Shown here in pieces: positions 1-64,000 of a DNA stretch of 64,000 nt; position 1 is the first letter of the stretch; every line of letters starts with the position of its first letter. The stretch is from Psilocybe cubensis. Lineage: Eukaryota. The stretch lies in NCBI GenBank assembly GCA_017499595.2, contig CM038999.1, positions 3,472,001 through 3,536,000 on the forward strand. Reading direction: 5' to 3'. The translations under genes and the position numbers were made by a program. A model generated the notes under the pieces. The model worked only from the letters and a program-made list of their open reading frames with translations, did not search any database and was not told where the DNA came from.

Positions 1-21
1 TCACGATCGCTCCTTGTCTAG

Positions 22-1383
22 CTTTGCAGCTCATGTTCTGCGCTGGCTGGGTTCACCGTGATATCAGCTGTGGCAATATCTTAGCTCATATGCATGATGC
101 TAAATGGCAGGTCAAGCTGTCTGATCTAGAATATGCAAAGCAGTTTCCCCCGCCACAAGATTACAAACCTGCTACTGACCCTAAAACTGTATGTTTATTT
201 CCTCAACTACGCTTGCCTGATACTTATTTTCCTTTAGGGGACACCTTATTTTATGCCACATGAAATTCTCGACCGGCGGTACCTCTACATAGCTTCAGAT
301 GCTGCACCTGACAAATTCGCCAGTTATGCGCAGCTCCGCAAACAGAAGGACCAGAAGGATGCCGACACTCAGCAACCTGCCACTCCCGATGTCACTGTTT
401 CTCAAGGGGAACAAGTCCAAGACTCCGTGCCTCAGATAGAAACGACTGTGCAAAAGGACAGCACAGTGTTTAATGCACAGAAAGAGCTCCCTGCTGAGGC
501 TATCAGCGACTCCTCCAATACCGAGCAAGTTGACCATCCCAAGCTCGATCAATTGCCACCACTCAACCGTAGGAATCAAGGCAACGGTGATCAGTCTGAC
601 GGCGACGTATTCGGTCCCTTTGAGCATGAAGAAACAAACCCTTTTTTAGAGGGGAGCGTAGTCATTAACGATGGACCGGAGGACTCTGACGCAAGCTACG
701 AGGACGAGGACGATGACGATGACGATGACGATGCAGAGACAAAACCCAACCGGATAGTCGTCCACAATTTCCAACACGACTTGGAATCCCTCTGGTGGGT
801 GCTACTATGGAACATTACCGCCCGTAGTAATCGAAAGATCTCCAACGAGTGGGCGAGAGATGTCTTTCACAACTCCCTCAATCTAACTTGGGCCCGACGA
901 GCCTGTATCATCGACGAGGTTTTGACCGACATGAAGCGTATTCTGGCAAAGCCTCTGAAGTGTTTTGCACCCCATATTGAGGACCTTAGGCATTTCTTGA
1001 AACGAGAATACGTCACCCGTGAAGAGCTCGGCGACCTTGATTCTTTCGAATCATACGTTCCGATCCACAATGCGTTCGAAACCGTCTTTAATTCCCTTCT
1101 TTCCGAGCTTCCTTCTACCTGGCGCAAAGTAAAGCTTGTAGTCAATGGTCCAGAGGACGGTAGCGGGGAGGAAATTCTTCACACGACTCTATCCCCAGGC
1201 TCAGGTGCACAACGTGAAGATAATGTTGCCGGGACAGAGGCCAATGGTCCCACCGCGGCTGCTAGCGGCGTCGCGCAGTTGGAAAAGCCTGCCCGAATCA
1301 AACGGGAGCTGTCAGAGGATGAATTGACGCCTGCTCGACGTGCAGGCCCGTCCAAACGCTCAAAACGAGGCAATGCTGATTGA
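22..1383 (+). CDS. Fungal-type protein kinase (FunK1/Pkinase_fungal), 3' part
   Basis: GWVHRDISCGNIL catalytic loop, KLSDLEYAK, intron 189-237 joining KT to GTPYFMPHEI, and HNFQHDLESLWW. A long acidic insert lies between these. The 5' end is outside the window. Confidence 0.9.
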
Positions 1384-1578
1384 TGTACCCTGTTATCTAC
1401 TTACTATGATGTTGATGTCTTCAGTTTTTCAATGTGGCATTCAAGGGAGATAGGGAAATGCTAGGATAATTGAATCGAAGTAAATAAGGCCTGCAGGCAC
1501 GGCATACACGCAGTATCATAGTGTCTCAATTAAAGCTATACAAAAATCATATCGATATACATTAATTTCTACGTACAA

Positions 1579-2556
1579 TCATACATCAGTGGCATCCTTT
1601 GAATGTTCCCAAAGCTTTTGCGTCAGTTCTTTGTTTCCGTAATACCCTTTCTTGCCTAGATCTTCTCCCTTTCTTCCCATTCTATAAGCACCAATGGTTG
1701 TATTGAGAAGACCTGACCACAAATACTCCGCGCATTGGTCTTGAGTAACAAGAAATGGTTTAGCGAGAGCATTCGCAACGGGTGCGACAGCACGCATCCA
1801 CGGTGTACGCGCGGAGTTCATAAGATTGGTGGAAACACCACCAGGGAACACATGTGAGAAAACGATTCCGGGGTTTCGTTCATGGAATGCCTAGGAAAAT
1901 ATATCAAAAATGAGAGGGAAATGAAATGATACGAATCATACCTCGATCATCAAGTCGTTATAGGTGGCGGCAGATTCTGCCGCATTTTTTACAGAGAATG
2001 TTTTCTTCAACCCCAAATCGTTCCCGTCGATTTTCCTGCCATAGCCTGTAGAGAAAACAGAAAGTACTCGTACGTCTTCCCCCTCCTCTTTGGCCTTGTT
2101 CAATGCGGGTAGAAGATCATATGTAAGCCTCCACCTCGAGTAGTAATGCACTGCAAGCTTCTTGTCGATTCCTTCTGGTGTCTCATCTCTTCCAGACGTC
2201 GAAAAATATCCAGGACTCATGACGAGGTAATTGACTTTGGGGTGTTTAGCAAGTATTTGCTCGGCAGCAGCGCGAACGTTCTTCATAAGGGTCGCGTCGC
2301 ATTGGATGAATTCGTGGCTCCAAGAAGCCCCAGAAGCGGTGGGTTTGGGGAAGTGAGCAATGATATCTCGTGCGGCGGCTTCATTTCGTCCAAGAATAAT
2401 GATGTGCGCATTGCCGTTGCGCCACTGGGCGAAGGTATCCGCAAGTCCTTGACCAATGCCAGATGTTCCTCCAAGAAAAACGGCTACAGGGGCGCCTTTG
2501 AGACCTCCAACAAGAGCAGCATTGCTCTGGGAAATAGCAGAAAGATGAGGAGCCAT
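1579..2556 (-). CDS. Short-chain dehydrogenase/reductase (NAD(P)-binding Rossmann fold)
   Basis: GGTSGIGQG nucleotide-binding motif, IIILGRN, YLVMSPG and KLAVHYYSR. One intron at about 1891-1941. Confidence 0.88.
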
Positions 2557-3294
2557 TGATTGGTTGCGTATGTAGACGGAAGTGAAGGCGATGAGCAGTG
2601 CGAATGAAGTCGCTGTGAGTTTTGGAAAGCTACTGAACGGATAGAAGGGCATGGATGTTAAACAAAAAGCAGATATGAAGCCGAAGCCCAGGATTTAACA
2701 ACGCACTGTCAAGAGCCGATACAGTGACGCAAGTGTCCCGGCTGTTGAACGCAGCTGTTGCGCATACACAGCAATTGCCAATAACCACCATTTCAAACGA
2801 TATCGCGGACATAGAACAAGTGCGGCATGTTGACGCTACAAAAGTAGGAGCCAATGAATACCGACAAGCACACAAGGTAGTGAAAAAAATCAAGTCAGTG
2901 GAGACAGACTACAGTGTTGTTGAGAATGCCGAACAACAACGGCATTCAGAATAACTCCCACCTTCGATTGATCCGGCAACTACACAATTTGCGGGCAATT
3001 TCCGGACTCCGACATATTTCTTTGCAAGGCAAATTGTACTTGCTAGACCTTCTAATGGCCCATAATCTTTCTACATTGAGTTTTTAGTATAAATGACTTC
3101 CCCTGTCAACTGTGGCAAAGTGCAAGATATCTTCAGGCCTCGTACGGCACTCGGCAAACAGCTCAAACTTGTTGGCCACTCCGCCTAAATTTCCAATGTA
3201 AATTTCAACTCCGGCACACATTGGCAACACAAGGCGACTTGAAGCCGACTCGGAAAAAATACAATTAAATTGCCATCGTGCTCAAGAGAAAAAA

Positions 3295-3375
3295 TTCGGG
3301 TACGGGGAATCGAACCCCGAGCTGCCGCGATCCTGAAATGAGAGGCGGCAATGTTAGCCGTTACACCATACCCGA
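3295..3375 (-). tRNA. tRNA-Glu(CTC) with 9-nt intron
   Basis: Reverse complement TCGGGTATGGTGTAACGGCTAACATTGCCGCCTCTCA[TTTCAGGAT]CGCGGCAGCTCGGGGTTCGATTCCCCGTACCCGAA folds as a cloverleaf, followed by an oligo-T terminator. Confidence 0.93.
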
Positions 3376-3875
3376 TGTGCTTACTAATAAGTAATATTGT
3401 GGGTTGATAATGTCGTCCAGAGGTGTGTGCTAGCTCGAACGTTGTGTCGAAAGCATGAAGCACAAATTGAATTACGGTGCTGGATTTGTGCCGGATCTCA
3501 AATGATGTTTTGACTTTACAAGTAAATGTGCAACCAAAATCAAGCAGTTCCAAGCAGACGTTGATAACGACAGTATGGTCTACAAGTGCTTCGTGCTTCT
3601 CATCATAGGATGTCTACATATCATGAAAACAGACCTAAATTTTTGCAAGTCAGAAACAGGAAGGATATATATATAGGTAGATTCATTGGGGCCATCATAG
3701 AAGAAATGTCCGACATGACGGTCAGCGTAAGCATGATCGTGGGTGACGGGCGTCTATTTACATCGATAAAGACGGAACTTTTCAACCTTGACCCAACCTT
3801 GACCTTTGCCTTTTCCCTTTGCACACTTTGAAATACTTCGTACTTGTACAAAACGGAATGCCCGATAGCTCAGGC

Positions 3876-4270
3876 TGAAGGAAACTGAACACGAAATGAG
3901 TCTCAACTCAGCTGAAGGAATCAAAGGCTTATATATTGACCTGAACACGAAATGAGTCTCAACTATAAACTAGGTCAGCTACTTTCTACGAGTAACAGAA
4001 TAAGAATGTACCTCAGCTGAAGGAATCAAAGGCTGAGGTACCGAGGCAGAAAGTAGCGAGTATAAGTGAAAAATTCGTAGCTGAAGAAGTTGATCATGGT
4101 CAAGGGAAGGTGATGCGTTGTACTAAAGTGGAAGAAGAGTTTCTCAGTCTGGAAGATGAACAGGGGAAATCGGCTCAACGACCCGATGACGAGAAAGGAA
4201 TCTTTGAGGATAAAACAGAAATAAAGGAGCGAAAAGAATGGAAAGGGATGAAAAGACTTGTATTCCAACA
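3876..4270 (-). repeat. 3' LTR
   Basis: Direct repeat of 9077-9471 with no difference found by eye. Confidence 0.96.
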
Positions 4271-4280
4271 CACCCCCTCA
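4271..4280 (-). other. Polypurine tract
   Basis: TGAGGGGGTG on the minus strand, directly abutting the 3' LTR. Confidence 0.85.
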
Positions 4281-6668
4281 ACGCATCGCCTGCTGAACCT
4301 TCTTGGGAGCAACCAGACCCAAGCGAGTAACGCCCTCAAGAAATTTGACGCGCTGAAGTGGTTTGGTGAGAATGTCGGCAGGGTTGTCTTTACCCGGAAT
4401 GTGCAGAATGTTGAAGGTCTTGGCCTCAATGTGAGATCGAATGAAATGGTAACGAATGTCTATGTGTTTAGCTTTCGAATGAGAGGAATCGTTTTCGCAC
4501 AGAGACTTTGCACCTTCATTATCGGTCGCGACGACGAGAGGATTTGGGCAGGTGATGTGTAAGTATGACAGTGAAGATCCCAGCCATAAACCCTCTTGGA
4601 CGGTACGCGTTAGCGCAATGTATTCCGACTCTGTCGAGCTAGTAGATATGCATGTTTGCGTTTTAGAAGACCAGCTCAGAGGGCCCCCAGCTACCATCCA
4701 GACGAAACCTGAAACAGAAGCACGAGACTCCCTATTGCCAGCCCAGTCGGCGTCCGAGTATCCCTGTAGAGTCTGCGAGGAGGCATCTCCACCATAATGT
4801 AGGCGATAATCTTTTGTCCCGCTGAGATACCGCAGAACACGTTTAGCAGTAGCAAAGTGACGAGGGGAAGGGTTTGAAGCATGCTGAGACAGTAGAAGAA
4901 CAGCAATTGAGATGTCGGGGCGAGAATGTCTTTGCAAGAAGAGGAGGGATCCTATCAGCCGTTGGAAGGTGGCCTTTAGATCAGGTATATCAGGGAAGGT
5001 GTCCGTGTCGCGTCCAAAAATGTTGTTGGCGTCAAGTGGGGTAGATACAGGGCTGCATTCTCTGAGACCATATTCATCGAGAATGTTCTCGATGTACGGC
5101 TGTTGATGGATCCATACTTCTCGAGTGCTCAAGTTCCTCTCGTATTGCACTCCCAGGTATGAACGTAAAGGTCCCAGGTCCTTGATACCAAAACGTTGAT
5201 TGACTGCCGATTTCGCATGGTCGAGGAACGATTTGGAATTGGATGCCCCAAGTCCGTCGTCTACGTGGATGCACAACCAGCATTGGACGTCTTCGCCGTT
5301 CCAGATTCCCTCGAATATGAAGGTGGCATGGTCCTTTTCTGAGCGTTTAAAACCTATGTCTTGCAGGGTTGAGCGGATTAATATGTACCAGACGCTGCTT
5401 GCCTGTTTTAACCCATAGAGTGATTTTTTCAACCTCCAAACACCCTTTGTAAAAGGCGACGAGTAGCCAGGGGGGCATCTCATGTGAATGACCTCTGTCA
5501 AGTCGCCCCAGAGGAAGGCTCTCGTGGCGTCAAAGCACTCAATGTGCCAGCCTTTCAGGACCGCGTGAACAACAATTGCTCGAATGCTGACGGATTTGGA
5601 CACGGGCGCGAAGGTCTCATGATAATCTATGAGGTATTTCTGAGAAAATCCTTGAGCAACTAGCCTGGCCTTGTATACAAGTTGTCCCTGATCGTCGATC
5701 TTGAACTCAAAGACCCATCGACATCCTATGCAGTGCATGCCATCTTGAAGCTCCTCGTCTGTGTAGACACCCATCGAGTTGAGCATGTGCAATTCTTTCT
5801 CGATGACCTTTCGCCACTGATCGGCGTCGGGGCGCTGCATGGCCTCCTGATAGTTGGCAGGTGGTATTTTGAGATCATAGTTGGGAGAGAGAGGATTCCG
5901 TTTGCGATCGCTCCTGACTGAGAGCAGAATGGCCTCGAAAAATGCGTCTTTGTCTCGTGAGAGATAGTCTTCAACGTCGAGCGAAATGAGAGAGGTGTCG
6001 ATGACTTGAGAGGGAGAAGGTTCTAACGTTCCAACGGAGCAAAGTGAAATGAATGGGTTTTCAACGTCACCCCCTTGCTCGTTGGAAGGCTGCATACTCG
6101 ACAAACGTTCAGCACTCGTTGCCCGTCGCGAAGCAATGATTGATTCGCTTTTTGCTTTTTCAGCCTCGCGCAGTTGAGAGTATAGGATACCTCTTGAGGA
6201 TGGATGACGTTCGCGAGAGGATGATCGAGGTGGAGGAAGTACACGTTGAGGAATGGGGGTAGAAGGAGGAGGAAGAGGATTAGATGTTAAAGGAGTGGAG
6301 GGCACGACCTGAATATCTACAGAAGATGAAGAGGAAGAGGAAGAGAGGTTGGAAGAAGTGGAAGGTTCAAGAAGTTGTGGAGAATCTAAATCGGAAGGCG
6401 AAACTACAAGATTTGGAACAGCTGAAGCGGGGGCAGAAGGAGAAGTGGACGAAGAAGAAAATACATCTGGTTGAAAAGGCAAAGAGGAATAATCTATGGG
6501 AGCAGAATTGTAATTACCAGAAACAAGCGAAGGTACATTTTCATCAAACATAGCATTTGAGGAATCAAAAAAGTGTCCGGATTCAAGATGTCGAAAACGA
6601 TAGCCTTTCCCACCAGGTGGATATCCCATAAATCTGCATTGTACAGATTTAGCCCCAAGCTTTAGTTG
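4278..6668 (-). CDS. Copia polyprotein, downstream part: integrase SH3/GKGY region, reverse transcriptase, RNase H
   Basis: FMGYPPGGKGY, KARLVAQGFSQ, LKKSLYGLKQAS, IHVDDG, YSDADWAG, KHIDIRYH, NPADILTK. Same frame as the upstream ORF, separated only by a TAG at 6669-6671. Confidence 0.93.
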   Translation of the reverse strand, partial: QLKLGAKSVQCRFMGYPPGGKGYRFRHLESGHFFDSSNAMFDENVPSLVSGNYNSAPIDYSSLPFQPDVFSSSSTSPSAPASAVPNLVVSPSDLDSPQLLEPSTSSNLSSSSSSSSVDIQVVPSTPLTSNPLPPPSTPIPQRVLPPPRSSSRERHPSSRGILYSQLREAEKAKSESIIASRRATSAERLSSMQPSNEQGGDVENPFISLCSVGTLEPSPSQVIDTSLISLDVEDYLSRDKDAFFEAILLSVRSDRKRNPLSPNYDLKIPPANYQEAMQRPDADQWRKVIEKELHMLNSMGVYTDEELQDGMHCIGCRWVFEFKIDDQGQLVYKARLVAQGFSQKYLIDYHETFAPVSKSVSIRAIVVHAVLKGWHIECFDATRAFLWGDLTEVIHMRCPPGYSSPFTKGVWRLKKSLYGLKQASSVWYILIRSTLQDIGFKRSEKDHATFIFEGIWNGEDVQCWLCIHVDDGLGASNSKSFLDHAKSAVNQRFGIKDLGPLRSYLGVQYERNLSTREVWIHQQPYIENILDEYGLRECSPVSTPLDANNIFGRDTDTFPDIPDLKATFQRLIGSLLFLQRHSRPDISIAVLLLSQHASNPSPRHFATAKRVLRYLSGTKDYRLHYGGDASSQTLQGYSDADWAGNRESRASVSGFVWMVAGGPLSWSSKTQTCISTSSTESEYIALTRTVQEGLWLGSSLSYLHITCPNPLVVATDNEGAKSLCENDSSHSKAKHIDIRYHFIRSHIEAKTFNILHIPGKDNPADILTKPLQRVKFLEGVTRLGLVAPKKVQQAMR

Positions 6669-8942
6669 CTACTCTTCTGGAACATGAACAAATGCTCGAC
6701 AGCCCCATACGCGAAGATGCAAGAGATTCGGTGGACGATGATACATATTTTCAAAAGGTGTGATGCCATCTTCATCTGTGCTGGTAATGTTGAGCAAGTA
6801 GGACGCCGTAAGAGCCGCCTCGCCCCAGTAAGTCATGGGAAGTTGCACGGTGGTCATCATGGCAAGCATCCTGCCTTGAATCGTTCGCATGAAACGTTCG
6901 ATTTCTCCGTTCATCCAATGTTCGCGCGCCGGAGTAACCTCCTGTTCAATTCCAACCTCCAACAGGTAAGCAGAGAAAACCCCCTTCCACTCAGGCCCTC
7001 CGTCGCAGCGAAATCGTTTGATTTTGAAGCCGGTGCGGGTTTCCCAGCGAGCCTTGACGATCTTGAACGCTTCCAACATAGTCTCAGAGGTTTTGTCGGC
7101 GGTGAGTTGAACGTTGTTGATCTTCATTCCTGAGCATCGAAAGGCTACGAAAAACTCTTTGTGGTGTGGGGTCTGAACTGGGAAAGGTCCACAGGTGTCT
7201 GCAACAACGAGTTCTAGAGGTTGATAGGCGCGCTGACCAAGAGAACTTGGCGGATGCGGGGTAGCGGTATGTTTAGCGATTATGCATGCTTCACATTTGA
7301 TATTATCGTCTTTTGCTTCCGCTTTCAGGATTCTCTTGACCAGCATCCGTGTCGCCTGCTCACCAGGATGACCCAATCGGAGGTGATATAGTTGCACCGT
7401 CTCAGGGACTTTAACAAACATTACCCGTTCGACGGTGGAAGAGTTGATGCCTGGCACGAAGACGGATTTGTCCATGGCAAATAGGCCGTGAACTAATGAG
7501 GCGGAAGCAAATGGAATACCCTGTTTGGAAAGATGTATTCCTTTTCCAGGGTCGAAATTGCAACCGATGCCTGCAATGAACAGTCGGCTAACCGAAAGGA
7601 GATTTACAGCGGCAGTTGGGGCATGTAGACAATTGTTAAGTTTGACTCTCAATGTTCTCCCTTGGTAAGTGACATTCATTATGCAAGTGCCTCCTCCTTG
7701 GGTTCTGAGAGTTCCGAGGTTGGCGGTGGTAACATTTCTGGCTTCTCCTTCGGAATATGTGTGGAATGAGGAGCGAGATTTTATGATATGAGAAGTGGCT
7801 CCTGAATCGAGGAGAATCGATGTCGACAGAAAAGATCTCACGTTGATGGATGCTGCAAGCGGCCCGAGCTCTTCGTCTCCAAGTTCCTCAATGAGTGCAC
7901 AAGAAATTTCTCCCGTCTCGAGGGTATTGGAATCGACTGCTAGTGAAGCAGTCTCCGCTGCCTTTTTCGCCGCTACCGCTGCGCAATACGCAGGGCCCTG
8001 ACCCTCCATGCCACCTCCTTTCGCCCAACAGTGCTCCTTGTCATGAGACCGATTTTTGCAGTTCGTGCATCGAACTCCATTCGGATTGTTGACATGTTTC
8101 ACGATAGGTCGGTTGTCGTTGGAAAAATTTGAGTATTCCGACCCGGGAGGATTGCGTCGAGAGCCTGCCTCGGCTTCTAAGCGTTGACATTCAATTGTCA
8201 AGCGGGAAGTGATTCGTTCTAGTGCAGTATTCGGCGCTGATGGTGCCCTTCCTTCATCTGTCGCAGCTTTATCCCTATCAAGGGTATCTTGGTACAGTTG
8301 TATCATCAACTGTTTGAAGTTTGGCCATACACCTGATGAAGGCAGGCCTCGAATGATGTGATGAATCACGTCGCCTTCCGGGTAATCTACCCCCATATCC
8401 TTGAGACGCTCCCTGCCAGTTCGGAATTCACCCAGATACTTCTCAATTTCCGTATAGTCCTTGAGTTTGATCGAGGCCAGTCTTTCCTTGATGGCGAATT
8501 GCGCGTTTATGTCGACGCGTGCGTACCTGGTCATGAGTTGACTCCAGACCATGCGTGCTGTGATGTCTTCGCCCGCATTGAGATTGGATTTGACTAGTGC
8601 AGACACTTTCCTCGTAATCAGTGTTTTCGCACTGTCGTCGTCGCTCCACCATTTCCGGTAAGCTGCTATGACATCGTCGGACGCGTCTTCGGCAGGTTCT
8701 GCAGGTTTGGCTGATATCGGATATCTTGCAGTTCTACTGGTTGAACCCTCAATGTGTCCATATACACCGCAGTCCTTCAGAATGTTACGCATATCGTCTC
8801 TCCACGCTATGAAGTTTGAAGTCCCTTCAAGATTGACGATGTGATCGACTTTCGCATTTGCAGGTGTGATTTTCGTATTCATTGTGAAATTGTTTATGGT
8901 GGTATGGGCATTGCTGGGATTTTCCCCTGACGTAGCCGACAT
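6669..8942 (-). CDS. Copia polyprotein, upstream part: Gag, protease, integrase core
   Basis: CX2CX4HX4C knuckle (CTNCKNRSHDKEHC), protease LLDSGATSH, HHCC (HLRLGH...CEAC), DDE core (ADTCGP / RCDGGPEW / NGEIER). Confidence 0.93.
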   Translation of the reverse strand: MSATSGENPSNAHTTINNFTMNTKITPANAKVDHIVNLEGTSNFIAWRDDMRNILKDCGVYGHIEGSTSRTARYPISAKPAEPAEDASDDVIAAYRKWWSDDDSAKTLITRKVSALVKSNLNAGEDITARMVWSQLMTRYARVDINAQFAIKERLASIKLKDYTEIEKYLGEFRTGRERLKDMGVDYPEGDVIHHIIRGLPSSGVWPNFKQLMIQLYQDTLDRDKAATDEGRAPSAPNTALERITSRLTIECQRLEAEAGSRRNPPGSEYSNFSNDNRPIVKHVNNPNGVRCTNCKNRSHDKEHCWAKGGGMEGQGPAYCAAVAAKKAAETASLAVDSNTLETGEISCALIEELGDEELGPLAASINVRSFLSTSILLDSGATSHIIKSRSSFHTYSEGEARNVTTANLGTLRTQGGGTCIMNVTYQGRTLRVKLNNCLHAPTAAVNLLSVSRLFIAGIGCNFDPGKGIHLSKQGIPFASASLVHGLFAMDKSVFVPGINSSTVERVMFVKVPETVQLYHLRLGHPGEQATRMLVKRILKAEAKDDNIKCEACIIAKHTATPHPPSSLGQRAYQPLELVVADTCGPFPVQTPHHKEFFVAFRCSGMKINNVQLTADKTSETMLEAFKIVKARWETRTGFKIKRFRCDGGPEWKGVFSAYLLEVGIEQEVTPAREHWMNGEIERFMRTIQGRMLAMMTTVQLPMTYWGEAALTASYLLNITSTDEDGITPFENMYHRPPNLLHLRVWGCRAFVHVPEE

Positions 8943-9062
8943 CTTGATATGCTATTTGTTGAGAGAAAGATATAGAGAGATGCTGAAGGGATTATCGTCC
9001 CTTGGAAAATATGTGAGCCTTTAAGCTGAGTTCTTTTCGTCTTCGTCTGATTCAGGCGCTTT

Positions 9063-9076
9063 CGGGGCCCATAACC
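9063..9076 (-). other. Primer binding site (half-tRNAiMet type)
   Basis: GGTTATGGGCCCCG immediately after the 5' LTR, complementary to the anticodon arm of initiator tRNA-Met rather than to a 3'-CCA end. Confidence 0.8.
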
Positions 9077-9471
9077 TGAAGGAAACTGAACACGAAATGA
9101 GTCTCAACTCAGCTGAAGGAATCAAAGGCTTATATATTGACCTGAACACGAAATGAGTCTCAACTATAAACTAGGTCAGCTACTTTCTACGAGTAACAGA
9201 ATAAGAATGTACCTCAGCTGAAGGAATCAAAGGCTGAGGTACCGAGGCAGAAAGTAGCGAGTATAAGTGAAAAATTCGTAGCTGAAGAAGTTGATCATGG
9301 TCAAGGGAAGGTGATGCGTTGTACTAAAGTGGAAGAAGAGTTTCTCAGTCTGGAAGATGAACAGGGGAAATCGGCTCAACGACCCGATGACGAGAAAGGA
9401 ATCTTTGAGGATAAAACAGAAATAAAGGAGCGAAAAGAATGGAAAGGGATGAAAAGACTTGTATTCCAACA
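9077..9471 (-). repeat. 5' LTR
   Basis: Direct repeat of 3876-4270, followed by the PBS. Confidence 0.96.
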
Positions 9472-9476
9472 CAGGC

Positions 9477-10521
9477 TCTCTTTTATATTCGGACTTCAAT
9501 CCTAATATTTCAGACCATGACCCCGAAACGACTGGGCTCTCGGTCGCGGATGATCTCGCAGAGGCTGTCCCCGGAGAAGCAAATTCTTCATCATCTAAGG
9601 GTAAAACTCCAGAAGTAATCGAAAGGGACTCCACCTACTTCATAGAAAGTTTATTTATGGTCTTCCAGGTGAGCGTTATATTTTCTGTTTCCTGGAGCCA
9701 GTCCTGCGCTAACCACGACCACCATTGGCTTAGGTCCAAAATTGTCTATTTCGCGTTCCAACATACCTTCTCTCTGCAGAGTCTCAAGTCTTTTCTGGGA
9801 TGTTCCACCTTCCCCAAGCAGGCGACCTTGATAACCCAGACAATGTGGAAGGATTGTCGGTTACCAAACCGATCATCTTACCAAACGAATACTTGAAGGA
9901 GGATTTTCGGAGCCTTTTAAAAGCTCTTTATCCACTGTGAGTGACAAACATTAAAATTTCGTGTCATTTCAAGTACAACGATGTGATGATGTACCCCATA
10001 GATCATTTAACATCACAGTAGATCTCTCAAAGTCTGAATGGATTTCCGTGTTAAAGTTGTCGACAATGTGGTATTTTATCAAACTCAGGAACGCGGCTAT
10101 ATCGGAGCTGGCGCACTCCGGCGTACTCGACTCTATTGAAATGGTTACACTGGGAAGAAAATATCGCATCTCTTCATGGATCACAGGAGGGTTTGTAAGG
10201 CTAATCGAAAGGTATGACAGCATTACGGACGATGAAGCCATAGACATCGATTCCACTTATGTTACCACCGCCTACAAGCTATACCGTATGCGTGAGGACA
10301 GGATTAAGAACCGTTGGAATGTGTCCGATGTTGAGGTTGTCTTTGGACCAGAGCTGCAGGCCATTCGTCAAGATGAAGAAGGTTACAAAACACCTGAGTT
10401 GGAAATCGAGTTCAGACCTGAAACCCCTCAATTAGAAATCGAGGTCCAGGCAGAAGCCAATCCACTCCCAGAACCAACAGCCATTGGAAGAAAGTCCGTT
10501 GGTTACAAGAGAAGGAAATAG
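9477..10521 (+). pseudogene. BTB/POZ-domain gene disrupted by the copia element (first 6 codons stranded at 3858-3875)
   Basis: Exons 9477-9668, 9734-9936 and 10002-10521 encode MVFQ|VQNCLFRVP...FRSLLKALYP|...WISVLKLSTMWYF. Removing the element joins ATG3858 (MPDSSG) in frame to SLLYSDF. Confidence 0.85.
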
Positions 10522-10729
10522 GTGGCCAGAGCTTACTAGCTCAGTATATCTGTTGTGGAAAAGTAAATGATTCCTTAGTGGATAGCGGATATTTTTTGTT
10601 CTTAGTATTTAAGGATTAACTTCCTACCTTGATATGCACCTCGCATTTTTTTGTTTTATGCAACAGACCCCAGAGGTAGGGACACACGTGGAATTTGTCT
10701 GTATGTGTACACAGATGCTTTGTACCGGC

Positions 10730-10826
10730 GATGAGGCCATAGACGTCAATTCTGCGTATGTTATAACCGCCTATATGCTTGCTATATGCTATACCTGTAT
10801 GCGTGAAAATAAGGTTAAGAACCGTT
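10730..10826 (+). pseudogene. Degenerate fragment paralogous to the last exon of the adjacent BTB gene
   Basis: DEAIDVNSAYVITAY...MRENKVKNR resembles DEAIDIDSTYVTTAY...MREDRIKNR at 10231-10315. Confidence 0.7.
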
Positions 10827-11006
10827 AAACTTATCCAGCGATTCCTCAGTCAGAGATTGGGTTCAAGCTTGGAACTATTTAACCACAGAGCAGAATTAAA
10901 AAGAAAATATAGGGAGTAAGCGATAATGTACCCATAATGTACATCAATATTTAACATACATGCGCTAGTAACTGCTGCATGCAAAATATAAGTTTCCAGA
11001 GAAAAA

Positions 11007-11088
11007 TTCGGGTACGGGGAATCGAACCCCGAGCTGCCGCGATCCTGAGAATGAGAGGCGGCAATGTTAGCCGTTACACCATACCCGA
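11007..11088 (-). tRNA. tRNA-Glu(CTC) with 10-nt intron
   Basis: Mature sequence identical to the 3295-3375 copy; intron TTCTCAGGAT; T5 terminator. Confidence 0.93.
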
Positions 11089-12156
11089 CAACAACAATTT
11101 TTGCGGTTGTCTTGTCCTGGCCATTTGAACTTCAACTGCTTCCCCTGAACCAAAGTAAGTAAATAAATCCACTTCAGTTGTTGACTTTTTCAGACCCGAA
11201 AAATCGAAGGCTGTTAAATCGAAGGCTGTTAATCGTGAGGTCATTTGGCTGGGACACAGATTTGATATAGCAGTGGATAGGGGCACCTATTGGCATGTAT
11301 CGAGTTCATCCACACTCATGTTAAAAAGATTAGACTTACGCTAAACATGGACTCGAGGTGATATTCTAATCCAAAGCGTTGGCACACGGGCGCCTATGAA
11401 GTGGCTGAACACCTCCCCTGCTTGGCATGACACTTCCTTTGTTCCCATCCTTGGCACATGTACTGTAGGTGTCCTGCGCAGCTAATCAGCCAACGTGGAG
11501 ATATTCGCCTGGAGGTGTATTTCTCCAACCCATCGCTTCAGTCCTGATTGAGAAAGAAGGTATTTTCATTTTCAGACCTTCTTTTTCTGCTTATATGTCT
11601 AGCTTCAGGTGTCCGGTTGGAAACTCGCAATTTTTACAAAAGGCTTGTCCGTGAACTTGGCACGCACTCAAATTCAAGTCTCAAGTTTAATTCATTGGCC
11701 TATCAGTATATATCCTTCATTTGTGAGGAGAGTGGAAAATCAACATGACTTTACTATGTCCTCACCTGTAGGGCTTTTGAGTCCGCTCCTGGCCCTGCAG
11801 TCTTCGGGGTGAAATCAAAAGGGAATTCCTGTGACCTCAGTAGAAACTAGAAAGTGGATCTCTTGTAAGCTTTCCAGATATCAAACACTTGGCATTCGTC
11901 AGTGCACCAGCGTTTATTGATGCTGCATTGCCCTAGTCCTTCGATAACTTATGATGATGTGTAGACAGGCAATGTAAACCGAGGATACATTCTATTTTTA
12001 TTGAGTACGGGCCCTACGGCGATTGACAGTCGAATTCTCACGGTGGTCCGTCCATCTGCATCAGTGATGGAAGGAGCTACTACATGCGGCCCTTATATTT
12101 CCCACTGCGAGCCTTGTTCTGGCAACCGGCTCTTTCTTCTACACTATTCACTCAAA

Positions 12157-13615
12157 ATGTTGCGCACTGTCGCGCTCGCCATTCTTTTTGAAACCGCCTT
12201 TTCACAACAACTAAACCTTCTAAGGAAATATAGTGGAACTACTTTGTGCGTGTCAATATAGACACACTGCAGTCATACATACTCATTCTTTGCTTACAGC
12301 TTCGATCAATGGAACTTCAAGACAGGTAACGATGCCACCGACTTCTTTGGAGAGCCAGGAAACAACGGTTCGTGATATTGGGTTTATTTGCCAATGATTT
12401 GTTGACACCTTTCACATTCAGGCAACGTAAACTGGTTAGACCAAGCCACTGCTGCGTCCCGAAACCTTACTTCAGTCAACGCAGCTGGCAATGTCATCAT
12501 GAAAGTGGATGATTTCACCAGCGCAACTCCGGGTGGAACATATGGTAGAGACTCTGTTCAACTGGTTAGCAAGGACCAGATTACTGCGGGGAGCCTTGTC
12601 ATCCTGGATGCTGTCCACATGCCCTTTGGAGTAAGTAACCTACCTTTCTACTTTGGATAAGGTGCTGACCTCTTCTAGTGTTCCGTGTGGCCTGCCTTCT
12701 GGATGACTGGCGGCGCCAACTGGCCTTCCAGCGGTGAAATTGATATTGTTGAAAATGTCAATCTTGCTACCAGGAATCAATACTCGCTCCACACCCTTGA
12801 CGGTTGCGCTCACCCACCCACCATGTCGTCCTCCGAGACAGGTAACTTGATCAGCCCCAACTGCTTCGTCAACGCGACTGGCCAGGCAACCAACCAAGGC
12901 TGTCTCATCGCCGACTCTAACCTTTCGTTCGGCTCTGGTTTCGCTAACGCCGGCGGAGGCGTCTTTGCTATGCTCTGGAACGACGACGGCATCAAAATCT
13001 GGTTCTTCTCTCGCAGCGGGACCATTCCTGCAGATATCACTACCACCAACCCCAACCCTGCTGGCTGGCCAAACCCTGTTGCGTTCTACCCTAGCTCTAC
13101 GTGTGACACGTCTAAATTTTTTGGCCCTCAATCCATGATCCTTGTTGAGTTGACACCTTCACGTGCACTTGCCGTAATTGCTTACGACCATTTCTATTTT
13201 TTTCCTCTATCACCAGGAAACCAATGTGTGTGGTAATTTCGCAGTCGATGTCTTTTCGACCACCTGCCCCGGACGTGGGCAGTGCGTTGATCTCATTACT
13301 GACCCATCTAACTATCACGACGCGTACTGGGAGATCAAGTCATTGACTGTCTTCTCCAAGTGAGTTGATGTTAATATGTTTTCGTTTTTTTGCTCACTTT
13401 ATTTTGTCATTAGCACGACCACTAGCACCCCCGGATCTAGTTCCACTGGGGGATCTGGGACCACCAATCCAACGGGGAGCACTGGTGCGGGCACCACAGG
13501 TGGTTCAGGTGCAGGCGCACCGCAACCAACTGGTGCTGCTCTTTCACACACACTTGGTCCCATCGGAGTCGCTGCTAGTGTCTTGGCTCCCCTATTCGCC
13601 TGGATCCTTCTGTAA
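12157..13615 (+). CDS. GH16 endo-beta-1,3(4)-glucanase-like protein, secreted, probably GPI-anchored (copy 1)
   Basis: Signal peptide [21 protein letters not shown]...[14 protein letters not shown] catalytic motif, Ser/Thr/Gly tail and hydrophobic C-terminus; multi-exon. Confidence 0.92.
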
Positions 13616-14574
13616 TTGCCCAAGCACTGTTCCCTTTAGCTTGTACTCCACTGCGCACCCGTACGTCAAGGACAATGGACGATCTACTATTTACATTTCC
13701 ATAATGTTTCCTATGTTTGTTTTACATGTTGTAATTCAAACCACGATTGACACAACTGTTATACCCTTGCTTTCCAAGCCTTGGCGAATGATATATAAAT
13801 GTCCAAGTCGGCTTAGTTGTTTGTCTTAGCCTGCGGGCGCTTACTCTTTTTCTTGGCTACGTGCTGTGTTCTTAATCAGGTCATTGAATTCTCACTCCAA
13901 GGTATGTCGAACCTATATTTGAGGCGCCAGTTCTAAATTCATGTGGATAACGATCCTTTTTACAGGCTCGAACATGGTGATTCCTACCTTTCCTGAAACC
14001 CGCGTTTTTGCTTGCAGATGAACGTTCAAGTAAGCCATGGCCATATGTTCAACTTTGCACTGCACAACACAAACCTGGCCCCAAAGTAGCGGGCCTCACA
14101 GAGCGACGTTAATAATCGGATCACTCCGTCAAACCTGGGTGTTGAACAAATCATCCCATATTATTGACCGTGCTCTGTTGACAGCACCGAAAATAAATCA
14201 GTTGTCCAATGTCCGAATCATTCGCAAGGCGCGTGGGGAGCCGATGTATTATTTCTCTATCATACTGAAGGTGAAAGGTACGCTCAAGCAAAATTTCTGA
14301 GTCTTATACCAAGGATCTCTTACAGACATGAGTCCTGACGGCGGCAAGTGAACGTTGGACATCTGACATCGCTCAGCGATGTTGACTGTTAAGCAACCAC
14401 GATGTGTCTAATTTTAACCCTTCTCACAAGGCAATGCCATCAATGCCGTTCTCGCTCTTAAAAGCGATTGCCTTACAAAAGGCGATGTTCCTTCGGCCTT
14501 TCTGTTCCGTACTCGATTCATCTTTAATAACCTGGTATACGCTCGCAACTTGATCCCCCACCTTCCTTCTGAAA

Positions 14575-16080
14575 ATGTTGCGTGGATTAGCGCTTGCCAT
14601 TCTTTTCGAATCTGCTTTTGCCCAACAACAACTTACCCTGGCTAGAAACTATAGTGGGAGTGGCTTGTGAGCATCAATGTTGTGTGGGGAACATCAAGGT
14701 TGCACGCCATAACAATCCACTCTTTAGCTTCGACCTATGGAACTTCAAGACCGGAAATGACGCTACGGACTTTTTCGGGCAGCCAGGAAATAACGGTGAG
14801 CCATGAAGTTAGGCCAAGCTTGGGCCAAGCCAATGGCGGCTGGTTTCTGACTCCTAAACACCCATCTGCTAGGCAATGTGAATTGGACCGACCAAGCAAC
14901 CTCAGCCGCCTTTGGTCTCACCTTCGTTAACGATGTGGGCAATGTCATTGTCAAGGTGGACAACACGACTAGTGCTGCTCCTGGTGGAACCTATGGACGA
15001 AACTCTGTGCAAATGCTTAGCAAAGATCAGATAACAGCCGGAAGTCTTGTCGTTTTGGACGCAATCCACATGCCCTTTGGCGTAAGTATCCTCACGTTTT
15101 CCGCATGTTCCTGTTGGGTTTACTAAGCATCGTGCTGTAGTGTTCGGTCTGGCCTGCGTTTTGGATGATTGGTGCCGATTGGCCTACTAATGGCGAAATT
15201 GATATAGTAGAGAACGTCAATCTCGCGACTAAGAATCAGTACTCTCTCCATACGCTGGATGGATGCAGCCACCCTCCGGATGGTGTCGTTCAGGAGACAG
15301 GAACTCTCAACAACGCCAACTGTTTCGTCAATGCCTCGCACAACGAGGGATGTCTTGTCGCCGATGGTCCGTTGTCCTACGGAGCTGCCTTCGCAAATAA
15401 CGGAGGTGGCGTTTTTGCCACCCTCTGGGACAGCAATGGCATCAACATCTGGTTCTTCCCTCGCAGTGGGCCAATCCCAGCGGACATCGATTCTCCATCA
15501 CCTAACCCTTCGAGCTGGCCGACCCCTGTGGCCTCATATCCTGTCTCAACGTGCGACGTGTCCAGGTTCTTCGGACCGCAAACCATGATTCTGGTTGAGT
15601 TTAACGCTTCCCTCTTTATGGATAAATTTTCTCACAGATCATTACCCTTTGCTGATTAGGAAACTAACGTTTGCGGGAATTTTGCAGTTGATGTGTTCTC
15701 GACAACTTGTGGGTCTGGAAAATGCACCGACCTAGTCACTGACCCTACAAATTATAACGATGCATACTGGGAAATCCGATCTATAACCGTCTTCTCAAAG
15801 TAAGTATGATAATGGCTTCTGGGGGGGCGACCTGATTAATTTGTCGAAAAGCTCTACTACAAATAATCCAACAAGCACCAGCAACGTAGCTTCCCCTACC
15901 TCTGGTACTGGAAGCGGATCAGGGGCTAGTGGTACTGACTCTAGTTCAAGCGGAAACTCAACACCAAATGCAGGAACGACCTCAAATTCTGCTGCCATAC
16001 CCAGATATAATCTGGGCGCCGTCGCTTTTGGTGTCATCGTTCCCATAATGATATCGTTGACAGTATGGTCGATGCAGTGA
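14575..16080 (+). CDS. GH16 endo-beta-1,3(4)-glucanase-like protein, secreted, probably GPI-anchored (copy 2)
   Basis: Tandem paralog with the same intron positions; [17 protein letters not shown] tail and hydrophobic end. Confidence 0.92.
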
Positions 16081-16424
16081 TTTCTTCTGTGTGTGCATAC
16101 GAATACAGTGTTGAAACCGAAATTTCTCTGCCGCTTTCGTTCATTTTCGATCTCTCAAATCATGAGAGTTTCACTTTGGCACGAACAATTTTATTTAGGT
16201 TTTATTATTATTAATGTTTTACGTGTTGTCGTTTTGATGTACATTTTTCCATCACGACTTTAAGGGCTTCAGGAGTTCTCAATAGCACCTCTCAGCTTTT
16301 CGAAGTCCACTTCTGTAACCCCCATTCAATATGGGTTCTTGTGCGGAAAGTCATCGAGCAAGTAGCATGCGTCCTATAACATCCATATTGTATAACAGAT
16401 TTAACTGGAGGTGTTATGTAACAT

Positions 16425-17483
16425 TCATTCAAACACCATGCTATTCAATTCACTCTTGAAAACCTCCTCAACCGCTCTTTTTACCCAGCTTACACTCAGC
16501 GATGTATTGCTATCGCCAGCCTCCGATATCTGCCGGGAGTTTATGTCGACGTTACCATTTAGTCCAAGATTTCGGCATGTATAAGGACATTGGAGCCTTC
16601 TTAAGAGTGAACCATGGGCCTTGCTTTGAATACCACACCATTGACAATGGGTCCTTGGACGAGCCACAGTGAACATGGACTGGGAATTACTACTCGTAGT
16701 AGTCCCTGGTTTCTGAAGCCTCACCAAACATATCCTGGCAATTGTTTCCCAGTCCAGTTCAAACGGAGTACGGAGTTCCTCCTCCGTGAGCGTGTCTTTT
16801 ATGGCCAAAGTTTCATAGGCATCTATAAGCCAGGGCCTCACACGAAGCGCTTTCGCTGTAAGGATTGTCTCTGTGATGCTTCTCTCTTTTACGAGAGGGT
16901 TTAAGGCCTTGACGCCTTGGGCCCGAATCTAGGAGTTCAATCTACTCAAAGTATACTTGTACTTCCAATTCGCATACACACCTTGTTGAATCCCCATAGA
17001 GTTGACAGTTTAATTGTGTCCACCCATTCATCGTAATTGGCTCGGACTTCAACTCTTTAATATTATCATTAATCAAGGTTAAATCGCAAACAACCTTGAA
17101 TACACAGCTTACATGGGATAAAGAACCATCAGGAACCTACAGAAAGATAGAGAAGTAATAACGCCTGTCAGATTCACCGCGCTGTCATCGACATTGGTGG
17201 AACCGGGATAACGTTCCTTCAAGAAGGAAAAGTCATAACTTGGAAGGCGAAATAGATCGCCACCAATCTTTGAGTCGTACAAGCCACGGTCAATCATTGC
17301 CATGTTCACTGAACGATTCATGCAAGAATGGCACACCTGGATAGTCATCATTTCAATGTAGTAGATAGGGTGGTGTCTGATATGTGGTGGTTCCGCCTCC
17401 TGTTTTTCAGAGGCACAGTTCATTACAACAGGCTCTGAAGCGAGCATCTGTGTTTGAACTTCCAAAACGTTGTCTTCATGCAT
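16425..17483 (-). CDS. Agaricomycete BTB/POZ-domain protein
   Basis: Four exons: HPIYYIEMMTIQ|IGGDLFRLP...FLMVLYP|...EWVDTIKLSTLWGFNK|IRAQG...LDWETIARI, with a Cys-containing C-terminal segment. Confidence 0.8.
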
Positions 17484-17759
17484 CTCGGCGTGTATAGATA
17501 AGTAGGGGTAGAAGGGGGTAAAGAAAGAATGATGTGGAATGACAATTACACCAGAGCCTCGAGGCTTCTGCCCCTCTGATTGTAGCCTCGTGTTGTGGGA
17601 GCACTCACGGTCTGTTCCCCCGGGGGTATGCAATAGCTAATATCATATTTCTCGATATACTTGGTGGAAATTAAAACAAAATAACAAAGTTCTGAATCAG
17701 CGCGGGCGGAAAATCGACCTAATAGCTAATCCTAAGTTGCTCTAGCGTTGAACAGACGA

Positions 17760-18691
17760 TTACTCCAGGACATCCACCCTCATTACTTTAAACTCATCTT
17801 CAAATACGGTGTCAAGATATTCCTCCACCTGTTTTGAGCTTGGGTATTGAAACTCGTCCTCAAGGAATATTGTTTGTCGCCAGGTACTGTGACGTGAGTA
17901 CGACTGTATAGCAAATACTCTAGCAATGGTTTTCCAGTCAAGCTGAAATGGGTCACAGAGCTGCTGGATGGACAGATCACTTTTGCGTATCAACGTTAGG
18001 TAACCGTCTCGAAGCCAGCTTTTGACGTCGTATTCCTTCGCCAATAAAATTTGTTCGACGGTTGGTCTTTCTGTCAAAATCGGGGAAAGTCTGAAAATAG
18101 CTTTCTTTCTAACCTATCATCAAGGTACGTAGGTCAATTGGGTGAAAAATGTGGTTACAAAATCCTTACGAACCTCGTCGAATTCCCACATCGTTGCGAG
18201 TTTAAGGGCACCCACGAGTTCCTCATATGTCGCGACGCCAGTTTCGCGTTCGCGGTCAAAGCTGACAGATATTCGGTCGATATTGCCGTAGGCTAATTTC
18301 TGGCCAGATTTAACTCACTACGGGTATAGGAGAAGCAAGAATCCATGGAAATCGGTTTGGGATATATCCACGGGAAGCATAATGGGGTTTTCGTCGCAAG
18401 AGCCTTGTGGCATAGCTCCTCCTGAGACTGGAAGAGAAAACATATCTGGGAAAATTGTTCCATCGATCATAAATCCGTGTTTTGGAACTTTGAATAGGAC
18501 ATCTTGAACCTGAAATGCATTGGTGGCGGGATGTAATCGATAACATATGCAACAAAAGGCGATCTATCACTCACACGAAATATCACTAATTCAAAATAGT
18601 AGATACTGTGCCTTGTAGGTGTCACGACCGTTTCTACAGGTTGCTCCAAGAGATTGGTAGATGTGTGAAACCCATCAGATTCAGACATCAT
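17760..18691 (-). CDS. Agaricomycete BTB/POZ-domain protein
   Basis: RHSIYYFELVIFR|VQDVLFKVP...FLLLLYP|...LATMWEFDE|...WLRDGY...LDWKTIAR. Confidence 0.82.
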
Positions 18692-19123
18692 TAGCTGAGA
18701 TGTTGACTACAGGGAACAGGCTCGTATTTGAGGAATAACACACACGAGGCGTGAGGCAAAAATAAAATGTTCTTATCAACACGGAAGGGTAAATCAAAAA
18801 ATGGATGTGATGGATTGATGGCCGTTGTGTCGTGGGCAAGATCGTGCTGATTATCGCGGGCGCCTATTAACATCTGATTGAGGCCTGTGACTAGCCAGCT
18901 ATAAGCCATGGCGCATAAAATGTTGGTGGTGAATCATTAAGGATACCTTCTCCATAACTCGGAGAAAAAAAACGCTAAATCAATGACGGCACCCTTTGAG
19001 TTAAATATCCCTATGCCCATTTTCCATTTTCCAACGAACGGAAGTACAAAGCCCATTCCAAGTATGCCTTTACATTCCGTCGTCATAAGTTTGCCAGAGG
19101 CCGTGACGTTTCTAGATATAAAA

Positions 19124-21184
19124 TTATGTTTTCCATTTATCTTCTGCCACGTCCTCGGATACTACAAAATTCAGCTTTCCAAGTTCCCCGTCGTCGCTCT
19201 CTTGAAGAACCCATTTACCCTAAATAATGTTTGGTTAGAATCGAAAGAAGTAATTAACTACAAAATTCGGTACTCACCGTGAATTGCTTATAACCAATAG
19301 AGATGGTCCTTAGCTTCAAATTTTCGTTGCGAAGCATCATACCAGTAGCATCTTCAAGTGTAAAGATGTTATCCCCCTTGCGAGGGTTATTATCGTCTGG
19401 AATCCACTTGACTTGAAGTTTAAGTGTCTGGATATTTTTGGCAGCGGAGATAGCATCCACAATGGATGCCTGTGAAGTCAAAGGGCATAGGGTCAAAATC
19501 CGCTGCGGCATGAAGGGACAACTCGGAAGAGGCAGAAATATAGAACAATGCTTACCACATCTGGACTCGCCAAGGAGCAGTTTAGTGTCTCTAGATTCGG
19601 AAATTTTGAACACAGGCACTCCACGTCTTTCAAGGTCAAATGGGCATCACCCACTATAAACTCTCTCAGAGTTGAGCCGTGGGCGTCCGCGAGATCGAGA
19701 ATAAACATGCGTGGAATCCCGGTGTAGCCCATGTTGAACGTAAACGCATGCAGGCGGAATGACTCCAAACCAGGCCGTGGCACAAGCTCCCGTATCCATC
19801 CCCATAATTTCTGGGGACCGAGGTTGTCCATCGAGCTAGTGCGCACCGTCAGTCTGCGCAGCGCGGGCAAGGGAGGCTCTTCGGGCTCCTCATCCTCTTC
19901 TTCGTCACCGGGTCGAATTACTTTATATGGTCTTGGGCGCCGGTTGTAATAAGAGCCTGATCCTGAAAGTAGATATTCTGTATCCAGAGACTCCAGGTTT
20001 GGTAAAAATGTTAGAATGGTGGGGATCGACGTTGCGGGAGCGCCCTTGAGCCGGAGGTCCTTCAAAAGCGGCAATTGCGAGAGCACTGTGATAAGGATCG
20101 TCGGTGGAACACCAGCACATCTCTGTTTTGAAGTGAAGTCATATGGGAAGAGTAAAATCAAAACGTACATTCGGAACAGGGATATAAAAATGCACTGACT
20201 CCCAGTTCAAGGTGGGTCAGGGTGCTTCCCAATGGACCTGACCACCCTTGAAGGACGCGGGGAGGTCCTTCCATGCACCAGATGGAGACTTTCTGTAAAC
20301 CTGTGAGGGTTATCAGCTGTGACCAAACCTCCTCTCCGAGATCGGTGTGCGTCCGGATAGTAAGTTCCCGAATGGGAAGGGTACGAAGGACATCAATGAA
20401 GGCAAGCAATTTTGCATTACTTGACGTTCTTGAGGAGATATCATCGATCCAAGTCATGGAACGCAGATTCGTACACAACGATAGTGCCGCCAGAGTGTCT
20501 CTGGTTATGTTTGGATATGTCAAAAACATTCCTCGATGGACAGCTCCTACGAAAAAAAGTGTAGTAAGAATCAATTGTACCACATATATCAGATGACAGT
20601 GCATCATCAATCAAGGACACTGAAGAAAGTTATTGATTCGTTATCAATATCTCAACGCAATCCATGGGACACGGACTTTGTGATGGATGAAAGGGAGATT
20701 ATGAATTTGAGTAGATTACATACCAGTCTCTGTGACCCGACGTACGTAACGTGCGAGCTCTGGTCGTCGTAGTAGAGTCGTACAGGGATGGTGTAACAAG
20801 GTCTAGTAAAAGAATACAAGAAATATCGTTAGAATAAACGTAGAAGCGGAGAAATATAGGTGCCTTTTGGACACGCTAACACGGCGCGTTTCTTCTTAAA
20901 CGCCACTGGAGGGATATATTATTCGAGTCTAGTCTGCTGACCACGGCGGGTACCCTGCTATGGCCAAACAGTCGCACACTCACCTTGGAAATAATCCTCG
21001 AGTCCAATGTGCTATACAGCAATGGCGTAGCCACTCGGCAGAAAGTCTTGCTCACGAGTGTACATGCATGCCAATCTTTCCTTTCGGCGAGATGGGAGAG
21101 TATAGGAGGTAGGATATCGACAGGTAGCTCCTGGAAAGGTGCCCTAAAGAGTGCGCGACGTTCATGGCGTGTCTGAGCTCGCAT
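19124..21184 (-). CDS. F-box-like / leucine-rich (RNI-like) protein
   Basis: N-terminal ELPVDILPPILSHL...CTLVSKTF...ATPLLY F-box pattern, followed by LxxLxL repeats across several exons. Stop TAA at 19124-19126. Confidence 0.75.
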
Positions 21185-21840
21185 ATCATATAGGTGGGGT
21201 GGGGACGTACATGAGAGTATGGCAGAGATATTATATAGAATCTAGATGATGGTATTATGAATGAGAGGCATTAGCGTGTGTAAGGGAAAACGTTGTCCGA
21301 GCACACCGAGACTTACTGATCCGGGTACCGCTCAATGAATCTATAAAAGAGATGCCAAGTCAGATGAGTTCCATTCCCATTCCTGGCACGATAGAGCGTA
21401 ATGTGGGGAATAAACTTGATAGCGATTGGATTCTAGCCCTAAGTCAGCACACAGGGCATTTAAAAAACTAAAATAAATGATGATCTGACAAAAATACCGG
21501 TCATTCGAGGATCAAGCTGCACATGACGAGCCAGGACATAAGCGGACTTCCAAGTTCCGAGGCACGCACAAGTGAACCCTTACCGCAAGAATATGACGTC
21601 CGCAATCAAGAATCCTCTTTGAGCTTGAAAAAGGGCGATAAACCGTGTTCAAATTTCAATACTGTCGATAGTGGAGGTCGCTACCAAACACACCCCCTTC
21701 TAACCTGACATTGGGGATTTGAGAAGAACATCACATGACACAAAAGCGCTGAAGCAGTGTTCAGTTTCAATCTCAGATTCAGCTCCCGATTTTATGCGAT
21801 TATAGGATTCACAGCTGTTCGAGCGGCCATCCAAACGATC

Positions 21841-22958
21841 ATGTTCTACATAATTGGGCTTGGGCTCTCAGATGAAAAGGATATTACTCTTCGTGGTCTG
21901 CAGGTAATCTAAGTCTGTTCGATAAAACCCACGAGTACTGACATTATTTCTGTTAGGCAATCAAAAACTCGGCTAGAGTATATCTGGAGGCCTACACTAG
22001 TATCTTGATGATAGAAAAAGATCGTCTGGTCAGTTCCACACATCGTCTGGCATTATGAATTCACTTATGAAGAATTATTCTGTATAAAAGGAAGCTTTCT
22101 ATGAAAAACCTGTGATCCTTGCCGACCGCGACATGGTTGAGACCCAAAGCGACGAAATTTTGCGAAACGCCGATGTCGAGGATATTTCTCTCCTTGTAGT
22201 GGGTGATCCGTTTGGGTATAGTGCGCAATTCTTGCAATGATCCGCTATGTATACTAACATCATTGACCGTTCAGGGCCACGACACATACCGATATCGTGC
22301 TGCGCGCGCGTGCCCTCAAGATACCGGTTCGCGTAATTCACAACGCGTCAATCATGAACGCCATGGGTGCTTGCGGATTGCAATTATACAACTTTGGGCA
22401 GACCGTCTCCTTGGTGTTCTTCACAGAGACATGGAAACCAGATAGCTTCTACGATAGAATCAAGGAAAATGTTGGCCTTGGGATGCATACCCTTCTTCTG
22501 CTGGACATCAAGGTGAAAGAGCAAAGCGAAGAGAATATGGCCAGGTGAGATTCGGACTCATCTCAGTTGACTGATAATCCCTTCTGATCGAACTTTCTTC
22601 GTCATCTTCTAGGGGCCGAAAGATATACGAGCCACCAAGATACATGTCAATTCCGACGGCTGTCTCACAGATAATTGAAACAGAAGAATCGCGTCAAGAA
22701 AACGTATTGAATCCAGATACCACGTTAGCTATCGCATTGTCACGCGTAGGCGGAGGAGATGAGGAACGAATAGTTGCGGGAACACTACGTGAACTTCTCA
22801 ATCACCCTGCCGAAGCATATGGCCAGCCATTACATAGTCTGGTCATAGTTGGAAAACGGCTGCATCACCTAGAAGTTGAATACGCCGAGGAGTTTGCTAT
22901 AAACCGGGAAACTTGGAGAAAAATCGCAAAGGAAGAATACAAATGTGCATTGGATTAG
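21841..22958 (+). CDS. DPH5: Diphthine methyl ester synthase
   Basis: [72 protein letters not shown]. Confidence 0.96.
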
Positions 22959-23020
22959 ATTGATTTTTTTTGAGCGAAATACAACAGGATATTCTATAGG
23001 TCTGACAAATTTCTGACCTT

Positions 23021-25060
23021 TCACGGGGTAGCTCGGCCAGGCCACCTGTTCATTTGTCAATCTCCCCCTCCCGAAAAGTAAATCAATGACATACCTGGGA
23101 TACAAGGAGCATTCGCGTACTGTGTACCTGTTGGCGAGCCAAGCCAAGAATCGCTATGATCATGTTAGGGATAGTGCTTCTAGCCATGCGATGATAAATC
23201 CTCTCACCTCAACACCGAGACCGTAGCCACCATGTTCGCATGTACCGTATTTGCGTTGATCAGTGAACCAATAGTAAGGCTCAGGGTCAATTCCCTCTCG
23301 TTTGTATGCCGCGATTAATTCATCCATATCGGCAATCCTCATCGATCCTCCTATCACAAAAAAGATTGCAAGATCAGAAATAAATTCCGAAATAACCAAT
23401 AAATACGATTCACGAACGGGCGCATGTGCGCCATAAATAAAACTAGCAATCCCCACTTACCAACGATTTCGCCGACATTGGGCATGAGCAAATCGCAGCT
23501 CTCAGTGAACATCGGTCCGGGTGTTCCAGGCTCAACAGGCACCTTCTTCATGTAAAACGCCTTGAGCTCAGCGGGGAAGCCGTGCAGAAAGATGGGCGTC
23601 CCAATGATGTCAGTCATCTGTCTCTCAGCAGCTTCGGCGATGTCGTCCCCGACTTTGTGGTCTACCAGCACCACCTGACCTTTCTCATCTTTGATTGGGT
23701 TACCTTCCGCATCTTCAGCAGGGTGCTGGATGCCGTGTTCGTTGAGCCACTTGATCGCTTCGACGTAGGACATGCGGAGGAAGGGACGCGCGGGAGGTTG
23801 AAAGTTGGGGTTGAGCTGTTTGATGAGCGCGGCGGAGGTGGGGTTCGCGAGGAGGATGTCGACCGTCTTACAAATAATTTGCTCAATGTGAGCCATGAGG
23901 TCGTTGAAGTCGATGAACGCGAGTTCGCCCTCCAGGTGAGTGTACTCGCTCAGATGGCGTCTAGTGTGACTGTTCTCCGCGCGGAAACTCTCTTGTACAC
24001 AGAAAACATCTCCAAGACTGGGAAGGCATGTTTCGAGGTACAGCTGGGAGCTCTGGGTGAGGAACGCTGGCTGCCCGTAGTAATCGAGTTTGAAGAGTGT
24101 TGCGCCACCCTCGACTTGAGTCTGCACCAAGCATGGGGGTGTAACCTCAATCAAATTCTCGGCAGTGAGTGATTCGCGGAATGCAGATAGAAGATAGGAG
24201 CGAAGACGTAGGACACTCGAAGCGGTCTCTCCGCGAAGAACGAGGTGTCGAAGGTCGGCCTGGATCGAAGGATCGGATTTCTCGTTCAAACGGTTGGTGA
24301 ACGCGTCATCTGCTCCTGGGGCAGACCCTACAACCTTCCAGTAGTCCACGATAAGCTCATGTCCACCTGGCGCAGTTTTGCCTTCAGGAACCTCTTGGAG
24401 TGTTCCAACGACTTCGACTGAGGATTCGAGGGTAAGAGTAAGAGCGTGATAAGTTTGTGCCTTGAAAATGTTTAGTGATGTGACGATTAAAATTTAAGAG
24501 TATGAAGCTACATACTACACGGCCTGATAAGATTGTTTGCAAGTATCCCGTGCCGTCTCGAACGACAAGAAAGATGATATCTTTTTGCTGGCGAAGACGA
24601 TGGACCCATCCAAAGACTCGGACGCGTTTCGATCTGTGAGCCTCCAAGTGAGCGATTTTGGACTGGGAAACTTTTTTAATTAGATCAAAAGACTTTTACA
24701 ATGCAAGTTACACACCTTGATGGCTTTGGGAAGGGAAGCATCTTCCTCGAGAACAATTTTCTTGCTTTCTTCCAACTGCTTCTCCTTCCTCTCTCGCTCC
24801 TCGCCCTTTTCCTTTGCCTCACGTTCTGCGAGTTCTTCCTGTTTCTTAAGCTTCTTTTCGATTCCACTAGCGTTCTTCTTGGCCTTCTTCAAAGATGACT
24901 GGGTTGGTTCGTCGTACTCTGCTTCTGGGGATTTGCGGATTTGAAAAGTGGCAGTCTCGTGCTTGAAGACGGCATAAGCGAGAGATTGGTATGGGGCCTC
25001 TTTGGTTCCTTGTCCAGTGGTATCAGAGCCAGCGGCTTCATCGACAAAAATCGAGGACAT
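23021..25060 (-). CDS. DED81: Cytosolic asparaginyl-tRNA synthetase
   Basis: FGWVHRLR, RDGTG, QVEGGATLF, LTQSSQLYLE, FRAENSHTRRHLSEY, GEIVGGSMR, HGGYGLGVER, YPR. Confidence 0.96.
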
Positions 25061-25633
25061 CTGAGCGATATTGGTGGTGGTATCCAAGGTTCAATTGCCA
25101 GCAGGATTCCAAGATGGAGGCTTTTGTCGCTGTCAAAGTTCTGACTCGAAATTGTTATCGCGACTGTTATCTAATCTCGCCTTTTTTTTTAGTAGCAAAT
25201 GCCTTTTAAGGTCCTTTTTCCCGAGCAGCAAAAATGGCCGCAACAAAGTTAGCTGAACTAGTGGTTTGCCTGCTAGTTTGCATATGTGTCTTCTTCCCAT
25301 TGGATGACTACCATATTACAAAGTACACTAGTCTGTTAGCTAAATGGTACAGGGAAATTTTGCCGCTTCTAAGTATGAGAAGAGCGTTACCTTTACCATT
25401 CTCTGAGGATGTGGTGACTGAAATATATGTATATCCCCCAAAAATGTTACACACCCTGATATTAGGGAGTAGCGAGATACATGGTTCTATAACATCGTTG
25501 TGGGCAAGCGTTCAATTAATGGGCCTACGAGTCAATTCGATTTGAATGGTCGTCAAGTCAATGGTGAGCATCATAAGACGTTCGAAATTGGCCGAGCATG
25601 CCACAAAAAAACATTGTTTCAATCGTTTCAAGA

Positions 25634-25989
25634 TCAGGCTGAACCGAGAATGTTCTTCTCTTTATATGCAGTTTCTTTTCCTGTGTTATCATTCCTGATG
25701 AGGTAACGAGGCTCATTTTCGGAAGCCTAAAAAAGAATTAAACATAGAGTACGAGTAATAATGGTGATAAACTTACCTTGGCACTAACACCAGTCGACCC
25801 AAGAGGCTGCGTTTCAGTGATAATATCTATAATTTCTCCAGTGGTCGTGGAGGTTTCGTTGCCGTCAATGGGCTCGCCACCAATGGCACGGTATTTGACA
25901 TGGTCGCCAGTCTATAGAAACGGATAAGCTATGTTAGAGCCAGCCATACTGAAAGAAAGAAGCCTTGCTTTAAATTTTGTAGTCACCAT
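25634..25989 (-). CDS. Small Hva1-like (hypervirulence-associated TUDOR/DUF2945-like) protein, ~82 aa
   Basis: Not in the ORF track. Exons 25969-25989, 25777-25911 and 25634-25726 give MVTTKFK|TGDHVKYRAIGG...TTTGEIIDIITE...VSAK|ASENEPRYLIRNDNTGKETAYKEKNILGSA. The first intron must be GC-AG. Confidence 0.75.
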
Positions 25990-26692
25990 GGTTTACAGAG
26001 ATTGGGAGAGGTTGAGACTGGGATGCAAGTGTTGTGTCCCGACACATTCCAGTCTGTGATTTATACGCATATCGATGATTTTAAACACCGAAAATTATCA
26101 GCGCGATGACCTTGGTATGACATAGAAGTCAAACATTGCGTTGAAACTTCCTCCCCATAGACAGAGGTTTCGAATGAACCAACCGAGCGATCATGGTGAA
26201 TCGTGGAGACCTCATGGACGAAGATCCTTTCCCTTTTCGATTCATGCACCCTCCACTCAATCGATAGTGAATGCCTTCCGGGTAGGAGACCGACATGCTC
26301 TAGAACGAGGTCTTTTAGCAGCTAGATCGAGTAAAGAAGAAAGACATGGTTCAAGGTTAACCTCGCGCGTTTGTCCGGAGCTGGAATTTCTCCAGCAAAT
26401 TTCAGCTCCGTTTTGGCTCCGTTTCGAATTTTAATTATTTTATTGATGCTTTACATAATCATAGTATTTATATTATTAATTAATAATATTTTATGTTAAT
26501 ATTATCCACCCCAATCGGGGGTTTTTTTAGGCAGTATTACGTAAGTTTTCCTTTCAAGCCAGAGCACAACAACATTCCCGATCACTACGTCTACCGTCCA
26601 ATTAACAGAAGGCTTTGACCAGGTCGTCGACTACAAGCCAAGTCGGCTCTCGTAGACCCGACGTTATCTTGCTTCTAACATAATTTTTCAAG

Positions 26693-27698
26693 ATGATTTC
26701 GAGGTTCGCTAAGTCCTTAATGCTTGTCGTGTTTGCTATGGTGAGGCCAAATATTCTCAAGGTTGAAGGATACTAGAGTGACGGAACTGCTCTTTTGCAC
26801 AGCTTGTATTAACTATGATTGCGCTGGTACACCCACCCTCCCGGTCTTACCTCGATTCACGGACGGGTCAATTATTTGGAGAAGGAGGAGTGGAACAGAC
26901 CCTGCACCCAGAAACGAATGCAAAGACGCCTGTCATCAGCGGCGTGCATGGCAAGGTTATTATGGGAAAGCTGGGCAACGAAACAGCGAAGTTCGTTATT
27001 TTCTCTGAACTTCTGTGAAGCATCTAAATCGTGTTACTTCTTCCAGAGCTGCCCTTGGGCGTGCTACGTGGAAACTATTGTGAGTCCTATTCACGCCTCA
27101 CCACCCCATGTTGTTCTGAAATCAATAGACATACCATGACATTACGATACCCTGAGGTGTGCGCACTCTAGGCCAAGTTGGACATATAAAGGCTCATTCT
27201 AGCACTACTAAGCATCCCACACCTGATGAACGAGAGGCGCTAAACTCCTACTTCTATTTGAGCTCCAGATTGTATCCATGTGGCGAATGCGCCGCTGAAT
27301 TCCAACAACTTCTCGAAAAGTACCCTCCGCAGGTAAAATTAATACCTTTTGGATTTTGTAAACTATATCTCACTGTTGCTATTGCTATAGACATCTTCTA
27401 GACGCGCTGTATCTCTTTGGTGCGAGGTCATCTGAATATCCCTTTTGCCTCCATGCTGATCACCTTGTCGATGTAACTCAGGCTATGCGCTCTCCACAAT
27501 CAAGTGAACGCTCGACTCAACAAGCCTGAATTTGACTGCGCTCATTTGAGTGACGAGTATGATTGTGGCTGCGGCGACGATCCAGTGGACGCTGAAAAAT
27601 CATCCCCTAAATCCAACAACATCGATCCTATGGATCTTGAAGATGATCAGAGCAAAGACGACATCACAGGCGTTGACATGATTCGGGGAGGTCGATAA
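26693..27698 (+). CDS. ERV2: Erv1/Alr-family FAD sulfhydryl oxidase, ER type
   Basis: Hydrophobic N-terminus, LGRATWKLL, SRLYPCGECA, HNQVNARLNKPEFDC and a C-terminal CGC; several micro-exons. Confidence 0.92.
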
Positions 27699-28127
27699 CA
27701 GGTGCTTGGTCTTAGTATAATTTATAAATCTCGTGGATGACTGGAACTCTGGTTAATTTTTCTTCTGTTGGTTTTTTTCGTCATGCTTGATGTTTTGTGT
27801 ACAATAATCTTGTATTATACCACATTCTATCAATTTTGGGTTACGGTCGACGGAAACCCAACGTGGATTTACAGTTAGAAATTTGTGAATGTTACATGGA
27901 TTCTTGGATCAAGTACATAAGCTGCTGACGGAATAGACTTGCAGCCAAACCATCACAAATTATGTTGTCGCGTCCTTTTCCTGACGCGTTTTGCCACGAC
28001 GTCTCGCCTTCAATCCCACCCCAGATGCCTTTCAAGGCCACAAAATCTCAGGAGTATTTGTCGTCCATGCGCAAACCAAGTACTACGCAGAAGTAACGTG
28101 GCTTCGGTTTCGCTGGCACCAGTCTCG

Positions 28128-30385
28128 ATGAGATTTGCCACGGTCACCATTAATAGAGGGCTGTTCACCGTGGCACGAGGCTCTTGCCATCCTCTAAACT
28201 TGCCTCTCGCTCCCATTTTTTCATCTCGACGACATTCATCCAGTATGACTCCTTCTAACCAAGGCGGCGCTGCAGCGAAAAGTAGCATCGTGCACGAGTC
28301 CTACACCATCAAAGGTGAGACTTCTTACAGTTTCAAACCAATATCCTCAGCTGATGATTCGAGCAAGAGGGATTAAAGATCATTGAGAGGTTCTTCTCCG
28401 TTCCTTTGGATTACAGCAAACCAAAGGGAGAAAGGATCACGATTTTTGCGAGGAATGTGATACCTAAATCCAAGGCACCTAAACAAGAGGATGAGGCAAA
28501 ATTGCCTTTTTGTGAGTTCACTCCTCCATCTGGTTGCTATATAACTCTCTGAACCGGATGGCATGTTCAGTGGTGTATCTGCAAGGTCTGGAAGATTGAA
28601 GCTCAATGAAATGGGCGAAGTAAGGTTGAATGGTAATTTCGGTTTAGGTGGACCTGGTTTCGAAATAAATCTGCCTTCCAGTGGTGGTTACGTTGGAGAG
28701 GTGTGGCCCATGTTTTAAAGTCCTGGTCCAAATCCTAACCACAGCTTTTTAGATACACGACAAGGGATACCAGGTCCTTGGCTTACTGTTCTATATGTTA
28801 AAGCTATGCTGATGAATTATGCAACAGACACTTTGGGTCGATCAGAGGGGAACAGGATTGAGCACGCCTTTGTCACCCGATACTTTACCAGAACATGTGA
28901 AAACCGACGAGGAGATTGCACAGTACCTGAAACATTTCCGAGCGGATAATATCGGTATTTTGTTGAAGTCGGTGTCATACGATGCACCCCGCTGACCTTT
29001 GCTTTGTTCTGGTTACAACAGTAAGAGATTGTGAATTTATCCGGTTGGAATTGTTAGGGCACAAAGAATTACCAGAAGACAAAAAGTGGACATTATTGGG
29101 TCAAAGCTTTGGTGGCTTCTGTGCAATTACATATTTGTCATTCCACAGCGAGGGCGTGAAGGAAGTTTTTATCACCGGAGGCTTAGCCCCTTTGGTAGAA
29201 CAACCTGACCTGGTGTACGAGACTGTAGTCCGTAGGTGTTTTCCATGGATGCGAACTTTCGGGGTATTCTGATATTCTGCCGGTCAAAAGACCAAGTTCT
29301 CAAGCGCAACGAGGCTTACTATAGAAAGTATCCACAGGACATCAAACGCGTGAATGCTGCCACAGTGCTTGATTCAGCTACAAGGCTTATGGATATCTTT
29401 AGATACGGGATATCCTTGCTTACCTGGACTCGACTGAAGTTATCCTTCCTAATGGGGGGCAGTTGACGCCGCGTCGATGGCAGCAACTAGGCATTAACTT
29501 CGGGATGCATGGTTAGTGAACTTATTCGAGGTGTGTTCTTTGAATGGCTCTAATTCCCAATGTTATCAGGTGGTATTGATTCTGTTCATCGTAAGTTTCC
29601 CCTTGCTCAATTAGTGGTAGGTCTCAGCGAACCATGGCAGAACTTGTCTTCCGGGCCTCCAACGACCTGGCTCTTTTTAAGAAAATTTCTTACAAAACTC
29701 TTCAAAGCATTCAGAACCAACAAACGTTTGATGGAAACCCCTTATATGCCATTTTGCACGAACCAATATATTGTCAAGGGTGAGCCAATGCTTTCCCAGA
29801 TCCATCTGTTGTTTAATCCCATACGTGATGTAGCCAAGCGGCAAACTGGTCAGCAGCTCGGACAGTACAGAATTTTGATAGCTTCTCTTGGCAGAAAGTT
29901 AAAGCACAAGACGATTCTTCCCCCATATTCTTCACAGGAGAAATGGTTCGCCTATTTCCGTTGATTTTCTGGATCGCGAATTCGGTTTTCTGATTCCTAG
30001 ATCTAATAATAGATCTTTCCTCATATGTTTGACGACTACACCAATCTTCGCCCATGGAAAGGTGCTGCGGAGATTCTAGCCAGGGATTCATCTTGGGGTC
30101 CTCTCTATGATCTGGATCAGCTCAAAAAGAATGAAGTGAAAGTTTCTGCTGTCACGTATGTTTATTTTTCCGTTTTGTATAGCCTTTTATTGTTACACTA
30201 ATTCACGAACGAACAGATACTTCAACGATATGTACGTGGACTTCAGTCTTGCACAAAGAACTGCGGCGACAATACAAAACACGGAACAATACATTACGAA
30301 CCAACTCGTTCATGACGGCATCCGCAAGGACTCCGTCGATGTTATGAGAAAGCTATTCAAACTCTCCAAACGAGAATTTGATTGA
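28128..30385 (+). CDS. Proline iminopeptidase (alpha/beta hydrolase, S33-like)
   Basis: VPLDY, YLQGGPG, DQRGTGLS, FRADNIVRDCE, LGQSFGGF nucleophile elbow, YFNDMYVD, HDGIR; many small exons. Confidence 0.9.
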
Positions 30386-30841
30386 TTAAGGGTTTTCGAC
30401 ATCTTGCTCTGCAACATGAAGCTGACTATGTATTTCTTTTTCTATCACCATCAAACCAGTGTATATTACTACTACTGGTCCTCATTGAATTTCACGTCCC
30501 ACAAATGAATGCTGTCCGGTGCCTCGTTCAGAGGCGTGTGCACCATAACCGCCTCTCACGATGTCTGTTCATGTAGACTCAAATGAATAGCACAGCCGTC
30601 GATATGCATCATGCAGGTTTACTCTTTGGCGTCTAAAGGTATTCTCTATGACCGACGGTTAATTTAAGACTTCAGACAGCAATCCAGTGGGTGGCGCACC
30701 CCTGGGAATTGAAGTTATGCTTACCGACCTGCGCGTTCCGATTGAATGATTATCGATTATCAGCTAGTCTGTCTCCAATAACAATGCAAATCGTGCGCTA
30801 CATAACCTCTGCATACATCCCTGTGCTTGCTAGTGACACAA

Positions 30842-32146
30842 TCAACTAAAAATTATAACAAGCACCATGATACCAAACGCCAGTTGGACCGACATTCCTT
30901 GTGTTGCTGATTCGGCGAAATTGGAGCTTGAAGTAGTTCCTGTGTTCCCGTTTACAGCTGCCACTGTACCGCATCCGGCTACAAAGTCTGTCAGTTAACT
31001 AATTAATACGACAATACCGTAGGTCTTACCGGTTTGCCACACATCGCAGACCTTCCCAACCGTGGATGAAATCGTAGAAGCAGTTTTGGTTTCGACACAA
31101 CCTTCTTCGACGAGTGAAAGGGCGCCCTAGGCCCCGGGAAGCTCCCCTAGGGGCGTATCGACTTTTCGCGGATTTGAGACCTGAAAAAATAGCATTTTAC
31201 TGTCCGTTTTTCGCGGATTTGAGAGGTCCGGAGGCCTACCTTTGACCGGGGCACTGCGGATTTGAGGAGAAGAATCTGCATAGGCGGCTGGTCTGGCCGG
31301 CAAATAGGGCGCGCTGCCAAATATGGACAAAAATTAGTTTCCTTGTGAGGACATAAACGCTTTCTGACTGCCAAAAACAGAAGAACTGTGAAAAAGACTG
31401 CTTGAAAAAAGCTGTAGAATTTTTTGCGCCTTTTTTTTGCTCCTTTGACTCCATCCGAGGGTGAGAAAAATTACCTAAATAAGAAGGTCTTGGCAAAATG
31501 ACCGTCCGGTTTCGCGGATTGGAGACCCAAAATCTCGCGGATTTCAGACAAATATTTTGGGTCCGGCGGGGATACGCCTGTAGGGGAGCTTCCCGGGGCC
31601 TGGCGCCCTCTGCAAGCTCAGGCATAAAGAATGTGATGGCAGCTCCAATCCCTGCAACGATGGCACTTGGCTTTCCGTTATCGCATAGCTTGCCGAGGAC
31701 ATCGTTGATGTTACTGCTCGCCTTGCAGGCATCATTGATACCGTCTTGCTGATTAGGGCAGGATTGGGTGACTGTCCTCGTGCCACACACGTCTGCAAAG
31801 TCGCCGCTTAGCACAGGACCGCACGTGTAGCAAAATAGCCAGCTAACAAATTGATTCAAAGAAAAGACTTGTCTGTGAGCTCATAGGAGTTTCAAAGAAC
31901 AATGGTTGCCTACGGGGTTCCGTCGAACGTCTCAGGAGTGTAGCAAAGGCAGTTTGGTGTATAGACAGGATTAACGATATCAGCGGCGAGAGGACAAAAG
32001 GAGTCCGATACTGCAGGACCTGCGTTTTGAACAGTTCCCTGAAAGCATGCAGACGGGCAGTTGAATTGAGAGGCTCCTATGTGAATTAATCCTGACAAAA
32101 AGAGAATAGTTGGGAGGATATTGACTCGGAAGAAATTTGGCGACAT
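30842..32146 (-). pseudogene. Secreted Cys-rich, probably GPI-anchored protein interrupted by a MITE
   Basis: Signal peptide MSPNFFRVNILPTILFLSGLIHIGAS and many Cys. Excising 31129-31601 plus one TSD restores ...MPELAEGALSLVEEGCVETK..., which splices to a Ser/Thr tail and hydrophobic C-terminus (LAFGIMVLVIIFS). Confidence 0.8.
31129..31601. mobile_element. Non-autonomous DNA transposon (MITE), hAT-like, 473 bp
   Basis: ~31-bp terminal inverted repeats AGGCCCCGGGAAGCTCCCCTA..GGCGTATC (2 mismatches); 8-bp flanking direct repeat GGCGCCCT (31121-31128, 31602-31609); internal (TC)GCGGATT repeats; no transposase. Confidence 0.9.
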
Positions 32147-33723
32147 TTTGCTAGCCAGGCAGGAGTGTCTGGGAAGGGAGATGGAGTATTAGAATATATC
32201 ACTTCTTTATATAATGAAAAAACATGTGTTATCGATGTGAAGACCAAGAGTCAATAGTGATGAAGTAGTTCTATCTTTGCAATTGGTAGATAGCGCCCAT
32301 TCGGTTCGGCAATGTTTCCGACTCCAAGGGCGCTTAAGTTGAATAGATCAGAGGCAAGAACGCGTCTTGCAAAAAGAAAGCCTTCACCCTCACATCTTCG
32401 TCCAAGAAGGTTTTCAAGGTCGCTCTTTGACGTTGTCTTGCTGAAAATAAGAGCATGCAATCCACCAATGGTTTTTACTCTTGGTTGAGCAGCGATGAGC
32501 GATGGAGTGGCAGTGAGATATTTTTATACATTCTGGTGAATTACATCCCTCGTTTACACAGCGTGTCTTCCGGAGTCAACTAAATGCCGGCGACAAACAA
32601 GAACAATTCTGAACGCGTTGTGATGTATAAATACAAATTTCAATTGTAATACTTCGATAGGAAACCAGACCGAATCCTCGAGGCGCATTGCCTTCGTGGC
32701 TGTAGATCTTTGCTGTCAACAACTCAACTTCTACTAATTAGTCGAGGTCAGTAATAGAATGCCAGGCGTCTAATGCTGCTGAAGTTCATGAAAAGCCGAG
32801 AAAGTGAAACATATACTCGAAACAGTGTTTTGACGCCCTATGCAGACCGAAGCCCTGCACCTCGGGCAAACTAGCGGGTTGAACTGGGCTGAAAGCACGG
32901 CAAAGCCGCAGCCAAACAGAGATGCTCTAGTAGAATCTTGCGGCATCACAAGCGTCGGCAGGCGGTAAGTTCACACAGGGCGCCATTTCCCCACGGGTGA
33001 TGTAGCTTTGCAGGCACGTTCTTACTTAATGCCAACGGGGCCCAACCCATACAGTGAACCAGCTCGCCTGGTAGAAATATGCAGAAGGATTCCATTTCTT
33101 TTATTTCATCTATTGCATCTGGGATTATAATTTATACGCCAGTCACTGTTCGCAATGCATTACATACTATAGCTTTTTTTGTTGTCATAAAGTCCGACTG
33201 AAGGATTGCTACCATGTAGGTCTATGCTCTCTAATATCTCCTTATTCTATCTCTGGCCCCATCTTGGGTTCTATGCTGTGTATGACATGGGGTCTAAATT
33301 TTTACTCTGTCAGTGGCCTCGTGATCACCTGAAATCATTCAAATCTTTATCCCTATATTGGTATTCGCCTGTACGCCTAACATCAAGTGGCATAACAGGC
33401 ATAATCCTGTTGAGGATAAACGGATTTTCGTTTCTAAATTCTCGGAGAAGATCTCTACACTCCCATATCTGGGCATTGCCTTTAAAGGTTAGAGCGGCAT
33501 CCGAAAGACAGCGTGAACGCATGTTTACGGAAACGCTTCGGACTATCTGAATTGTATAAAGACTGAAAATAATTCATTCTGAAAGGCAGTTGAAAATAGG
33601 CCCCTGTATCTTGGTACGTTCTTGATGACTTCCATCCCACCTCACGACAACTATTCGTGCTATGATGCATTATTGTTTTCCACTCGAGTGACTGACTGTT
33701 TCCTATGCAGAATCCTTTTCACA

Positions 33724-33915
33724 ATGAAGCTATCTTGGGCAATAATCGCGACCGGGTTATCGTTTTCGCTCCGAAGTATCAATGCTAGTCCAGCTCCAAC
33801 TAGCTGTTTAAGTTTATGCATGTCAGGACCTTTGCCATGCCCATTTCCCATGAAGTCAGTAGAGTTGACGGATGGATGCTTCACATGCTGTCCCGATAGC
33901 AATCAACAATTATGA
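33724..33915 (+). CDS. Small secreted cysteine-rich peptide (63 aa)
   Basis: Signal-peptide-like MKLSWAIIATGLSFSLRSINA, then a C-x3-C-x6-C-x12-C-x2-CC pattern. Confidence 0.7.
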   Translation: MKLSWAIIATGLSFSLRSINASPAPTSCLSLCMSGPLPCPFPMKSVELTDGCFTCCPDSNQQL

Positions 33916-34177
33916 TGGCCATACAGTACAGACCACAATGTAAATACTCCATAAATATGGGTATCTTCGTGGTACTCGACACCATAACTTGATTCAATAA
34001 CTGGAAATATGCAGGGACGGTCAAAGTTATAATGTAATAACATCGCAATAAATCCAAGAGATGTTTCGCATGTTAAAATATATCATACAATTTGTAACAA
34101 TCTCAGGTCAAAATGAAAAAAATGAAAGGCCATCAAGATATCGATATACACTGAATCCAGACTCCAATCATCATTGT

Positions 34178-35396
34178 TCATATCGGGTTTCTAGAAATCT
34201 TCTTCCCTTTTTTCTTCCTCCCTCCACCAATAGTGCCTATGGGGACCGAGAGCAAAAATCTCAATTCCTGAGGTACAAAGAGAGATCATCAGCCGCACTG
34301 GTGATTACGTACTTGTAGGAAGAGGTGGCGAAGTGTTCAAACCGCCACTTGGGGCTCCGGCTAAATCTTGAAACTCCTCTTGAAAGCCTTCTTCGATTAA
34401 AGGCTTGATTCGACACCGACAATCGAGAACCTCATGATGATATCCGTAGTATATGTTGCATGTACCACAGTGATAGCCAGATGAAGATCGTCCCTGCCTG
34501 AGGTTGGTTAACATGTTTTTGTCACGCACGAACATGATTTTTGCAATCGTTTCCCAGTCCAACTGTATGCCAGATGGGTCGCGTAAATTCTTTATATCGA
34601 GATTTGGATTCTGAGCGAGGGTTATGTATTCATCCTTGAGCCAATCTACAACGCGATATGTGCGGCCCAAAATGATGCGCTCTGGAATTGGCTTATCCTT
34701 TAAAAGGATAGACAGCCGGGTAATTGCTTGCTCGCGTATCTGGATATCCTTAGAACTGCACCAACTGATTTAGAGACGCTCTTACGTGTGTAAATTCCCA
34801 CATAGTAGCCAAGTTCAGAATCCCTACCCAATCTTCGTACGAAGTGACCACTGACGGACCCATGCTTTGATAAAGACTGCGTTAATAGGACAGGTATTGC
34901 GACAATTTAATTTGCGACTTACAATGGATACAAAATTTTCAAAAAGGCTCGGAACTCTGAGGCAACCACCCCAGGAAGGAATATGGGATTGGTCAAACTG
35001 TCACCTTCAGCAAATGGTTGTTCGTCATCGTCTGAAGGAGTAGGCAAGGCAAACATGGCCTCAAATGGTGTTCCAGGAACCATGAACCCATTCTTGAGAA
35101 CCTGGAAGAGGGTGTTCTCCACCTGTACAAATGGCGTAGGTCGGAAGCATACAAGTAGATAAACAGATTTGAATCACCTGGAATACAACGATTTGGAAGT
35201 TGAATAAGCCATCCAGACGTGCTACGGGAGCTTCATTACTTGGTCCTGCGTTAGGTTCCCGAGAGTCAGTAGAATTTGGGGCCGGACTGGATATATGAGG
35301 AGTCCTGGGACGACTGGAGTCCCCGTTGACCGAGCTCGGCACAGGGTTCTCAGGAGATGTAGACGGAAGCTCAACAGGCGATCCCCAAAGAGACAT
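34178..35396 (-). CDS. Agaricomycete BTB/POZ-domain protein
   Basis: FNFQIVVFQ|VENTLFQV...FRAFLKILYP|...WVGILNLATMWEF|IREQAI...LDWETIAKI...CGTC; last exon ends GGGRKKKGKKISRNPI. Confidence 0.85.
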
Positions 35397-35858
35397 CTGA
35401 AGCAGAGGTGAAGGAAAAGATTCACTGAAGGGAAGTCGAATGGAACTACCGCTTTATAAAGTTGATGATATGGGCGCCTAAATTAAAGGTCCGACACTCT
35501 TCTGAATAGTATCGATGGCACGAGGCGACCTCGAGGATAATCGATGCCACCAAGTGGTGTAAGCCTGACCTATCTTTGAATCGTTCTAGAAGTGACCAGA
35601 ATCGACCAGAATCGACCATACAAACCAGACTCAAGCCCTGCGCCTGGAAACCAGCTACGAAAGTTTTGGAGCAAAGCACATGAGATTGTTGGAGCCAAAT
35701 AATTCGAAAATAAACATTAGAGTACTTCTGCCGTTAAATTAGAGGAATAAGAAAACGTTTCCTTTCTCGTTATTATTTTTTTCATTCTCTATAGTGGTTT
35801 CAGTCTTTAGAAAAAGAAGGAACGACGTGTCAGCCAGGGTGATCATTCTTTCAAGTGT

Positions 35859-37966
35859 CTAGGGAGATATGGCGACGTATGCGTTGAAGTTGTACACTCC
35901 TGGCCGGCTCTCGAATCTGTACGCCATTGGGTTACACACCACAACAGTCTTGTTATCGCGAATTAGGGACACCTTCATACCCTCGTCTGCTTTGAGTTCA
36001 AAGGAAAGCTTGGTCACGCCGGCCTTAACGTCGTAATTCTTCTTGTCTGCGCTGTTCTCATTTGTGTAAACCGAGATCCTAGCGGGAGCGGTCGCAAATA
36101 CTACAATCCAGGCAGTATCATCCGTCTGCATGTATTCACGCATCGTCAGTTATCATAGTACCCGCTGTACTATCAAATATGTATGCTTACCAATTCCCAG
36201 TTGTTTGGACGAGGGACTGGGTCTGCAGACGTTGCGTGCTTTGGGTGAGGTCGCGCCCACATGAAGACTCTGTCCTTGGTTATGGCAGGGTATTTCCCAG
36301 TTTGGAACGCTTTGGTATAATATTGAGTCAGAGGCAACCAAGCTTCATGAGGGTAACCGTCGACCCATGCTTGAGAGTTGGGTTGGGCGCCCTACGAAAG
36401 TCAAAAGAAATTACGATGATGACCAGTTAAAAGGAATACCTTAATGGGTCCAATGTAGTGAGATTCGCCATAGTCTAAAAACGTATTTTCTTGTGAATTT
36501 ATATTAGCAACGACGGAAAGATTGCATTTTACCATTCCATGATATAATTTGAGCGATGTCGATGTTATCTCGCATCGAAATTAACTGTTCCCATCGCCGA
36601 ACGTAGAGCCAGTCGTCCCCACGATATATCCACTAAACGCTATTTGTGAGAATTATCGTTAGGACAAAGAAACCTTGGACGCACGTTCTTATTCCAGGAA
36701 TTGACACCATAATGCTAAGGAGGAAGAAAAAAGTTAAAATATATGGGATGGAGAGGAAGATATGACCTTACTGTAAAAAACCAGGGGGATACTGCTGCCA
36801 TAAAGGTACGGCCACCAGAAAGGTTCTGTAAATGTGACTGGTCGGAATCAAGGGAGGGATTTTCTATTTCGTGACGTGGTGAGCCGGCATGCAAGTGGAT
36901 GGGCCATCCACCATTCCACTACATTATAACCAAAAGGTTACTTATATGTGATGTATCGAAGTGGCTTATCACTGACATTGAAGGCGCCATCCATAGCGGA
37001 AATACCATGATAGCGCGATGGATTGATGAAGAAAGACGGAATGAAGTAGATCTTATAGATATGACGTCCGTGAAAAAAAAGACCAAACCAGAAGGAGAAG
37101 AACTTACCGGGACAATTTTACTGAGCTCCGATTTTACGTATGCCCAACCGTTTTCCATGCTTCCCCGCCCAAACGAGTTATTCTCTCCTGAAAACGTGGA
37201 CACGACAACCCCGTTGGTTCGGGGATGTCTAAACATTCGAGGGCTTTTATAGTTTGCAGAAATGTATTCACGAAAGATCCAAACATCATCAGAAGACCCC
37301 CCAGGAATTGAGCTTGATAATACAGCCAAAGTCAATATGAAAGCTAGACAGAAGAGCGACCGAATCGTACGTCATGTCAAAACTAAAGAAGAATTTAAAA
37401 TTGGTGGACTCTGGTAGACGCTTTGACGCTGCAAAACAATCTGCGCAGCGCTGCCTCTGCCAATCTTCTCTCCCTACATTTAGGACAAACCCATCTCTGG
37501 AAGAAAGGTGTCAGCATAAAGAACACATTCTCACGAAAACAACGTACATATTATATGAAGCGGCAAGTTTGATATCTTGATACCAGTCATCAATGGTGTA
37601 GGGCTAGAAATACGTCTGTCAGATTTTGGACTCCAGTGACCACTTTAAATTACGGACGTAGGTATTCCCGACCATGAAACTGTTGAATGAAAGTAAAAAT
37701 CAACGATTCCGCGAAAGAAGGAACAAGTATACATACTGGGCAAAGACATAGTTCCTCGTCGCGGAAGTGGCGACTTCTTCATCAACGACTGCAGGATCAT
37801 CGATCTTAACATCTCTTTGTTCTACCGGAGTCGTATTCGCAGTCCATTGATACCCTTTTGATTCAGGCCTCACTCCGGTACGGAAGAATCCCAGTGCACG
37901 TTGGACCTTGCTTGGCGAATCTGCCTTGCTGGATGTCGTTTCCATGGGTTTCGTCGAGTTTGACAT
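35859..37966 (-). CDS. Glycoside hydrolase family 71 alpha-1,3-glucanase
   Basis: YVFAHFMVGNTYP, DGFVLNVG, FFFSFDMT, VSTFSGE, MAAVSPWFFTHY, WNDYGESHYIGP, YNFNAYV; multi-exon. Confidence 0.9.
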
Positions 37967-38739
37967 TGTCGAGATGCGTTGGATGAGATTGGGTACAACG
38001 TAGAATCAAGGGGAAGTACTCCAAGAAGTGATAGCATATACCTTGACCGGTCGGGTTTATGAGCACTCCCGGGAGAAAGACAGAATTTTAAAACAGGCAA
38101 GAAGAACAAAGCCGGCCGGGAAACGAAGAGAGTCAAAAGTAGCGAAGTGAGTTGGACCCCCTTAAACTTCCGTTATCGGGATGAAGGCAAGGAATTGAAT
38201 GATACAGATTCGGCTGTATGTGATAGCATGAGTCTTTGTGATCTCATGTAGACGAGAAGAGGTCAGAAAATTCAACGTTCAAGCCAAACTTTGGTAATAA
38301 GGTTGTAAATGAGGGCTCTCCAAATAGATATCTCTGGGGATTAAGCGCGTTCGGACCTAGTCGGTAGATCTACAATGTTCTTCGATGAAGAGTCAGCTTT
38401 GTGGGTTCTTGTATGGCTCAGGAGGTGTGATAGTGGTGTGATGATGGGCGTTGTCGTCAGGTCCACAATAATGACAGTTGTCCGTTGCTCTACATTTAAT
38501 TTCCCGACCGGACGTAACCGGGAGATTTGGGTTAATGCTGTCAGTGTCAGTGTGGTTGTTCTTGAATCTTCACCTCCACTCGGTTCCAAATTCAACAAGC
38601 ATGTATTCATGCAAACCAACTCGAATCTTTGAATAGACTGCTTTTAAGGTAACTCGAATAAAGACAATAATGATACATTGAATTCTTTCCCTCTCATTTA
38701 CCATGCCCCAACTGCCTAACGCGCATATACGCACTTTTC

Positions 38740-39778
38740 TTACCGGATGTCCTCCGAAATTTCGTTCTCCAAGAACCGTGCCCATTCGATTTTGTCCATG
38801 GTGTAACTTTCGGCTTGTGGGTCTGGGAACGACCCTTCCCTAACTGCCTCGCCGTAACTCTGGACTGCATTGTCACGAATCTCTTTCATATTCCCGAAAC
38901 GACGAACGAATTTTGCTTTGTGCCCTGACCATGTGCCCATTACATCGTCGTACACCAGGACCTAATCGACACCAAGTCAGCCACGAAGAATGTACATCAA
39001 AGGATGTACCCACCTGTCCACTGGTGTGGGGACCTGCTCCGATTCCAATTGTCGGAATTTTAAGTCGGTCCGTGATGTATTTTCCGAGCTCCAACGGGAC
39101 GGCTTCGACGACAACTGCAAATGCGCCAGCCTCCTGAAGAGCCAACGCATCTGTAACAACTTTCTTCGCGGCCTCTGCACTTTTCCCTTGCACCTTGTAG
39201 CCCGACAGCGCGCAGTGTCTTTGGGGAAGAAGTCCAACGTGCGCCATAACCGGGATCCCAATATCCGTTAGCCGTCGGACCACGTCTGCTATTTCGCGAC
39301 CACCTTCAAGCTTGACACCTTCAACTCTGCCCTCCTGAACTAGCCGAACAGCATTGGCGACGGCATTCTGTACCGACGTATGGTAGGTGCCAAAGGGCAT
39401 ATCGGCGATGAGGAATGGATGTGTGGTGCCCCGTGCTGCGGCCTTTGCATGATGAATCATCTCGGACAATGTGAGTTGTGTCGTCGATGCATATCCGAGA
39501 CATACTTGCGCCAACGAATCGCCGACCAGCGTGATATCGGTGAGCAGTGATGACGAGCATGCTAGTGCGGATGGATAATCGTACGCAGTCAACATTGAAA
39601 TCGGTGTCTTAGATTGGCGAAGAGCCTGTAACGTTTGAATCGTGACTTTTTTACGAGGGATTGGAGGCGTCGCAGGGTCCTGCGATGGAGGTCGAACGCT
39701 CATCCATCGTCGTAGTTGTGGGCTGGCGCGGAAGATGAAGTCGTGTGATAGACGTCGGTGAGCAAATGTCGTCGACAT
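38740..39778 (-). CDS. panB: 3-methyl-2-oxobutanoate hydroxymethyltransferase (ketopantoate hydroxymethyltransferase), mitochondrial
   Basis: MLTAYDY, LVGDSLAQV, ADMPFG, VKLEGG, HVGLLPQ, IGIGAG...GQVLV; Arg/Ser-rich presequence; one intron. Yeast ortholog ECM31. Confidence 0.96.
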
Positions 39779-39928
39779 TTTGTCTTTTGTTATAGTGTGG
39801 AAGTTGATCTTTTTGTTTTAAGAATGTCTTTGATTTATGGACTCGAAATTGCGTGGAGTAAGGATTTGACTTAATGTCGACTTGTCGGTGTCATCAGAGA
39901 GCAGAGTGTAGTGCACCATTTTGAAGAA

Positions 39929-40440
39929 AGTCATGCCTCCGAAAGGGCGGCATGGTTCGATCCCCGCGAGCATCGTATTGTCGAGGCTCGCCTGAGGTGA
40001 TTATCGTGTCATGAATCTCTCGGCGATGACACAAGCGGAACAACCCCGGCAAATGCCTCCGCCACAAACTTCGCGAATTACCCTGAGTCAGTCAGCCATT
40101 TCTGCCATCTAAATTCAAGATAACTCAAACGATACCGGATAAAGACGCTATCGATGGCGAAGATTCAACGAAACCATTTGTATGGCAGATTTCATTCCAT
40201 GTGTGTCGGATGTCGCTGGATGTCGTTCATCAATACCGGCTATGGATATTACCGGTAGCCGGAGGACATATATGTCACGTTGTGGACGCATCGCGATTAG
40301 CGCGAGTATGAACCTTTGAAGGGGACCGTGACGAGGTAAGCTCCTAATAACTAATCACTCTAATGATACCATCTTGCTGCTTAAGTTTGGTTTCAGAAAG
40401 TTAAATTCTACCTACACGCCGAAGTAGGAAGCCAATTTTT
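39929..40440 (+). ncRNA. Candidate structured non-coding RNA of unknown class
   Basis: More than 8 helices with G-U pairs on the + strand, a GAAA tetraloop, B-box GGTTCGATCCC at 39954-39964, terminal hairpin followed by T5, and no ORF of 60 aa or more. Confidence 0.5.
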
Positions 40441-41256
40441 AGGAAATTTGAATATGCTAATAATCTAGGTAGAGAAGGTTTTTTGACTGGAAAGAACTCT
40501 GCATCTTCCTGCCCTGTGCCTTTTCAAAGTGGTAGATAAGTGTACATCCTCTTCCTTTGTCAGATATTGATAAATACTCTGTCTGGAGAATTCCCCCCAC
40601 GAACCACAAGGACCCTAAAGAACTTGTTCGACTTGGCCTCTGACATAGGGTCCAAGATTGGTTTATCGAAGGTCGTTTGTCGTTTGTAAGGCATTGAAAT
40701 TCTCGGGTATTTTCGGGTAAGTATGGCCGTTGAGGGTACGGCGCTCTCGCCATAATCAAGTTATTTTTAAGTTTCAATTCGAGAATGCCCTACCAAAATA
40801 ACACAGGACCAAACTGTGGCAAGTACAACCAGTGCTTATTCAATATAAACCATGGGTAAGAGGAAGACGGTTTCATTTCAGAACAGGCATATCGACTTGT
40901 AAACAACTTGCCATGGACACGTTTTCTTCATAGATGGAAAACGTTTAATCAGTTCGTTTAATTTTCTTTGCAAGGTGATTCAATAATTGTTTTTTTGTGT
41001 CAAAGTGACTACGGCTCCGCTGTCAAGGCCACCTCAGTGGCCTTCGGTGTCAAACGAAATGAACAAAGAAGCCATTGATTTTTTCAAATCAATGCGTTCA
41101 TACGTGCATTTGAATAAAAGCCTTTGACTCATTGGGTCCATTACACTGGTAAAATTTGATTCGAAGAGCTTGAGCTGTGTCCTACATTCAACTCTCACCA
41201 GTCAGACTCATTCTCGAAGTAATTCACTTACCAACTCCAGTGAACCACAAGACACA

Positions 41257-42138
41257 ATGTCAACGGCGCAGACTTCGACGGTTCCTGACACATTATTCAA
41301 TTTCGAGCTAGTATGTTTTCAGGCATGTTCTGTGGCATCTTAATACATGAGATACTGACGTGCTTGTTATGAGCTGCAGGTAGAAAATACAGTATTTCGT
41401 ATTCTGAAGCACACCATCATGCTTCCAGGGACGTTTTTTGAGACGATACTCTCTGTGCCACAGTCATCCAGCAAAGAAACCCTGGGTTCTAGTAACGAAT
41501 ACCCGATTCCGTTATGCGGTATTAATGGCATCAGCCTTACAGCAAAAGATTTTCGCTCATTCCTGGTTGTTATCCATTCGTGCGTCTTTAGTGTTGGCAT
41601 TTGACCAGTATTTCTCATTTTTTTGCCTCATTAATCAGTAACGGTAACACCCCTGCAATGATCGCTGAAGATTGGATATCAGTGCTACGTCTTTCTGTAT
41701 TGTGGAGGTTCAATAAAGTGCGTTGCCCCTAAGCTAAACACGATTACTAGCGACATTCACGGATCATGAATTTGGCTGGGGCAGATCCATGAAACAGCCA
41801 TGAACATTCTCTCTACCAGGATACTTTTCATGAAATGGACAGAGAAGCTGAAGTTAGCTAACGAATTTGGCGTGGCTGAGTGGCGTCGAGATGCCTACAT
41901 TGATCTTGTCCAAAAACGCCGCCTCACTTTGGACGAGTTAACAGAACTCGGCGAATCCCAACTGAATTGGGAAACCATTGCCAAAATCTTTTACATTCGC
42001 GAAATGCTGGATTGCCCTCCTGGTTGCGCGAACGCACCTATTAGGTCACAGAACGAAGCAGCAACGCCATCATTTCCCAATGAAGCGAGACAATTGGTCG
42101 ACCAATACCTCCTTAAGGTCGATGTTAGGAATATTTAA
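41257..42138 (+). CDS. Agaricomycete BTB/POZ-domain protein
   Basis: FNFELVCFQ|(GC-AG intron) VENTVFRI...FRSFLVVIH|...WISVLRLSVLWRF|...LNWETIAKIF. Confidence 0.8.
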
Positions 42139-42595
42139 TTCAGACTGCTGATCCTCATTGACTTTGCCCACATGGCAGTGACGTATGTACCTCCACTGAC
42201 CTTGGGTTTTGTTGCTCCAATTCATCGTGTTGTTCTGGAATAGTCTTACGTTGTGATCGTTTTGATAAAAAATGACATGTATCCGTCTGAGGGACTTGGA
42301 TGTGGGAGTGAGGCTTGTTAATGGAACGCTTTATTTTAAAATAAAGGGGGATCAAACAACTTCAAAGATATGATTGACTTTTGGAAAAATTATATCCAAC
42401 TTTCTTTGTGTATCGAATAGCTGGAATTGGATCCTACAAAGCGAATAATATGGACAAAGGGAAGCCAGTGGATATATGATGCACTGCAATTCGGGGTAGG
42501 GGTATAACTACCCTCGTTCACATTGGCACCTTCTGCCTTGAAACTAACGGAATCCTGCTAATAGTGTATACCACAACCTGAAAACGCGAAGATAC

Positions 42596-43386
42596 ATGTC
42601 GGAATCACAAGAATTAGCAAGGCCTGACGAAATTTTCTACTTCGATCTCGTCACCTTTCAGGTATCCTTGATGACCTCGTATCTGTTACAGAGACAGGAC
42701 TAATATACAAAACCTCACTGGCAGGTTGGGAACACGTTCTTTCGAGTTCTACGGCATGATCTAGCTTGTGGAACCATAATGGACGACAGATACGATGATG
42801 GCCCAATTTATCTAAGTGGCATTACAGAAAGAGATTTTCGTTCATTTCTCAGTGTTATATACCCGTGAGAGACAAAAGTATTGCTTCCGATTATGCAATA
42901 GCTAATGTAGTATATTTTCATTCAACAGTATCGATCGCCACAACCCGTTGGCGTACGAAGATTGGAAAAGCGTTCTTCGTCTGTCGACTCTATGGAAATT
43001 CGATCAAGTGGGTTTTTTTCTACAGGCAACGGATAACATTGGTTTTATTGTTTAATTGATAAAATTTATAAAAGATTCGTGATAAGGCCATAAATTGGCT
43101 TTCGTCTGCCATAATCTATAAAGATTGGGCAGAAAGAATAAAGACGGCCAAGGAGTTCAACATTACAATTTGGCTCAGAGATGCATACGTTGACCTTGTT
43201 CAAAAAAACACCCTTAGCTACGAGGACCTTACCAGCGGGGAATATTCACTTGAGTGGGATACCGTAGCCAAAATATTCTTCATTCGAGCACAGGTACTAT
43301 CATCTGGACAGGGGGTCAAGGAGAATATGAAATCTTGGAAGGTTGCCAGAGCTTTAGTAAATGAGCATCTTCTCAACAATAGTTAA
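42596..43386 (+). CDS. Agaricomycete BTB/POZ-domain protein (not in ORF track)
   Basis: MSESQE...FYFDLVTFQ|VGNTFFRV...FRSFLSVIYP|...WKSVLRLSTLWKFDQ|IRDKAINWL...LEWDTVAKIFF; tandem paralog of the preceding gene. Confidence 0.8.
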
Positions 43387-43578
43387 TTAGCGTAACGAGG
43401 ATCGAGAGTGATTGGTCTAATTACTTGTAAAACTCCCCCTCAACCAATACTCACTATTAGTACGGTGATGATAGTCCGACTTGAGAGACTCGTCACTCAG
43501 TTATTCATTTTCCTAATTGAAACAAAATTATGCGTTAAATTATGGAAGGAAATTGTTCTAAGCTACGAAAAAGTTCAG

Positions 43579-44430
43579 TTATTTACTTCGAACCAAACGC
43601 TCTTGTCTCTCTTTTGCTTTTGCCCGTTCTTGGGCAAAAAAGGTCAAACTGAAGGAACTGTCAACATACTCCTTCACTAATCGCATCTTCGGAAGCGCGT
43701 CGGGTCCAGCAGATTCTGACACTGGAGCGTAGTGGATAACGAGGACGTGCTCGTTTGCGTATGGCACACCAGAGACTGATACGCCATTTGAAGAAGCCTG
43801 CCATTCAATTGAAGTATGATTAGCCGTTGACATACAGAAAGATCGCCGAAGGGTTAAAAATAGACAACGTTCTCATCTTGGCAAGAAGAGGAGCAAAGTG
43901 AATCAAAAATATGTGCAAGACATACATGGGCCGTCATTTTGTTGTCGGCTTCAATCACTTCGTGTATTGTGACCTGGGGGTTGAACATGCCGACGAGTTT
44001 ATGGCACATCATGATTGTGTTGTAAATGATTCAGGTTCCGAGTTGAGGGTTGAGTCGAGCGGTGTGTCAGGGTGGATTGAGATTGATTGAAAACAAAAGG
44101 TACAAAGAGAATTCGTATCAGAACAGGTCACAAGTGGCAGATGTCAAGGTAGAGACTCACCTGGTAGGTTTTGAAGAAGGGACGCAAAGCTCTCAGGTAC
44201 TCTCCGTATTGTCGTTTGTTTAGGACGGGGCGACCCAGGGACTGTGGCAGGATGCGATGTTCAAGAGCGTCATCGAAAAATTCCATCGTGCGATCGACGT
44301 CCCAGGCTTCGGCAGCTTTAACGTATGCAAGAAACGCGCGTAGATTAGGGGATGGTGACGATGGAGCAACAAACCCATAGTTTGGAGATTCGCTAGGGTT
44401 GAAGCGGTTTAGAGAGTCGGACGACATCAT
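43579..44430 (-). CDS. SnoaL/NTF2-like fold protein
   Basis: FFDDALEHRILPQSLGRP, VTIHEVIEADNKMTAH, ASSNGVS...YANEHV...VKEYVDS; three exons. Confidence 0.7.
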
Positions 44431-45920
44431 CGGTAAATGGCTAAGGGTGGGGGTGTAACGGTTGTGGTCTCTGAAGCGGAGCTGGCAGATGATTGGGGAA
44501 GTTATTTCAAAGAAGAATAACAGCAGCTGACGCGTCGGTGGCTTAGCGATATTGAAATGGACCCACACAAAGCAATAGTTGGAAGCAGTAAGGTAAGAGG
44601 TGCAGTGATATACGTCGAGATAATAAAGCGGCTGATCGGACTCAAAATACTCACGTTACAGTTATAAGCAGCTTTATGTCAAGGGGCGTGGAGGTCTATT
44701 CTTCCGAGAAAGGGCCCTGAGAGAATTAGACTCGATTTCCCATGAAGAAGTCCCCTTGCAGTTGTAGCCACTGGGAAGTTGAGGCGCACCCAGGCCAGAG
44801 CACCAAGGAGACTTGAGCCAAAATGAAGGACCAGTTATAAGAGGAAACTATCGGGCAGCCGCTGGGTCTCACCGATAAGTATCATAGATTAAAATTGATA
44901 GCCCACAGACGAGATCTTAGCGAGAGATCGGGATCGATACCGGTAAAGTATGAGGGTTATACAGAGAAAATCAATATGGGCCAAGTTCAAAGTATATTAG
45001 ACAACTTCAATTGATCTCGCGCCCGACAAGAACATCAATTTGGGGTTAGAATCAGAGGTAACAGCACTTGGTGCAGACACAGGTAGCCACCTAGCGAGGG
45101 GCAAGTTCCGAACCAATTGACCATCCTTGATGAGAGTCCGGTCTTGTGTGGTCCTTGAGTGGTCCAGCGCGAGTCCAACAAGTACATATGCACAGTGTCG
45201 AGAAAGTAATACCATGGGGATGCAGATATACTGTAAATAAATTGAAGAGTAGGTCATTGCACCTGAACCCTAGGGTACTGGCCGCCGCCATCGTACTAAA
45301 TACTTCTCAGGTCAATTGTTAGTAGATTTTCTAGAAATGATTATCAGATACACAAAATTTCAGTAAGCGTTTGAATATAAAAAAACCAATACGCGTGGAC
45401 TGTCTGCACCATGGAAGGCATTGCAACGCGAGTTGGCCTTCAGGCGTGGTTTAAGCGCAGTGGTGCACGTAATTCGTTGATGCGTGCATATGCCAAAATG
45501 AAGAGGCCGATTGTTGAATTGAGTGAGCGTACCAACCAGCCATTTTGTGTCAGCCTTTTTTCGCGATAGTGGAAGCAAGAGATATATAGATATCAACTGC
45601 CGAGTGCTTGTATCGAGTGATCGTACACCGGGTTTGTCGTTGTACGACAAAATCGTGGAAACCGTGTTTAAAGATGTTATTTATCCAATAAGGTACAGTA
45701 GAGAGTGAGCTGTAGTGTGTAACATAGTAGCAGCACAAATATACAAGAAGTGATGGTACATAGACTTAACTTTTGTTGGGGTTTCATAGCGACATGATGC
45801 ATGTGTGGTACAGTAACAGCATAGAGGGGAGAAATTAAAAATCAATGCAAGAAAGGGTCCAAAAGAAATAAAAAATAGAAAGAAGACCGCCATCGCGGGA
45901 GTACAGACATATTGGGTTGA

Positions 45921-47485
45921 TTAGATGAGAAAAACATCCTCCTTTTCGACTTCGTAGGACTCGAGGCGTTTGAAATATTCAATTCTTTCCTGACGCGCTC
46001 GTTCCCAACTCTACAACAAACCCTGGTTAGTTACACGATGCCAAAATAGATACGTTGAACGAGCAACAAATGAAGACGTACCTCTTCCGACTCTTCTTCG
46101 TGAACATTGACAATATTAGCCACCTGCTTCGATGTGGGCCTCTTTCTCATTGCTGCCGATCGAGACTTGCTGACAGGTTTCTGGGCACTCTTTCCTTTGC
46201 TCTTGACGACAAGCTTATTTGAACGGTCTTCTTCTTCTCTGCCCAACTGTAATCGGCGCAAAGGCTTCTCTCGAGACCTAAGGTTTCGCGATACGGCATC
46301 AGGATCGACGGTAGTGGTTAGGTCGAGTTGCGACCCTTTCAAGGCCTCGAAGCTGCGCTCAAACTCCTCGTTAAATTTGTCAAGAGGATTGTTGGAGAGG
46401 GCTTGGGTCGGCAGTTTACGCGCCGATGCTTTAGTAGGGGAGGGAGAAGGCTCGACAGAAGAGGAGCAAGGGCTGAAGATGTCGTGTCCCTCGTGCGACA
46501 TTCGCCTTCGCTTTTGCTTGTCCTTGTGAGGCGTCGGCGGGGTTGCATAATGGACCTGGTCGTGTATTTCCTCAACAGCTTTTGAAGGTTCGTCTTCTTC
46601 GTTTTCCAGGGAACGCTTCAAGCGAGGCACGGGGCGCGGTGAAGATGTTTCGGCAACCAGGACCACTGCCTCTTCTTCGTGGTCATGACCAGAAACGAGA
46701 AGGGCAGCTGCCTCACGATCAGCCTTGAGTTTGCGCTCCAGGGATACGAAGCCAAAAGGGTCAGAGTTCGAGCTGAGTGGGCCGACGCTGGCCTCGGAGT
46801 CGTGATTGCCAATGTCTTCGTCCTGCCATGGTTCATCAACATCTTGTGCAGCTGAGTGCGTGGAGGGGAAGGTGACGTTGTCAAGAAGTACTGGAGCAGA
46901 AGAAATTGGACGCATGGATGGCGATGCATAATGAGCGGAGGGTGGAGAAGACGGGGGAAGGGGTGATGTAAACTTGGGAACAGGAATTGCGGATGCGGCG
47001 ATAATGTCAGGAGATGCGAAACTTGCGACAACATTTGTGGTCTCGGTGGGTCGAGAACCTACCACACCATCGGCACCATCATGAACAGGAGCTTCCTCGC
47101 CACGGTTGGCAGCCTCGGCCTGCGCTGGTAGAAACTCTGCTGTGATGTCCTGCAGCGGTTGCTTCTTTCGTTTGAGAGCAGGAGGCGGGCGTATGCCCTT
47201 TCCCTTCGAGATTGTCTTGTTTTTTGCGGTGGTCTTGTCTGCCTGTACCTTGTTTGTCGTCGGGGTGATTTGCCCGAGAACGGCAATGTTCGAGCCTGCC
47301 AATAGTCCAGTCCGGCCTGCAGCTCGCGCTTGCGACCTGGTTTCTCGAGTTCCGGACGGACCCGCATTCTCCTTCTCGCTGCCGGCCATGCTGTTCACAT
47401 TCTGACGTCGAGTACGAGAGCCGCTGGTGCTGGCTGTATTTGCTGCATCCCACTGCGAGCGGGTAACGTTTCTCGTCTTGGGCAT
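45921..47485 (-). CDS. Disordered protein, probable Sororin-like cohesin regulator (~497 aa)
   Basis: KEN box (47366-47374), DPFGF (FGF at 46748-46756), many S/T-P sites. Intron 46011-46081 adds the C-terminal WERARQERIEYFKRLESYEVEKEDVFLI. Confidence 0.65.
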
Positions 47486-48691
47486 GTTGTGAAGTAAATG
47501 CCTAACCCAAGAACTTCTGGTTGATGTTAAGAATATGGTATATGCTTTAGGATGTGTTCACCTGGAATCGATTATGATTAGTACTGCGATATCCTAAAGA
47601 TTAGATGTTAACCGAAACCCTTACGTCAATCCTCAAGGACCTCTGATAGGTATTCAAATCAAAAAGGCGGGGTTGTTAGTTTACGGTGTAGAAGGGTGTA
47701 GATAACCTCGCAAAAGAGATGGGTGAAAATCCAAAATAAACGAAGACGGTCAAAGGAAGAGGCCGAAAACACTAATAAACAGATTAATAGACCGACCGAT
47801 CGTGTGAAAGCGTATGAACCTGCATTAGACGCGTTTGTCACATGACGCAGGACGCGTCGCGGGACGCGCAAGCACGTGCACGATTGTAGCAAGTGAATAC
47901 AGGGGACACTGAAAAGCAAATAAGTGATAGTGACAGACAACTGGCGCCCGGAGAAATTATTCACTATGCGGAAATCTCCCAAAAATTAACTATAGCATTA
48001 CACAATAATTAAATTACAGAGTTATATCTGCTTGATCCAGATAAACATACAATAATCTTATGTTGTACTGAAGGTGTCAGAACTTGTAAGGAGCCTTATC
48101 AGACGAAGCTAACGTTAATACAATTTGTTCGTAGATGTTCAGTTCACCAGAAAAGGAGGTGCACTGTGCAGAAGTTGTGCAGACTCCAGACCAGGAAAAA
48201 ATGTTCAAGTTATTTAGATGGCCGGGAACTTGCCGGGAACCAGATGGGCCCGGACCAATCGGGATGGCCACATGGTGTTGGTAACGATGCATTCTATGCC
48301 CGACTCGGACGTTGGCCGGCCCTTTGCCGACTACCACTGCTAGTCAACCATATTGGTACCACCAGTTCAACATGCTTATTCCTGATGGTCAACCATAGAA
48401 AAGATAATTATTTGGTGAGTAATTTATCATAGGCTGTAAGCCTCTTATATGCTATATCGCCGGAGGTACTTACAGGTTGAATCCAGGAATTTCAATGACA
48501 TCAAATAGCATAATGACTCCAGTCCGTCATCGGCAAAGGTTGCGCAGTTGGGTTAGGTGGGGGTGACAAATATATCCCATGTGCTTCGCCATTATACTCG
48601 CAGCGGTCCTGATTGCTGCGGTTTATCACGTACAACAACATATAAACTCGTCAGGAACATTCACTACGGCTTACCCCTGCTACTATTCATC

Positions 48692-50437
48692 ATGATATAC
48701 CACGGCAACGAAACGCCAAAAAATCATAACAAGTCACCGATTCCATCCCAGAACAACCAGGCAGGTGCAAGCTCCCAGCATCCACCTCCACCTCCACCAT
48801 CGTATGAGAACTACCGTGATTATCCTCAACCCCAGCATCAACCGTATCTACATCCCCGACCTCATGTAGTTTCAGTTGATAGCGCACTCCTCTATCCTCA
48901 AAATGAATACCGACAGAGCCCCGGCCGGCGCTTCTTACGCGCTTTCCTTGTCGCGGGTTTGATTTGGCTGTTGCTTACTGCGTTCTTCCAAAGTTTGCAC
49001 CTGATGGTTCGCCGGAGTAGACACGGTGGCTGGGTAAGTCACCATTCTACTTTTAACTCATATTGCAGCATATTGCTCTGCATACTTTGTGCTTATGCTC
49101 CCTCCTTGATTTCTTTGGAACATAGCTTGACTCCTGGGATTATTCAATTCCACCGCAAGTAAATCTCGACACCTGTGTTCAAGGCGCGAAATGGACAGAA
49201 GTGCCCAACCCAGTGCCCGGCGAATACTACCGACTGGCTGCCGAGACTTCCTTCGAACTTCCCCTCTCCTCCGAAACCCTGTTTCTGCTTTCACGAGGGG
49301 ATAGGCTCGGAGGCGCTGTCAAAGTGAAAACATCGAATGATCAAGCAAAAGATACCGCCTTAGTGAACGTTCTAATCCGGTACCGTTTGCCGATTGTAGC
49401 TGAGCGCACTAAAGCGTGCTTGGTGAACAAAGGCAACAACGAGAACGGTGTTGGTCTGTTTGTGGGTAACCTTTCTGCAACTCTCATTCCCGAGTTATGC
49501 TTAACTACCACTGCACAGGCACCCGTATACCATGGGGGATCTCCCGGAACAGAATACCAAGTGTCATTCGAAATCACAGTCACTCTCCCTGAACACGCTG
49601 CTTCAAATCCACTCGATATCAAAAACTTTGAGACGGATGTCCACAATAGCAGGCACGATTTTGCAGACCTCGGGGCCAAAGTTCTCTTTGAGACTATTAC
49701 CGTTAAAGGGACAAATGGGCGCATTGAAACGAAGGTACTGTCCTTTTATGTTAACAATCATTGCAGTTCAATCTGATTAGAGACTAGTCGTTAACCGCCC
49801 GCCGAGGGTACATTCAAACCACAAACGGTGGCATCGCAGGGAAGTTCAGCACAAACGAGACTCTGCGGCTCGTGACAAGCAATGGGAGGATCACCGCAGA
49901 TGTTAACCTGGAGTGTGAATCTACAGAAGTGCGCCCCAAACTACAGGCTTCTACCACTAATGGGTATGTCATATTATCCCTAAAAAATCGAGGCCTTTTT
50001 TGACGCAGACTGCGTACATAACCTGCAGCCGCATCGACTCGAATATCAACCTGATTTCGAAGCTGGGTGGAGGGCAAGGTGGCGCCTTCGATGTATCCAC
50101 AACCACTACCAATTCCCAGCTCGATGTTAAGTTCCCCAAATCTCCAGTAGACTCTACCCTCGATTTCACCGCATCTACCACAAACTCACGCGCTAGAGTT
50201 ACCTTGAACCCCGCGTACGAGGGCACATTTGACCTGCGCACGTCCTCGTTTACTAAGCTTAACATCGACCGATACCAAGGCGAAGATCCTGCTGGAAAGA
50301 ACAGGAAGAGGCTAGTTACTTATACCCAAGAAAGGAAGAATCAGGCTAAGGGATACGTCAGTTGGGATCCAGAAAACGCTCACAGGGGATCAGTGGTGGT
50401 CAGCACGACTAACTCTGCTCTCTATGCTCGCATTTAG
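48692..50437 (+). CDS. Single-pass membrane protein with PPxY tail and beta-rich (DUF4097/adhesin-like) ectodomain, paralog 1
   Basis: PPPPPPSY, RRFLRAFLVAGLIWLLL transmembrane segment, repeated TxNGxI turns, YEGTFDL, VVVSTTN end. Confidence 0.78.
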
Positions 50438-51194
50438 TCCAAAAAATCGATGTTACTTATACCAAAAGGCCTGGTTCTGTTCAACATGTTTGCCATCATC
50501 CTAAATGTAATTTTTGTACCAAAGTAAGACAGATGCTTCAATATAACCACTATAATTTCTTGATTTCCTGTGGGCTTCCGAGTAGTTCTGGAAGGTATTC
50601 CGCTATAATGAAAACTAGCAGTGCCCCCGTGCTTTGCACGGAAAGTTGGGCAGCAATTCATCATGCTATTCCCTAGTGTTTTTGCACGGAAAGACGGGAG
50701 GTAATTTATCATGTTAATTTTCAGGCATATTTCGAATTTTTGGGTGATCGAAAAAGCAATGTTGCTTTGATTATATTGATACTCCCAATTTTCATATTCG
50801 CATTCAGCAAAAAAGGCATGCGGCTTGCCCAGTCAAGGTCTAAATTCTTCCCAACCATCTCATTTGTGCAGGGGAAATTTGGAAAAGTTCTAGGTCATCT
50901 ATCTGCACGCTCAGAATACACTTGTGCATCCAACGCTTCTCCTTGATGGCAGCTATTTTTAAGTTGGGTCCACATGATAGCCTACTCCTTGAATGACACC
51001 CGCTAATGTCGTAGGATTCAGAAAGTTACGCAGTTCGGTGATGAATGAGAGATATAAGCGCAGCTCGCACAGTTATTACCACGTTTCTCCTCTGCCTTTC
51101 CTCAATACCCTAATCTACAGCGACAACAGCACTCGGAAGGATAGATAACGAGACTTGAAAACGGTATCAAGAGCACCTCGTCCTCCCCCTCCCT

Positions 51195-52833
51195 ATGTCC
51201 TACGGAAATTACAGCTATTACCCTCAACCGCAGCCTCAATCATGTCCATACCCTCATCCCCACCTAGGCTCACCCGACAGGAGACTCCTCTATCCTGGAT
51301 ATGAACCTCGACGAAATGCCACCCGGCGCTTCTTTGGCGCTTTCTTTGTCGCCGGGTTGATCTGGCTCATGCTCACGGCTTTTATCGAGAGTCTGAGATT
51401 GGCACATCGATGGGCCAGACATGGCGATTGGGTACGTCGAAATTTTACGATTCATTATTGTGTGCATTCATTGGATGCTCCTATACACTTTCAATTGTGC
51501 TAACTTGCATCGCTTCATTTGTGGAATTTACGAAGCTGGATTCATGGTATTACTCTGTCCCTCCGCAAGTGAGCCTTGATAGCTGTGTACAAGGGGCCGA
51601 ATGGACGAAAGTGCCAAACAGAATGGCTGCTGAAACTTCCTTTGAGCTGCCCCTTTCATCCGATACTCTGTTCCTTCTATCTCGAGGCGACAGACTCGAT
51701 GGTACGGTCAAAGTCGAGACGTCAAGGTATCAAGCAAGTGGGTTTGCCTCAGTGCATGTTCTCATGCGCTACTGGTTTCCTACTGCAGTTGAGCGCACCA
51801 AGGCGTGCTTGGTGAGCAGAGGCATCAATGAGGATGGCGTCGGCTTATTTGTGGGTACTTTCTTTCAGAGCTTCACCGATGAAATTTTTTCTCACCTGTG
51901 GCATTACACAGGCTCCAGTATACAGAATTCCTGGCCGCCCGGGATGGGACTATCAGCTCTCCTTTGAAATAACAGTGACGCTCCCTGAAAACGCTGCTTT
52001 GAACCCTCTCGTCATCAAAAACTTTGAAACGGATGTCCCCAATGGCAGGCATGATATTGCCGATATTGGATCCAGAGTCCTGTTTGAAACCATCTCCCTG
52101 AAGGGGACCAATGCGGGCTTCGAATCAAAGGTACATCCTTTTTGATTTAGCACTTTCCATTTGAATAGAATTTGACGAGCGTGCAGTCTTTAACCGCCCA
52201 ACATGGATACATTTATACCACCAACGGGAGGATCTCAGGGAAGTTCAGCACAAACGATACTCTACGGCTGGTGACAAGCGACGGCAGGATCACTGCGAAT
52301 GTCGATCTACAAAGTGATTCGGCCACCGCACGCCCCAAACTAGAGGCCATCACTAAAGACGGGTAAGCCACTTCGGCCTTCGCAGATTTTAATCTTTTTT
52401 GACGCTATTGGTATGCGTAACCTGTAGCCGTATTGAAACCGACATCAACCTAATCTCGAGAGTGAATGGCGGGCGCGGTGGCTCTTTCGATGTAGTCACA
52501 ACCACCAAGGACGCCCAGCTCGACGTGAAATTTCCCAAATCCCCGGTAGACTCCACACTCAACTTCATCGCATCCACGAAGGACGCGCGCGCTAGCGTCA
52601 CCCTGAATCCAGCATATGAGGGAACATTCGACCTACACACCTCCTCGCATTCCAAAGTTAATATAGATCTATTCCAAGGCGTAGATCCTGCTGGGAAGAA
52701 CAGAGACAGACATATCGCGTTCACTCACCAAAATAATAATGAGTTTGTGGGCCGTGTCAGTTGGGACCCACGAAACAGCTACAGGGGGTCAGTGGTGGTG
52801 AGGACCAACGCCGCTCTCTACGCTCGCATTTAG
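51195..52833 (+). CDS. Same membrane family, paralog 2 (N-terminus eroded)
   Basis: Highly similar to paralog 1 with the same introns; the apparent ancestral start region at 51110-51194 is degenerate. Confidence 0.72.
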
Positions 52834-52995
52834 TCAACGAGACTAGAGAGTTGATTCTCTGATACCAAACATTGTTTTTTATATTCGAGACCTGTTGTAC
52901 ATACCGATTGTAATACTTTTTGTACACGTATAAACCAGATACCTCAACCTACCCAACCATATAACCGTCCAGAACCATCCAGATGATCGCATGAA

Positions 52996-54684
52996 TTACA
53001 AATACAGAGTAGCTTGTCCGTTCGTTGTGCTTACCACCACCTTGCCTGCGCCAGAAGACGACTGGTTGTCCCATGAAACAGTCCCCGCCGTCTCTCCTCT
53101 CCCTTCGCCACTAAAATTGACATGGCGTCCATCGACATTGGGTCTAACCACATTCACCTTCGCGTCTTCAAAAGCAGACGTCTGAACGTCAAAACTTCCT
53201 GCGTAGGCAGCGTCTAGTATGACGGACGCTTGTCCGTTTTGCGTAGACGCTTGCAGGTCGAGGGTCGACCCAGAAGGGGCGTTAGGGAACGCAATTTTGA
53301 GCGGCTGGTTCGAGGTCTCCGCGTTTACTGTGAATGTCCCTCCAGATCCAGAAGAAGAAAAGAGATTTATGTTCGCATCGATGGCCCTAATAGCGTGTCA
53401 AATATAGTGTTAGTGCTGCAATTGAAACAAGTGGGGTGAAAGTTCTTTACGCGTTACTAGTGCGGGCGGTAAGCATTGGGTTAGAATCGCTTCCTTGGCT
53501 AGTGAGTCCAACATCGACGCGGATACCGGAATCCGTGGTGGCCAGAAGCAAGGACTCCGAAGCGTTAAATATCCCTGAAATTTGACCGTTGCTGGTGTTT
53601 ATTTTTCCAGAAGTAGTGGCCAGTGACTGCATACGAGATCAGTTCTTGCAGTGCCGTAACAAACTACCACTTGAAGAATGACACGCACCTGAACAGCTAT
53701 AGGCCCATTTGATCCACTAAGAGATATAGAATCGAAGAGAATCTTTGTGCTCAAGTCCCCTATTTGGTGACTACTGTCCGGGAGGTCCGTCTCTAAATCC
53801 TTGATATGGAGAGGTTCACCATTGCCAACGTCCGGTAGGATGACAGTGATATGGAAGTTCACATTCCATAACGGCGAATATCCACTTGTTGGAGTCTACA
53901 GAATCGAGGGACAGGAATATGGGGTTCTTAGTAAACAATTTCGGGGAGATGATGGATAACTAACGAAGACGCCAACCCCGTTTTCATTAGCGTTGCGGGT
54001 CAAGAGACAAGCTTTCGTTTGTTGAAGGCCTTGTTGGCTGTTGGACGTTGCTTGAACATTGATCGTTGCGGATTGAAAAGATTGAGTGGGTGAGGTGATA
54101 ATTGTTATAGATCCACCTAAATTCTGCCCTCGTGAAAGGAAGAGAAGCGCATCGGAGGAGATGGGGAGGGTAAAGTTGGTAGATCCTGAAGCCTGAGCAT
54201 CACCTCCGAAATTGAGTCTCAAGAGCGCAAAGGGTGATGTTCGACGAGCTTGGTTCCAAGATTTGCCACTGACACAGTTTCCCAAATTCAGGTCAGAAGA
54301 GACTGCAGAGCCACCCACCTATATACATAGATTGTATAGCTGAATTTACTATTATCATTTGTGAGGCTGTAACAAACTTACTGAGCGTCCGTGGTGTTTA
54401 TGGCCGAACTGTAACGCGTTGACAGAACTCTGAACTAGTAGACTGAGCAACAACCAGATGAACGTGGCTACGAAGAAAGAACTGAGGAAGCGCCGGCCTG
54501 CTCCCGGTCGAGGTACGATGATGGCATACTCCACGATCGGTTGAGTATCATGGTATACAGGTGGTCCGGTGTACGGTGGCGGAGCTTCCTGTTGGGATTG
54601 ATGTGGCTGTTGTAGGACAGGCCCAGGATTCGAGACAGCAGAATACGGTTTCGGCGTATTGGTTGTTTGCCACTGGTTGGCCAT
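52996..54684 (-). CDS. Same membrane family, paralog 3 (inverted)
   Basis: APPPY motif, RRFLSSFFVATFIWLLL transmembrane segment, TSNGQI/TSNA/QNGQA repeats, VVVSTTNG end. Confidence 0.75.
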
Positions 54685-55742
54685 GACGAGTGAAGATTAT
54701 TCACGGGCAAAGGAATGTAGTTGGAAGTTTTGAATAACAGGGGTAAGTAAGTGGGTTATAGGTGCCTCAAGTATCCTATGCTGTTGTTATAAGAAAGGTC
54801 GAGTTGTTGACGCCTGTGGTGGTCAAATGGAGTGTGCTAGTAAACGAAATCGAGCGGAAGCTAGGGGGAGACAATGTGACGTCATCACTGCAAATGATCT
54901 TAGCTGGTTCATTCCAAATCTAATCTAAGGACTTCGCGCAGTCATCGCAGGCCACATCGAAGTCTCATTTACCACCTTCCGACCGTATTGCGAGACGTGA
55001 ATGAGTTCGGATCGAAAGAGCTAGATGCTGATATACCGGCGACCAAGCCTAGCGCGTGTAAGTTTTCTATTCTTCCATTGGCGGTGAACTGATGATGCCG
55101 GCACAAGGTATTTAAGCTGAATGAACTTGATTATGAACGCCAAATTAAACAGCGAACTGTCCGTCTGAGGGTTAGGCATATTGACGCGATGACACGATGA
55201 ACGGCGTCTTCATTCAGGTAGAGCGTTAGTGTGTGTGGGCACACCGCAGCTGACAAACGTGTCATGGATCGAACGCGTCAATTTGACAAGGAACTGCATC
55301 CCGCAAGGAGGCATTGTGAATCCGTCAATAGAATGGTTGAACCATGCACTATTCGAATAGAGATATCGGCCCTTCCAGACGATGGATTTCACCAGAAAAG
55401 ACAATTGGGCGACAGTGGTTGTTGAATGATGAGATGTAAAAGAAAGCGTGGCGTCGGTGTCAATTCTCAATTCCTATCCCATGGTTCGGAGTTGGAAATT
55501 CAAAAACTGAAGTTGAAACCAAGCAAGTTCTTCAGCAGTGATCCACGATAGTATTGACTAAGAAATGTACAACAAGCAACCCGTGTGAGAGAAAACTATA
55601 TACAAACGCGTCCAAACACGCACGAGCAGAAAACCAGGCCCACAAGTTGAAACAGAGATCGCAGAAGCGGTGAAAAATGAGGGAGAAAAAAAAAAGAAAG
55701 AACCAGACGAAAAGAGAATATACAGACGACAACGGTGGAGAC

Positions 55743-57287
55743 TTATAAAACATTTTTGGGGTTGGGTTCAAAGCCGGTGTTCCCAAATGCTGAACTCGGT
55801 GAGCCAAAAGAGAAAGAGAAAGGGTTAGATAAAGGATCAGGGAGACTTGTGTTCGTGGTCGTAGTTGTGGAGCCGAACAAGTCGTCAGGTAAGGTGGTGT
55901 TATTGGCGGTAGTGGTGGTAGGAGTAGGACTGACGATGTCGATCAACGCCGAGTCAGTCTCACCAGCAGCAGGTGCATCAACAGCTACTGCCCCTCCATC
56001 GGCACCAACCGCCGTACCATCTTTCGCAGACACAGGCTCTCCCTTCTCAGCTTTATCCTCTCCCTTATTTTCTCCTTCCTCCTCCTCCGCCTTTGTTTGA
56101 CCTGTTGTTTTGTCCACCACCTCCTGTGTGCTTGGCAGAGACAGGGGTTTCGTTTCCTTTGTTGGCGGAGTCAGTGTCGTTGTTGTCGGTGTCGAGGAGG
56201 GAGGAACCGCCGTTTGCGGTCCCTTTGCCGCCTTTTTGTTTCCCGCCTTCGTTTTCGTTTGCGTCTGGATCTTCGGCTTCTCCACTGGCGGTTTCGCCGG
56301 TGCTGTCACCGTTTTCGGCTTTGTGGTTGTCTATAATGAAAGAAAGAAGTGGAACAAAAAAGAAGGGGACAGATATGAGCAATCAACGACATAAACGCAA
56401 TTAACAGCACACAATACCAATGCACCTGTGATGATGGGTGTCGCCGCTTCCGGTTCCTCCGCCCCGCTCTCAGCCTTGGGAGCAATCTTAAACAGCTCCC
56501 TAATCACCGCCCGTAGATCCTCGCCATGTACCGTCGGCGTCAACGGGCTGCGCGCTCCGCTCGGCAGGCGCGCCGCGCGGACCTCCTCACGACCCTTGGC
56601 GATCATCAGCGTCGTCTCCATCCCAAGATCCAGACCCTCCTCGAGCGTCAATGGTTCCTCGCGCTCACACAGCGCGGCATACCGTGGGATGAGGATGTTG
56701 CGGTCGACGTTGTTCAGGTGATATAGTTTGATCCTCTTCACGTCCGTGAGTGACTTCTTCTCGAGCTCGCGCACGGAGAGCGATTTGACCTCAGGGAAGC
56801 TCCATCGCTCGGCAAGGGTGAGGATCGTCTCCCAGACGTCAGCACCGGCTTCGTATATTGAGTAGCGGCTGACAATATCAAAACGAGTCAGGGGTTTGAA
56901 TCAGATGCCCAGTGGTTAGAGGAACGTACGGGTTGTAGAAGACCCATAGGAAGTTCTCAAATTGTGATGCGGTCAAATCCTCCAGTACCACCGCACTGGA
57001 GTCGGACGACCCGACAGGCTGCTGTCCGGGTGAAGCAGGCCCAGCGAGCTTGCTCGCAAAATACTTCGACTCTCGCTCGAAGAAATAGCGGTGGACTCGG
57101 AATTGGATATGTTCCACCTACATAGAAAGATTCGATGGATAGAGAATGAGAACGTGTTGATGAATAAAGAGATATGCTACATGAGTGTTAAACTCACCAG
57201 GATGCTGAGATCAGCGCCAGAGATGTAGTACTGAGGATGTCTCTCGACATGCAAGATCGCACCGTTGCCATTCGTCGTATCCGCCAT
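55743..57287 (-). CDS. BTB/POZ-domain protein with low-complexity C-terminal tail
   Basis: HPQYYISGADLSIL|VEHIQFRVHRYFFERES...FLWVFYNP|RYSIYEA...LAERWSF. The frame of the last exon is ambiguous (stop at 55743 or 56065). Confidence 0.85.
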
Positions 57288-58289
57288 GCTTGTAATCGTA
57301 TGCGTAGGGAGTAGTACACAACCAGTTATATACACGCTTCAAGCGCGACTGGGTCCAAAGGGTATCGGATGAGGGTGGATAGGTTGGTGGGTTAGTGGGG
57401 CAGTGGGTTCCATCGGGTGTTCAGGTATTTAGCCCAGAGAAAAAACTAACGAACACGTGTAGCGGAAACACGTTCCCATTGTTCTGATTCTGAAATCTGA
57501 AAGATACAATGGATTCTTGACTGCTCCGGCGCCTCGAGGCACCCGAGCAAGCGGCGGTAAAATCCAGACGGGGCAAAGTCGGCGAACCGAGGCTCTTTAC
57601 GCGCGGCTTGAGGGGTTTCCAGGCCAGCATCAACACCTTAACTTTGAGGTAATCTGGTGCATTGCAAGAAATCGATACTTTGTATGAGTAAGAGCGCGTA
57701 AGAGAATAGGAGGTCGCCGCTGTCTTCGAGGTCTTGGGAGTCAGAAAGAGACCTCGTGCGATGATTGTGGATGATGGCGATCATGGATTCGTGAAATGTG
57801 ACGGCGTCGGAGGGTCGGCTAGCTGCGCGGCATCTGCCTCGTGTTGGCCGCCTGGACAATGCGGACAGCTCTACGATCGTCAATGGATTGCACAATCGAA
57901 CGAGCATCTCCCGGAACCACATCAGTGTTCTATACATGTAGGTGATTCTATGTTGATCTTATAATATATGCAGTGCAAACTTCTACCAAAAAATATGCGA
58001 TAAAACATGCAGACACGTACAATAGTACAATACAACTTTTTCGTAGTAAACAATGGATTTACAGATAATATCGTAAGTAAATTGTAAGCATTACATCCAA
58101 GATATTATGCGTCAAGCAAAGAGCTATGTTACAATGGTTGGAGGTTGTGTGAGTCCGTAAGCTTTTATGTGGAACAGAAAATTATGAAGACAGCCAAATC
58201 AAGAAAAGGGGTAGGAAGACAAATGATAGCGATACGAGGGACGGATAGTGATGAAGGCGAGATGAATGCAGGACGCGTTCCGCTGACCA

Positions 58290-59303
58290 CTAACGATGAT
58301 TGCCGTTAGGAGCAAGGGTGACACCACGCCCTCCTTTCCGCGGGGACCCACGGAATTTGAATCCTTGAGCGTCGTTCTGAGCATTAGCTAGAAACGAATA
58401 TAATATTAAAAATTAGGAAATAGGGTCAGCGTCGCGTCATGAAGAAAGGTCTAGCACAAGTCAAAAAAAAACTCACTAGATGAAGACGGCGAAAGCGAAG
58501 CAAGGGTCTCCTGCCTATACTTCATCGACGCGCCGAGCTCGATGCCCAGATCGTGCTCAATCGCTCGGAACACATCATCCTCCTCCAGCCCACTAGGCAG
58601 GGGGCTCCGCCCCTCATTCGAAGGGTCAGCGCGCAGCTTCTCGCGCGTCGTATTGATGAGAACGACAGATTCTAACCCGAGGATCTGCGACTCCGCCAGC
58701 GTGAGCGGCGTATCGCGGGCACAGAGCTCCGCGTAGAGAGGGACGAGGTGTCGTGGGTCGACCTTGTACTTCTGGTATAGGGACATCTTGTGTACGAGGT
58801 CGAGGTCGCGCTTTTTGTGGAGCTCGCGCACGCAGAGCTCTTTGACCTCCTTAAAGTCCCATCGGTCGGCAAGGTCTAGAATGCATTGCCAGTCATCTAC
58901 GCTGGCGTCGTACAGTGAATACTTTCTGTGACGAGTATAGCATTAGTCGCATACAATGAGAGGAACATGAGGTTGGATGGGACGCACGGGTTATAAAAAA
59001 CCCAGAGGAGCTTTTCAAAGTCTTCGGGGGGTACACCTTCGAGTATGACAGGGTCATGGTCTGTCATGCCCTCCTTCACATCTCCAGGAGAGGTAGGGTT
59101 TACTTTGCGGCTGAAGATAGGGGACTCTCTAGAGAAAAAATATCCATGGACTCGAAAGAGTGTTTTGCCGGCCTGGAAGAGCGACACGTAGAAGGTACCG
59201 TCAATCACATATTGCCTCGCGAGAGCATAAAAAGTACAAGCATGCGTACCAGTATGTGTAGGTCCCCTCCTTCGATGTAATACTTGTGATGCCTTTTAGG
59301 CAT
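58290..59303 (-). CDS. BTB/POZ-domain protein, tandem paralog of the 55743-57287 gene
   Basis: MPKRHHKYYIEGGDLHIL|AGKTLFRVHGYFFSRES...LLWVFYNP|KYSLYDA...LADRWDF. Confidence 0.85.
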
Positions 59304-60897
59304 AGATATGCTACTCTCTCTCGAGTGATGCATCTTGCGGGATCCAAAGGTTCAAACTTTGAAGTCGTATGAGAAGGGAAGTAGCAATGAAGGTAGCGAC
59401 GGTGGATGAAGAGGGAGGAAACGAGAAACGGGAAAGAAACCCTTGGATAAGACGAGCATCTTGACCGAGGGGGATAAGTATAACAACGTTTTTTTCTTCC
59501 ATGATGCTGGTCCGACGGATTTCGTTAATTGCCGCTTACACGTGTTGCACAGCTACCCTCACCTAGAACCCCTCATTGTGCCTTCCGCAATTGCGCTGCG
59601 TGCACAGTGCACAATGCATTGTGTATACACGCCTCGCGGTGCGTGAAATCGAAATCGAACCGAAATGGGCGCCTATTTGTGATCCTTCGACGAGGTTTTC
59701 CTGCAGCGTGGGCAGGCCTTTTTCCCTCATTTGTGTATTTCGTGCCACGCATAGGAGTCATTAGGTGCAGCTGCGGCATAATCCACGTCTTCTAGACGAC
59801 ACGCACACACTCGAATCATCCACAATTCCAGGACAGAAAGACGTTTGTGGATGGTGGCGTTTTTGCACACTGTGGGCAGGACTTTGGGAATCCAGGAAGA
59901 ATACTTAGAATAGCGGGCTTTTTCGTCGCGTTCGAAAACACGAGGGGGGCCAACGTGCTGTGGACACCGCGACTCGTGCCTTTTTTTCTCCGCTCAATGC
60001 GCCTTTCTGTCGACTGTACACCAAAGCATATGCTCGAGACATATACTTAGGAACAGTGCTTGGATCTCACAAAGAATCTCCGGTGTTCGTGGGCAGGTTC
60101 TGCGCAGTTGGCCGTACGAAAAGATTTCACGACTGTCAGACCCTCGGACTCGGAGAGTAATCAGAACGAATCAGGGCACAAATAGTACGTTCAACTTCTA
60201 TTAGTATTAAATAATTATAACACAACACGTCCACGTCTTTGCTTCGACTTGACCTTGACAAATATCCTACATATAACTTACCCACACCACACCACACCAA
60301 ATTACTTTGACTATTCTGACATGAGAATGACTGCTTTTGACGGTGCATGCTAGTCCACATATAGGCTTTGCCATTTTCGAAAATGCATAGATTTCAGATT
60401 ACTGACAGATGCTTGTTTATATCCGCGATATTTGGATCTCCGTTATCCTTCACTTACATTCTAACCGCGATAACAGATGGCCGAGGACTTGGGACAAAAA
60501 TGAAAGTGTGAAGTCGCGAAGATTTAAGTAGCAGTGGAACCTTCAAGAGCCCGGGAGATTGGACTTTGGAATGAGAGTACTAAACACTTCAGGAAATATC
60601 ATTTCACCAAGTGGGGCAAGTGTATTTTTCATAAAAGTGTTGTAAACACCCTTGTTCCAAGAATATTGAATACACAATCTATCTACTTGAGCCATATTAC
60701 TGGCCAAATAATTATTACATGCTAAAGTAAGTAAGTAGTAGATGATCATGCACCCCCCTCAGTCTATCACCCTCCCATCCAAAGGAATGACGCAAAAAAG
60801 CAGTATAGTCCATGACAAACGAATGAATGAACAAAAAAAAAAAAAAAAAGAGCAAGGAAACAAATTAATAACCATAAAAAACCCACAAACCAATCAA

Positions 60898-63800
60898 TCA
60901 CCAAAACCTCCACCACGCCTTTTTGCCAGCACCCTCTCTTCTACGCGCAGCACTATCCTCCTCCTTCACATCATTCTCCCTAATAACCTTCAAAAACACA
61001 CTCTCCAAGCTCGCCTTCTCAACCGTGTACTCCGTGAAATCGCCATGGGTCGCTAGGGTGTCAAATAGCTGTCCGAGCGTGAACGGCTCAGAGCCGTCTT
61101 CAGCTGCTGTCCCGATGGGCACCTCGAAGCGCGTCGCGACGTCGTCCGCCATGCGCGAGCCAGGGATGTGCGACATAAGTGTACGCGCTTTGACAATTTC
61201 GTCGCGCGTGCGACATGTAAAGTGTACTTCGTATGTCGCATAACGCGCGGATAGGGACTCGGTTGTGCCAACAGCTTGTAGTAATAGAAAATAAAATCAG
61301 TACACGATTGAGACAGATGAATGAAATGACAGCCTACCTAGCATACGCTTAGCCAAAATACCAACACCACTCGCCAGAGCAGACGCCTCCTCCATAGAAT
61401 CTAAAAACACAAGTAAAAAAAATTGAACAAATCAAACCAAAAAAAAAGACGACGAAAAAAGGCAGAAACATACGCGTCGTAATCACAACCGCTTTCCCAA
61501 CCGCAACCCTTCTAAGCGTCTGCCACATATCCCTCTTCATCTTCGGATCAATCCCCGTCGAGAACTCATCAATCAACACAACCGACGGATTACCAATGAG
61601 CGATATCGCAAGCGACAGTTTGCGCTGATTTCCCCCCGACAGCTTGCTCGCAAGTCTATCAGCGTACATCCCCAGCGAGGTGCCGAGCAGTACTGCGCGC
61701 ACACTCGAGTCTAGCTCTGGACCTTGTTGCAAGCCCTTGAGTCGTCCGTAGATGATGAGATGTTCTTCGACGGTGAGCTGCGAGTCGATGGCTGTGAACT
61801 GCGGACAGACGCCAAGCGCCGCGCGAGCCGTGCGTGGATTCCGCACGACAGACACACCGTTGATAAACACGTCTCCGACATCCGGTAGAATATCACCGCC
61901 TACATTACATTCCACACCATCAATAAAAAGGAGGAGAGAGAAAAAAAATAGAAAAAACATACGGATAATATTAAACGTCGTCGTCTTCCCAGCCCCATTC
62001 GGTCCAAGGAGCGCAAAAATCGTATCCTTTGACACCCCCAAGCTAACATCATCCACTACCTGATTCTGCCCAAACTTCTTCGAAATGTTCACAACACGCA
62101 ACAGGTCATCCGAGCCCGCAACCGCCTCTGCAGCCGCCATGACGTCCTCCTTGGACGCGGAGGAGGAGGGCGTACCGGACCCAGAGGGCAGCTTGCGCGC
62201 GCGGAGACGTCGTGGGGTGCGCGTGCCCGAGTCGACCCAGACGAGGATGGCGAGGAGAATGAAGGCGTAGACGAAGAGGTAGAGGATGGGCCCGCCATAG
62301 CGCTTGATTGAGCCCATGGAGGAGGCGTTGACTTCAGTCGTTCCATCGCAGAGTAATGAGAACAGGTTGACGGAGACCAGTGCAGCGCGTGTCTGAAAAC
62401 AAAATATTTTAGCAAGACTAGTTGTATCGAGCGACGGAAATACTCACCACACTAGCTACAGGCGCGACGATCGATGTCGAAAAGTGGATGATAGTAGTCA
62501 ACCTTGTAGCCTCCGTGACTTTTCCATACGTCAATACCAAAAGGTACGAAGACAAATAAAGCTTCACAAGAAAGAAATTTAGCATATAAATAATAAAATA
62601 AAATAGAAGGAAATGAACGTACAATGAACATGACGAATTGGTATCCAGCCACAGCTGCAAAGGCCGCGAGAGGCGTTGCAACCATCAAAGACACACAATA
62701 CGCAAACAGCGCCCCAGTGATTCCATACTGCACCATAACAAACCACTGTATAACAACCCACACTCTGTCAGTACATTCTCCAAGCCACCACTAATCCAAA
62801 AAGAACAAAAAAGACAAAAAAAACGCACCAAGAACCCAAGCCCATGGAACTGATTCGACGCCGCAGCCGCAAACACAACGGTGATAATCGTCGACAACAC
62901 CACCACCGACAGCGTATCGAACATCAAATGGCCTAACCACAGCCCAAGCGGGTTCGTCAGTCCATTCGAGAACTGCATCGCCTGCACCGACGTCCGTCTC
63001 TCCTTCGCGACGTAAAGTGTGTAGAACGCCGGGTATACCGCCTGCAAAAATAATTTTTTTTTAAAAAGGGTGAATTGTGTATCGAATTGTAATCTTTTTC
63101 GTTAGACACGTACCATGACAGCCCCGAAAAATACGATCCAGCGCAGCGACACGAGCGTACCAGCCGCAACAGGCGGGAACGCCGCATAATTCGCCTTAAT
63201 AACCGCCTCTCCCTGCGCACCCCCACCCCCACCCACAGCACTCGCATTCACCGCACGACTATACAACACATTCGTCGCCAAATTCAACATCGTCGGGCCC
63301 GTCAACCCAGGCGGCGTCGCCTCCCACGCAACGAGCGCCGCACCCGTGCTCATATCAAACGACACACCCCCAAGTGAAAAATTCCTATAATTACTCGTAA
63401 TATCCCCCACAAACGTCGCGTTATCCCTCACATCCGTCGTGCGCAGTGCACCAGCGGAAGCTCCGAGCGCCTGACGTATAATACCCGGCGGCTGATTGAG
63501 TACGCGGGACGACGGGCCGAAGGTGAAGCTGCTGAGGAGGATGGGGGAGTCTGGGAAGAATAGGGGGATAGAGACGGGCGTATCGAAGCGGCGCACGCAC
63601 GACTGCTGTTTGTGCCGGATGAAGACGAGGGGGATGCACGCGCCCGCGACGGCGAGGAGGACGGTGAGGAAGGGCGTGAGCCAGCTGCGCCGCGCGATGA
63701 GCCATCGTTTGTAAAAGACCGTCTGCGCCTGTTTGTACGCGTGCACCGGGCGGCCTGTTGGTAAGTCGATGATGTGCGAGTCTAGTGCTGCTCCTGGTCC

Positions 63801-64000
63801 CGATGCTTTCAGAGAGATTCCGGGCGGAGGCGGAGATGGTGTGACTGTGCCCCGCGACGTCTTTTCCTCGTCCTGCTCCGCCGCACTTGCACTTGCACTT
63901 GCACTTGCTCCTGCGCCCGTGGCGGATACGGCATCGTTCTTATTCATCAAATCCAAAAATATATCCTCAATCGTCGTGCCGAGGATATCATACCCAACCA
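60898..64000 (-). CDS. ABCA-subfamily ABC transporter, C-terminal half (TMD2-NBD2)
   Basis: Walker A GPNGAGKTT, GVCPQF, signature LSGGNQRKL, Walker B VVLIDE, TTHSMEE, SLESVFL; runs off the window end. Confidence 0.93.

Follow-up and report, generated by a model that had tools for sequence, protein, structure and literature searches.

A 64,000-nucleotide window of the Psilocybe cubensis genome (contig CM038999.1, positions 3,472,001 to 3,536,000, from the first letter of which all coordinates below are counted) contains a Ty1/copia retrotransposon whose polyprotein frame is interrupted by one TAG codon. The first-pass annotation proposed that this stop is leaky, so that termination inside the SH3 region of integrase would set the ratio of Gag to reverse transcriptase (RT). 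The locus thus raises the question of whether the codon is a lesion in a decaying gene or part of how the element is expressed. Here, we describe a computational analysis of the stop, its relatives and its sequence context, and we consider it probable that the codon is a programmed readthrough site.

The element is complete, extending from 9471 to 3876 on the minus strand (5,596 bp; Table 1). It displays the structural hallmarks of Ty1/copia elements, namely long terminal repeats (LTRs), here an identical pair of 395 bp each, a 5-bp flanking target-site duplication, a primer-binding site and a polypurine tract, as well as the domain order Gag-PR-IN-RT-RH with an RVT_2-type RT. The primer-binding motif GGTTATGGGCCC, which may match tRNA-iMet internally as in Drosophila copia and Ty5, is also found in 16 of 35 related loci. 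As first described, the two open reading frames share a single frame of 1,554 codons that runs from 8942 to 4278 and whose sole stop is the TAG at codon 758, in the context GAG TAG CAA CTA. The accompanying claim of identical LTRs and no other lesion was likewise confirmed, and Gag, protease (PR), GAG-pre-integrase, SH3 and RT were all matched in Pfam; the matches in ORF1 are PF14223 at residues 81-203, PF22936 (PR) at 377-455 and PF13976 (GAG-pre-integrase) at 500-558, and RT is matched by PF07727 at 5753-5034. Rfam returned two tRNAs and nothing else over positions 1-15000. Insertion beside tRNA genes is not supported as a property of the group, tRNA calls being present at two of the 35 related loci and doubtful at both.

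Table 1. Features of the P. cubensis copia element and of the sequence around its internal stop codon.
Feature	Position	Strand	Description
5' LTR	9077..9471	-	395 bp, TG...CA, same sequence as the 3' LTR
3' LTR	3876..4270	-	395 bp
Target-site duplication	9472..9476	-	GCCTG, second copy at 3871-3875
Primer-binding site	9065..9076	-	GGTTATGGGCCC, abuts the 5' LTR
ORF1	6669..8942	-	757 aa: Gag with CCHC knuckle, protease, integrase N-terminal region and core, SH3 strand 1
In-frame TAG	6669..6671	-	codon 758, kept in relatives
3' context of the stop	6663..6668	-	CAACTA (CARYYA here, CARTCC in relatives)
Integrase SH3-like C-terminal domain	6534..6743	-	PF25597, codons 734-803, split by the stop in the modelled loop after strand 1
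Hairpin	6629..6651	-	10 bp, starts at +18, particular to the P. cubensis element
Codons between stop and next ATG	6630..6668	-	13 codons (ATG at 6629-6627), amino acids conserved, synonymous sites variable
ORF2	4278..6668	-	796 aa in the frame of ORF1: remaining SH3, low-complexity linker, RT, RNase H; ends in TGA
Polypurine tract	4273..4279	-	GAGGGGG, overlaps the terminal TGA

Sequencing reads agree with the assembly at the stop. Seven runs from three studies contain most of the region, and two of these may derive from the source of the assembly. Four of 14 listed read runs were mapped, and the raw reads of two of them, X11 and X12 from one study, made up 26% and 29% of each run and covered all 30 bins of the region. 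An empty insertion site is present in X11, X12 and a third run, X6 (a joint from 3870 to 9472 that skips 5601 nt), and the insertion is therefore polymorphic; the element is both young and insertion-polymorphic. About half of the X11 and X12 reads derive from a second haplotype approximately 1% away. None of the 40 variants listed for these reads (290 weaker ones were recorded besides) falls at 6669-6671, and no sense codon, which the first-pass annotation had suggested seeking in sister copies, occurs at the site in the close sister copies represented by the reads. Since a variant of the second haplotype at 6675 is carried by 13 of 26 and 13 of 27 reads, some of which have no other difference, this haplotype very likely carries TAG too. 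The 39 listed coding variants comprise 21 silent and 17 residue-changing differences and one new stop, at codon 1044, indicating that at least one sister copy is decaying. An assembly error at the TAG is unlikely.

The same stop is found in diverged relatives. A collection of 46 metagenome loci was reduced to 35 alignable ones by setting aside three without coverage of the site, six that are misaligned, truncated or frameshifted there, and two distant loci with Asn. (One of the six, L043, has TAA at the extrapolated position.) The equivalent of codon 758 is TAG in 11 of the alignable loci and Leu in 24 (12 CTT, 9 CTC and one each of CTG, CTA and TTG), and the stop accounts for a single codon that aligns with the Leu codon of the sister lineages without any gap. 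The 11 TAG loci form one subclade and hence are not independent. Proteins give a similar picture, in a set that overlaps the loci and in part represents the same elements (P0009 is L005). Among 34 proteins matching the end of ORF1, six terminate exactly before the stop site, two terminate 12-14 residues earlier, one does not cover the site and 25 continue; a second set of 148 proteins contained 141 that were mappable, and five of these terminate exactly at the site versus at most three at any other offset within 30. Two of the five, P0147 and P0179, are distant, lie outside the clade and were taken as chance; the other three are close. Termination at this residue is shared by five closer proteins (57-71% identity), among them one of Psilocybe cyanescens, the closest named relative, which together with the flanking genes suggests an agaric host; the element's own subclade (P0002, P0003, P0004, P0037 and P0047) was scored by protein end alone, not by codon. 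Protein searches found no stop-free member of this subclade, although a search of longer proteins, which recovered no full polyprotein closer than 48%, is weak evidence on the point. Viral contigs, when scanned, contained no related sequence.

TAG is kept in 12 of 12 elements, that is, in the P. cubensis element and all 11 loci. By comparison, a single codon is retained in four of 40 conserved Lys, Glu or Gln columns across seven elements, and the other stops in related loci (50 TGA, 14 TAA and 5 TAG) recur in at most four of 36 loci. Codon usage thus lends modest support to the view that UAG itself, rather than any stop, is retained. The stop is old, conserved and, where DNA was seen, always TAG.

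Conservation extends to the coding sequence on both sides of the stop. Two stop-bearing loci, L005 and L009, with LTR identities of 99.4% and 99.7%, align over residues 31-1545 and have the TAG as their sole break. They share 51% identity with the P. cubensis polyprotein, at which distance synonymous divergence is saturated (pS 0.76-0.86 in the integrase core, RT and RNase H). Compared with each other, they have pS 0.38 and pN 0.019 in RT, pS 0.36 and pN 0.020 in RNase H, and pS 0.58 and pN 0 in the 13 codons after the stop. Across seven subfamilies the post-stop codons specify Q-S/L-K-L-G-A-K-S with varied synonymous codons. A third locus, L040, has no break but the TAG between residue 690 and its terminus, and the remaining eight TAG loci are partial or have further lesions. 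Both sides of the stop are thus intact and under purifying selection, and stop carriers have transposed recently. Strong purifying selection acts on RT and also on the 13 codons that separate the stop from the following ATG, so that in-frame translation has to continue past the TAG. Two marks of a readthrough site, an in-frame stop conserved across diverged members and in-frame coding constraint directly after it, are therefore present, and the first proposal of a retained and bypassed stop within the integrase SH3 region gains support from relatives at 51% protein identity and from the downstream purifying selection. Near and after the stop, synonymous divergence among TAG loci is 0.25-0.37 versus 0.46-0.55 in five of six upstream windows, and the Leu loci have no such drop; this lower divergence is a lead only, since recombination among close subfamilies could produce it.

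The history of the stop differs between the two halves of the polyprotein. In a PR+IN tree of 28 selected rows, the 10 stop-bearing rows group as a single clade (SH-aLRT 94.6, bootstrap 96) that lies within a wider set of Leu or Met lineages, and an 88-row FastTree contains the same clade with weaker support (0.82). The RT-RNase H tree, in which 18 of 30 rows were kept and three were labelled by their start Met alone, conflicts with this arrangement: the L005 group joins Leu elements (84/93), and monophyly of nine stop-type rows is rejected (AU p 0.0275, LG+G4). This split means that the stop was lost in Leu lineages, was gained twice or was shuffled by recombination. The stop is old whether a single gain with loss, two gains or recombination is assumed. 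With 24 of 35 related loci lacking it, the stop is not required for such elements.

The sequence signals around the stop are less uniform than the stop itself. The first-pass annotation recognised the tobacco mosaic virus (TMV) motif UAG-CAR-YYA, and the P. cubensis element does fit it, with in-frame CARYYA following three of its 1,555 codons, one of which is the stop. Among the 12 TAG elements, the exact motif belongs to this one alone; the related TAG loci have CAR-UCC in nine of 11 cases and TAA-TCC in two of 11, both decayed copies, so the motif does not hold for the family. The caution that CAR may simply encode a conserved Gln was well placed, since Gln is equally kept at +1 in 24 of 24 Leu loci. 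Other positions distinguish the two types: pyrimidines occupy +4 and +5 in 12 of 12 TAG elements whereas +4 is a pyrimidine in none of 24 Leu loci, and GAA precedes the stop in 11 of 12 TAG elements compared with 13 of 24 Leu loci, associations that derive from two independent subclades only.

A similar division applies to RNA structure. The proposed hairpin at 6651-6629 folds as described, with 10 bp, a 3-nt loop, one G-U pair and an energy of -7.9 kcal/mol. It is the sole unbroken stem of at least 9 bp in the 4.66-kb coding region, a length matched by 1% of 300 synonymous shuffles. Its energy is ordinary, an equally stable 23-nt window occurring nearby at 5.8% of positions, and over 72-142 nt past the stop the native sequence folds about as well as shuffled versions of it (z -0.2 to -0.65). 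Seven of 11 TAG loci, which belong to one subgroup, have another stem, at +21, with energies of -10.6 to -13.9 kcal/mol, as do four of 24 Leu loci (-6.2 to -9.3); this +21 stem is absent in L005, L009, L035 and L039, of which L005 and L009 are intact yet lack a long stem. Counting any stem of at least 9 bp at +18 to +21 gives eight of 12 TAG versus four of 24 Leu elements. Readthrough sites of types II and III are defined by a conserved 3' stem-loop or pseudoknot about 8 nt past the stop, with covariation. At short range, the consensus fold of the related loci contained no covariation (term 0.28 kcal/mol) and no conserved pseudoknot or stem. The 3' stem-loop advanced as a stimulator is thus real in the P. 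cubensis element, but it is not conserved and has no compensatory changes, and as a family-wide signal it was rejected. At most, it would enhance readthrough without being needed for it. A longer stem that may begin at +9 is present in TAG and Leu loci alike and was not counted.

Taken together, the comparative sequence evidence makes programmed UAG readthrough the best and a probable explanation of the stop. The element would belong to an autonomous copia lineage of agaric-type fungi with a leaky UAG in a single polyprotein frame. Most ribosomes would terminate, and their product, Gag-protease-integrase, would be missing four of the five SH3 strands. A minority would insert an amino acid and produce the entire Gag-PR-IN-RT-RNase H polyprotein, from which alone complete integrase and RT would come. 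Gag would thereby outnumber RT, as retroelements require, through a switch that sits late in pol and not at the gag/pol border. We infer that the bypass occurs by near-cognate tRNA readthrough, that the local context is weak (mostly AA before the stop and CAR-YY after it), and that Gag:RT stoichiometry is affected.

Several other explanations, all of them improbable, were weighed against readthrough. Splicing fares best, though we give it little credence. The AG of the TAG would serve as a splice acceptor, and a stop-less spliced mRNA would encode the RT-containing protein. Such an arrangement accounts for the codon always being TAG, has precedent in the control of Gag:Pol by splicing in other copia elements (PMC5580714), and fits the in-frame GT(-39)...AG(stop) pair of 12 of 12 TAG elements; this GT, however, belongs to the conserved Val codon of RVWG, and its use would remove SH3 strand 1. 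An in-frame pair with a consensus donor is found in one of the 12 elements, and elsewhere; the number of AG dinucleotides just upstream of the stop differs among elements, and the 39-nt GTAG...TGCAG candidate of the P. cubensis element is not shared.

Less likely still is A-to-I editing of UAG to UGG (Trp) in some of the RNA, comparable to the correction of premature stops in Fusarium. Fungal editing prefers U at -1 and corrects UAG (PMC11156358), a hydrophobic residue would suit the Leu of the sister lineages, the constancy of TAG is again explained, and editing was reported in 2026 in the basidiomycete Microbotryum (PMC13608869). Against this, the reports from Ganoderma and Polyporales are described as artefacts and the process as dependent on stage-specific cofactors described in Sordariomycetes (PMC11156358). 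Among the named hosts here, the closest is an agaric. The UAG is paired, not looped, in predicted folds.

At a comparably low level stands a separate start for RT, by an internal promoter or reinitiation at the ATG 13 codons downstream, with integrase functional without SH3. This ATG is at +14 in 12 of 12 TAG elements, and Tca2 has a minor promoter at its junction (PMC2194720), but 22 of 24 Leu loci share the same Met, conservation of the SH3 barrel extends to both its halves, and the amino acid conservation of the 13 intervening codons, whose synonymous sites vary, means that they must be translated. Proteins that begin at the downstream Met are not specific, some coming from Leu or distant lineages.

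It is slightly harder to maintain that the TAG lineage is defective and mobilised in trans by stop-free relatives. Leu-type elements are indeed common (24 of 35 loci in the same collection); strong purifying selection on RT and RNase H past the stop, persisting through saturated synonymous divergence, is unexpected for a passenger, and the element's own subclade yielded no stop-free member. Finally, a fresh nonsense mutation in a single copy, against which the first-pass annotation had cautioned, is ruled against, despite the low copy number of the element and the many decayed stop-bearing copies among relatives, by a stop at the same codon in relatives at 51-70% identity, provided these are correctly assigned, and by the CTN codons of 23 of 24 Leu loci, which are more than one change from TAG. 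The reads of other samples speak against an assembly error, and the presence of only one TAG in 1,555 codons speaks against reassignment of TAG to sense in the host.

If the stop is read through, its position may have consequences of its own. It lies after the protease (377-455) and inside SH3 (734-803), not between gag and protease as in Tca2. In an AlphaFold model of a stop-free Leu relative (L002, pLDDT 90.6), which matches retroviral integrases, SH3 is a five-stranded barrel, and the equivalent residue, 265, falls between strands 256-260 and 273-280. According to this model, the TAG interrupts a folded domain, in the stretch that links the first SH3 strand to the second. In structure entries of the prototype foamy virus (PFV) intasome, B chains comprise 181-184 residues versus 365-368 for A chains, and the C-terminal domains are reported to be dispensable at the outer intasome positions of foamy virus (PMC6784120). 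It is conceivable, though doubtful, that the stop serves to make two integrases, an abundant one without the C-terminal domain and a scarce, full-length one tied to RT, with the short form filling outer intasome positions or braking copy number. In that case readthrough would govern the make-up of the intasome as well as the Gag:RT ratio.

Several fungal elements share parts of this arrangement. Tca2 (pCal) of Candida albicans and VdLTRE5 of Verticillium dahliae are, like the element described here, fungal copia elements with one in-frame stop before RT and no canonical CARYYA (PMC2194720, PMC3441728); their stop is UGA at the gag/pol border, whereas here UAG follows the protease and integrase core and lies within a folded domain. 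In Tca2, local context alone was insufficient to direct readthrough (PMC2194720). The fission yeast elements Tj1, Tcry1 and Tosmo1-3 have a conserved in-frame stop after GAA (GAA-TGA-CT; GAA in 11 of 12 elements here), and transposition of Tj1 requires it (bioRxiv 10.1101/2022.12.06.519325), although these are Ty3/gypsy elements with UGA at the gag/pol junction. The type I signal of TMV has the polymerase downstream of the stop and fits UAG-CAA-CUA (PMC3542737), but the relatives have UAG-CAR-UCC without the +6 A, and CAR represents an inherited, conserved Gln. Stop suppression is used in further retroelements, such as the soybean copia element SIRE1 (pol-stop-env) and Moloney MuLV (gag-UAG-pol with a pseudoknot) (PMC2194720), whose stops are at gene borders; no conserved pseudoknot or stem was found here. 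For single-frame copia elements, the few solutions described for making more Gag than RT are splicing, Pol turnover and a stop at the gag/pol border (PMC5580714).

Full-text literature searches, together with a survey of fungal LTR elements (PMC3248453) and a review of recoding (PMC5009743), yielded no retroelement stop inside integrase, and supplements, Repbase or GyDB may hold an earlier mention. Stop bypass is thus a known trick, and its placement inside integrase is described for no other retroelement found in these sources. The lineage points to a further solution, a late-pol switch in which protease and integrase core would be made in excess and only complete integrase and RT rationed. 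It provides a candidate UAG readthrough signal for mushroom-forming fungi, and the coexistence of stop-bearing and stop-free sister lineages offers a natural comparison of the costs and gains of the switch. For annotation, young and probably active elements of the group get called as two broken genes.

The opal codon of alphavirus replicases lies near a protein boundary and is not known to split a domain, and it is a type II UGA with an extended stem-loop in an RNA virus. Like the UAG described here, it stands within an enzyme polyprotein before the polymerase and is optional among members, as the stop is between the TAG and Leu lineages (PMC3542737). In its logic, this optional internal stop is the closest parallel.

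Each LTR of the copia element (window 3876-4270 and 9077-9471) contains internal duplications of 23-24 nt. Diverged relatives of the LTR were seen in the reads, together with loose read ends at window 4260-4291, 6361-6418 and 9043-9106, pointing to the presence of related families in the same genomes. A variant at window 5813, carried by about half of the reads in X11 and X12, two sequencing runs from one study, and also by the contig of a further run, X7, creates a stop at codon 1044; thus, at least one sister copy of the element is decaying.

Among the related copia loci from the metagenome scan, some Leu-type loci (L001, L011, L022 and L025) have a second element that begins immediately after the first one, which may reflect a shared LTR, a tandem array or an assembly fold-over. 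The flanks of L026, L027, L003 and L039 hold long tandem repeat arrays with periods of approximately 126, 150 and 72 nt. The tRNA-Tyr(ATA) calls in L034 and L040 lie near the primer-binding site and a 145-bp repeat of TAG-type loci, and are probably false.

Within the window, a near-identical pair of tRNA genes flanks the element, gene 1 at a distance of about 500 bp and gene 2 at about 1.5 kb. On visual inspection, the two resemble tRNA-Glu(CTC) genes with an intron, which differs from the ARAGORN assignment of gene 1. The tRNA calls examined at the related loci do not support tRNA-directed insertion of the element. Elsewhere, two tandem paralogues share stretches of 77-82% identity and look like GH16 glucanases, and an ORF containing an HDLES motif resembles the end of a protein kinase of the fungal type.

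Coordinates of features in the window and at related loci
Feature	Location	Strand	Assignment
tRNA gene 1	window 3295-3375	-	ARAGORN: tRNA-Arg(TCT); by eye: tRNA-Glu(CTC)
tRNA gene 2	window 11007-11088	-	by eye: tRNA-Glu(CTC)
Tandem paralogues	window 12151-13236 and 14569-15126		GH16 glucanase-like, by eye
HDLES ORF	window 238-1383		
ARAGORN tRNA calls	L034:387-461; L040:5373-5447; L040:5596-5670		tRNA-Tyr(ATA), probably false
Repeated element start	L001:280-2601 and 5353-7674
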